Assembly: GCA_012026655.1 (NCBI GenBank)
Contig: JAAILG010000021.1
Location: forward strand, 62,001 to 126,000
DNA length: 64,000 nucleotides
Direction: 5' to 3'
Source: Hydrolagus affinis
Taxonomy: Eukaryota
The notes below the pieces were generated by a model that saw nothing but the letters and a program-made list of their open reading frames with translations, was not told the DNA's origin and ran no database searches. Both the position numbers and the translations under genes were made by a program. This document shows, in pieces, positions 1-64,000 of this stretch (its first letter is position 1; each line of letters opens with the position of its first letter).

Positions 1-384
1 CCTTGGCTCCAATCCCAATGTTCATTTTCCAGCAAGAAATGCCAGTATTACGGCAGCTTTGATCATTTTAGTGCTTTTACAACTCTACTAAATGAAAGAG
101 GGGAATTAAAAACCTAACAATCGCTTGATACACAAATAAGAGGGACACCTAGCCTCAGCGTAGTTGGCCAGGCCCACTGCATTATTGGCTGCGTTATAAG
201 CGAGTTGTAAAAACATGGCTAATCTCTTAATTGTCTGGTTGCTAATGGCATCACTTCCAGAGCATTATGTGCATGTATGTGATGCATGGGAAGCACCGTC
301 AATGTCACTTCATTCATCCTTTGTGAAGTTATGTCAGAGCCATTTGTTGCCCAGCATGCAAAAAATTATGTCTCCAGTGACTTC

Positions 385-545
385 AATAATAATTGCATTT
401 GATATTATGTCTTCAAGACGTCTCAAAGCACTTCACAGATTATACTGTAAGTGCAGTGACTGTACATATTGTGGATGCAATGTGGCAGCCAATTGTGCAC
501 AGCAGTGTCCCACAAACAGTCGCAAATTGAGTGACAACATTTTCT
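385..545 (-). mobile_element. Deu-domain SINE, 3' fragment
   Basis: ggcagccaattgtgcacagcagtgtcccacaaacag (reverse complement of Deu core) plus aagcacttcacag tail. Confidence 0.75.
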
Positions 546-1050
546 TTCAAAACGTCAGAGCTGCACAGTGACACAGACAAATACAACAACAAAATTACTC
601 ATTATTGATAGAAGCAGAATACACACTAGACATTAAGTCAGCTGATACTATAATCAAAGGGTGCTCTAATAGGGTGCCCCTGTTCAATTGAAAGGTGTTC
701 TCGAGCACATCATTTCTTAAAAATGAAATATCTGCTTCATGCAAAAGTAGCAAAAAATTCAAATTAATTACTAAAAGGCTTCGATCATGGTTTTTAACAT
801 AATGAAAATATATATAATTGTACACAGAGTTGTGTTGATGTGTTGATTAAAATCCCAAAGTACTGTATAAGGCAGCAGATATTTACAGTTTGTGGTTTTT
901 CTCAAGTTCCTTCCTCAACTGTTTCTGCCTGAAACAATTTGCTTGTAAATTCAGTCACTCTGAACACTTGGGTTTCTCACTGAATTCTCCTGTGCCTGCT
1001 ATGCCACTGTACATAAGCATTTGCTCAACCGTTACTCCAAGCATTCCTAC

Positions 1051-1092
1051 CTGATAAAACTCTCGAAGCCAGTTCTTTTGTAGGTTTTCAGG
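1051..1092 (-). CDS. INPP5A: INPP5A coding exon 2 (inositol polyphosphate-5-phosphatase A), 42 nt, phase 0/0
   Basis: Minus strand reads cctttttgttttgcag|CCTGAAAACCTACAAAAGAACTGGCTTCGAGAGTTTTATCAG|gtagga = PENLQKNWLREFYQ, matching the vertebrate INPP5A N-terminus (…GSLFDD-PENLQKNWLREFYQ-VVH…) from memory; canonical AG/GT sites with a polypyrimidine tract. Confidence 0.95.
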
Positions 1093-1247
1093 CTGCAAAA
1101 CAAAAGGTTGAACAACAGGTAAATAAAATGTTCACAAAAGGCATAAAGTGAGTTTGTGCTTTTTGATACCCTGAAAGCTACTGAAGGAATATTGAATATT
1201 CTGCTAAAACTTTTCAAAAAATAATTCTTGTGAAAAATGATTCTTTA

Positions 1248-1306
1248 ACAACAACAAAATTACATTTGTATAGCGCCTTTCATGTCAGGAGGATGTCCCA
1301 AGGCGC
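1248..1306 (-). mobile_element. L2 LINE 3'-tail-only fragment (~58 nt)
   Basis: (caa)n-ttacatttgtatagcgcctttcatgtcaggaggatgtcccaaggcgc matches the 3' end of the L2 at 35042. Confidence 0.8.
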
Positions 1307-1319
1307 AAAGGGAACCAAA

Positions 1320-1550
1320 TTATAATACTCTTTGCATTTAATACCGTGCCTTTCATGCCAGAAGGACATATTAAAATGCTAAACAGAATTTACTATAAAG
1401 TGTATTTTTGTAGGAACACAGCAGTCAATTTTCACACAGCAGTGTCCCCCAAACATCTATGAAATTAATGAACCATTTTGTTTATGGGATTGTTGGCCAG
1501 GACTCTTTGTGAGAAAACCATGAGATGAGCAGGCAGATGGGATCGTTAAC
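1320..1550 (-). mobile_element. Old Deu-domain SINE fragment
   Basis: cagcagtcaattttcacacagcagtgtcc…ttgttggccaggac…gcaggcagatggga, as in other old copies. Confidence 0.6.
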
Positions 1551-3649
1551 ATCAATTAACTATTTCATTTCAATCAAACTGTTGAAGAAGATCTTGGAAG
1601 AAATACAGAAATGACATATTTTTGTTTGGAAAATAGCTTTCTCCAAAAAAAAGCCATGAAATATTTCCTGTTCTGTAGAATTGCACTATGTTAACTGCAT
1701 CAACAAGTGGTAATAGAAATGAGATTTATTTAGATCATTCTAAACAGCTATTAGATATTAAAAACTGATTGATGTACTTGTCACTATGCTCTGCATGCCT
1801 CGTGAGTAATTAGACTCAACACAAGGAACATCTCCAGTTATTTACCCTTGATCTGTGCGGGTCTGTAAAACTGATTTTCTCCCTGTATCTTTTGAAGCCA
1901 ATGATTCAAACTGTTGTCAGCTGCATCAGAAATGGAGACCAAATTTTATGAAGCTTGGATATTGGCACTTTGATCTATTGCCCCCCTTTAGAACCTGTTA
2001 GGAAACCAATCGTTTCCAAACTCACTAATCTCCTACTAATTCACCAATCTCTTCCCAATGATTAATTGCAACACAGCCATGCAAAGCTCTCAGGTATATC
2101 ACGGATAATTATGTGCTGACTGTTTAATTCAGTGAGTCTTAACTGTGAGTGTCCATGGATTATAGTTTTGTTTTGGATTCTCACAGTCAAACCCAACCTT
2201 GTGTTCACCAAGTACTGCACATGTACATCAGTCACTGCATAGATCGGGAATTTCATTGTTTTTCCCCCTTCTTTAATTGGAGGAGAATTGCAGCACTCAT
2301 CTGATATCCTGACTGAGACCAACTCAACACAGAAATTGACATAGTCATTCTCAATGCATCTGGGGATACACAACTGAACAAAATCAACCCACAAAATTTT
2401 ATTGTACAGTACTGACGGAATGTGCTGAAAAAGGCACTTCTGAGTAGCCAGAGGTACATTCTCTGCACCAGCTAGTATGCTCTGCAATACTAAGTAACAC
2501 GATAGGTCTGTAATTTAGCAGGAGCAAATTTTAAGCTTTCTTATTTTGTTCAGCAAACTCCAAGTTGGAGGTTTGGGTGGGGTGGGGGAGATTAATTTTC
2601 TCCCAGAGAGGGGTTTGTGAGTAGTGTAAGAACAGAAATAGGTTATCTAACTTAACATGCCTTCAATCAAACAAATCTCTGAACAGTGTTGTTACTACCA
2701 TACCTATAATGTGATGAGAAGTGTGGCTATTATTATTTTCCACTGATAAAGATGTCAAAGTACCTACTTTCATATTTGCACTGTGCACACAGGCAAACCT
2801 CAGAACTAATGGGCATGACTGTGAATTGTGGTTGCCAGCCTGATGCTTTTAATAGGATTTGATTCCAGTCAGTGGGATACACAACAAAGTCTGTACTAGC
2901 TGTGTCAATGGGATATGAGATGCACCAATTTTTATGTCAATCACACTCAATCCGTAGTGAGTGGGCAGCTTCCCACCGAAATAACTGCTGCAATTTCAAG
3001 CTTCACCTGCTGGTTACAACAATCTTTCCCTACACACAAAGCCTCAACCATTTGCAGTCTTTTACCCTCATTCACAACATATTTTTAATAAATGTACTCA
3101 ATCGCTCAGGACATAATCAAGTACAATATTGCTCTTTCCTTTAATCTACATATGAACCACCAGTTTTTACACTGAAAAACTCCAGCTTCTCTGTGGGTTC
3201 TGTTTTTGTCGTCAATGGTAACCACAATAATATTAAGCTGGCAGCTATTGTGCCCAAACACATAAAAGGTCATGTTTAGATGACTGCTATAGTAACAACC
3301 CGCATGGTCTGATTAAGCAAAAAAAACATCTGAAGGACCCTCTTCAATCTGTCTATGGGTAACTAAATATTTCTAAATTCTAATTCAGTATACTGTAATT
3401 CATAATGTGCTGTAAGGAACCTAGCAGCTGAGTTTGACCTCATGATGATCTCGCAATCCCAAGTTCATCTTTGCAAAACACTAAACTGATAGCAAACATT
3501 TCTCCTATTCTCTGAACTATAGCTCCAATGAAGTAGGTGAGGAGCGAATTCATTTCTGAAGTTCCTGACTCTACTATGTTGTTCAGGTTTAGGATAAATC
3601 ATAACAATGTTCTAATTTATTCAAGTTCACATAATATTTTATATTGAAT

Positions 3650-4028
3650 GTGGAACATAGGAAGTTCAGGAACGTAGGACCGGAAGAAGGCCATTTGTCC
3701 CATCAAGCCTGTTCTGCCATTCTACAATCATGGCTGTGTACCTCAACTTCAATATTCGCCCTTGCCCCAATTGCCTTGATATATCTTTACCTAACAGACA
3801 TCTGTCCAGCTCAGTCTTGGAAACTTGAATAGATGCAGCATCCACAGCCCTTCGACCTTTTTGATAACTTCATGTAGTTGTTTTTAGTGATATGTTTTAA
3901 GTGATTTATGACACCCAAATCTCTTTGCTCCTCCACAATTCTTAGGTTCTCACCATTTAAAAAATATTCTGTTTTGCTAGTTTTGAATCCATAATGGATG
4001 ACCTCACACTTACCCACATTGAATTCCA
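3650..4028 (-). mobile_element. CR1 LINE 3' fragment, internally deleted
   Basis: ORF MEFNVGKCEVIHYG…EEQRDLGV resembles the CR1 RT C-terminal region; 3' UTR gaaggccatt…ccatcaagcctg. Confidence 0.85.
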
Positions 4029-5056
4029 ATCATTTTTATTGGGAAATATTGCATTTTTAAATGTATTAAGCTGAGAACCAGTGATCCTTCAGTCTGAGGA
4101 ATAATATAACTAGAAAAAAGTTATGGGTTGTGGCTCTGATAAAAATGTAATAATCCCAACATTTGATATAGCATCAGCATCAGAATATCAAGAAAATCAC
4201 AAAGAGTTTCATAAGAGTTTCTGTAAAATGTATTTGATTAAGTATTTGTAGGCATCCGCAGCAAACAATTTGCACACAGGAACATTTGACATATAGCACA
4301 ATGTGAATAACCATAGAATTTTAAAATGATTCAGCCCATGGTGTCTTGTGTTATGTGGAAAAGTAATCCTCCTAATTGCTCTCCTTAACTCTTTTGCTAA
4401 TTATCCTGCCCTGCAGTCACTGACTCATTGACCACACTAAACTTTATCTGGACCAAATTCTGGAGATTTAAAATGCTGTATAAATATATAACGGTGTAAT
4501 TTCACCCAATAATATTGTAAAATATTATTTGTACAAATTAGCTGCTGTCGCAAAATTCACATTTTACTCTTACGCTCAGAATTTGAAAAATATTCAGTCA
4601 TATTTCAACCTTTTATGTAAAGCATGAGAAGTTTCTTAAAATATGAAATAACACATAAGAATTTAATTTAATTTGGTATTTGCCTGCAAAATACAAAGTC
4701 CTAACCACACTTCATTGTATAAAATGAACGGCATCACACCAACTTAAATTAAAGTAATTCAATACAATGATTATTTTAAGGACACGGTATATAAAACAGG
4801 ATTTTTATGAGTGGAAATGATCTTTCAATAGATGTTAAAGTTTTAACTAAATTGAACACCATAGAAAGTTAGCAGAAAGAATGCAACTCAAATCTTTAAC
4901 CTTATCTCTAGCTTCAGACAAGAATTAGCACTGCCTTGTAGTGACTCCCCCGTAGCCAATGCTAGAAGTAGCTACATTTCTGTACATTTTCTCCCCCAGC
5001 CTGCACAATCATCTCAGCACACAGTGAAAATCAAATCTACTACCATCTGATCTGCA

Positions 5057-5112
5057 TGGGACGTCCTGCCAAAATAAAAGGCACTATACAAATGTAATGT
5101 TGTTGTTGTTGT
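5057..5112 (+). mobile_element. L2 3'-tail-only fragment
   Basis: tgggacgtcctgcc…aaaggcactatacaaatgtaatg(ttg)n. Confidence 0.7.
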
Positions 5113-5844
5113 TACTGCTTGCAGTTAATTGCTAGGTTATCACATGAGCTAGCTAACACTGTAAATGAGACAGAATAGAATCACCAGTGGTCTTGGGACA
5201 ATTCAGCGTTGGTTCTATTTGAATCAAACTTTTATGCAACAACAGAGATCCTTGTGCATTACCAAAGAAACTGATGTAGTTGTCTGAATGAGGCTGGCTA
5301 ATTTTCCACTGACATGGGTCTGCATTAAATATGGTTAAGTGAGCTCAATTTTTTGGGTAACTTGGGGAGTTTTTCAAGTGGAAAAATGGCTATTAATTGC
5401 AATAACTAATTTCCAGTGTCATGTGCCACAAAATTGTATGTTCCTGTCACCTGGTTACTGATCAGATAAGTTACAACTGTATATGAGCATCAGCACAACA
5501 GATAAGTCCAGTATCTTCACAGTTAATATAAAATATGTTTTCTTCACACTACACTGAATAGTAAAGTTCCTAGTCCCTACTCTACAATTCTAAAGAATGC
5601 TGGCATGTTTTAAAGGTCGATAACAGAGGCATTTCTGCACTACTTCAACCATTTTATAAAATGTACAACTTTTATTTGCATCAGGAAGCATGGTTAAGGT
5701 TTAACCTTAAAGTCTTTTTCAGATTTGTCATAACTTCACCATTAGAGAATTATCAAGTTTATCATCTAGTAGTTTTCAGATTATATTTTTTTTACACTGC
5801 ATTTCGGGAGAGGCTAAGCAATCATCGTTTTTGATCTTATACCC

Positions 5845-6168
5845 CTCCCCAGTAGCTCAGTGGTAGAGCACTCGCCTTACAAATGTGAGACTTGTGGTCA
5901 AATCCATGCAGATCAGGGCGAAACCTTGAGCAAGTTTCCTTACCCCACGCGACTAATAATAATCCATCCCCCCAAAAAATACATATTAATAAAATTTGGT
6001 CATTTCAATCCACGACTGTTTGTGGGACACTGCTGTGCGCAATTGGCTGCCACATTTCGCCCACAAATATACAGTCAATTCACTTTACAGTATATTCTGT
6101 GAAGCGCTTTGGGACATCGATAAGACGTGAAAATGCGCTATATCAAATGCAAGGATTATTATTATTAT
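5845..6168 (+). mobile_element. tRNA-headed Deu-domain SINE, young family (resembles chimaera SINE2-1-type), near full length
   Basis: Box A agtagctcagtggtagagc; Deu core tgtgggacactgctgtgcgcaattggctgcc; L2-type tail tgtgaagcgctttg…gcgctatatcaaatgcaagg; (ATT)n. Confidence 0.92.
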
Positions 6169-7291
6169 ATTAACCGAATTTGTTTGGTACTCCAGCAAGG
6201 AAATCAGCTTACTGAAACTGTAGTTCACTGTGAATAATACAGTGCTATATATGTTGCAAGTCCTTTATAAAATGGATTGGTACTTTTGGAAACTGCTGGA
6301 AACGTTCCTTTGGTGAATTGAAAACGGAAACTGATTCCGCAGTAATTGAAGGGTCAATGAAACCCGTAATGGAAGAGAAAGTATTGGTGCTTGAAGTATT
6401 GAAAGAATTCTCCCTGTGGTTCAATGTAGATTAAAACATTGCTTCCATATACATTATGTCAGTCAAACTTGTGGTCAAAGCATAAATAGAAACTCTATCT
6501 ACATCCACTATTCTCAGTCCCTATCCTCTATACTTCCTGCACTGCTGTCCAGAATGTAATTTACCAATTGTAATTAATACATCCTTCTAATTGACAAGGT
6601 TCTATAAATACATACTCAATTTTTAGTTTGACCGTTCTCTCCATTATTAAAGAGGGTCACTAACCATTGCAAGATTTCCCATTACCACTCACCAAACCTT
6701 TCATTTCAACCAAAACGTTTAATTATTTTTTCATGGGGAGACAGATTCCTACCACTTGAAATATTTGTTTCATTCCCTGTTATTTTAATTTCTGCATTGT
6801 CTGTCATGCTGTGCGCTGAGCTGGCTATCAACCAGATACAGTGAGTAGCTCCACCACACCGACACCGCAAGAGAGCTCCACAAGAGAGCTCTGCAGTTGC
6901 TGCTTCAAAATTGCCTCTTAAATTGCTGTTCTTGGTTACAAATCAGCTGGGAAGAGAGTAAATTAAAGACTCCCACATGGGTTGTGCTATTTTTAATATT
7001 ATCTAGTCCTCTACAGATAACTCAAACTTCCAATTATATTTGGTAGATGGCTGACCTTAGCATTCAGCCGCAGAAAAATTAACAGACACTTAAGTCCACA
7101 GATGTAATATAGTTGTGGCAGCTCTTCATAAACATTTGTAATGTTGCAGAGAACAGGACATCCATCCATCAACTTGGTGGATGACTAATTGGTAATAGAA
7201 AACCTGAAAGCTGTTCAATCACCAAACAGGGGGAGGGGGTAGGGCAATTTCAGATCTCAATTTACAAGTTTTGTTTTCTGATTCTTGAAGG

Positions 7292-7470
7292 TAATGATCC
7301 CGCAAGAAAAAAATACAATAATGAATTGGTCACTTCAATCCACAACGGTTTGTGGGACACTGCTGTGCGCAATTGTCTGCCGCATTTTCGCTTACAGTCA
7401 ATTCACTCTACAGTATATTCTGTGAAGCACTTGGAGACGTCTGGAAGACATGAAAGGCGCTATTATTATT
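7292..7470 (+). mobile_element. Young Deu-SINE, 5'-truncated
   Basis: Deu core, tail and (ATT)n. Confidence 0.85.
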
Positions 7471-7474
7471 AATT

Positions 7475-7715
7475 CACCACCCTACTTCTGTAATCTCCTG
7501 CAGTCCCACATTCCTGCCCACTCCCTCTGCTCTGCAACTCGATCTGCTCCATATTCTCTTCCTCAACATTAACAGACGATGCCCCCGCGCTCTGGAACTC
7601 CATCCATCTCATGCCTTCCTACTATCCTCCTATGGCCCACCTTATTTGGGTTTCCACACTCCCTTCGTAAAGCATTTTATGGTGTTATGCTAAGTGAAAA
7701 GTGCTATGTAAGTGC
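7475..7715 (+). mobile_element. Old L2 LINE 3' fragment
   Basis: ccctacttctgtaatctcctgcagtcc…ctctggaactc…gtaaagcatttt…gtgctatgtaagtgca resembles a degenerate L2 ORF2 end and 3' tail. Confidence 0.55.
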
Positions 7716-8395
7716 ATTCCTCTTTAATTCCCCTGCCGCTCAAGATACACACCAAAATTATTGTGGATTTCTAATAGTCAAGTTGAGTGGCCAACATCAA
7801 CCATACATCTGAATTGAAGGATTTGTAATAGATTGTAGTTAGCTATTTACAACTAAATAACGTTCCTCCTGCAACCACCTCATTCACACAAATGAACTTT
7901 TAAAGATTATGATGTGCTGATAAGCTCAGTATCAAGTTCACAATGGAAAAAATTGTACTCTGCTTTGTCCTCACATTTCAAAGAACACCAAACATCCGAT
8001 GGAAAGGCCAAGTTTGAAGACTTCAAGTAAGTTTCGAATGACAGGCCTGATTTAGGGCCTGATTGGAATAAGGAAGAACTTTTTAAAACAAATCACTTTG
8101 TCTTGGAATATCTCAAAATGTATCAGAAGTAACTACTGCCAATTTCAGCAACAGGTCTTGCAGATACACATGGATAGCAGCCATTCGCATCATCGAGGTC
8201 CTACAAATACATATGAGGTAAATGACCGATGAATACCGGTATGCGGACCAAATAAGACAGCAGTGTCTTAATCTGCTTAGTTCACTGTGAAAAGTTTAAC
8301 ATTATTTGTGCAGTACTACTCTCTAAGCAGACAAAGAAAATAAATTTATATCTAATATCCATGTCATTTCAAATTCGATGAGAAGCCAGTTGGCT

Positions 8396-8685
8396 CAATC
8401 AATCAAATCTTACATTTATACAGCACCTTTCATGTCGAGAGGACGGCCCAAGGCGCTGTACAGTTAGGTAGGGACAAGAGCGGGGGGATAGGAGGGGTTG
8501 GGGCAGGATGAAGAAGAGTAGGAAAATTGACTGAATATTTGTGGGTGAAACGTGGCAGCCAAATTGCGCACAGCAGTGCCCACAAACAGTCATAGAAGTA
8601 CGATTAAGTGAAAAGGGGGAAAAGATGGAAAGGGGAGGGGTAGGGAGGTAGGGGGAAGGAGAGCAGGAAAGCCGACTGTACTGTA
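8396..8685 (-). mobile_element. L2-type 3' UTR/tail containing an embedded Deu domain
   Basis: Minus strand order: pyrimidine tract, Deu core (8525-8594), pyrimidine tract, tgtacagcgccttgggccgtcctctcgacatgaaaggtgct, (GATT)n. Confidence 0.75.
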
Positions 8686-9151
8686 TACTTGTAGGCAAAA
8701 TATGTAATAGGAGTATTGGATCCTATGTTCTTACGTGTTAAACTTCCTCAGGATAAGTAGACCCATTCACATACTTCATATACCCTATATACGTACAAAC
8801 CATTACTAACCCCATTGCCAATTCCTTTCTAAGCAGGCTACACAAGCTCAATCTGCAAAGAAACCCAAACCAAAGGATAGACGACCCCCCAAAGTCTACG
8901 TGGGACAGAGAGCAGATATCAATTATGCTCCAGAAAAGTTAATGCATTTTGCAAGGCACAGATGAAAGATTTCAGAGCAGATGAGAGTGCTCTCCAATGT
9001 TTGTATTTATTAACTGGGACAAATAGCAACCCAACCAATCCTATAATAAAGAATTGTACAATAAACATCCTATAATAAACTTTCTATAATAGAGAATATT
9101 TTGTTATAAAGACCATCAATATTATTACAAGCTGCAGTACAATACTTATGT

Positions 9152-9484
9152 GAAGTCCTGTAGCTCAGTGTTACAGCACACGCCTTACAAGCGAGAGACC
9201 TGGGTTTGATTCCCAGAGGGCGAAACCTTGGGCAACTTTCCCCACTCTACATGCCTGATAATAATCCCTCAAGAAAAGAACAATAATAAATTGGTCATTT
9301 CAATCCACGACTGTTTTGTGGGTCACTGCTGTGTACAATTGGCTGTCGTGTTTCGCCCACAATATTCTGTTTCGCCCAACAGAATATACTGTCGTGTTTC
9401 ACTTTACAGTATATTCTGTGAAACGCTTTGAGACGTTTAGAAGATGTGAAAAGCGCTATATCAAATGCAAGGATTAGTATTAAT
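9152..9484 (+). mobile_element. Young Deu-SINE, full length, with internal templated insertion
   Basis: tRNA head gtcctgtagctcagtg…gggtttgattccc; Deu core; L2-type tail. Confidence 0.92.
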
Positions 9485-10814
9485 CAGGGTGACCAAAAAT
9501 TCATGATACCATTACAATATCTAATAAGTCTGAAAGAAATTATGATATTTTGGTTTGTTTTTGAATAATGGGGTAGATATCATGACATATTTACAGAATT
9601 CCCCAAATTCTGATAAGCAATATTACTTGCTGGGAATTTTATTTCCAAAATGATTCTTTTGTTTGAAACAGTATTTTGTAACAATTGGGCAGTGGAAGAC
9701 AAGAGTGGTTTGGAAGAAAACGCCCTGTGACCCATTTGATTTCCTCCTTCCAACTGTATCATCCTCCCATTTCAGCATCAATCATTTTTTAAAAATTATG
9801 CTAATATAAAATTGCAATAAATGACTTTGCAGGAAGGCTGTGTAAATATTAGGAGGCAAGAATTTGATAGTAATGCCAAAGAAAACATCGTAAGTATTTT
9901 AAAGCTGTTATTCAAAATTAGACAAATAGTAAGTTCAACGCAGCTCTGATCCTTGCTACTGCGCATTGTTAATATTATTTGGGCAATTTCTTCACATAAC
10001 GGCAAATATAAGTTCTTCTTAATGTTAAAGTTATTATTACAAATGTAAAATGCTTCATTTTACTTTCAAAATGTCTACTCCCATATCACTACTTCAAATC
10101 GATCTTCTAAACTCATATCTCACAGGATTCATTCTGTTTGTGTATGTTCTTATCATTTAGATCAGTTGTGTCATCCCACATACAAGATTCCTTATTGCCA
10201 CAACTACCTTGATGTCTCTCTGCTCTCGGTGGCTTTGCTCTTCCAAGTGGCTTCTTATTTCACAACCTGCCAAATACTAAGCCAAACTGAAACTCAACTG
10301 TCACTATGTCTCACCTTACTCTTCTTATTTCCGAGAGCTGAAACTTCACATGGAATTGTGGCAAATGAAGAATAGCGTGTCACATGGCACGTAGCAACTT
10401 GTACCAAATGCAGATTGAAACATTAGATGACGGAAAAATAAATAGGAGACTTGTAAAGAGAAAAGCCAACATTCCATTCTATTAGCTGTTAAGTAAAATG
10501 AGCTGCACTGCCCAAGGCATTTTTTGTGACTCAACTATTTGTACCAACATCCAACAGTGTGCTCCAGAGGCAAGACCCCCTTCCAATCGCCTGGAGACAA
10601 CCAATGTTTCACATTGAAAATATTTCTAGAACACAATAATGCAGTCCAGGAAGTTTATGCCCAAATGACTTTAAACTGTCTCAGACCATAGTTACACTTA
10701 CTGGCAGTAAATGTTGAACTTTAATAAATAGGACCTTGGGCACAGCCAGCCAACCGCTCACTATACAGAACCCAGTCATGTTAACAAAATACTGTAGTTA
10801 GAAATAAATCAAAT

Positions 10815-11210
10815 AGTGAAGTCAGAAGAGACTTTTTTACCAAGAGAGTGATAGGAACTTAGAACTTGCTACCAGAGAGAGTAGTTGAGGCAAACAGAAT
10901 AAATGCATTCAAGGGGAAGCGAGATAAGCACATGAGGGAGAAATAAAGAGTATATTATACTGATAGGCTTAGTTGAGGAAGGGCAGGAGGAGGCTCACGT
11001 GGATCATAAATCCTGGCGTAGACTACCACCAGCAACAACAACTTTGATTTATATAGCGCCCTCCAGGCCGGACTGCGTCTCAGAGCGCTTCACAGTAACA
11101 GATCCCAGGACCAAACCAGGGGCAGGGATAGAAAGGTGACCAAAGGCGCGACCAGTTGGGCCGAATGGCCTGTTTCTATGCTGTATATTCCTAGTACAGT
11201 AGTTCTATGT
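10815..11210 (+). mobile_element. CR1 LINE 3' end, interrupted by an L2-type fragment
   Basis: ttttttaccaagagagtg…gtagttgaggca…ttcaaggggaagc (ORF2 end) and 3' UTR gttgggccgaatggcctgtttctatgctgta. Confidence 0.85.
11033..11150 (-). mobile_element. Second L2 family 3' fragment nested in CR1, possible TSD ACCAG
   Basis: (caa)n-ctttgatttatatagcgccctccaggccggactgcgtctcagagcgcttcac; related copies at 24330 and 52293; accag at 11028 and 11151. Confidence 0.8.
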
Positions 11211-11304
11211 AAATCGGTTCTCGGATAATGTTCTATACCAGAGAAGACACAGAATGTAATAAAAAGGCCATTTATATGTGAATCTGACTGAAAATGTCAA
11301 TTTG

Positions 11305-11660
11305 TCTCAGTTGGTAACAGGCTCACTCTGGGTGAAAAGGCTGTTGGTTCAAGCTCCATATCAGGCCTTGAGCTCAGTCAAAATGACACTACAATACAAT
11401 ATTGTTGTGCACTATATTGTTGGAGTGATTCACAAGTTGTATTTTCCTGTTCAGGTGAGCAATAAAGAGAATTTATTGCTCACCTGAATGGCACTACAGT
11501 ATTTGAAAATAAGTAATTTTTTCCACAGTGTCCTGATCAACAATCTTCCAGATAAAAAAGACTGCTGAGATTTGCTCACAAAAAACAGTCCCTGTGTATA
11601 ATTCCTGTGTAATTATGTGCCATACTTTGAGGGGTTTCAATCAAATAAGTGAAATAAAAA
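11305..11660 (+). mobile_element. Old tRNA/Deu SINE (SacSINE1-like)
   Basis: ctcagttggtaac…ttggttcaagc…cctgttcaggtg…atggcactac…tgtcctgatcaac. Confidence 0.6.
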
Positions 11661-11941
11661 TGCAACTTCTTCCTTTTTTCATTTATACCCAGTACTGAGA
11701 TATGCCTGATGTGTGAAGTGGATTTTAAAACAATAAACCCGCTTTAATTTTCCAGCAAATTAAAATCTGTGTGCACAAGCATGCTGAAGAGTATAAAACT
11801 ACTATAAAACTACCCACATAGATTATCACTGTGAGTTAGCAAACACTGCGATGCATTTGTCAATAAAAAAATAAGGAAAACAAACATATAGCAGTGAAGA
11901 TCTTTTCATTTGAATCTATAAAGTTGAACCTAAATGCCTAA

Positions 11942-12196
11942 GACAAAACGCAAAGTACAGTACTGCAGATGCTGGAAGTCTGAAACAAAAACAGAAATCG
12001 CTGGGAACACTCAGCAGGTCAGGCAGCATCTATGGAGAAAGGAAAGTGAGTCAACATTTCAGGTCCACGGCCCTTCATCAGAAACGCAAAGTTTTGATGA
12101 AAGGTCATGGACACAAAACGTTGACTCACCTTCCTTTCTCCATAGATGCTGCCTGACCTGTTGAGTGTTCCCAGCGATTTCTGTTTTTGTTTCGAT
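11942..12196. mobile_element. Penelope-like-element-derived palindromic insertion with hammerhead-like cores; 8-bp flanking direct repeat ATGCCTAA
   Basis: Arms 11982-12083 and 12092-12193 are near-perfect reverse complements; ctgcagatgctggaa…ctcagcaggtcaggcagcatc is the abundant chondrichthyan PLE terminal sequence (recalled); atgcctaa at 11934 and 12197. Confidence 0.8.
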
Positions 12197-13943
12197 ATGC
12201 CTAAAATATGGTTTGATTGATGACTACTCGCTCCTCCTCCCAAATCCTCTCCTCCCACCTCCATAATTATTTACATTGTGCCCAATGCTGTTACACAAAG
12301 CAAACAGTTTAAATACTTGAATACTTTCCTACAGGTTAACACATGTTGACATGTTTCTTGCTGAGAAAAGTGCCATTTTGGCACTAATGCATGGAACAGA
12401 TGCCATGCCACCAGCTGTTAGCAGTGCGAGAGATAACACTTAGCCTGGTAAGGTCGATAATGAGATCCATAAGTAATAAACTGCGTTATAAATTATGAAT
12501 CCGTATTGAACCTTCAGTTTACCTGCAGATCAAGACAGGCTATCGGCAGTGTGAGGAATGTAACAGTAGTACAAGTAAACAACTGAAGAATTGACAGGGT
12601 ACAGCCATTATCGCCATCTATAATTTGTGTCTAACAAACTCCAATGTTGCTTTTTGACACATTAACACAGATGACATGATTTACATTCTTAATGTACATT
12701 CATATAATCACATCTTAGTGTTAGCCTCTGATGGCCTATTTCCATGAATTGTTCACTAATAAGAAATGTATTGTTGCCTGCTATATGTTTCAAGTGTTTA
12801 GATATGGTCTCTCAGTGATTATTATCCAACTGTGGTACATTGCTTACCACATTTCAGCCAAAGATCAGAACATCTTTCAGAATCTAGCATACAATTCTGA
12901 AATCTAGCCTATAACAAACTGGTTTGATGCCTGAAAATATTGGTTGTTTTATCCATGGCTTTAATACAAATCAGCTAGTTACTAAACTAACTGCCCAATT
13001 ATTGCCATAGTTTTACAAGTAAACACTCGATAACGATTGGCTTCATCCCCACGCTAGAAAGCCATTGAAAAATGTCACTCCAATCTTGATTTATGAAATA
13101 ACAACAGCTGCATGTGTATGTGACACCTAACAACGAATGATCCTATTGATGAACTAGATCGGCTTTGCCTCTCCTTTGTCATGATGTAAACGTGCTGCTA
13201 CAAGAAATACTAGTAACTGTCATCACAAGTGACTTCCCTCCCTCCCTCTCTCGAAGCAGTAAACAAATGCCCACTTCATGGGCCCGTGCATAATTAGACT
13301 AGTTTAGTTTTTTTTCCATCAATTTTTCATTGATGTGATTCTCATCAATAGAGATACATCACGGTTTTGCCTCCTGATTTGTGACCTTAAAATCACTTGC
13401 TTGCACCGCAGCCAAAGAACTTTAGCTCTTGCCTTGTGAAAACGCTTACTGCTGTCTAGCAGCCTTTGCTGATACATTTAAATCATTGAGATAGATATGG
13501 CTGGTTTGTCAAGATGCTCTGGCTTTGGATCTTGGTTTCCGCTGAAACCCATGTGATCTGCAAACCTTTCGATCACAGGCCAGTGACTTGTGGGCTAATT
13601 CAATCTGAAGTAGACAAGGCAAAACACACAGCATAACAGATGTATGATTCGATTCCTAGCGTGCATGTGGTTCATTAGTTGAGTATTGCTCTAAGCAATC
13701 AAAGCTAGTAATAACTGGGTCTGTACGTGCAAAGAACATATGTTTATCCAGAGTCATTAAGCAGAAACTATCAGGATATTTTAACATGAATAGTGGGATT
13801 TAAGTACATTGTGGATCCAAACAAATCAAAATTCAAAAAATTACCCAAAGTCAATAATCAACTCTGCATTTTCAACAATTTTGGAACGGGGAGAACGGGG
13901 CAGCTTGCTGAAGATCCTTATTGTGAAGTTACATGTGGCATAT

Positions 13944-14376
13944 AATAATAAGCCCAAAATTGAAATAGCGCCCTGCACATCAGGAGGACATCTCAAAGTA
14001 CTTAGAAGAATGTATAAAAGTGGAGTATAGTAAAAGCCCGTTTATCCAGCACCCGATCAACCGTAACTTCCGTATAACCTGCATTGCAAAAATAAAGTCT
14101 GCATTCGATTAACCGGAATTTATCCGGAAAAATGCATTTTTTTTTAAATTGCATTTTCGGCTGAATATCCGGCATGCGCTTTAACCGGCATTGGCCAGGT
14201 CCTGAGGGTGCCGATAAACGGGCTTTCACTGTATTTGGTAGGTAAATATGGGACGCAATTTGCATACAGCAATGTTCCATAAACAGCCAATAAAGTGAAT
14301 AACCAATTTGATCTGGGGGATTGTTGGTCAGGACACCGGGAGAAACTCCCTTCTCTTTTCGTATAGTGTAGAGATC
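13944..14376 (-). mobile_element. Old Deu-SINE interrupted by a Tigger MITE
   Basis: Tail atagcgccc…caggaggacatctcaaag on the left of the MITE; gcaatttgcatacagcaatg…caggacaccgggagaaactccc on the right. Confidence 0.75.
14028..14231. mobile_element. Tigger/pogo (Tc1-mariner) MITE, ~204 bp
   Basis: TIRs (t)agtaaaagcccgtttatccagcaccc / gggtgccgataaacgggctttcactg; TA on both sides. Confidence 0.9.
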
Positions 14377-14771
14377 CGAGTGTGATACAAACTGAGCAAG
14401 GCTTACACATATATGCGGTCCAGCACAGCAGAGAATGCAACTCTGTTAAGATGTGTAAGGGGCAGGGGCAGTCCTGCGGCTGCCTGATAATATTTTATTC
14501 GAAACTCTTCATAGAATCGACACGGAAGAGATATAATCTAATTTACTTTCTGAAATTGCTGCAGGACTCTGCTCACAAAACAGATGTCCAAAGCATGCAA
14601 ATCTAGGGAACCAGATATGTGTTTAGTTGCATTTTTTATTAAAAAACAAATCAGAAGACTATGTCTGTAAGTGTCACTGCAGAGTCCACTCTACACAGAG
14701 TACAATCGCACTAGTTTATACAGAGTACAATCGCCTTCCCCCTGTAATTATCTATAGTCTGACCCCTTTGC

Positions 14772-14878
14772 ACCACAAAATATACAATCAATTCACTGTG
14801 CAGTATATTCTGTGAAGCACTTTGAGATGTCTTGAAGACGTGATAAGGCGCTATATGAAATGCAAGGATTATTATAAT
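14772..14878 (+). mobile_element. Young Deu-SINE 3' fragment
   Basis: cagtatattctgtgaagcactttgagatgtcttgaagacgtgataaggcgctat…caaggattatt. Confidence 0.8.
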
Positions 14879-17510
14879 TCCCCCCTGCACAGTATCTAAG
14901 GTCTGACCTTTTCCCCCTGATCTGTTAACCCCCTGCTTATATTTTCATATCATACAAGCTCTATAGTCAAGAATCGTGTTCTATACTTAGTTTCAAATTT
15001 ACACCCAAATTTTAAATGAGTTTTATTTTTTACAGCTAGTGCAGATTAGCTGCTGTTTGTATAACATTCACTTCATTTCTAAATTCCAGGTAATTATATT
15101 TTGCAAAATATTACAGTAAACTTCTGATAACTTAATTTGTCACTGCCACTAAAGCCACCATGCCATGGAAGAATCAAAAAAGCATCATATTCTGAACCAC
15201 CAGATGAAAGGTTACTGTAAGCAAGTATAACTTGGATATAGCAATAAAGCACAATTTTATAAACACACAAACAAACACATAGCTGGTCTTATGCACATTG
15301 TCACATTCACTTGGTGAAAACTCAGGTAATCCATATCTTCCAAGTAGCCATTTTTACATAAAATCAAGAGCTGGGGGAAATTAAGCTAATATACATACTG
15401 TACACAGGAATCTAATCAGTTTTTTTCCCCCAGAGTCGTACAATGAAGTGAATCTTCATTAGTGAATCTTCATAAAGATTTATCTTCCAGATAAACCATT
15501 CAACCATGATCTCTAACCAGCAAGCCTGCCTTAGAGTCAAGTTACTCTGCATAAATAAGAATTGATCTAAGTTACATTAATGCTTCATGGCATCATGACA
15601 AGATGATGATACACAGTTCTCCACCATCACCATTACCCTAGAACTATTTCCCCAAGACGTTTTCTTAAAAGAAACCTTATGACCATTCAGCACTGCTGGA
15701 TGCTTCTTTACAATAGGCATGAGGCATGTTATCTGTGTATTGACACATGGAAATCTGAGTGCTCCTCACAAGGCCTGCATTCTCCATTAAAAGCTTTAGG
15801 CTTAGAACAACAACACAACACACACTGTATGTAGCTCAAGAGTGACACATTTGGAGTCAGTCATGCAGAGAGACATGAGGCAATAGGCCACATTCTTGAA
15901 AGAGGACCGATCAATGAATAAAGAAAAAAAAACCTTTTTAAAGGTTATAAGAGCAATAAATGTTACATGCTGAAGGGCTTTTATTATCAAAAGGAACACT
16001 TGAAGCAGGCGTACAGGCAAACATTTTTCAAATGCAAAGGTCAGCTTTTTCCTCAAAACAGAATGTTTGCTGCCTTTTCAAACTTGTTTTTCAATATGTT
16101 CTCCAGTCCTTTTTTTTTGCAGTGGCTGGACATTTATCAGCTAAGTGGCCATTGTTCAAGTGTGAGCACAGATGGCAAGTATTGAGGAGATCACAGCATC
16201 AGCATCTGAGCCTGTTCTTCTGTTCTTACCCAATAACCCCAACACTTGTGTATTCAATTAGCATCACTGGATATTAGTAAGCAGCTAGAACCCTCACCAC
16301 CATGGTTTGGCCACAGACCTATTGAGGTGATTCACATTCATACCACAGACCTGTGGTATCTGTGCCGGTCAGGTATTGCTGAGAAAACCATTAGATTCCC
16401 TGCAGCAATTTTATTCTAAATTGACTCTCTAGTGCAGCTGGAAAGAACACTGTCCTTTAGGTTTGCCAATAAAGTAAGGTCTGGTTTGCCTAATCAAGAG
16501 CCTATGATCCTATGTGAAAAGACAATAGTTTCTCTTGATGTCCTGATCTGACCAAATAAAATGGGTTTAACTCACAACTTTGCTGTGTGTAAATTGACTG
16601 CCATATTTGTCTATAAATACACAGCCATTACATTTGGCAATAGTGTGAAACACTATGAGATGTTTTTACATTTTTGGCACAAAATCAAACACAAATCAAA
16701 ATCAAACACATCTTAGTTCCCCTTAACTGTTACATCAATAGAAGACCCTAACTCTAACCCTAATCCAATTGAAGATAAAAGACCAACCACCTATAATACA
16801 AGCAAATGTTGGTCAGGGTTGAATCTGGAAGGTATGAAAAGTGAAAGTTCCTCTTTATAAGCTTTCAGAGATGTTATATTAACTTGTCTGAGTCCTGGTA
16901 ACATATTGCCCATCTCTCAGATTGCAACTGTGCTGCCAAGTCCAGCTCCAGTTGTCAGACACTGATGGATGAAGGGAAACAAAGGTGAAACCTCTGAGGA
17001 GAGATGAGACAAACTAATCTAGCCACATGACAAATATCACTAGGCATTTTAGTCATTCCCAAAGTCAACATTCTTATGATTTACTATCCCCCAAATTCAA
17101 AAATATTACATGTGTGTATAAGGCAGAAAGTTGCAGACAAGACATATTTCATGATAGATTTAACTATGAAAGTGGAAGATAGGCAGATTTCAACAATCTA
17201 ACTCCAGGCCACTTATTCCAATTTAGATTTTGTGAGAATTTAAATAACATTGCTCAAGCAGTCCTTCGGGGGTTGGGGGGGGAGGTTGGCAAATGCGCAT
17301 GTTGAACCCCAGTATATGTCAGGGTTTCTAGACTGAAAGGATCCACTTGATTGATGTACATGGCAGCTCCATTTCAACAGCTGAAATTATGTTGAGTGGG
17401 AACAGATATCTTTCCCGGGTGTGGAGAAACCCAGCAGAACACGACAACCAAACGCTGAGCTGCTCACAGCATTTTTCCTTTGCACTAATTTCAAATGAGA
17501 TGCTGCCACT

Positions 17511-17848
17511 TAATAATAATAATAATCCTTTCATTTGATATAGCGCTTTTCACATCTTATCGACGTCCCAAAGCGCTTCACAGAATATACTGTGAAGTGA
17601 ATTGACTGTATATTTGTGGGCAAATTGCGGCAGCCAATTGCGCACAGCAGTGTCCCACAAACAGTCGTGGATTGAAATGACCAATTTTATTATTTGTTTT
17701 TTGGGGATAGATTATTATTAGGCGTGTGGAGTAAGGAAACTTGCCCAAGGTTTAGCCCTGACCTGCCTGGATTCGAATACAGGTCTCCCCAGCTTGGTCT
17801 TCCCAGCTTGCAAGACAAGTGCTCTAACCACTAAGCCACAGGAGCTCC
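17511..17848 (-). mobile_element. Young Deu-SINE, full length, subfamily with a 14-bp head duplication; TSD CACTTA
   Basis: Complete head, core and tail; cactta at 17507 and 17848. Confidence 0.93.
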
Positions 17849-17891
17849 ACTTATGCACTTAACATGTGAATTTCTCTGTGTGTTTACTATT

Positions 17892-17947
17892 TTGGGAAGT
17901 CCTCCTGATGGGAAAGGCTCAATACAAATATAATGTTTTTGTTGTTG
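17892..17947 (+). mobile_element. L2 3'-tail-only fragment
   Basis: ttgggaagtcctcctgatgggaaaggctcaatacaaata…(ttg)n. Confidence 0.65.
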
Positions 17948-19892
17948 TATACTGTATTATTCCAGATTCTTAAAAATGTTGAATTTGCAAGGCTCAAAAT
18001 TAAAGCGACTTGAGAGCTAATTGGTCCCAGTTCAAAAACAATGGTTCTCAGAATGCCTCTTTCGGTTAGAACTCATAAATTTTTTTACAATGCACAATTA
18101 GTTCCCCAAAAAATATCTACTAAACATTACTGTTCCCAGATGCCTCAAGTAGCTCCCATCTGAACAACTTTGAGCTTGTTTCATGCCAAAACAAATCAAA
18201 ATTCAAACCTTAAGAATACATTTTAATGCCAGTGAAGCATCTTCCCAAATCCAGTTTATAAGTACCAGGAAAAATGACTTGTTCTTTCAGGTCCTTTGTT
18301 ACATTATACAGTACACAAATTATATAGTACACAAGTACTTTCTGCACAAGTCAATTTGCCAGAGATGTTGATGATCTGTGCAATGACAATCACAAGAGTC
18401 ACATGGTGTATTCCATGAACCAAAATACCCCTCACAAGACTGTAAGCAATATAGCTTCCTCCAATCATGTGCACTGATTTTGCAAATGATATTAACTGCG
18501 AAGCCATGAGCACAAGAATGTCTATAAAACCACCCAGTTACTAAAGCTTGGCAAAACCTATGGTCGTTTGTCAGCTTACGACATACAGCACATTAACGTT
18601 CTTGGCCTACTTACAGTGCAGTTTGGAACTGTCAAAAACAAAGTCAATATTGTGGTATAATTTATTTACAGAGAATCTAAAAATACATCTTTCAGTTCTC
18701 CAGCATGACCCTCAGGTTTTCTTCATTTAATTTAAATAAGATGAAGATACGGATATTTTTCCCCCAACCGGAAGCAAAACGAGGACAGTTTCAGCCTCTG
18801 CTCACAGTTTCAATATATGATATTTATAAGCAATCAAATTGGGTGAAAGATAGGGTCAGAGATGTCCCAGCAATGCAACTCAAGAAGTCAAGTGTCATTA
18901 TTTTATATATATACAGTATAATATATACACATACGTTGTTTCATAATAAATTTGATGTGGTCAAATCCGTTACACATTTTCCATTCAATAGCATGTGATA
19001 TGCAGAGTGGTTAAAAACTAAACATGAAAATCACAGTGGGTTGCAGAGATGTTGCTCAGGGATAGCGATATACAGTGGTGCATTTTGGCAGGTCCATAAT
19101 CACGGTGATTATCATTCAGGAAGATGGCAAGCAGAGTGCGACTATCTCCCGCAGGGAGGGGGAAAAGAAATGGAGAGGTAGTGTTAGCCAAAGCACTCTA
19201 CTTCATAGCAAAGACCTTCCCACCTTTTCCGTTAGTAGATGGGAGTAGAAAAATGGCTTACGTAAATAGCTCAAATTGAACTCTAAGCAACCTCTTTTGG
19301 ATTATAATTTCTTCCCTACAAGATCAAGACCTCACACAAACATGGACATCAATCAGTAACCAGACATCAATTCTTGGATACCACCTCCTGCCAGCAACTA
19401 ACACAGCAAGGATCCTGTCGGGCTAATCTGCAATGCACAATAAGTATAAAAGCCTAACTGACCCTGAAAAGCACATTGCAAATTCAATGGAATAATACAT
19501 TGTCAAATATAATACAGTGATCATAGTCTCTAAAGCAGGAAAAAAAGCAATTTTCTTTTCTTCAGAGGAGGCTTTGGGAAGATAGGATCAGAAGCACAGA
19601 ATTGACACAACTGAAAACAGAAAAATCACTTGCCCCAGAAAGATCTTCAAACACAAACACTGAAAGCTGTGATCACACTTGACAATTATCTCCACAAAGA
19701 GTGAACCCATTGAATCTAAATAACTTAACCCCCTCAAAAGCCGAATGAGTAAAGACGCTGCACGTCCAGGGCTTTTGTGGCACAGTGAATGGTTCAGCCC
19801 TTAGGTAGCAAAGGAGAAAAATAAGTTAAAGTGCAAAACGATCTGTGTACAGTACCTTGAAAATAATAATACTGTAATAATAATGAGAAGAA

Positions 19893-20200
19893 CAATGTTT
19901 TCATTTTATACAGTGCCTTATCACATCTTCAAGACATCTAAAAGTGCTTCACAGGATATACTGTTATGTGAATTGACCGCACCAATTGTGCACAGCAGTG
20001 TACACAAACAGTCATGGATTGAGTGACCAACTAATTCTAATTTTGTTTTAAGGAATATTAACTCCAGAGAAGCAATCTGCCAATCAACCAACGACTGGTA
20101 CTTACTGCGAAGGAAACTTGCCTAAAGTTTCGCCCTGCCATCGAACCTGGATACTCTCACTTGCGAGACAAGTGCTCTAACTACTCAGCTACAGGACTCC
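19893..20200 (-). mobile_element. Deu-SINE, longer subfamily retaining the central segment
   Basis: Head agctacaggactcc; central ccagagaagcaatctgccaatc…ggtacttactgc; Deu core and tail. Confidence 0.85.
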
Positions 20201-20504
20201 ACAAATAAATATTGCACACACAAAAAATACCATGTCATGTTACAGTGACACAACCAATCTTCCTTATTTACAGCTCAGTCTGTTATGTGCCATAAATCAT
20301 GAGTGAAAAAAGTCAGCATGTCATGAAGGTCTAATATAGAGTGGAGACTACACTCAACACCACATACAACTCACAATCACTGACCTAATACTCATGATTA
20401 GTCAGTGCATATAAGTTCAGATACCTGGGGAATTCTGTCAATCAACTTTATTTAAGTTTTGCTACAATTTAAAAACAACATAGCAAGGCATCATATTCAA
20501 TGTG

Positions 20505-20826
20505 ATAATAATAATAATAATCTTTTTATTTGATATAGCGCTTTTCACGTCTTCTAGACATCTCAAACTGCTTCACAGAATATACTGTAAAGTGAATTGA
20601 CTGTATGTTTGTGGGCGAAACATGGCAGCCAATTGCGCACAGCAGCGTCCCACAAACAGTCATGGATTGAAATGACAAATTTTATTATTGTGTGTTTTTT
20701 GAAGGGATTATTATTAGGTGTGTGGAATAAGGAATTTGCCCACGGTTTCGCCCTGATCTGCCTGGATTCAAACATAGGTCTCAGGCTTGTAAGGTGAGTG
20801 CTCTAACCAGTGAGCTACAGGATTCC
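20505..20826 (-). mobile_element. Young Deu-SINE, full length
   Basis: (AAT)n tail, Deu core, tRNA head gtgctctaaccagtgagctacaggattcc. Confidence 0.92.
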
Positions 20827-22344
20827 ATAGAAGATGAGGTTTTCTAGTTCATGGATTCATTTGTTGCAGAAAACCAGTATTTTTGTGATCGCTGTGAGAG
20901 TTTTTTCCAAACTTAAAAGACTGAATAAGTTAACTTATGCTTTATAGCCATTTTAATACTGTTCTTTAACAAAACAGCTCGTAAATCTTTCCAATCAGTC
21001 AGTCTCTAAGATGTTGCTTCATTCCATAATCAGAAACATTTTCATCCTACTTAAATCAGACATTAGTATCTTCCATTACACTCCATTCATTGCACATTCT
21101 TCCTCATCACCTCCACCACCCACGCATTTAGTTGGTAGGAACACTTCAGCTGATCTTAAACGGACCACACCCAACAGCGAGAGCAATGATGCTCATTCGT
21201 GTGCTATCTTCAGAAATCATTCTTTGCATTTTAAAACTAGTTACGGAAAATTCTTTTTCCTGTATAAATTCTCGTCTGTCACAATTGCAGACTGGCAAAT
21301 GGACTGTGGAATACAGTGGAAACTAACTGATGCTATTACATTGCAACCTGGCTTACTCATTGCATCATCAGATAATGCTTAGTGAATTACAGATTTTTAA
21401 AATACAGTAATACACTTTTATAAAAAGAATTGTGCATCCTGGGCATTCCCTTGAGTCTATATCAACAAAGCTCCTCCACATAGAGTTGTTATTAGCTTTA
21501 TGCAACAATTCCTTGCAACAAGACCAGGGTATTTTAGGGCATTTAAAGCTCTCTCTATAGGTTTATCTGGACCTAAAATTTACTTGAATTACAATCTGTT
21601 CATGATTACTGTTCATCTGTGATTATGAACAACAACCATACATTTGAAAGTGGACAAGCTTTTTCTAAATGCCACATATAATTACTGCAATACAAGAGTG
21701 TTATATAAGATTTTTGCTTTTTTTTCACATTCGCTATCATAATTGGTTGAACCCTGTTGAACTATATAGCCTGGATTTCCTTTTACTATTGGTTGAATTA
21801 TCCTAGGCACTGCACTCAAGAACACTTTCACTGTGGCGAGTGAGGCTGCCTGAATGGGGGAATCTGCTTGAAAGGTTCTAACTGCAGGCGGGTGGTTGGT
21901 GTCTGCTGCAAGAACTAAAGCCTCCATTTCCTCTCACCATCAAAATGCAACTTTGAAGAAAGACAGCCGACTTTCAATTCGCCTGCATTGCCTTTGTATC
22001 GACACATGCGGTGATCAATGAATCAACAAAATGGCCTTTTATGAAAAACAAATTGCACAGAAAGCTCATTGAATTACAATGTGAGTGAAAAAGCCAAAAG
22101 AATGTGCTGGTTGATGATACTGCTGAACAACAGAACAAAAGTAGCTTCTTTAATACATTAAATAAAAAGCATTTGGAACTAGTTTGGCTCAATTTTAATA
22201 CGTATGTATAAATATTCCTGGCAGATCAATATTCTACAAACAAGCCCACTTTAAGATCAAAGTTGAACATTCATTTAAAGCTATGAATAGATGAACAAAT
22301 TCTAGATACTTGGCGTTCTTAAGGAAAACACATCACAATAATCA

Positions 22345-22864
22345 TGATGGCACAGTTCTGTGGAACCATCTGTGAAAATAGGAGCTAAGGCAAAATATCA
22401 AACGCACGAAAATAATGAACATGTAAATATCCAAACTTCTAACCAAAATGTTTCGTGAGCAACTTATTTTAAGAGTGGATGTGTAACCAGTTTAAATTGG
22501 GCTGCAAAGATGGAGGTTTTAAGGCTACAATTTCTCAATTGAACGCTACTATTTCGCAGAGCAGCTGGTTGGAATGAGCATAAATTCATTATCATTATTG
22601 ACTAATGATAAAACAGCAGCGCTGATAAACATAGCCATTGTTCCACATAGAGTTAGCAGTAATTTTGTGATGAGAAGAAATAAACGCTTTAATACCTACT
22701 GCAGGTTAACCAACTACAATTTAAACCTTTCTTTGGTTTGATGCCAGTGAAAGACCTGCTTGAGAGCAGTATCTTTGTTAATTTGACCAATAATAAAAGA
22801 AAATTCAAGCAATATAGTTCAGCGGCTTTATAAACATGGGTGGTTCCACAGAACTGTGCCATTA
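22345..22864. repeat. Inverted repeat pair (22 bp perfect, 30 bp with G-U pairs) ~460 bp apart
   Basis: atggcacagttctgtggaacca (22347-22368) is the exact reverse complement of tggttccacagaactgtgccat (22841-22862). Confidence 0.85.
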
Positions 22865-24329
22865 CTAAGTTTCAGCCCGATCATGTCCAGACTGGTTGTT
22901 TAATTCGCTCTGCCAAACGTTGAATGGAAACTTGGCAGTGAGGTTGATTGCTGATCTAAAGATCAAAAACCTATCTTTGAATGTACACTAGTTTAATCTC
23001 CATACATTTAAGTCCTCGAGGGTAAACTCACAAGTCAAATCAGGTGACATTTTCCTACTTAAATACTGCACAAAGGCCTCAACTCAGAGATCATGCATTC
23101 TCAATCCAAGTTTGGGATTTGATTATGTCATCCTCCCAATGTGAAAGGCACTATGCAATTATAATTTTATTTTTGTAACCAAAGATAAATTTAACAGGTT
23201 GGTGCTGCTGCTGACAGTACAGCCAGCCTGGCTCATCAACAGGATCTGGAATGGTTGACCAGTCACTGGGAGCAGGAAGTCATCAGACTCTGCTCCTGTT
23301 AACCCTGCAAGCAAAAGCCCTAATGGGTGGTCCTAGCTAGACAAGAAGTGGGAAAGCTTGCCAGACAGCAATATCAATGGTAAGCTATGCAGTTTTAGCT
23401 ACTAGACTCCAGCAGTACTCCGAACACACACTGTGGGTCCCCAAGCCTTGGCTCTTGCCAACCTGCTCCTAAATTAGAATTTCTAGAATTAGGTAAACAG
23501 GATGCATCACTACAGTGAAAGGGTGTGCGTACCATTTCAACAATATATCTCTGAGATTTCCATGTGAAGGTGGGATAAATGGAAATCTCAACTTGGTTTG
23601 GATATTCAGGGTGATGGGCTTCCGCATGTGACAGACACCCAGCTGACCAAGACAAAGTACAATTTCACTGCATCCAAACTTTCCACTTGATACCATGAGA
23701 AAGATGGCACATGATGAGCAAGGTATTTGGAGAATAAAATCTCCTTAATATCTTTAGAATTATGACACAGTAGTATCCACTCCTGAAAAGAGTATATTTG
23801 TGGTTTCATGTCAAGACTTGACTTGTGCAATAACATTCAGCAAACCTAATGGCTGACAGTCAAAGAAATTCTGTATCAACATGCCTTTGTGACATCACTT
23901 GCCTTTGGAAGTAGCATTGTTCTAAGAATAAATCCAGAAATGAATTGAATGTCGTCAAACAAAATTCTGCCAGCTATACATTTTTCCATGTACAAGTACA
24001 CTAATTCTTCTGATTAAGATATGATATTGTCCTCACAGTATCTTCTAGTGATTTGGACAAAAGACTTCAAGACTTTTTTCAGATATCTTGCAAAGAAACC
24101 AGCTTCTAAATTAAGACTTAATTGAAGACTTTTCCCACTATTCTGCACAACCTTCAGTTGGAAGATAAACCAATCTTAAATCCCAAGACTAGAATTCCAA
24201 GATCCCAAGGTATTTCTAATTTGCCAAAAACGTTCCTGCGAAGATCAGCATTTCTCAAAAGAATCAATGAGTTAATTCAATGATTCAATCTAAAGCAAAA
24301 TTATAGAACACTTCACAAGGGCAATTGAC

Positions 24330-24392
24330 AAACAACAACAACTTCGATTTATATCGCGCCCTCCATACCGGACAGCGTCTCAGAGCGCTTCG
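24330..24392 (-). mobile_element. Second L2 family tail-only fragment
   Basis: (aac)n-ttcgatttatatcgcgccctccataccggacagcgtctcagagcgcttc. Confidence 0.75.
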
Positions 24393-24674
24393 GAGCGCAA
24401 ACATTTCCAATATGGTGATTTTGAAGGAAGGACAACAACAACAACAAAATTATATTTATAGAGCAAGCACTTTTCACATAAGGGGAGATAGGAAAAGATG
24501 GAAGACAACCAGGAAACCTTTTTTTATTCTCACTACCTAACTATATTACCTAAAGGCTTAGGATCCCAAGATGTACAACACCACCAAGGATGTGAAAGGT
24601 ACCAGATTAAATTCGAAAATGTCAATAAGTGGTAAGGGGATGCCAAGATTTGAGTTTTAAAAGCATGTATATTA

Positions 24675-24884
24675 CAGTAAAAGTCTGTTTATCCGGCAAC
24701 CTCGGGACCTGGCCAATGCTGGTTAAAGCACATGCCAGATATTCGGCCAAAAACACCAACAAAAAAAATTATTTTTAAAAAATTGTGCAGGATAAATTCC
24801 GGTTAATTGAATGGGGACTTTTTTTGAGGTGCCGGTTATATGGAAATTATGGTTAATCGGGTCACGGATAAACGGTTTTTACTA
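24675..24884. mobile_element. Tigger/pogo MITE, ~210 bp, opposite orientation to the 14028 copy
   Basis: ta-cagtaaaagtctgtttatccggca … cggataaacggtttttact. Confidence 0.88.
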
Positions 24885-26336
24885 AATATGGGAAAGGAGT
24901 TTCATAAGCCTTGACAACCTGAAGAAAGTAGAGAACATAGGAAAATGTTTGGTGGCACAATAACCAGAGCAGTATTGATAAGATAAAAGAAAAGAAAAAG
25001 ACGATAAAGGTTGCAATAGAGAGAAAATTCAGGACAAAATTGAGAAGCCAGACCACAGTAAAGCAGTCAGAGAATGAACCACCACCTACTTAGAGGAAGG
25101 TAGATGACGATGAACATAATAATTTAGGAACGGTTATGAATAGGAAGTTTGTCTCTCAGGAAACTTATTGCCAGATGTTCTGAACAGCACTTACAGAGAG
25201 ACCTGGGACTAGATCATTTGCCCTCCCCATGCTTTGGTGACTTGAGGAACCCAAGAGCAAATGAAGAAATAACAGGAAACGATGGGAGATAAGTAAATAT
25301 AGATGATGAAAGTATGACTGCAAGACTACATACTGAGTTGAAGCTTTGCCACTGCTCTGAGCTCCTGTTTTCTGACAATTACAAAGAGGCACAATTGTTC
25401 AGTGCTGTGAATGAAAGCGCTCCTGGAATAACAATCTCACAAGCATTGCTAATATAAAGCACTCCATGACCGAAGTAACCTCTGGCACATGGAACAGCTA
25501 TGAGCTGAAGCTGCTGGATGTGAGCTTATCAAAGCTGCATCCACAGGAAATCCTGCTTTCCACTGCCGTCTTTTCCATCAGCAAAATCCACAGTAGAAGC
25601 AATTTCCTTTTTTTTTAAGAACAATTGCTGTCTCAATTAATTGTTGTGCAATTAGAACTAATTTTAAACTTGCACCAAAAAGAGCACTTGAAACATTTTA
25701 TGAAATGATGTTGAATAGAGCCTTGCTGGAAAAGTGGCTTCCACGTTTCCTTGCAATTGTATTCAAAAAGGAAAGGGTCAGTAAAATAGATTTAGAAACA
25801 AAAGGACAGTATACTATATTTAACAGATGTCATAATATTAAACATTTGATGCATTTATTCCACTCAGAATAAGCTACATCCGAAAGCAGAGGTGGAAGAC
25901 ATTGCTTGTCCGTCTGGATAAAATCACATTTTATGCTGTCAAATAAAACAGTCTCAATATCCTCCTTATAATCTCTGTCTCTGATGGGGAGGGGGCGGGT
26001 GGGTGGAGGTGCTGTGGGAGGAAGGGGTGGTTCAGTATGTTCTAGTTTTGCTTATGTCCATTTGAAGAAGGAAAATAAAGCGGAAATGGCACTGTCTTAA
26101 TGTATCAGAAATAGAAATGAGAAAAGAAAACGAAAAGGAAGCACTTTGGGAAGTTAACAAGGATAGATCCACAGTGTGGATTAGGTTACAGAGGAGTCGA
26201 AAAAATGGAAAGTCACCAGAGATTAACAAACCATTTGTATATCTCAAACCCTGCCAGTAACTGCATGTGTGTCACTTGAATGCCACCCCATTGTGATCTC
26301 TTTCCAGTGTGTTGAACCAGAATTTGCTCAGGCCAA

Positions 26337-26395
26337 TGCCTCGGGACATCCTCCTGACATGGAAGGCGTTATACAAATGTAATTTGTTGTTGTTG
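26337..26395 (+). mobile_element. L2 3'-tail-only fragment
   Basis: tgcctcgggacatcctcctgacatggaaggcgttatacaaatgtaat(ttg)n. Confidence 0.78.
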
Positions 26396-28002
26396 ATGAT
26401 ACACACCTTGTTGTCTGTAAATTTCAGATTCACAATTTTTTGAGAATCCAGGTTGCAAACTGGATTACCTGCTAATTGTTCAATGCTTATAAATGGTTTT
26501 AAAAGGCGGGAAGAAAAGACAAATTTAAATTGAGTTACGTGAAATTACTTTGCAGGTAAAATTGGATAAGCAAGATATTATGTAATACAATTTACATTTA
26601 TATAGTCACATCGGGAGGGCACTTTAAAGCCTTTCTCACCGCTGGCTGGTGCGGAGGAAAGTCTCCTTAAAGAATAATCAAATAGGTAAGAGGTATTGTA
26701 CTTTATGTACAAATCTGCACACAGGCAAATAGAACAGTTACGATTGATTAAATAGCAATTATAGTTTGCATATATCATAGCAATTGCTAAACTCTCCCAA
26801 ATTCCTCATTGATGTTATCACATTAACTTGTGAAATGCAGGCCAGCTTGCTTTGACAATAGCCACAAGGTGAATTATGTATCAATACTGTGTTAAGTAAT
26901 AAGAGTTCAGCACATACAAACAGGCCAACTTGAGTTTGTGGCTTGGGGTCAGTCGAATGGTCACAGGTTAAATCACACAAAAGCAAATTCATGGAATCAG
27001 TCGACCATGAGATGATCTATGGGTTTTCTGCAATTAAAAAAAATATTTTGAATAGATGCCCTTAACTGTGGTCATAAAGAACTGTTTCTACTGTACCAAT
27101 ATACAATTGACTGGATACCTACACATCAATCAACAATTATATCTGGGAGTGGGCTGGCTAGGTAGAATTCAAATCATTACAAACCACAAACCAAATTTAT
27201 ATAACTAGCATTATCAGATGCTAAAAAGATCTGTAAAATATCAAACCTTGCACATTCTTTGCAGTAATACCAACTATTTGACAATGAGTCAGGGTGGTAT
27301 TGATAGACAAGGAAAAAAGAGCTCTAGTTTTATCACAGAATATATTTTCCTGTGGTCAAGCTTATAAATTAACTACTGTGCTTCCCTCAGTTTAAATTGA
27401 GACATGGCATATTTTACAACTTAAAGAAGGTCAGAAGGTTGTGGTTTGAAAACCTACATTGGGATGTTTGTATTTATAATAGTCCACTCTGACACTCCAG
27501 GTGCAACATTGGGGGATGAGATTTTAAACTGAGTTCCTGGTTACCTAGTATGACTACCAGTCAATACACTTAAGAACAATTATAGGTAAAGTGTTTTAAG
27601 ATGTTTTGACAGTATCAAAATTCAAAGATATACAGTACTATAAAATGACTCCATGATTGGTCAGGTCAAGATGGAGTTCAAGCTAAACAAAGCAATTCAT
27701 ATCAAATAAGCCACTCTGTCTCTTTCCCCCTCTCCTACCTAATGATGGTATAGTTTTGTACTCCATCAAAGAACGTAAACAGAAAGTTAGATGTACAGTA
27801 TAAAAAGCCCTAGGAAAACAGCCCAAACAATAGTGAGCAAATGAAGGTCATCATTGATAATAGGAAAAGAATGTAGCAAAAGTATACATCGCAGTCCAAA
27901 TCCAAGCGATATCATCTTTTTAAAGATATTTTTAAAATTATACGGCACAAAAGGAGGCCATTTGGCCCATCTAGTCCGCGTCGGCTCTTTGAACAGAGTA
28001 AC

Positions 28003-30800
28003 TCAATCCCATTGCCCAGCTTTCTCCCCATAACCTAACAGACCTGCTCTTCCTAAATAAAGATCTAGTTCCCTTTTAAAAGCTGTTATGGAATCTGCCT
28101 CTACCACCTTTTCAGGCAATGCATTCCAGATTCGAACAACCCGCTGAGTGAAAAAATTTCTCCTCAGCTCCCCTCTGCTTCGTTTTGAAACTATTTTAAA
28201 TCTGTAACCACGAGTCACTGATTCACCCACCAGTGGAAACAGTCTTTCCCTATTAATTCTGTTGAAACCTCTCATAATCTTATAAACCTCTATCAGGTCT
28301 CCTCTCAATCTTCTTTGTTCTAGAGAGAATAAGCCTAGCCTATCCAGCCTTTCCTTGTAGCTGAAGTCCCTCATTCCTGTTACCATCCTAGTAAATCTCC
28401 TCTGCACCCTTTCCAATGCCTTAATATCTTTCCTAAAGTGTGGTGACCAGAATTGTACACAGTACTCCAAATGAGGCCTAACCAAAGTCTTATAGAGGTT
28501 AATCAGCACTTCCTGACTTTTGTATTCTATATCTCTATTTATAAAGCCTAGTATCCCATATGCCTTCTTAACAGCTTTGTCTACCTGTCCTGCCACTTTC
28601 AAAGAGTCACTAGCACAAATCCCCAGGTCTCTCTGTTCCTTCACACCCCTTAAAATTGTACTATCTAGCCTATATTGCCTCCCCTGATTTCTTCTCCCAA
28701 AGTGTATCACCTCACACTTCTCTGTATTAAACTTCATCTGCCATGTGTCTGCCCACTTTACCATTTTATCTATATCCTCTTGCAGATGACTACTATCCTC
28801 CTCACTATTTACTATTCTCCCTAACTTAGTATCATCTGCAAATTTGGAAACCGTACTCCCTAAACCCAAATCATTAATGTATATTAAAAAGAGCAGTGGT
28901 CCCAAAACTGATCCCTGGGGGAAGCTACTGCACACTTCCCTCCAGTCTGAAAAGCAGCCACTCACCACAACTCTCTGCTTTCTGTCTCGCAGCCAGTTGT
29001 GGATCCAGGCTACCACTGTCCCTTTAACGCCGTGGGCTTCTATTTTCCTAATAAGCCTCTCATGCAGCACATTGTCAAATACCTTTTGAAAGACCATGTA
29101 AACTACATCAACTGCGCTGCCCTCGTCCACCCATTCCGTTATATCATCGAAAAATTCTTACAGATTTCTAAGGCAAGATTTGCCTTTAACAAATCCATGC
29201 TGGCTGACCTTTACCTATATTTTTCTAAGTGAAGATCTATCTTATCCCTGATTATAGACTCTAGAAGTTTGCCCACCGCTGATGTTAGACTGACTGGCCT
29301 GTAGTTTCCAGGTTTGTCCTTCTGCCCCTTTTTATACAGGGGAGTAATATTCCTCTGTACCAGTCCTCTGGTACCACCCCTGTGTCCAAGAAAGATTGAA
29401 AGATTGTGGCCAGAGTCTCTGCTATTTGCTCCCGTACTTCCCTTAGTAACCTAGGATGCATCCCATCCAGACCAGGCGACTTATCTACCTTGAGCGCTGT
29501 CAACCTTTTTAGTACTTCCTCTCTGTTTATGCTTATCTTATCCATTTCTACTATACTCTCCTCCAATACTGTGACATTGGTTGCATCTTCTTCCTTTGTG
29601 AAGACAGAAGCAAAGTACTCATTCAGTACATCAGCCAGCCCTCTGCCTCCACAATAAGATTTCCTCCTTGGTCCCTTATTGGCCCCACCCTACCCTTGAC
29701 CAATCTTTTACCCTTAATATGTTTGTAAAATACCTTAGGATTCCCTTTAATGTTACCTGCTAATTGTTTCTCATGCATTCTTTTTGCCCCTCTAACTTTC
29801 TTTTTTAGTTCTCTCCTGCACTTCCTATATTCCGATTGGTTGAATTCTGTATTCTGGGCCTGACATTTATCATAAGCCTCCTTTTTTTGCTTTATTTTCA
29901 CCCTAACTGCCCTAGTCATCCAGGGAGGTTTGGATGCCCTACATTTTACCTTTGTCGGAATGTTTCTAACCTGTGCCCGAATTATCTCTTCCTTGAAGAC
30001 TGCCCACTGCTTGTTAGCCGTATTACCTGCCAATCTTTCTTTCCAGTCCACCTTGGCTAGGTCCAGCTTTAGCTCACTGAAATTAGCCTTTTCCAATTGA
30101 GTGTCTTCACCTCTGAGTGTTCCCTATCCTTTTCCATAATTACACTGAACCTAATCGTATTGTGATCGCTATTCCCTAGGTGCTCACCTGCAGAAACCTG
30201 CTCTACTTGCCCCACCTCATTCGCCAAAACAGGATCCAGAACTGCGTCCTTCCTTGTTGGACTGGAAACATTGATCGAGAAAGTTGTCCTGAACACATTT
30301 CAGGAATTCTTCTCCCTCCTTGCCCTTTACACTATTGTTCTGCCAGTTGATGTCGGGATAATTAAAGTCACCCAATATCACTACTATTAGCTCTGCATCT
30401 TTCTGAAATCTGCTTGCAGATTCGCTCATCTATCTCCTTCCCGCTATTTGGTGGTCTATAGTATACCCCTAACAGTGTAACTGCTCCTTTTTTGTTCCTC
30501 AACTCCAACCAAATAGATTCGGTTTTCAGGCCTTCTTCCACCTCGATCCTTTCTAAGGCTGTAACCAAGTTCTTAATTAATATTGCCACCCCACCTCCTT
30601 TTCTCCTTCTCTGTCTCTCCTGAATACATTATAGCCAGAAATGTTCAGTTCCCATTCCTGCCCTTCCTTGAGCCAGGTCTCTGTTAGTGCTACCACATCA
30701 TATCCCCTTGCAGCAACTTGAGCCTGCAGCTCACTAATTTTGTTTGTCAAACTACGTGCATTTGCATACATGCACTTCAAGACAGAATTGGCCTGCTCTA
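28003..30800 (-). pseudogene. CR1 ORF2 (endonuclease/reverse transcriptase), broken into several frames
   Basis: Consecutive ORF-track pieces 30577-30903, 30368-30589, 30217-30429, 30069-30296, 29623-30096, 29285-29566 and 28003-29130 are collinear EN/RT fragments. Confidence 0.93.
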
Positions 30801-30890
30801 TACTTTTCTCGTGTCCTACCCCTCCCCTTGTCCCCTGTCTTATCCCTCCTCTAACTGAACTACTGTATGCATTCCCATCCCCCATCAAAA

Positions 30891-31025
30891 TTAGTTTAAA
30901 CATCCCCCTACAGCGTTAGATAATCTCCCTGCAAGGACATTGATCCCAGCCTTCTTCAGGTGTAACCCATCCATCTTGTACAGTTTCCACCTGCCCCAGA
31001 ACTGGTCCCAATGATCCAGGAACCT
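30891..31025 (-). pseudogene. CR1 ORF1 C-terminus (SGNH/GDSL esterase-like)
   Basis: Hand translation RFLDHWDQFWGRWKLYKMDGLHLKKAGINVLAGRLSNAVGGCLN*; the DGLH block-V motif is typical of CR1 ORF1 esterases. Confidence 0.85.
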
Positions 31026-32329
31026 GTCTGCAGTTCATTGTCTTAAAATATATTACTCTACAATATATACAACCCTTGAAAAATAGCAGATGAGGATTGT
31101 GGATAGCAGATGAGGGTAGAATGACGGACCCAACATTGAATGTTACTTGTAAAAGAAGCAAAGGATATCACACTATGTGAGCTGTTGTGCAACTGCACCA
31201 CTACAAACAGTCGGTAACTACAAGTGTGAAGGAATGTATTGTACAGATTATGGAAGTGTGTCATAGGGCAGTGATACATCATAACTTTCAGATGAGGTTA
31301 GAAATTACAGGAAGTTTTTCAAATCAATGCCTTCTCAACTTGTCACCACCTTGAAACACGGACTGTGTTATTCTCTGTAGCATATGCAGTTGTACTTTTA
31401 TGTTTTTCTTAAACCAAGTTTTTGTTTGTTGTTGGTGGGTATTCTAGCAATCAGTGAAGGTGGGTAAACTATGGTGATTGACAACACATAATTTGACCAG
31501 TGGCAAAATTGCTGTATATTCATAATACGTATGCATTCCTCTTCATTACAAAGTGATGTTACAAGGGAATGGATTTGTTCACCGGCTGTTTGGAATGTGG
31601 GCTCATACAACATGTGTCTGTTAAGGCCATGTTATAAGCAGCACTGGTCAAGAACATACTGTTCTTCAGTCTTCCACTGTACTGGACTTGAGTCTCCAAA
31701 CTCTCTCCCTTCATCTAAGACTACAATTTTTCAAGTTTGCTGATTACAACCTGTTTCTGCTTGCATGTGTTTCCTGATGTTGCAATGTGCATTCAGAGAC
31801 CCTTTTATCAGGCAAGACACAAAACTACTTCAAAACCTATTTATTTATTTTTTTAAATGAATTGCAAAATGGGGTTTTAAAAAATTGTTGGGAAATGTAG
31901 ATAGATCTGACAAGAGCTGGATTTTCCATCAGGACTGAAACAAGCTTGAACAAGTAAAGAAATATTTCCCTCCAACAGAGAATATTGCTCCAATCCTCAT
32001 CTGTAACAATCTCTTTGCTCTCAATAGCTTCCAACTGATCCATGCTTGCATTGCGATTTTCTTTATTTGAATGGGATACTATTGTGATTTTGTGAACATG
32101 AAACATGAAAAAATTAAAAGGTCAGGCATTCCAAGAGTAGTATACGTCACATTAAGTTGTAGTCTCTGTTTTTGGTTAACAAACAAACAGATTGTCATCA
32201 GACCTGGAACGCCATTCACTAAATATTTAAATCACAATGTTTCTGGTGCAAAGTGCCCTTGACTCTGAGCTGATGCAAATGTTGCAAGATTCTAACAATG
32301 GCAACCAGGTGGTGAAACTCATCTTTGTA

Positions 32330-33062
32330 TAGTAAAAGCCTGTTTATCCGGCACTCATGGAACCTGGCCAATGCCGGTTAAAACAGATATTGCCGGATAT
32401 TCGGGCGGCCCGCGGCCGAAAATCCACCACAAAAAAATTAAACTTCTTTTAACACACACCATATACACCAGACTAAATAATAACAGAAGATTGTATTGCT
32501 ACTTATTGTTAAAACTACTCTCTTGCGCTTCTCACCTTTACTGATTGAGGTTTACAGAACAGTGATTCTTTCTTAAATGGAGGATGCCAAGCGGGTGAAA
32601 AAAACGGCAGCACGATTTTAAAGTCGCGTGACTTTACTAGCGGCAAGCCGATAACCCTAGACTTTACTAGAGGCAAACCAAAATACTGCACCTGCACGAC
32701 AATGTGGATTATCGGCTAGCGTTATCGGCTTGCCGCTAGTATGGCTTTAAAGTCTCGCTCCGTTTTTTTTCACCCACTTGGCGTGCTCCATTTTTAAAAA
32801 ATCGCTGGACTATAAACCTCAACCGCAGCATCATGGCTTCAAGCGCAGAATCTATCAGCAAGGTGAGAAGCACAAGACAGTAGTTTTAACAATAAGTACC
32901 AATACAGTATTCTGTTATTATGTTATTATTTATGCATTTATAAATTCTCCTCCGCTATTGTTCCGGATAAGTTCCGGTTTATCGAATGGGGACTTTTTTT
33001 TTGGCGTGCCGGTTATGCGTAAGTGCCAGTTCATCAAGTCACGGATAAATGGGCTTCTACTG
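32330..33062. mobile_element. Tigger/pogo non-autonomous element, 733 bp, with an internal inverted duplication
   Basis: Same TIRs and TA TSD as the MITEs; internal arms 32476-32660 and 32716-32921; remnant GEKRKRVVLTIS of a CENP-B/Tigger N-terminus. Confidence 0.9.
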
Positions 33063-34684
33063 TAGTTAGTTTGATACTAGCAAAAAAGTCAAGAACAAAA
33101 TAGGAAGGAGTGCCAACAAACCACCCCATGCGAGAAATAAAAGATAATAATGTTTTGACAGGAAGCTGAGGAGAAAAGGTAATTGCTATGATAATAATAA
33201 TTCTTCCATTTAATAAAGCACATTACCACATCATTGCAACATTTCAAAATCCATCACATGGCTTTACTTTAAATTGTCATGGCTGTGTTGTGTTGTATAA
33301 CATCTTGAAAGAGCACATTATTTCAGATTTATCGGCCAGTTTTAGCAAAACAAATTCTACGCATTTTGAAGTGAAGTTGCATTATACCATTAAAAGGAAT
33401 GCATTTAAATGGTAGGATGATTGGTAGATGAAGTTACAGGGCTTTAATTTTTAGTGCAACTAGGTACCTTGTCCTACATGTAAAATAAGGAGTCAAATAT
33501 TTTTTTGTAATCTTCAATAGCAGCAGTTCCTAGAACTTATCATGAAGGGCACTTCAATACGAAGCAACTGCTATCTCTAATTAGCACGCATTCTCCCTTT
33601 CACTATCATCATCAATAAATCTAGCGCAGAGGCTAAAATCCAAATGTTGGGACTATACCATCTGTAAAGCACAGAGATCCATTTGTCAGTACCGTAACTA
33701 CTGCAATATTCTTTTTCAATACTCTCATACAATATACTCTTAATTTAAGTAGACATATCCATTCTGCTTGTCAAAACATGGTGCACATCAAAAGAGCTTT
33801 TAAAACGGCATTCTATAAAAGTTCTCTTTCCTGTTCCACATGCTATCAATTGCTTATTTCAGACATTGTGGTAACACAATAATCTGAAATACAGGCAACA
33901 AAATAGTCAAAAACAACATTTGCTAGCTATTTAGGAAGCAATTATTGGATAACTGGAAGTTTTAAATAATTCAATTTCTGTCTATCTACTGCAGTCTGCA
34001 GCTTTCGTCTATATTATGGAACAGATTTTCAAGCCAAGTTGTACAGTAATCACAGTAATACACCCTGGTTTCATTATGAAGGACCCTTCCACCAGATACT
34101 GCAATTCAACTTTCAATTGGTTTCCCTCGTATCCCTGTGGGATTTGCTGCTATTTAAACTAACGGTGCAGTAGATTTATTTTAAATTACACTCGGTATCA
34201 TGTCCACATCACACCAGTTGACATTCTCACTGCTTTCTGTTCTCTCTTTGTCTTCCTGCACCCCACTTAAACCCTGTGGCTATACCAAGGGCAAAACTTC
34301 TGACCTTATATGTTAGACGAACACAATCTTTGTTATACAGTACATTCATATGCAATTCTGGATGGGTTGTGCAACTTTTGCTATACTGTAGTTTATTCCT
34401 GTTAAGTGATTGTTCATGAACTCTAATTGAAAATCAGCCCAGTGGCTCGAATAAAAACACTTTGCACCTCTAAAATAAGGCTTGAGAGTTCCAATTTCAA
34501 CACTCAAATTTCCTATCTTCCCAAAGCTGTTCCAGCAGTTTTTACTGATGCCATAAGACAAAGCATTTTTCCAGATGTTGCATTTTATTTGAATGCAGTT
34601 TTAACATACTGAGCCACAATGAACTGATGTAAAATTGATGAAAGTACATGAATAAAAACCTAGACCCAACTAAAATTAGAGTGT

Positions 34685-34770
34685 AAGCCTTGAGCTCAAA
34701 GTCCAAATGTGGGGCTTGAACCCAAAACCATGTGACTCAAAGTTGAAATTGCAAGTAACTGAGCCAAACT
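34685..34770 (-). mobile_element. Old SINE tRNA head fragment
   Basis: ggggcttgaacccaaaacc…tgactc…aactgagcca (reverse complement of box B and box A). Confidence 0.65.
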
Positions 34771-35041
34771 GCATACGGATCATATTCAATCCAGAAGGCT
34801 AGATTCTACATAATAAAGAGCAGCAAGTATATTTCTAATTAATTACAGGCCACACTTCTGTATTTCCCAGCAAGTGGCTTCACTGGATAATAAGAGTTGG
34901 TCCATGGTCAGAAGAGGGAAAAATATTGATGATCTGGGAAGAAAAAAATGTTTCAACCATTGAAATCATAAAGGAAGCCTGTAGTTCGGAGGCTGCTGTT
35001 GTCATTTAGCATTCATAGGGTTAAACATTACTCTCCCCACT

Positions 35042-35838
35042 ACAACAACAACAAATTGCACTTATAGAGCGCCTTTCACGTCGGGAGGACGTCCCAAGGT
35101 GCTGCACAGGATGCGTGTGACCCGAGCAGGGAGGGGAGTGTTCGGGAGGGGGTAAGAAACGTAGGGGAGGTCGAAGAATTAGGGGGGGAAACAGAAGGCA
35201 CGGTCAAAAAGGAAAGTCTTCAAACCGGCCTTGAAAGAGGAAAGGGAGGAAACAAGGCGGAGGGATTGGGGGATGGGGTTCCACAGGGTGGGAGCGGAAA
35301 AATTGAAGGCTTGGCCTCCGATGGTGGGGCGGTTCGGGTGGGGGGCTTGGAGCAAGCCAAGTCCTGCTGAACGGAGGGTCCGGGTGGGCTTGTAGGAGGA
35401 GAGTAGGCCGGAAAGATAGGGCGGGGCAAGGCCGTGTAAGGCCTTGAAGGTGAGGACGAGGATCTTGAACTCGATCCTCTGGGGGATGGGGAGCCAATGG
35501 AGACGGGCGAGGGTGGGGGTTATGTGGTCGCGGAGGCGGGTGCGGGATAGTAGACGGGCTGCAGAGTTTTGGATGACCTGCAGCCTGTGAATGGAGGAGC
35601 TGGGGAGGCCGACAAGGAGAGAATTCCCATATTCTAGCTGTGAGGTGATGTACGCGTGCACGAGTGTTTCGGCAGTGTGAGGAGTGAGATAGTTGCGGAG
35701 CCTGGCAATATTGCGCAGGTGGAAATAGGAGGTGCTGGTCAAGGCGCGGATGTGGGGGAGGAAGGAGAGTTTGGGGTCGAACGTGATGCCGAGGTTCCTG
35801 ACTGGCTTTGTGAGGTGGAGAGTACAGCCTTGGATGTT
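35042..35838 (-). mobile_element. L2 LINE 3' fragment (~800 bp, GC-rich, relatively young)
   Basis: ORF YFHLRNIARLR…LQVIQNSAARL…HITPTLARLHWLPI…RIEFKIL…FKAGLKTFLFDRAF is the L2 ORF2 C-terminus; stem-loop tail and (TTG)n. Confidence 0.95.
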
Positions 35839-36281
35839 GACTACCCAAATTAATAAAAAGCAATAGCAATATTACTGCTTATTTCACATTTTAATAATTC
35901 ATCCAGTCACTTGATTTATTTTCCTTTCCTTACAAAACACTATTTATTTTAGTTTGCTTCAATTGTGCATTAACTTAAAGGAACTACATGTCTTTCTTGG
36001 TATTGATAGCATATTCACTGATATGGCAAATACTTCATGAACAATCTGCCAAATTACAGTCAGTAACACATAAGTTAAATATTATTTGAAGTGCAGGGCC
36101 AACATTTTCCAGGCAGATACTTGGTTGAAGTGAGTATTACCTAGGCAGTGCGTGGTACAATGACAGGTGCACCAGGCCTGCTCAGAGATAGAATAGGAAC
36201 ATGCGTAAAATAAGCCATGTGTTTCCATTGATTAAACCAGTGTCTCATTCACATTTGTTGTGAGTAAAGAAATGTTGTTAT

Positions 36282-36556
36282 CCTGGTTCCGTTGGTAACA
36301 CTCTTGCTTTTGAGTCAGAAGGTTCTGGGTTCAAGCCCCTATGTTTGACTTTGAACTCCCAGTCTAGGCTGACAATCAGATACAGTGCTAGGGAGCACTG
36401 CATTGTTCAAAGTATTGCGCTTCAGGTGAGATGTTAAACCAAGGTCCCATCTGCCTGTTCAGGTGGATGTTAAAGATCCCATAGCACTATTCAAAAAGAG
36501 AAGGGTGTTTCTCTTGGTATTCTGGTGTTATATAAATGTAAGATGTTGTTGTTGTA
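36282..36556 (+). mobile_element. Old tRNA SINE (SacSINE1-like)
   Basis: gttggtaacactcttgcttttgagtcagaaggttctgggttcaagccc…gatgttaaacc…ctgcctgttcaggtggatgttaaagatccc. Confidence 0.85.
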
Positions 36557-37121
36557 GTAATAGAGCTGCCAACGTTTTCAGCTGGAAGCTACAATCAGCC
36601 TCAATATCCCTTTGTTAGGAAGCGAATATTTTGTCAGACTTCCTGCTCCTGACTCCTGTCCAGTCACCCCTGCTGGAAAATACGAGTTTGTGGGCACGCA
36701 GTGAAAACAGGATCAAGTTTATCTGTATCAATCAAATACTCTACAAGCATCAACAATACCATGCTGGTTCACATTTAGAAGATGCAAATTGGGCGAGACA
36801 GCTAAGGGGTGGGACGGAAGGAAGAGGCAATTTGGATTCGTAGAATTGTACACTAAAAAAAGTTTTATTTGCATAGGAAAAAATTGGAAAAGGCTTGCAA
36901 ATGGCAGTGGCCTTAAAGCAGTAGAAGAGACAGAGACCTCTAGATAGTAGGATTAAAGGCAGCCATCATTTATGGTTGATAATCACTAACATTCCACTTT
37001 TTCGCACCAATCTGTGAATAGATATTCAACAATAGGGATATAGTTAAGGGGAGATTTTGTATAAACATAGCCATATAATCGTGGACAGTGAAGTGATTGG
37101 GAGCTGATTTACATACTACTG

Positions 37122-37170
37122 CAACAACACAATTACATTTGTATAGCGCCTTTCACGTCAGGAGGACGTA
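37122..37170 (-). mobile_element. L2 3'-tail-only fragment
   Basis: caattacatttgtatagcgcctttcacgtcaggaggacgt. Confidence 0.8.
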
Positions 37171-38382
37171 CACATGGCTGGCTCATTTTGAAGTCACAGC
37201 TCCTAGGGACTTTGCGTAAAGATTGTTAAAAGTAGTATGACCGATTCAGTTGGTTTGGTAAGGTTTAAAATCAGTGTCATAGTGCGCAGTGAACGCATCA
37301 ATAATGAAAGGATTGTAAAGCTGCATGGTCTGAATTAATGGTGCAACCTCAAAACTACACCAGCCACTAATTTTCTGACATTAATCAAAAACAAAATTAA
37401 AAATGATTCAAACAGTTCTGAGATCAAAAGCAAATCCTTCAATTCAGACTGTTCCATTGAAATAAATTAAAACTGAGGTACCATTTCCTTCGACGTCCAT
37501 CTGGTAAAGAAAGCTTGAGAACTTGTTTATACCTTCCCATAATAGAAGCCACAGTGTTCTACTATATTGCTGCTTATCTGACCGCATGGACATCCAAACC
37601 ACTGGAATGTAATCCACGACTTTGACTTCAGCCTGTTCACGCCTCCAAGACCTCTAGTGAGGCCCATACAGTGGTTAGCAGCACTGTGATGTTTGGCACA
37701 GTCTTGTCTACAGTATCTGACACCGCTGTGATACATTCATTTGCAAAAAAAAAGTGGTGAAGCTCCTGCAAAATGACATTTCTGGGCAAAACAACAATTT
37801 TCCCCCATTTTATCAAGCTGTTTGGGGGTCTGGCCCAATCCCTTCCTAATTGAGGCCATGAGTAAGTAAAAGCATTTCAAACCTCAGTGCTTACATTCAA
37901 TGCTTTTGGTGAATAGCTGTTAAAAGAGTCCTTTCATTCTGTTAAACGAACAAAAAGAAGGATGCAGGATGAGGAGAGAAATTATTATGGTAGCTATTCA
38001 CCACCTATAACCATTTCTGGTCAAACTGTGCCTGTTCTATCTACTAAGCAAAATACCGCATTTCTAAAAGGAATTTGAATCTGCTCCGGATGGGAGAGGC
38101 ATACAAAAGACCCACAACATTCAATGTGTCAAGATACAGTGGTCGGATTTTATTAATCTGTTGGCTCAGTGCTAATTAGGTTGAACAATTGCTTGGATAT
38201 TTATTAGGTTGGATATTTATGATGCTTTATGTGCCAGACATGGCCGATTTAATGTGGCTTACCACAACTTAAGAATGCTCACACCAGATCAAGCCTTTGT
38301 CTAAGTGCTTAGAGTGAAGTTTCAATACAAATCTCAGTATTAAAGATAGCCCTAAGCATAAGTGTAAATAATAGTTGTCAGA

Positions 38383-38780
38383 CTGGCTCAGTTGGTAGCA
38401 TTCTCGCCTCCAAGTAACAAGGTTGCTGATTCAATTCCCATATCAGGACTTCAAACACATATAGTCTAGGTTGATACTCCAATGCAGGGCTAACGACCAA
38501 TGCAATGTTGGAGGTACGTTGTTTTGCAGGAGATGCCATCATTGGGATGAGACGTTAAACCCAAATCCTGCCTGCCTGTTCAAGTGGACATTAAAGAAAA
38601 GCAAGACACTATTCGAAAAGAGAAGGGAGTTTCTCTGGGGTTCTGCCCAACAATCTTCCAAATAAAAACTGGTCATACACTTCATGGTTATTTGTTGGAG
38701 ACTTTGCTGTATGCAAATTGTCAACAGCACAATTAGCCACTACACTTTACAGAGAAAGGCTATATGTCAAATACAAGGGT
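38383..38780 (+). mobile_element. Old tRNA/Deu SINE, near full length
   Basis: ggctcagttggtagcattctcgcctc…gatgagacgttaaacc…ttgctgtatgcaaattg. Confidence 0.85.
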
Positions 38781-40645
38781 TAACATTAGTACAGTACTAT
38801 AAAAAACATAGCTGATCAAACCACAGAAAACACTTTCGAAGTTGGTGCATAAAAATACTACAAATGTAATAACACAGCCTGAACTATGTCATTAGTCTAA
38901 AGCTTCCACAATTTCAAGCCAAATGGAAATTTTATCACAACCCAATAGGAGTCATGTGAAAGCAACTCTTTCCCCTCCTTTCCTCTCTTCTGTCATGGAG
39001 TAGTAGATTAAACAAAGCAAATACTACATCCCTTTAAAATCACATTCTGGAAAAATCTTCTGATCAGTTAATCTGCTTGTACAGAATTACCCTGAATTAT
39101 GTACTGTACGTAAACTGCTGCTTTGTGTGACATTTGGAGCTGCTCTTTCTCAAGATTCTGAAAGGGCACCTTTTCCCTCTAAAATAGCAAATTTGTGTAA
39201 TGTCAATTTCCTGCCCTTCTGCTCTTCTCAAGATGACGACTCTGTGCAAGGAGAGCAATTGACAGCTACAAGCTTTGCTCTGGGTAACTCATGTGAGAGG
39301 GTATTCATTATTCATGAGTCAAAATTAAAGGTGTTGACAGGTTATTCACAAATGGTGTGTTATTTGCAATCTAGGGCATCCCAATCGTGCTCTCACTGAA
39401 TTTTGACCAGCACAAGCTGTCCAGCCAGTGTCACCAGACAGAGAAAGGGAAGTGAAATGGTGGCTGATCTCCTCCGTGTAGAAAAAGCCATAAAAATAGA
39501 TCTAATCTTTTTTTTAAAAAAAGCACTACTTAACTCCAGAACACCCATCTGCATTGAATAGTGGGGCAGAAAAAGAACACATGGAAAGGAATAGTGAATT
39601 ATGATAAATAAACCTCTTGTGGTGTGAATAACACAACATAACAAGGAGTCTGCTGAACCTGAGTTATGCACCATAGGACCTCTGAAATATTTTTCCATAA
39701 GCTGTGCCAATGTTTATCTGCTATATAACATATACAACATTTGAAAATATTTTTTTCTGGCCCTGTAGAAATAACCTCACACTTTTCAAAGTGTCTGTTA
39801 AAAACAATTTTGTCCATCATCTAACTCTGCCTCCCGATGGGCTGAGCAAGTCCAAACAGTAAAGTATGAATTCAGCACGATATTAATCTCTGTAACATAT
39901 CAGGCCCACTCTGGGGTTTAATGTACTATTAAACCCTAAAATAGGAATTTTTTGGCTGATTACTTTTCAAGGGATTTCCCTGTATTTTACATGTATCACT
40001 ATCAAACTGGGAGCCCAGCCAGAAGAAACCCTTTGTGTTGGGCCCTGTGTGGCTCACATCACATAGGAATGAGTCTCTCCTTGAAGCAAGACACGAGAAG
40101 AGGCAGTCTGCTTTAAGGAGACTTCCCATTTGTCAAAGTGGAAACTAGATTTCATATACACACATTTTAAGCACAGGTTTAAACAAAATAAACTGCTGGA
40201 GTAGCACAGAAAAGCTGAAGGGAAATGAATCATGGCCCACGATGTGATCGCATCAGCTCTTTATTTATTGCACCCTTGTAGATGTTAGTCTACAATCATG
40301 GATTACTCAATTTAGATACATACTGGTACATATGGCACATCATGTCTATAGAATTGCTTAACGAGGCATCCTGGATAATGATGAATCCAGATTAGACCGC
40401 ACAGTAAAAGATATTTGGTCCATGTTGAATCAAGCTGAATTAAAACTCAGGAGTGTTGCAGCTCTAGGCCAAGGGTTTCTCGGCTATAATATTAAAGGAG
40501 GTCAATAAATAAAGCAAGATCCGTGGGAAAACTATTCCTGTACTAGTATGCAATCTCCAAATCAACACACAGCAGACTTCTGAATATACAATACTATGAA
40601 TTTGGGGGGTTTTAAAAAACATCAAGGTAGATACTGCTGAATATT

Positions 40646-40690
40646 CAACTCCAGAATATGAATCATAAGCAACTCCAGAATATGAATCAT
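40646..40690. repeat. Tandem duplication, 24-bp period
   Basis: caactccagaatatgaatcat occurs twice, separated by aag. Confidence 0.85.
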
Positions 40691-41037
40691 TTTTTGCCAG
40701 AATCAAGTTGAAACTGATTTTCTTGAATTACGGTACCAAGAACATTACAATATAAATTCCTATTCAATGACTAATCTGGAGGAGTGATTTAAATTAGTGT
40801 TGGTGCACTTGAAACATGACAACAGTGTTTGAATTGCAGTGTGTGAACATTTGTGTCAATGAAGTGTTGCATCAGGTCTCTCACTGTTCAGCATTATACT
40901 CCCAGAATACCCAAAGGTAATATTACAGAAAATTCTGCAGACTAGAAAATTCCATAATGGAATTTTGATGGTTACGACATGTAATTTTAAGTTGGTTATT
41001 TTGAGTTTTCAATATTGTGATCAATTTGCTGAAGAGA

Positions 41038-41350
41038 TAATAATAATCCTTGCATTTGATATAGGTATTTCACTTCAGGAGGCCATCTCAAAAGTGTTTC
41101 ACGGGATTTACAGTAGTGTTATGACTATGTTTAATCAGAATAGCAGCAGTAATTTGAACACCACAAAGTCGCACAAACAGCCATGCAGTGAATGACAAAT
41201 TTTATACAGGGGATTATTTATGGGCATACCGCCTCACTTCCCTTGATGAATAATGCCACAGAATCCCTAATGTCCACCTGAACAGTCAGACAGGACCTCA
41301 GTTTAACATTTCATCCAAACGATAGTATCTAAAACTATTCAGCACCGACC
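41038..41350 (-). mobile_element. Old SINE
   Basis: (aat)n-ccttgcatttgatat…cacaaacagcc…gtccacctgaacagtcagacaggacctcagtttaac. Confidence 0.75.
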
Positions 41351-41840
41351 AGCATGGTATTCGAATATCAAAGAACAGAGGTTTCCTATAATTGGATTGA
41401 CTACACCTTAGCGTGCAGTTATATTGATTTTTAGTGGAACATTTCTGAACCCAGGATTTGTATCTGGGTTTCACCTTTCACTAACTACACCATCACTCAA
41501 TTCTGAAGGGTTGGTCCATTCGTATCATTTCATGCTGTTCATTCTCAGTCAAAAGTAGTATACTGTATATTGTTACCTTTCTGCCTCTCCCCTATTTTTA
41601 AAAAAATTTCATTTTCTTCCATGAGTGTCCCTCTTCTAAATCCGCCTCCTTCTTTCCCAAACTTCATCTCTCACTCACTCTTCCACCAACCATTAATTTC
41701 CGAGTTGGCCCCACCCAACCCAGTTCTCTCTCTGGGCTCAGTTGCTCAACTATTTTTCACTTTCTCAGCCCTCAAAATTAGCTTCAATTCACCCCATCAC
41801 CTGCCTCCCAGTATGTAGTCCAGTAAATTCAACCCACTTT

Positions 41841-41901
41841 CAGCACTTTGGGATGTCCTCCTGACGTGAAAGGCGCTATATAAGTGCAATTTTGTTGTTG
41901 T
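41841..41901 (+). mobile_element. L2 3'-tail-only fragment
   Basis: cagcactttgggatgtcctcctgacgtgaaaggcgctatataagtgcaatt(ttg)n. Confidence 0.82.
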
Positions 41902-42061
41902 TTCACAAAGAAAATATGTACAGTATCTGGTGTGATTTAAATAGGACAGATGGTATTTCTTTGGATTTATTTACAAATAAGACAACTGTGAGTTATACAA
42001 CTACATTCATTGGGCAGATAAAGCTGGTGATTGAGGTTAATGAAAGTGACTTGCTCGGTCA

Positions 42062-42130
42062 AAGACCCGGCACAGACTCGATGGGCCGAACGGCCTCCTT
42101 CCGTGCCGTAACATTCTATGATTCTATGAT
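42062..42130 (+). mobile_element. CR1 3'-end fragment with (ATTCTATG)n tail
   Basis: cggcacagactcgatgggccgaacggcctccttccgtgccgtaacattctatgattctatg; homologous to the 3' UTR at 27940-27990. Confidence 0.85.
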
Positions 42131-44247
42131 AACAAAAGCCCGCTTTTATTCAGTGGCTCACTCCTTCACTGAAATCATCACTGACGTAGAGAGCAAAACA
42201 AGACCTTCACATATGCAGCTATTTACATGTGTCAGGGCAATGCCAGGAAGTTGGTCATGCAGCCCTGCTCAGTGTAGAATCAGCCACAAGACCTCTCCAC
42301 CTGCATGGAAATGTGCACTTTCTCCCCCAGAGGAACCCACCCTGCTTACCAAAAATCTGCTGAGTATTAGATGTAAATTAGCAAGAGCCAAGGTTTGGGG
42401 AGACTATAGTTGGTGTTGGAATATCCCTAGAGTTTAACTAGCTGAAGTCGTATAGCTTGTCACTAAGAGCACGTTCTGGCAACCTGCCCATTGCTTGGCC
42501 AGCTAAGACCACGTTACCCATTATGGCTTTGGCTTGCAGGACTAACAGAGGCTTAGGGGCTGGATGGGAAGAATACCTGCTGAATAAACAGATTGGCTAG
42601 ACTGTTTTCACCAGTGCCCTGGAGTACGATGGACCAACCATCTCAGGATTCTAGGCTACTGAGACATCCAATACAAAACAAGTTAACTTGTTCCAACATT
42701 ACGTTGCCAAGTACCCAATTTTGGAGCCAGCCAGCACCACAGTGAGGTAGTTGGAATATTTTTGAACAATGCAAACATTTATATTGCTTTCAGTTGTAAT
42801 TAGCTGAATTCACTGTGGAAACACAAGCTGTGCAGTTTGCACAGAAGACTTGCAAGAAACAGGCTATTAAAAAAACTCACTTGGCAGTACTTTATTGTCT
42901 ACACAGAAATGTTATAGTTAATAGGATTGATGAGTGGAAATACAAAACAGAATAACCCATAAATCAGGCACTGAGTGTCCATCCTTTGAGGTACCAGCAA
43001 CCAATCTATCAGAGTGGAGGGAGTTATACAAGCTAACATGCCATGTTTCTATGATACACTTGACCCAGCCACCGCCATTGCTTCTCCACTTGGATCTTCA
43101 GTTTATTGCACATGTACATGTCAATGCCAATGGTGGACTTGTATGCAGGACTGCTTTCACTCTTTCAATATGTTGGACCAAATGGCCATCTTCAGTCCAT
43201 TAAATTTCTATGCTTCCAATTGTGAGCAATGAATAGGACCAAATGGCGTTTCAAATTCAAGGACGCAGCCCATTCACTTCTGAAGGTTATAAGCTAATTG
43301 TACAGCATCTTACTCCCAGTCTACCTGTAACTAAATCCCTTGCAGTGCATGGGAAGATAATTTAAAAACTTCCATTTCCGAAAGTTACAGACCAAAATAT
43401 ATTCTTTGCTCCCAAATCCCATTAGCTGAAACCCTTATATAAAAAGGGCAACTTCATTATAAGTTAAAAAAAGGTATGAACTCATATGTAGTGTGTGGGT
43501 ACAATGAACAGATCATAATTTTGTCAAATCCTGTCATTGTATCAGGGCTTTCTCTGGATCTCTAAAGCACTTTGGGATAAATTTAATGTAGACAAGGGAT
43601 TTGATTGGTCGAATGAGCAGATATTTATGGGAATTCAAAACAATGTATTCCAAGACAACCTTATGAGATCAATGCTGACTTGGTAACAAGCAAGTATCTA
43701 CTCCAATGTGCTCTATTCACATAATGCACAATTATAATGAATGGTCCCCGGCAGGTTTTGTGGTAGATCCTCAAGCTGATTAAAATGCTCAGCTGTGTCA
43801 AACACTCTGATCAGGTCTCAGTCCCCCAATTTCAACATAAAATATGTTTGGGCAATTTTAAACAAGAGACTCATCTTGAATTAGTACACGTTTTCCTACA
43901 TTAGCAGGACAGGGATTGAACTGAGCAAAATTACAGTCCCTATTAACCCTTGATCAACAGCATTCCCACCTGAACTCAGGTTTAAAAAAGTTATGAAAAT
44001 GTGTGTTGGAAGAAGCAGCAAGCTGGGTGCTATTTCATTATAAATATGGCCATAGACCAGTAACCAGCATTTCAACATCATTTGCATCCCTGTGTCACAC
44101 ATTCAGCAATGAAAAAAGATTTGTCTTATGCTTTTTGATGAATTTATTTGCATGTAACACTAAAATCAGTTTGATGGAAAGGGTTCAAGAATTAACTAGC
44201 TAAACAGCATCACAAATGCCTACATTGTTCTGTAGATTTAGGTGTCT

Positions 44248-44490
44248 GCGTGGCTCAGTTGGTACCACTCTAGCCTCTGTGTCAAGAGGTTGTGGGTTCA
44301 ATTCCCATTCTGGGACTTTGATTTCGCAATGGAGGCTGACTCTGTAGTCAGGGAGCATTGCATTCTCAGCAGTTGTGTCCTTTATATGAAATGTTAAACC
44401 TAGGCCCTATCTGTTTGTTCAAATGGATGTTAAAGATCCCATGGCACTGTTCAGAAACAAAAGACAAAACAGTTGTCCTGGCCCAACAAG
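44248..44490 (+). mobile_element. Old tRNA SINE
   Basis: tggctcagttggtaccactctagcctctg…gggttcaattccc…ggatgttaaagatcccatggcactg. Confidence 0.85.
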
Positions 44491-47400
44491 CATTATAAAA
44501 TCACCAATATTGTTCTCAAAAATGTGTTAATCCTGAGGAACCAACATATAAGTGCCTCAAAACATAATGGGATTTGCACATTCATTACATTTGGCTTCTC
44601 CTAATGGAATATTTCCAGAATTGTTACAACCATCAGCTAAGAGGCTTGCTTTCGCTCTTGTGTCTTTCATTTGTGCTGAAAATGCTTTGACAGGCGACCA
44701 CAATGAATACAACACTGTATTTTTCTGGCAATGGTCTAGCCACAATGTTGCTTAATGCATTGAGATTTGAATGCCACAATTAATTTCCAAATTAAAAAGT
44801 GTTTTGTTTGATTCTAGCAGGTTGTCTTTTCAAAAAAAGATATCAGCATTCTATTAAATTTTCACACTGCATCTGGAATAGGTCATTGAAAAAAAACTCA
44901 ATGTGCCCGAAAAGCAAAATAGGCCAAACTAAAAAGTCAATTAAACACATGATCCCTTGGGTGTGGAAGCAGGATACGATGGAACAAAACTATAATATAT
45001 GTAATTGAATTAACCTGCTCATGTCAAACAACAGGTCTGAAACAGCGCCACAGGGAACAACCTTTGAACAAATTGAAAATAGCTAAAAGGGGCCAAACTG
45101 CCAATTTGAAGCATGCAACCTTGGTAAATAGACTTGAGAAGTGTTACATTTGAAAGTGGATCTTCAGCAGTCAATGTCTCAGCACAAAACTGTGATAGTA
45201 AACACCAGACGTCCTCCGGTAAATAAAAATTTTGGCTTCCTCTGGCTTTTAAACCGAACATAAAACATTGAATCTTAAATAATAAGTATTTTGGTTTTGT
45301 TCAGTTCGTTTTATCGATTTGCATTAAAATGTGTTCCATTTATTCCTTTCCCCCATAAACTGGAACAGGATATTGTTCATGGTGCATTTCAGCAATTTGC
45401 AGTGGTTTTGTTTCAAGAATTCTATTTCAAGGATTAAAATGGAGCTTCTAATTGTTCAAACACACATTTGGCAGAGCCCGCCGAGCAAAATGAACTTGCA
45501 TTTATTAAATGACTAAGGTCAATATGAACTTTCAACACTTTGCCTCTGAGTGGAAAGACAAGCATGAGTAAGAACACTCCCAATTGCTGGAGGATTAATC
45601 TGTTTCAGTGTTGCACTAAAGTTGACACATTGAATGTGTAGATGCTTTATGGTTATTCCGGAAGGAGAGGGACAATTTCAACTGATGTAAAGCTGTTTAA
45701 AAGTTTATTTACTTAGGCACACTTTTTACAATCAATAATGTGGTGATGACAGGTTGTACTTAAAATAGGACACCAGATTGCCCAACCCACCAAGATTATC
45801 AAATACCAGGAATTTCTGTGAAGTGCTTTGAAATATCTGGTTCTGATGAAGTGATATCAAGGCAAGGATTAATTTTAATACCAGCAAATATGCTAGCAGG
45901 AAGGGTGGTATTAAACTGCTCTACATCGTAGGAGGCTTAATGTTTGAAAATGTTCAGTTCCTAAAATTGCATAACAAGTTGCACTAAGATGCTGACCAAA
46001 ATCTCTCCTTTCAATTCTTAATTGTACCTAGTTTTGTCAATGCAGCAATGGAATAATATCATTGCACAAGAGAAGTGGACTTGTGGTGCGTGAATTGCGT
46101 GAACACTAGAGAGAAGCCCCTTGGTAATGTATACAAACGATCATACATAATGCAAACTGGTTAAGAAGGTTGCAGGTAGGATGGATTCAGGAAAGAACAT
46201 AGGAAAACATTCAACAGTAAAAGGTCAACCAAACGATCAAAGAGTGGAACTCCCCAACACATTTAACCTGGGTAAAATGGTTCATGAAGTTTCTTCCTGT
46301 AAATCAAGCAAAGTAAATACATTTTCTCCTAAAGTAAATCAAGCAAAGCTCCCAAGTACACATCTAACTACAACCAGCTTGCTTTTCACAATTCCCCAAA
46401 TTGAAGAGCCAACAACAATCTACAAAGCAATACCTCTATTTATCTTTGCATTCCACAATCCTGTCCATATTTAAGACATTCATCAAACTATTTTTCTAAA
46501 AGTGTTAATTGACAATGGCATGAACTGCTGTGTCTCCTTGAGTCCAAAGGAAGAGAAAAAATCCTTCTAATTTCAAATCTGGCTCTTGGTTAGTTTTATC
46601 CTTATGTTCCCTATATCTGTTTTTTTTTAATCTTATGTTCTTATGTATACTTTCTGTTTTTATGACAATTCACAGATTTTTTTTCTTGATGCTCATTGTT
46701 CACTGCTGCTATATTAAGTAACACAAGGCAAATGCAACACTCATTGGCTGATGTGTCTAAAGAGGCTTGCATCAGCACAAAATGGCATGAATGTTGAGTT
46801 CAATATGAAATCTTATACTGAACAATTATGCTTTTTGTTATGTTAATTAACGATGCTTCACACAAAGCTCACTAGCCTTATGAGTTGAAAACCTGTTATT
46901 CGCTGCAGTGTATTTACAATAAATAACAAAAATAATTAAGTATTCATCTTTAAAGAAAATGTATGCCGTGAATTCCTGGTGTGCGAAGTGGAGATCTCTG
47001 TCCATCAGCTTTTTTCTTTACTATGAGACACTACTCTGTATGGAGGATACTATATAAATGTAACTTGTTGTTAGCTAATCATTTAGAAAATGTTCAGTAG
47101 GATAGTTTTACATTCTAAAGAGTTGATCACCACAGCCCATTTACATTTCACCTAAAACTCACTAATGCTGGATTTCACTGAAACTTGAGTTCAACATGCC
47201 AGATCTTTAATGCCTTGTTAACTATAAAAATGTTTTCCCATTTATTGGAGATGCTGCATTTCCAATACTCTTGTACTGAAAACTCCCAGCAAGATAGTAT
47301 CCAAGTTAAGATTGTATTATCTCCAGATGTGCCACAGGATTCCTTTTCACACATAGAATGCAAACTTTAACTTATTTCACAATCTGACAGGCTCACAGTG

Positions 47401-47916
47401 AAGACTTAATCGCTGTGATGCACAAGGCAGCTATCATTGCTGAGGACAGCAGATATCACTCAGGTGGAGGAAAAGTCAACACTGGCTGCCTGTACAAGCT
47501 TTAATCTTTATTCACTCATACATGTGGTTCCACATCACTTGTCTCAAGATTGGTGTGAAAATCACATAAAGCAGACACTGAAAATCACCAATATGAAAAT
47601 AAGATAGCTATTGGCATGGTATTTGAATTTGTAATGTTATAACTTTAAACAAGCTTTTTTTAATGTTCAAGATTTATTACACTCTACAACAAGTGACTTT
47701 TATATGTTGGCAAACCGTTATTGTATACAGTGTATTTATTTTTAATAAAGGTTTATTTACACTGTTATAAATAAACATCTGAATGAAGCGTTTCCATTGG
47801 TAACTATCATTTTTGGAGGATAAAGTGTGCATTGTTTTCTGTTGCTGCAAATCTATAAAATATTGCTGCCACTTCACTCACCAGCTCCCAACATACTCTG
47901 CATGTGTGTGTGTGTC

Positions 47917-48076
47917 TCCATAACTGTTTGTGGGACACTGCTGTGTGCAATTGGTTGCTGTGTTTCTTCCACAAAATATACAGTGAATTCACTTTACAGT
48001 ATATTTTGTGAAGCACTTTGTGACATCTAGAAGACGTGATTAGGAGCTATATTAAATGCAAGGATTATTATTATTA
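47917..48076 (+). mobile_element. Young Deu-SINE, 5'-truncated
   Basis: Deu core, tail and (ATT)n. Confidence 0.87.
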
Positions 48077-49037
48077 AACACAGATTTGCAGCTTGATGAT
48101 TTAGCCAATCAAAAGTGCTTTCTACTTTCTTCTTGACATAGTTTCTATAATGGGAACATATAGATTTCATTTAGCTTGCACATGAATATTTCCTTCTCCC
48201 AGAGTAATGTGTGTGGAGCATCTCTCTCACTAACATAAGCCAGATGTTTCTCAAATCTATTCGGTTCTCAAAAAAGTCAGTTGAGTCGTTCCATAGCGCT
48301 CAGTGGAAGTCATTGAATAAATTCCAGAATGAGTGAATAACTGAGTATAGGAATCAGTTTTTTTTTACTTACCAGGGATTTAATATGAAATAAATCAAGG
48401 AGAAGAAACATTAGGATTCTAATGTGGAAACTGGGTGCTCTCCCCTTCCAGAGCTTACTAATGACAATCACTAGTGTAAAGCTTGGGAGTCTGCCCTCCA
48501 TGGAATGCGAGGTGCTGCGAGTGTACAAAAGTCACTTTTCTGGCCCTACATGGGTGAATCTGAAGGTTGAATCACTGAACAGCTTCAGACCTTAACCTTA
48601 CCGTGGCAAAACCTGAAATTACAAAGCTACAAATGTGTGGTAAATGATATCTGGAATATAGTTAGTACGAAAACTAATTACTGTACTCTGATTTTGAATT
48701 CCACCAACAAAGCTTAATAAAGTGGTCTTTTGGTAGAGTTTGTATTTTTCTTGTGTATTTTGGGTTCCTACTGCAGTACTATATGTCTAACCACATGTAC
48801 ACTGCAGTTACATAGTTTTAAGTGGTCTCTGGCTTTCCCTCCCTCTGAGTAAGTATTTCCCTGAACTGCAAGGAATCACAGTTACCAACTTAACAACAAA
48901 CAAAAATTACATTTTTAAAATTACAATTACAACTTAACCTCTGCCACTTTGCAGCATAATAGCTTCAGGCAGAAAAATCTTACCGGTCAGCACTTTAACA
49001 CCACCAACCACACAACACACACACACATGAAACGATC

Positions 49038-49260
49038 ATAATAATAACCCCTGCATTTGACATTGCACATTTTAGTCTGGAGGATTTCTCAAAGCTCCTC
49101 ACAGGATGTACTACTATAAAGTGCTGTGACTGTATTATGTAGGCCAATGTGGCAGCCAATTTGCACACAGCAACTCACAAACAGCAATGAAGTGAACAAA
49201 CAGTTTTATCTGGAGGATTATTGACCAGGACATTGGGAGAAACTCTATTTGTTTATCGAA
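49038..49260 (-). mobile_element. Old Deu-SINE 3' half
   Basis: ggcagccaatttgcacacagcaa…gaccaggacattgggagaaactc. Confidence 0.75.
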
Positions 49261-50469
49261 CTGTGCCAATGTATTGGAGCATCAGCCTACTTTATTATTT
49301 AAAAGTCTTAAAGATGAGGTATGAACCACTTTTGATGCTTCTGAATCAACGACAAGAGTGCTGCCAAATGAGCCAGGCTAACACACTTTAGAGGAGAATT
49401 AGTGGGCACTGTATGAAGACAAGAAAGGGTCTCAGGAGTTGGGAAATGTAACTTACAAAGCAATGGTAATGCCAGTGCCAAAAGGCCGCATAGTTCTGAA
49501 GTTTCATTCATTTAAACTCGGAGTTCCTAAGAACAGAGAAAGTCATTCTGTGAGAAACTGAGACAAGGAACCTATCCATCTGGAAGCCCAAACCAGTGCA
49601 ACGTGCTAGGTGTCTCTATTTTTGGACATTTTTATACGTTAACCCTCTCTGTGTATTTTCCTGTGAACACTCAGCCACCAAGTATAGAAACAATGAACTG
49701 GTAGGTTATTATGTAACGTACTGTACTTAAACTCTGTGAAGGAAAGTGAAGGGAAGACCTTCATTTCCTTTCATAATGTCAGCTTGCATCCCTTATTAAG
49801 CTCTTTTTATATCCTTCTATCAAGACACACTTCCCTTTCCAGACATTTTATGTCCCAAATTTTCTCAACCTCTCAATCCTTTACCAGGCTGCTGTCGGGG
49901 TTTGGTCTAACATGGCAGGACACTCTCTATCGGCCATAACAGCAGTACAGTGGGTGGAAACACGCTGATAAGATTATGACAGAGATTAATAAACTAGACC
50001 ATATTCCATCCTATTCTCTGGCGTGATCAGAATCAATTTATCTTTGACACAGCAATAAAGCCAATCATCCAGCGTTAAGCAAAGTGGAATTAGTGAATCT
50101 AAAGTAAAAGTAGCGGCCAATTGCTAAATTGTTCAAACATATTTTTATACACAGCTTTTGTACAACTGTCAGGGATATACAGTTTTAATTGCCATTTTGA
50201 TTGTATGCTACTTTATTATTTTTTCAAAGTAAAACTAAAAATGTCAAATAGACTTTTGCATGGACACAGTTTTTTTTGTGCAGCTGTGTTAGAGGGGCAT
50301 TCACTCCATATGAGTCATATTGTACATTAAAATGCTATAACACCACCACTACACTTAAGTAAACCCTAAATCTGTAAACAAAGCCGGTAATACAAGTGTA
50401 TATCTTGGACCGTAACTCTACCCTCCCTGATTCCAACCTTAGCTCAGGTGCGAAACACTGACTGTCCAA

Positions 50470-50530
50470 TGCCTTGGGACGTCCTCCCGACGTGAAGGGC
50501 AATATACAAATGTAATTTTCTTGTTGTTGT
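50470..50530 (+). mobile_element. L2 3'-tail-only fragment
   Basis: gccttgggacgtcctcccgacgtgaagggcaatatacaaatgtaatt…(ttg)n. Confidence 0.82.
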
Positions 50531-50619
50531 GAAGCTACTGCTGAAAGACTGAATATGCTAATCTCACTCCATCACTCAGTCCCTTCACTACATATTTCTG
50601 TTATTCTCAATAAGAACTT

Positions 50620-50965
50620 GAGCTCCTGTGGCTCAGTGGTTAGAGCACTTGTCTTGCAAGCTGGGGAGACCAAGCTGGGGAGACCTGTGTTCGAATCCAG
50701 GCAGGTCAGGGCGAAACCTTGGGCAAGTTTCCTTACTCCACACGCCTAATAATAATCTCTCCAAAAAAAACACACAATAATAAAATTGGTCATTTCAATC
50801 CATGACTGTGTGTGGGACACTGCTGTGCGCAATTGGCTGCCGCGATTCGCCCACAAATATATACAGTCAATTCTCTTTACAGTATATTCTGTGAAGCGCT
50901 TTGAGACGTTGATAAGATGTGGAAAGCGCTATACCAAATGCAAGGATTATTATTATTATTATTAT
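50620..50965 (+). mobile_element. Young Deu-SINE, full length, 14-bp head duplication subfamily; TSD AACTTGA
   Basis: Box A tggctcagtgg, box B gttcgaatcc, Deu core, (ATT)n; aacttga at 50615 and 50966. Confidence 0.94.
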
Positions 50966-52292
50966 AACTTGAATGTCCTTTTCAAAAAAAAGGTTTCCCT
51001 TCTTTTGGATTCTCCATTACTAACCTGTTACACTCACCATTCCCTCTGCTAAAAGCACCGCAAAAAACAATCTCAATCTGTACTGTTCTATGAAGTAACT
51101 AAAACATTTAAACTGTAGACCATTCCACATTGTGATAATTCTCTGTGAGCTTATAGTCCTTAGGAGGTTAAGCACTGAACTAGTTAGACTGGGTCAGTCA
51201 AGTGCTGCATATTTACACGCAGGCAGCTATCCTGCCAAAGAATGGTGGGATAAAAATAACAGCAACTGAAAGGAAATGAGTAAACAGAGAAGTGGAAAGA
51301 AAATTGAGGTAAATTGTCAGAACTCTGGAAAACACATTACAGTCAGAAAATGTTTTTTAAATGACCAGAAATAGCTGAGTAATCGATGTCAAAAAGGAAA
51401 GCATCTGGTACGAAGCTCACTGGTTTCTGCCTTCAAGGGCTTTAGTATCTATCTAAAGACAGAGGACTTTATGTGTTACATGATTTGGTCACTGAGGTTT
51501 AGTCAGATATGTAAAGTATGATATTTATGTTGTGGCACAAAATATTTTAAGCAGCAATTGTACAATTCAAATCTTCCAAATCATAACAAACAATCAGACA
51601 AAAAAGGCAATCCCTAGAAATTCTTTCCTAATTATCGACCATCGGGAGAGGGGGAGAAACAAGTACTAAAGAGGCTGCTTATAACGGCTTCATATCGGAG
51701 CAACTCGGGTTACTTTTCTAACCTCTTAAATTTAAAAATATCAGGAAGATATTTTTTGCCTGCACACAAAGCCGTAATATTAGATCAGCAGTAGTTTCCT
51801 ATCCTCAGTGAGGCAAGAATCAAGAAAGTGCAAACATCTATTGTTCCTAAAGTACTTCACAGATGGATAAAACAGCAATATTTAGCCTTTTAGATGTCTG
51901 TCTGCACACCATGTTGGTAGCACTCACTGAGTTAGAAGATGTGAGGAAGAGGGTAAGTGATTCAAACGACAGTAGATAGAGCACTCAAATTCAGCATCAC
52001 ACTTGTTAAAGCACTCATTATCTCCTTACATGGCTTATCTACCTCGTAACAAAATCTCGACAAGAATGTAGTTTCTCACATCAGCCTGTGTGAAAGAACA
52101 GCTCAGTGACATTTTCTCATCCTTTCACACATCTACATTCCAGTTCAGGAGCTACTAAATTCTGCAGCTGCTTTACAACGACATGCTCTTGATTAGGATT
52201 TTCTACCGGGATAAAAGCAGACAAAGTAGACCTTCCCTCTTGATCAACAAATCAATCTTGTTTAAAACTGAAAGCACTTCAAGTGATAAGGT

Positions 52293-52405
52293 CTCTTCGA
52301 CAGTGCCTTTGGTCACCTTTCTATCCCTGCCCCTGGCTCAGTCCTGGGATCTGTTGTTGTGAAGCGCTCTGAGACGCAGTCCGGCGTGGAGGTGTTGTTG
52401 TTGTT
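52293..52405 (+). mobile_element. Second L2 family 3' fragment
   Basis: ctcttcgacagtgcctttggtcacc (LFDSAFGH, ORF2 end)…gaagcgctctgagacgcagtccggc…(ttg)n; matches 11033-11150. Confidence 0.82.
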
Positions 52406-52943
52406 TCTGGAACACCCTGTGGAGTCAACACACACCCAATGTTGTGTTGTATATTGATGCTGAACATTAAAGAAGAAATAAATAGGAAGTATTCCATGTT
52501 TAGATCAGATCAGGGCTTTAGCATAATAAGGAGTAGTTTGGCTCATTGGAATTCAAAGTATAGATCAAATCTCGGTTTACACTCAGGCAAGCGTATTTCA
52601 GATAAATTCCTTTGTGAACAATACAAATTCAGATATCTATGGGAGGGGCAGACATTTCATATTTCACCCAATACTTTGCAACAATCAGCTGGAACATATT
52701 TATTTACGAACATCCTTCCTCATTCTGGATGAGAGCTTGTAAGATGTTGATACTGCAGCTACTTTCTATTTTCCCCCTTGTACAGTATTTACAGTCATGA
52801 TTGCGGCCTTTCAGTGCTGAACTGTGGAGCAGCATTAGCAATGGAAATAAACAAGCACTACAGTGGTTTTAGAAGAGGGTTCATTCATTCAGCAACAGGT
52901 TCCCAGATACTATTGCGCCTGGAATCCACCAAATTCATTCTTA

Positions 52944-53006
52944 CAGCGCCTTGGGACGTCCTCCCGACATGAAAGGCGCTACACAAATGTAATTTTATTG
53001 TTGTTG
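52944..53006 (+). mobile_element. L2 3'-tail-only fragment
   Basis: cagcgccttgggacgtcctcccgacatgaaaggcgctacacaaatgtaatt…(ttg)n. Confidence 0.85.
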
Positions 53007-54398
53007 TCACAAAATGACCAACCACTGCATCACTTCAAATAAAAATGTTAATTAACCTAGAATCTGCCATTTAAATAGTGCAGTGAATACAACATCAATA
53101 TGGCAAACATGCTGCTACCCATGAGTATTTAGGAGTGATTGTGCCTGAAACACAATGATAGTTCCTGTTTCCATCAGCACAAGAGGAAAACTGCCAAAAT
53201 AGTGAATCTGTGAATTGGTACTTTGCGGCATTGCATTGTCATAGATGCTTACATAGCAAATTAAAGTGTTATTGCTATATGGGATGCATTGACATAAACA
53301 TATATCTTTCCGCATTCCTTTCTTTCTTTACTTTCTTCAAATTCTGCTCTACTTAAAAGGGCCGGCAAGCTTGTTGCTCTGACGGCAAACATACAACCAA
53401 CATCTATGAGGTGCTCAGAGAAGGTCCAAATTTACTCTATTGATTCTGACGACCCCAGTAAAAGATAAGAACTCACTGTGCAGATAATCATGAGTGTATC
53501 CCCAGCACTCCGTTGTGTTCTGCCTATATTTTCAATGAAGGATAACTCAAGGTCATTTACAGACCTGGTAAATGGGAAAATTACACAACAATATTTATTT
53601 TAAACTCTATATATTTAGCAGTTCCAAGATGGGAGGTTTCTTCAAGGCCTGCCTAAATTTAACTTTCTGTGGGAGTTGCATATTGGAGCTGAATTTATTT
53701 CCTGTTGACTATAAATAACAGAATTGAAAGGGGGCAGAATAAAGAAAACACATCTTATGCAGGTTTTCTACAAGTCAGTGGAAGGAGACTTAACTCTTGT
53801 CTCCGGTTTTATGCGCTAAAGATGTGGTGGTAGTAAAAATTAAACAGCTTCAACAAAATGGCCACCACTAACTCAATGCCTCCTGGTTCTTCCTGTGGAG
53901 TCTGGAGATCATTTATCAGCGCAATGACTCCAGCATTTACTTTTGGTTTTTCTTCCCTCACTAACTGCAACTTCACCCAGGAGTCCTTTCACCTTGCCAC
54001 GCCCCTAACCTCCTTCAAATAAGTTGTATGTTGTTTACTGGTTAAAATAAAGTTATTACCCTTTTTAAAAATTATTTTTCTAAATCTTGCATCTTCGCTA
54101 CCAAGTGTGCACACAAGCAGCTAAGACATCCAGAGTTGCTTTCCAATATTCTTTTTTTAAAGTGTTTGAAAACAGTCAAGAGAAAATGTTTCTTTGGGCA
54201 CACTGCCAAAGTATGCTGTGTGGAATATTTTTAGATCTAAGTACTGTAGTACTGCTCCTCTGAAAGTATGATATAGTCTCAATCTCTGACTGATAAGAGC
54301 AATACAGTAGAGTAAAATCTAACCCGGATAAAAGGTTGCCAAGGTTATTAAGCTTGAACTTGTTAAAATTACAGATGAGTTTGAAGACCGAGCAAATA

Positions 54399-54874
54399 CA
54401 GTAAAAGCCCGTTTATCCGGCACCCACGGGACCTGGCCAATGCCGGTTAAAGCGCCTACTGGATATTCGGGCAGCCCACTGTCGAAAACCCACCACACAA
54501 AAATTAAAGTTCTTTTAACACAAACCATACACAGCAGACTAAATAATAACAGAATATTGTATTGGCACTTATTGTCAAAACTACTCTCTTGCGCTTCTCA
54601 CCTTTACTGGTTGAGGTTTATTGTCCAGCGATTCTTTTTAAAATGGAGGACGCCAAGTGGGTGAAGAAAATGGCAGCGCGACTTTAAAGCCTTATTAGCG
54701 GCATACCGATAACCCTAGACTCTACTAGCAGCAAACCAAAATACTGCACCTGTTCAACAATGACTCACAAATGCTACCCCGCTATTGTTCCGAATAAGTG
54801 GAGACTTTTTTGGGGGCATGCTGGTTATACGGAAGTGCCGGTTCTTTGAGTCATGGATAAACGGGCTTCTACTG
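54399..54874. mobile_element. Tigger/pogo non-autonomous element, 476 bp
   Basis: ta-cagtaaaagcccgtttatccggcaccc … ggataaacgggcttctactg-ta; collinear with the left half of 32330-33062. Confidence 0.92.
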
Positions 54875-55809
54875 TACTGAGATTTAAAAACCTTCCTTCT
54901 TGGACATTTTTTTAAAAAAACTTTGCATAACCAGCTGCTTTAAATACCAACTAAATTGCAGTCTTCCTTCCAATATTTTTTGGTCTCCAACTTTGTTCTT
55001 TTCCAGATTTACATTGATTAATCCAAAAAACAAAGTTGTTTTTCCGATTATAGGACCAACTATTGTTTTGGAAATATCTACAAAAATAGTGTTCCAATGT
55101 CTCCAAATTCCCTTAGGTTGATTTGACACTTTTCTGTTTTCCCTCAAAAATTGCTATTTGCTGCTCAGTGTAACTTGATAAGTATATAATCGGTGCAGTT
55201 AATGATTACATTACAATAGCTGGGTCTATCATCCAATGATCTCTAAAGGTTTGTTCCATTGACTATTTTCCAAGTGTGGTTTTCTTCAGTCCCATCTATT
55301 CCTCAGTGACCGTTTCTACACAAAACTGTGTAGAATTCACAATAAAAATGAGTTGTAATGTTGACGGCTGTTGCAAATATCTGATGTCTCAAAGACAATG
55401 TTGGAAATTCTAATTTATAAATAACAGGTAAGTGTAAGTCAGAAGTAAAATTCAAGCAAAGTGATGATCAATATATACTAGATATATATATATACACATC
55501 AATTTTGTTAACTGATTAAATTCTTAATTGACGTAAAGAACAAAAAAACTGCAAAGAACAAATAGCCTTATTGGATGTGGACAAAGATCTGGGGCCATTT
55601 GCCAGTCCAGAAAATTTGCAATAAACACCAGAAAAATCAAACAGCTATTTATTTTAATTGACTTCCTTAAGATTCAGAGAATGCAACAGGAATCTTTTAT
55701 AGAAATAAAAATCTGAAACTGTATTCAGTGATTGTATAAATAAACACAAAATCCTTTCAGAAATATGGAAGATTATTAGAAATTAATGAGGCTTTATTCC
55801 CCCCTTGCT

Positions 55810-56100
55810 TGAAGCGTTTCGGTATCTGAGAACGTTAATCTGTGGACAAGTATTGCATTGTAATTAACTGGTGTAGCAAATATGTACATCCGAGTGATTG
55901 AATCCCAGCAACTGTATTTTTGTGGGTGAACACGGCAGCCAATTTGTACACAACAATGTCCCATAAACAGCCATGAAATGAGTTACCAATTTTACTTGGG
56001 GGTTTGCTGGCTAAGACACCAGGAGAAACTCCCCTCTCTTTTTGAATGGTGCTGTAAGCTTTCAAGCATCACACCCCCATTACTGCATTGGAATATCAGC
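55810..56100 (-). mobile_element. Old Deu-SINE
   Basis: acggcagccaatttgtacacaacaatgtccc…gacaccaggagaaactccc. Confidence 0.72.
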
Positions 56101-58120
56101 CTTGACAAACAATGACATCTTAATCCATTTGGGCTGCTGGTGGGTGACATTATTTATCCCAATGGCAGCCATTCTGATGGTTCCAATTACCTACTCTTGT
56201 ACATTATAATTATTATTACTTGTATTTTTTTAAAATCTTTTCAAAACCAGAGTCACTATTTTTAAACATTATTTTCTGCACTTACACAGCTAAAGCTAAG
56301 CCTGCTAACTGGGCTGAATTCCAGATGTATGTTTACATAACATTTGAGAGAATTCAAGTACAGTAACTTGCATTTCTTGTTTCCCCCATTTTAATCCAGA
56401 CTGCATGTCGATTTCCTTTCTGCCACCAGAACTTTCCCATTGGCATTAAATTGGCTGACTATAATCAGCAATAAATATTGGTGTTGCACAGACTTTCAAT
56501 ACTTACTGTACTAATTCCCTGTGGCAGTGAGTGGAACCATTTAGTGAAGGAGGCAAGCTCATAACACCCACCCACTCACTCAGTTTCCAACTCATAGGCC
56601 ATGGATTACAAGCAGTATTCTATGCAATTGCTGCAGTCACAGGAAGTACATCACACAACAATCTAGACTGCATTAGTAAAGTGTAGAATAGTTCAGCCGG
56701 AAAAAGATCGGCCACAAGTATGTCCAATGACACTGGACACTCCATCTTCTCTTCAATAAATACAAGACTATTGATGGAGAATTTGGCCGCTTCGGATGTT
56801 GGGAATCGGTGTGTGGTCCAATTTTATTTTTATGTTTATGAAAAATAATGTTTTCTAGTGCTGGCTTGCATTTCAGGAATTGTGGCAAAACAAAATCAAA
56901 AACAACAACAACTTGCATTTCATATTATTCGATATTACTATTCAACATACTTTTCACAAGGAATAGAACCCACTGATTAAACATGGTTTTGCGCCATGAA
57001 TTCAATCAATTTTTTAAAATAAAAAAGCCAGCACAGGCTTCGTAAACCAAACCCTGTAGAATTGGGTTCACGGATCCAGTTGCATTTTGAAGGTGACATC
57101 ACATACAAACACTGGCGCTCTGTGAGTGTTCATGCACATACTGTCACTGAGGGGGAGAGTACATGCACACTTTCATTTAGAGTGGAATTGCTTCCAAGAT
57201 AAATATTTCCCCTTTTTCTCAATTCTCTCAACCATTGACCATATCTGGCTCAGAGAGTTTTCAGATTCCAGTATACCATTCTGCCACTTTATATCAGCCA
57301 GCGCAAAAAAAATTGACAATGGCTCTGGATGACTTTCTGCTTTTCTGCCTCTTTCTGTGACTGAGATCAAGAATATAAACAACAGCGAATTACAATCAGG
57401 AACTCACGGTGTGCGGTAGTCTGCTGGTGTTTCCCTGCACCGTGCCAAGTTTCACTTCATTAACCCAATTCCTTACTCAAAGGCTATTAGTATATGCTAC
57501 CGCTCTGTGACACCATCCTGCATTTCCTACAACTTCAGGTGGTCAACAAGCACAGATGGTTGTCATGGGTATTAACTGGCAGGTTACCAATCTAGTGGTC
57601 AGCGAGAGTATTATATCACAAAGGCAAAAACAAGTTGCATACTCCTTCTGACCAGAAGAATTAAATTAAGAAAACAATGCAATTGTACAAAATGGTATAA
57701 TAAATATTGTGCTTAGAATGTCAAAAGTATCCTTGACGTAGAAAATAATTGAATCCTCCCCTACAGAGCAATAAAGTTGAGCAGACTCTCAGCAAAAGCA
57801 GTTAAAAAGGGCAGAAGGTTACAAGGATAAGGATAGACAAGGACAATCAAATGCTCCACAGAAACAGATGATTCATCAATGTTGAGGCCATGGTGAGTCA
57901 GCTGTGGAATCTCCTGATCAGAGTTTAATAGTATGGGTTGTAAGATTAAGACACTTGGGAGGGAAACTGGTTGCCCTGACTGATGAAGTCAGAGTTGTAA
58001 AATTAGACTAATATCCTGCAGGATTGCTTGATTACCTACAGGGATCAAGGAGACACTATGCAGAACTTTAACCGTTTCCAGCTTGTAACTAACTGTGGCT
58101 GGCTAACTCTTGGGGACTTT

Positions 58121-58481
58121 GACTCCTGGAGCTCAGTGGTTGGAGCATTCGCCTCACAGTCAAGAGACGTGGTTTTGATTCCCAGTAGGATGAAATGTTG
58201 GGCATGTTTCCTTACTCTACACACCTCAGTACTTACCTAGCAGTAAGTAAAAACCCTATTGTTAGTCAATTGGCAGATCACTTTTCTAGGGGTAATAATT
58301 CCTTTGAAAGAAATAGTTGGTCACTTCAATCCACAACTGTTAATTGGACACTGCTGTGTCCTGCCTTGTTTCGTCCACAGAACAGAAGCATTTACTTTAC
58401 AACATATTCTGTGAAGTGCTTTGAGACATGTAGAAGACATGACAATATCACATGCAAGGATTATTATAATATTATTATTAT
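58121..58481 (+). mobile_element. Deu-SINE, longer subfamily
   Basis: tRNA head; central ttacctagcagtaagta…gttagtcaattggcagat; tail and (ATT)n. Confidence 0.87.
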
Positions 58482-58679
58482 CATCATGGTCCATGCATAG
58501 GATGGGCGGAAAGAGCTGAATAGTATTTTCTCACTCTACAGTTATGCAAAAACAGAAATACTGCAGCAAATTGAATGTTCAGAGAACACTGAGTTTTTTC
58601 TAAAAAAAAGCATATTCATAGATCTCTCTCTTTCAAATACCAAGCAAGCTCCATTTCAAGACATGTATCCCCCTTCTAC

Positions 58680-58980
58680 AGCAACACTCCAGTGAAGTAT
58701 TGGGGAAGAACTGAACTGTCAGAAGTTCCATCGGTCAGGTTAAATGTGAAATCACAGTCCTTTCTGTCTGTTCAAGTTGACATTAAAGATACCATAAAGC
58801 TATGAAAAGAGAAGGGAGTTTCTTTGTATCCCGATTAACATCTGTAAATTGCTTATGGCTGTGCGTAGGATCTTATTTTGTGCAAGTCGGCTGATGCTTT
58901 ATCTACAAATATACACATTTATGAAGTGCGTTTGAGATATTTCAGCATTGTAGACCTTATGCCAAATGTTAGGATTACTA
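58680..58980 (+). mobile_element. Old SINE body
   Basis: acactccagtg…gtctgttcaag…aagggagtttct…ttgtgcaagtcggctg. Confidence 0.6.
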
Positions 58981-59277
58981 TAAAAGTTTTTTCAGTTCCC
59001 ACTCTGACCATCTCTCGCTGCATATGATGAACTCTAGTGCATTCGGCTGCCTTCCTAAAGCTGCAATGCAGATATTAAAAGCTGGTTGGTGGGGGGTTGA
59101 TGGGGTGGGGGGCAAAAAGGCAGGGTGGAATCATAGAGCAGCAGCATAAACGTTATAGAACTTGATCCCAGTGCAGTATTATGATTATGGTTACATATCT
59201 AGTCTCACAACTAGGCCTGAAAATCAGGAACAATTATGTCAGTAAGTACTATTTGATATAATTCCCCAAAAGAATTT

Positions 59278-59590
59278 TAATAATAATAATCCTTGTATTT
59301 TGCATCTTCTACATGTCTCAAAGTGCTTCACAGAATATACTGTAAAGTGAATTAACTGTATAATTGTGTGCGAAACGTGGCAGCCAATTGCACATAGCAG
59401 TGTCCCACAAACAGTCGTGGATTGAAATGACCAATTTATTATAGGTTTTTTTGGATGAATTATGAATAGTGTTTGGGATCTTTAAGAGCCACCTTAAAAA
59501 GCAGATGGGACGGTAGTTAAAAGTAAGATTTGAATAAAAAGGAAGTTTTAATGTGAGGAAATGGTCTGCTAACTCAGACTGCAAACACAT
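59278..59590 (-). mobile_element. Young Deu-SINE 3' half abutting an old-SINE middle segment
   Basis: Young core and tail at 59278-59455, then gaatagtgtttgggatcttta…gcagatggga as in the old family. Confidence 0.75.
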
Positions 59591-60243
59591 GATCTTCCCT
59601 CAAGTTAATAATATTGCTTTAATAACCAAAACAATCCAGCAGTCTCAGGGTCCTGATAGACATGCACCAGGAAGTATTTATTTGCACAGTGCGTAATCCA
59701 CAGCTGGAAAATGAATCCTTGAGACTAGAACATCAGATTAGTTTAAGAAATAACTTGATCATATAATCTGATGATCATATAGTTTGTATAACAATAATAA
59801 ATAATAATCCTTCCTCATAGCCTTCTTCATCCAACCTGTCTTATGATCCTACAAGAAATGCTTAAACCTAAACCATATGTTGGTCCCTGTGAAAGGCCGC
59901 AAATTATTAACCACTGACTTTTGAAAAAAAATCATATGAACATAGGATAGTGGAATTTGGGGGCTTGAAGGGAGGTGGAAGCTCACAGTGAGGTCCCAGC
60001 AATTCTCCAGCTTTGTTATTGAAGAAGCGGGTGATTGGAAACATAATGTCATGTTGGAGAGTTGTGAAGATCAGGAAGAGGGAAGAATACGAGAGACCAA
60101 AAAGGGAACAGGAAATAAAATTGCAAACCACTAAAATATTATTTCATAACAATCTAAAATGCATCCTCATCATAGCATGTGATATACGCAGAGACTATTT
60201 AAGTACGTAACTAAGTAACTTTCCTTGATGTGCAACCTAATGT

Positions 60244-60548
60244 GGAGTACTGCAGCTCAGTGGTTCTCACTCGGCTCGCAAGTGAGAAACCTGGGTTCAA
60301 TTCCCAGCAGGGTGAAACCTTGGGCAAGTTTCCTTACTCCACAAGCCTAATAATAATCCCTTAAATTAAAAAAAAATGTGATCACTTAATCCATGATTGT
60401 TTGTGGGACACTACTGTGTGCAATTGGCTGCTGCATTTTGCCCATAAATCTAGAGTCAATTAATGTTACAGTATATTCTGTGAAACGCTTTATGACGTCT
60501 GGAAGATGTGATAAGCGCTATATCAAACGCAAGGATTATTATTATTAT
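60244..60548 (+). mobile_element. Young Deu-SINE, full length
   Basis: ggagtactgcagctcagtgg…gggttcaattccc; Deu core; tail; (ATT)n. Confidence 0.9.
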
Positions 60549-60639
60549 AAAGACTCCAAGATGCCAAAGAAAAGCAGCAATAGCAGAAGGGAATAGTGCA
60601 CCAAAAGTAATAGCAAATAATGTCTACAATTGATGCAGT

Positions 60640-60870
60640 GCATTTCACATCAAAGGTGTGTCTCTAAAGCACTTCACAGAATGTACTGTAAAGCGTAGTA
60701 ACTGTGTACTTTATAGGCAAATGATGCAGCCAATTTCCACATAACAATTCACCAATTTTATTTGGGGGATTGTTTAGCCAGAACACTGGGAGAAACTCCC
60801 TGTTCTTTTTGAATAGTGTTTTGGAATCTTTACGATCCACCTGAAAAGGCAGATGGTTCCATAGTTAAAA
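60640..60870 (-). mobile_element. Old Deu-SINE
   Basis: aagcacttcacagaatg…gcagccaatttc…gggagaaactccctg…ccacctgaaaaggcagatgg. Confidence 0.75.
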
Positions 60871-61329
60871 GTCTGAACAAATCTATAGAGAGATCCTAAG
60901 TTGCCAAATTCCAATACACACACATACAACACATGTACAGCTGTGGGTGCATAAAGTCTGGGATGCATATAGTTCTGAATAACAGTCCATTATTCTGAAA
61001 ATGAAGGAGAAAAGCCAGTCTTATGACCGAGAGGTATGGAAAAAAACATGTCATGCAGATTGAAAACAGAACAACGTCTAAAACTCAGGATTTCAGATTA
61101 TTAAATTACTCCATATTTATTTCAATGGTTAAACGCCAATTTATTTCTAAGATTCAGGTGAAATATACTAGTCAAAAAAACTATCTGAATCCGGCAGATC
61201 ACTCAAAGACTCCAAAGTGACCGTCTCCAGTCCATGATAAAGCTGCAGTACAACACAGCAATTAAAATGTACAAATACGGCCATGGAACACAGTCCTCCA
61301 TCGCTTGGCAATGTATCAAATGTCGAGAG

Positions 61330-61429
61330 NNNNNNNNNNNNNNNNNNNNNNNNNNNNNNNNNNNNNNNNNNNNNNNNNNNNNNNNNNNNNNNNNNNNNNN
61401 NNNNNNNNNNNNNNNNNNNNNNNNNNNNN
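61330..61429. other. Assembly gap (100 N) followed by a poly-C run
   Basis: Run of N; C15 at 61430-61444. Confidence 0.99.
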
Positions 61430-63514
61430 CCCCCCCCCCCCCCCACTCCCTCCATCCAACTTTACCTGCCTGATTAATAGTTACAGAAGTAAGTGTTACA
61501 ACATTTATTTATAGAGGGGGTTAAAACAGCATTTTTAAATCTTGATTTTCTTGACCACAGAACAATGTGTAGAATATGATCTGTCCTGCTGTGGGTTAAG
61601 ATATCTTTAAATAAACTAAATTTAGTTGTACAGTGCAGAGTCACGCAAACGATGGAAACAATTTGGCAGCTCATATTCATCGCTGTTCCACGTCATAGAA
61701 AACAATGATTAGACACAACTCAATGATGCAACGTCTCACGTTTGATTTCAAAACTACCACAGCTGGTGTCTTTAATACTGAATGTTTCCTTGTTGGAAGA
61801 TCAAGCAGGGCCATTTCTGGTGTTATATTCTGGTATCGTTAGTTATGCACATCCACAAAGTGCAAAGAACAACATTGTTATGCATCTCTTTATTGGCTGC
61901 ATAACTACATAAAAATAAATGAAGCCATTTATAAGCACAAACCAAATAGAAATTGTAATTCTACAAAATGGTGCCCACTAAGCCATTCAATGCAATTGGT
62001 GTGTTTATCAATTCCCTCTACAATATGTCCATCCTATAGCTTTTTTTTTAAATCAAGGCAGCCCTAAAATCTGATTTTCCCTGAAGAACAAACAATGAGT
62101 TAAAATGACACGGCCTCATCCACACAGGCCAGGGAATTCCCTATCAAATCACAATATAGGTACATGCTCTTCTAGTTTTTCCACTGTTTGGAGATGTGGC
62201 ACATACCTCACATCAAGCATATGCCAAGATATAATCAGGTGGGTAATGGACAAACTGTTTCAACTTGAGAAAGGAATCGGAAAAGGTAATTCACTCACAC
62301 ACATGTATACACTGTTAAGACAGGTACTCCATCCAGTTTTTATTTAGATTCAAATGATTATACTCTGGAATCATGAAAGGTAGAGAACATTACATGAAAT
62401 GTAAGCATGGATGTGCCTTGATGAAAGTTAAGCAAAGTGACGAGGAAAACAAAACACTTTAGCTGAAGATCACAGACATTACAAACTATTAACAGAAACC
62501 TGGGAAAAGCAGAGAAAGGGAGAGACAGAAACCAATAGTCTATTGAAGGACACAAATATTTTCTCGAAATAAGAAATGTTAGTTTGTGTATTTGTAAATT
62601 TCTGAAGTAATTATTTTTCTGGAGTTAATTCACTGGTGCTGATTTCACCGACATAAACCTTGATATGACTGCATATTTTAGAGAATGAGGTTTTCGAAAA
62701 TGTAAAAACAAATGTTATTGGATAAACATGTCAGTGAGATAGAACCATATATTGGGAAATGAATAACTAATAAATATTTTGGGGATCATGATACATTTCT
62801 TTCCTGAGATTGAACAAAATAAGATTTCTCACTTTTTCCTTAACCCGCTCTCCAGCAGAATTATCAGAGCATTAAGCTAGTTCTCAGCCCTCTAGCACAA
62901 CCGGATGTGAGAGTCAGACTCTCAACAAAAACACATTAAAGATGGAGAACTTTGGGTCCTCCAAATCGTATTTTAGATCACCTTGCCCTTTCGGAAGCTG
63001 CACTCAATCGTAGTCTGCCTCTAGCCTTGACTGAAAATGACTGCAATGCCATCCATTAGGCCTAATCTAAAACTATAATCAGAATAATAATGTCAGGGCG
63101 TATCACTTCTGCCTATGTTGAAACTCTATGTTGGCCCAGGTTCACAGAGTGATTTGCTGAAGCAGGGAAACACACGACTTGTGCAGTACTGTACTGTTAC
63201 TTGAGGGCTTATTTGCGAATTGGGTTAAATACATGTATAATTTGCAGGTTGGCATAACTATGTGCAAACACATGGCTCAGAGAGAATTCTCTGAGGTGAC
63301 CTTAATTATGTAATAAAAAGCAGTAATGAGAAGGTTTTCAGGTAAATCTATAATCCTTTACATTGGTTAATTACACAATTATTGGGCCACAGTTTGCATT
63401 TGCACACAGTTACTCTAACCAGCAATATTTCCTAAATTCTGATGATCATCAGCAAATACAGACAGACCTGTATGTCTCCACAAATAGGTGTTATGCCCAC
63501 AAAAAGGATGTTAC

Positions 63515-63583
63515 TTGCGGCTTGAATGAAGGACAATGAACGGTCGACGTCAGTGTCCACTTCCAATACTTGTCGAGAGAACA
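63515..63583 (-). other. Candidate 69-nt cassette exon (unverified)
   Basis: Pyrimidine-rich tract ttttgttttactctgaaaag| … CAA|gtaaca; frame-preserving; CpG-rich relative to the background. Confidence 0.3.
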
Positions 63584-63969
63584 CTTTTCAGAGTAAAACA
63601 AAAGTCACAGTAAATAAAGAAAAGTCGAATGCAAATCGATTCAGTGAGAAAGGGTTTTGTAGATTAACAGGACTGAAGATAACTCTGGACAGTGTTATAA
63701 ACACATGACTATTTATTGCACAATTTTAAAACTACTTTTAAAGAATATGGTTAGCCTCTTCTACCACTTGAGGATCTGAATTGTTCCCAGCGCTCAATAA
63801 AAGGCTCATTGTACTTTTATGTCCCTCACTAAAGAACAAGAGTTTAAGTTTTGACATTTCGAGCATTTTTATGCTCTTTAAATTAATCAAAGTTGAACAG
63901 TCCTGGCACTACCTGTTCTTGGCTGGTGGCGGTGGAGTTTCACTGGTGTGCTAGAGTTTGAAAACTTAC

Positions 63970-64000
63970 CTTGTTTACCCTCCAGACCCTGCCAGAGTGG
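63970..64000 (-). other. Candidate exon 3' end with consensus splice donor (runs off the window)
   Basis: AAG|gtaagt donor on the INPP5A strand; open as …HSGRVWRVNK (phase 0) or PLWQGLEGKQ. Confidence 0.35.

Follow-up and report, generated by a model that had tools for sequence, protein, structure and literature searches.

Insertions of endonuclease-bearing Penelope-like elements (EN+ PLEs) are described, in the parts of the relevant papers available to us (PMC3846280, PMC8557442, PMC2377424), as head-to-head inverted pLTRs with an optional tail of 30-40 bp and a target-site duplication (TSD) of 8-10 bp. Metazoan PLEs carry minimal type I hammerhead ribozymes, and the accessible text of PMC4209133 reports opposite-strand hammerhead pairs 100-700 bp apart, together with thousands of solo motifs; that text names no cartilaginous fish. 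In work with the purified protein of one PLE, both strands were cut and extended, with two internal start sites that bound the tail and with uncleaved RNA as the main template (PMC11167929).

The hairpin that we describe here lies in a 64,000-nucleotide stretch of a Hydrolagus affinis contig (JAAILG010000021.1; the window). It shares with the EN+ PLE units, as far as those papers could be consulted, the inverted pLTR, the tail at one end, the short TSD and a single ORF in the parent that links RT to a C-terminal GIY-YIG domain, but it consists of two ends only, without an ORF; and whereas the published pieces are termed 5'-truncated, most of those found here share a single stop point, marked by an extra G. 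The hammerheads of its family agree with those of PMC4209133 in the core boxes, in one extra base that separates A9 from stem II, in the G10.1-C11.1 pair, in a helix I of 4 bp and in a self-complementary helix III, but the present pair is about 10 bp apart and both of its members are decayed. PAc, the Anolis Poseidon element studied in vitro (PMC11167929), resembles our family in having two start sites that bound the tail, AT-rich targets and an uncleaved RNA template, and its both-strand priming fits our palindromes. Those data come, however, from a clade other than the one found here: our parent element has a CX4CxxC linker that is lacking in Poseidon, and its first ATG, seen in two near-full copies, follows the tail, whereas that of PAc lies within stem II. 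Non-LTR retrozymes (10.64898/2026.07.22.740005, consulted in part) are likewise pLTR-derived, hammerhead-bearing, non-coding and dispersed, but they are direct tandem repeats that enable dimer cleavage, of which an inverted pair is incapable. L1, in the available portion of PMC11702581, likewise has an extra G at its 5' junctions, and its second target end primes an inverted second cDNA (twin priming); the enzyme is of another class, and in our family both cDNAs would cover one 100-bp stretch of RNA, giving a palindrome. The locus itself is ordinary, a decayed insertion of a very common element of a known kind; of what is added here, the cap-like G alone is of interest to specialists.

The hairpin, its family and its parent element

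The hairpin is formed by two 102-nt stretches (11982-12083 and 12092-12193), 90% complementary, with 8 nt between them and differences at 10 of the 102 positions; these values bear out the sequence-only reading, which had noted near-perfect arms of about 100 bp around an 8-nt loop. Its fold of -184.5 kcal/mol (z -22.9) was equalled by none of 100 shuffles. The 8-bp direct repeat ATGCCTAA, proposed as a TSD, is present both on the left (11934-11941) and on the right (12197-12204, after three spacer bases), and TSDs are in excess family-wide, as set out below. We number positions along the arm from C3 of the hammerhead as 0, with the predicted cut between +28 and +29. The left arm (11982-12083) is a pLTR end whose sense is the minus strand and which begins at -2; the right arm (12090-12193) is a tail-less pLTR end of plus sense that starts from the first stem I base, at -4. 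Both hammerhead-like motifs carry the letters claimed for them, the left one on the minus strand (12049-12081, C3 at 12081, predicted cut at 12053/12052) and the right core on the plus strand (12094-12122, C3 position 12094), where C3U and G12A have occurred.

Between the arms lies a 6-bp junction filler (12084-12089), which resembles the end of the element's own tail, with an 11-nt match to it and overlaps of 3 and 2 nt with the two arms. The 11-mer AAACGCAAAGT does occur twice, at 12082-12092 and at 11946-11956, as had been claimed, and a template-jump origin of the central filler is supported by this tail match and by the overlaps. The stretch 11943-11981 belongs to the element and not to the flank: it is the one-sided tail, on the minus strand, 39 bp long here, including a 5-bp insertion, against about 33 bp across the family, and the insertion variant is also found in a few contigs of relatives. 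The hairpin is almost certainly an insertion of endonuclease-bearing PLE pLTR ends, and we think it likely that it represents one old insertion, in which two ribozyme-bearing pLTRs came to lie head to head between 8-bp TSDs by run-off to a capped end.

A genome search with the hairpin gave 4,500 candidates, the best 40 of which were scored and are 82-90% identical to it. Exact genome matches number 1,478 for an arm 31-mer and 4,380 for a 22-letter core pattern, and we estimate by hand, from per-site conservation, that the genome holds about 17,000 core-bearing arms; the copies diverge from the family majority by 8.8% on average. From the first 100 listed matches to the 31-mer, a motif in the arm away from the centre of the palindrome, 91 were fetched as 90 loci, leaving 89 (this copy included) after one duplicate had been dropped. 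An inverted head-to-head partner lies upstream in 46 of these 89 loci and a direct copy in one. The 3' (outer) ends of the arms are bimodal, near +100 and +132, and among 40 close palindromes both outer ends could be assigned in 32: 28 of these pair a tailed end with a short one, three are short at both and one is tailed at both (p=1e-5; here and below, p-values treat family copies as independent). TSD scores of at least 8 were reached by 16/40 palindromes, 5/34 solos and 5/300 mismatched controls, a count that leaves out 15 of the 89 loci (six with arms more than 35 bp apart and nine solos that reach native upstream sequence); these rates are lower bounds, because the TSD finder missed the present copy, where the tail insertion shifted the end call. 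At three loci (L082, L106, L109) an apparently solo arm is separated from the TSD by 9-15 bases of the opposite end, which are very short inverted partners.

Searching with one ORF as query gave 4,543 candidates, of which 128 matches were scored and 20 ORF loci fetched. In 18 of the 20 the arm follows the end of the ORF by 195-591 bp in the same orientation (15 of them within 270-320 bp), and one of the two lacking it ends at a contig edge; the arm is therefore the pLTR of a Penelope-like element, and the Penelope-type origin that had been suggested, with linkage to such an element, is upheld by the ORF linkage and by the pLTR architecture. An arm match was present at 13 of 35 GIY-YIG loci, the remainder being another GIY-YIG family or short contigs; five loci (L044, L045, L059, L060, L064) represent a second GIY-YIG retroelement family that is unlinked to this arm. 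Alignment of three ORF pieces along a 798-aa protein that carries RVT_1 and GIY-YIG domains shows 46-50% identity, and Pfam matches to GIY-YIG were obtained, the RT piece alone matching weakly (E 0.018). The linker before GIY-YIG reads CX4CxxC in L062, P0002 and P0007; a CX2-5CxxC motif is attributed to Neptune and Nematis, and described as absent in Penelope and Poseidon, in the accessible part of PMC8557442. On these motifs the parent appears to be a Penelope-like element with a Neptune/Nematis-type linker, and an assignment to Poseidon was dropped.

Two near-full copies (L178 and L196) have a pLTR piece plus tail just before the ATG, a partial tandem found in these two of the 20 loci, and their upstream pLTRs begin at +57 and +86, not at -4. 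The ends of the ORF-linked copies were placed by pairwise mapping, nested repeats having distorted the multiple alignment. Both near-full copies also show a strong splice-acceptor-like site after the tail and just before the ATG, which suggests an intron within the 5' UTR, like that of Drosophila Penelope. A likeness of the TSD to the ORF start was judged to be chance.

The ribozyme in the family and in this copy

The majority letters of 159 arms spell a complete minimal type I hammerhead, with a 4-bp stem I (AGUU/GACU), a stem II of 5 bp, an additional A following A9, the G10.1-C11.1 pair and a self-complementary helix III, ACGU. The core letters are intact in 67 of the 159 arms, and every hammerhead feature occurs together in 11 of the 102 arms that span them all. 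Whether CUGAUGA/GAAA is more conserved than its flanks, the comparison called for by the sequence-only reading, receives a divided answer: non-CpG core sites are more uniform than the flanks (0.96 vs 0.89, p=0.017, 159 arms), since the subfamily differences sit outside the core, but the catalytic G8 and G12, at 0.75 and 0.77, do no better than other CpG sites (0.62-0.81) and show ordinary CpG decay, which places the constraint on source elements and not on inserted copies.

In the present copy the left arm differs from the family majority at five positions, three of them C>T at CpG sites, and the right arm at nine. The left hammerhead keeps its core letters, but G10.1-C11.1 is now a wobble pair, stem II has one mismatch and the self-complementarity of helix III is lost. 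The 5' strand of stem I, described earlier as not evident, is in fact present in the right arm as AGTT (12090-12093), with all four pairs possible; in the left arm it is partly replaced by the junction filler, leaving three of four pairs and one mismatch. The stems of the left hammerhead come to +5.0 kcal/mol, compared with -6.3 to -8.2 in four other family copies. On transcription of the minus strand the antisense arm emerges before the left ribozyme arm; in the context of the hairpin the pair probability of the ribozyme stems is 0 in every prefix tested, and forcing the stems costs 42.7 kcal/mol. Both ribozymes of this copy are thus predicted by folding and by their core letters to be catalytically inactive, the right through C3U and G12A and the left through its damaged stems and its burial in the hairpin, in keeping with the likely inactivity proposed from the letters. 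As the two cores lie on opposite strands they are unable to dimerise, and a single transcript holds one core, paired to its antisense copy.

A scan with the Rfam hammerhead models, suggested as a check on the element, gave no match at E<=10 either at this locus or at ten other family loci, the search returning only microRNA-type hairpin matches below threshold. Minimal PLE hammerheads may be beyond the reach of these models.

Copy ends, the extra G and the origin of palindromes

Of 135 arm starts, 68 fall at -7 to +2, two at -21 to -8 and 14 further upstream. Genome-wide, the five native bases upstream are kept in 1,225 of 4,380 cores, so that, allowing for decay, about 40% of core-bearing arms run on and about 60% end no more than 5 nt from the ribozyme's first base. 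Where the base before the first stem I base is not the native C (703 copies) it is G in 338, A in 201 and T in 164, an excess of G over the 26% expected (p=9e-37), and that G is preceded by T in 217 of the 338, against 30% expected. Forty of the first listed G-copies were fetched, among which nothing common was found further upstream of the TG. Twenty of them are solos; 12 of these have a TSD and eight have none detectable, and 11 have the G, by itself or accompanied by 1-11 further bases, between TSD and arm. An extra G at 5' junctions is read as a trace of mRNA capping in L1, in the part of PMC11702581 available to us, and by analogy the stop point and untemplated G of our family likely mark the capped start of the element's RNA. 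The present copy is itself without the extra G. We found no report of a cap-derived G for PLEs in the literature outside subscription journals, Repbase and Dfam, and the G offers a cheap, testable prediction of the RNA start site. No pile-up of RNA starts appeared in the polyA libraries of a relative, which as fragment libraries may not show ends.

No hotspot was found at the ribozyme cleavage site: of the 2,633 arms reaching this site 100 were listed, and, judged by eye, 1-2 of these begin there, three begin at +27 and two at +25, and about 90 run on through the core. That so few ends fall at the cut accords with the use of uncleaved RNA in vitro (PMC11167929). Arm starts based on alignment show a mild excess at +23 to +30 (17 of 135 in these eight positions, three of them at +28 to +30, as against 18 in the 20 preceding positions), and CpG decay may lie behind the excess at +23 to +26.

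These observations could be accounted for as follows. Capped RNA of the element would begin at the first base of the hammerhead, and the PLE protein would cut both strands of AT-rich DNA, each cut end then priming reverse transcription within the RNA's 5' portion, the one from the end of the tail (+132), the other from a point about 33 nt earlier (+100). Each cDNA would pass the uncleaved ribozyme and stop at the cap, where a C would often be added opposite it, along with other untemplated bases, and the two run-off cDNAs would be joined end to end, sometimes via a re-copied filler, to give a palindrome. Success on one strand would leave a solo arm, and priming in the element's 3' pLTR would give the longer copies that reach into the ORF. 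We lean towards the view that short Penelope stubs are complete run-off cDNAs of a capped RNA (compare retroviral strong-stop DNA) and that palindromes are two of them, primed from both cut strands. If this is so, the inverted pLTR with its one tail is explained, and what the genome records is where the RNA starts, that it is capped, from which two sites it is primed and that the ribozyme does not cleave the germ-line template. The family statistics have a bearing on a question of the PLE papers themselves, namely the origin of the inverted repeat and tail and whether the ribozyme cuts the template.

On balance we prefer such run-off to self-priming, stalling or splicing as the source of these ends. 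Fold-back self-priming, or stalling of the polymerase at the ribozyme structure, within the same PLE insertion, seems unlikely to us, even though the available text of PMC3846280 explains head-to-head PLE junctions by self-priming, a few junctions use short homologies, stem I included (L247, L215), and the pLTR 5' region is re-copied in 16 of 41 fillers: if a fold-back on stem I were responsible, another G should stand two positions ahead of the extra one, which holds for 4 of 40 copies, and a non-T should precede the G in seven copies of a second subfamily, of which five have T (by eye). Solo arms, moreover, have the identical stop and extra G, and simple fold-back leaves the combination of one tailed and one short outer end unexplained. 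The native sequence before the ribozyme does resemble a splice acceptor, with a pyrimidine tract and CAG in ORF-linked copies, and in Drosophila virilis Penelope helix I has the end of an intron on its 5' side (PMC4209133, available part). On such a reading the boundary might be a splice acceptor; the arms would have been copied from spliced RNA, and the extra TG would be the last bases of a very short exon lying upstream. It is, however, highly improbable that splicing made these ends, given that the 40 copies share nothing upstream of the TG, that in two solos a lone G separates TSD and arm, and that the arm ends are spread over -7 to +2 with no fixed joint.

The sequence-only reading had called the hairpin a non-autonomous fold-back retro-unit, and copying as a unit by PLE protein would suit the finding that all 40 best-scoring relatives are palindromes of similar size, as well as the existence of hammerhead-bearing, non-autonomous PLE derivatives in the form of tandem retrozymes (10.64898/2026.07.22.740005, as far as accessible). 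Those 40 relatives, however, were picked with a palindromic query, and the junction fillers speak against a unit. In 78 palindromes (40 from the 89-locus sample and 38 best genome matches, in a family that holds thousands) the filler is at least 5 nt long in 41, and all 41 differ; thus palindromes appear to arise at each insertion, with no master unit. The source of the filler is the pLTR 5' region in 16 of the 41, against 8% in shuffles, and an outer end in four (2-3% each in shuffles), the filler of the present copy belonging to this end-derived minority. The only identical junction pair seen (L008/L010) has common flanks as well, and therefore is a duplicated locus; and solo, palindromic and ORF-linked forms make up one continuum with ends at the same places. 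We accordingly set the retro-unit aside as very improbable. That the host has retained the copy as an intronic ribozyme or regulatory hairpin is scarcely credible: both junctions are found in one relative (the right one borderline) and the right one probably in another, and the left core letters are intact, but the 10 differences between the 102-nt arms, and the five and nine from the majority, are in line with the family's mean divergence, intact cores occur in 67 of 159 arms anyway, and the cost of forcing the ribozyme stems is that given above.

The host intron, its relatives and neighbouring repeats

Three minus-strand exon candidates lie in the correct order at contig 136.3 kb, at window 1092-1051 and at contig 45.7 kb, and resemble what we take to be exons 1-3 of INPP5A; the second (1051-1092, minus strand), the top-scoring candidate, is the probable host exon 2. 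By this order the insertion lies upstream of exon 2, within intron 1, which is about 73 kb long. Pfam searches gave no match on the exon candidates, a genome search for PF22669 listed no match on this contig, a search with ten short motifs gave no convincing exon within the window, and the one lead from the Atlas was weak, 25% of one cluster carrying PF22669. By the fold given above, the insert would form a 100-bp hairpin in the host pre-mRNA and so place long dsRNA in the intron. Two further family members (L203:6385-6517 and L203:2640-2776, contig 56.4 and 52.7 kb) lie in the next host intron, one being a short, lopsided palindrome.

In relative A one contig crosses the left junction and another crosses the right by a borderline 32 letters, and in relative B the right junction is crossed at a similarly borderline margin; the insertion is therefore probably older than those splits. 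No empty site was found among the joints listed from relatives' DNA, the flanks being hardly covered in organisms C and D. PolyA reads of relative B lie over the repeats and none over the unique flanks; they are mostly 85-95% alike and so come from other family copies. Differences of the A>G type were considered as editing and rejected, those checked matching family majority letters.

The window holds several other repeats. A perfect 17-bp inverted repeat with a 5-bp loop (11450-11488) lies 450 bp from the element; it has no other match within two mismatches in 251 fetched loci, and relative B differs inside it. Very high-copy short repeat pieces lie just to the left of the hairpin element (11033-11190). 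A SINE-like repeat of about 340 bp, 75-93% alike and in both orientations, recurs in the same intron at 5849-6172, 9145-9482, 17511-17847, 20495-20827, 50620-50961 and 60237-60552, and a second, older inverted self-match (32477-32921, 65% over about 445 bp) lies in a repeat that is also found at 54397-54762. A 384-aa open frame at 28003-29157 on the minus strand encodes a LINE-type reverse transcriptase, presumably CR1-like. Elsewhere, at L076 (3-1409, minus strand), an intronless 469-aa kinase frame, which we take to be testis-specific serine kinase-like, lies about 1 kb from a palindrome of the family.
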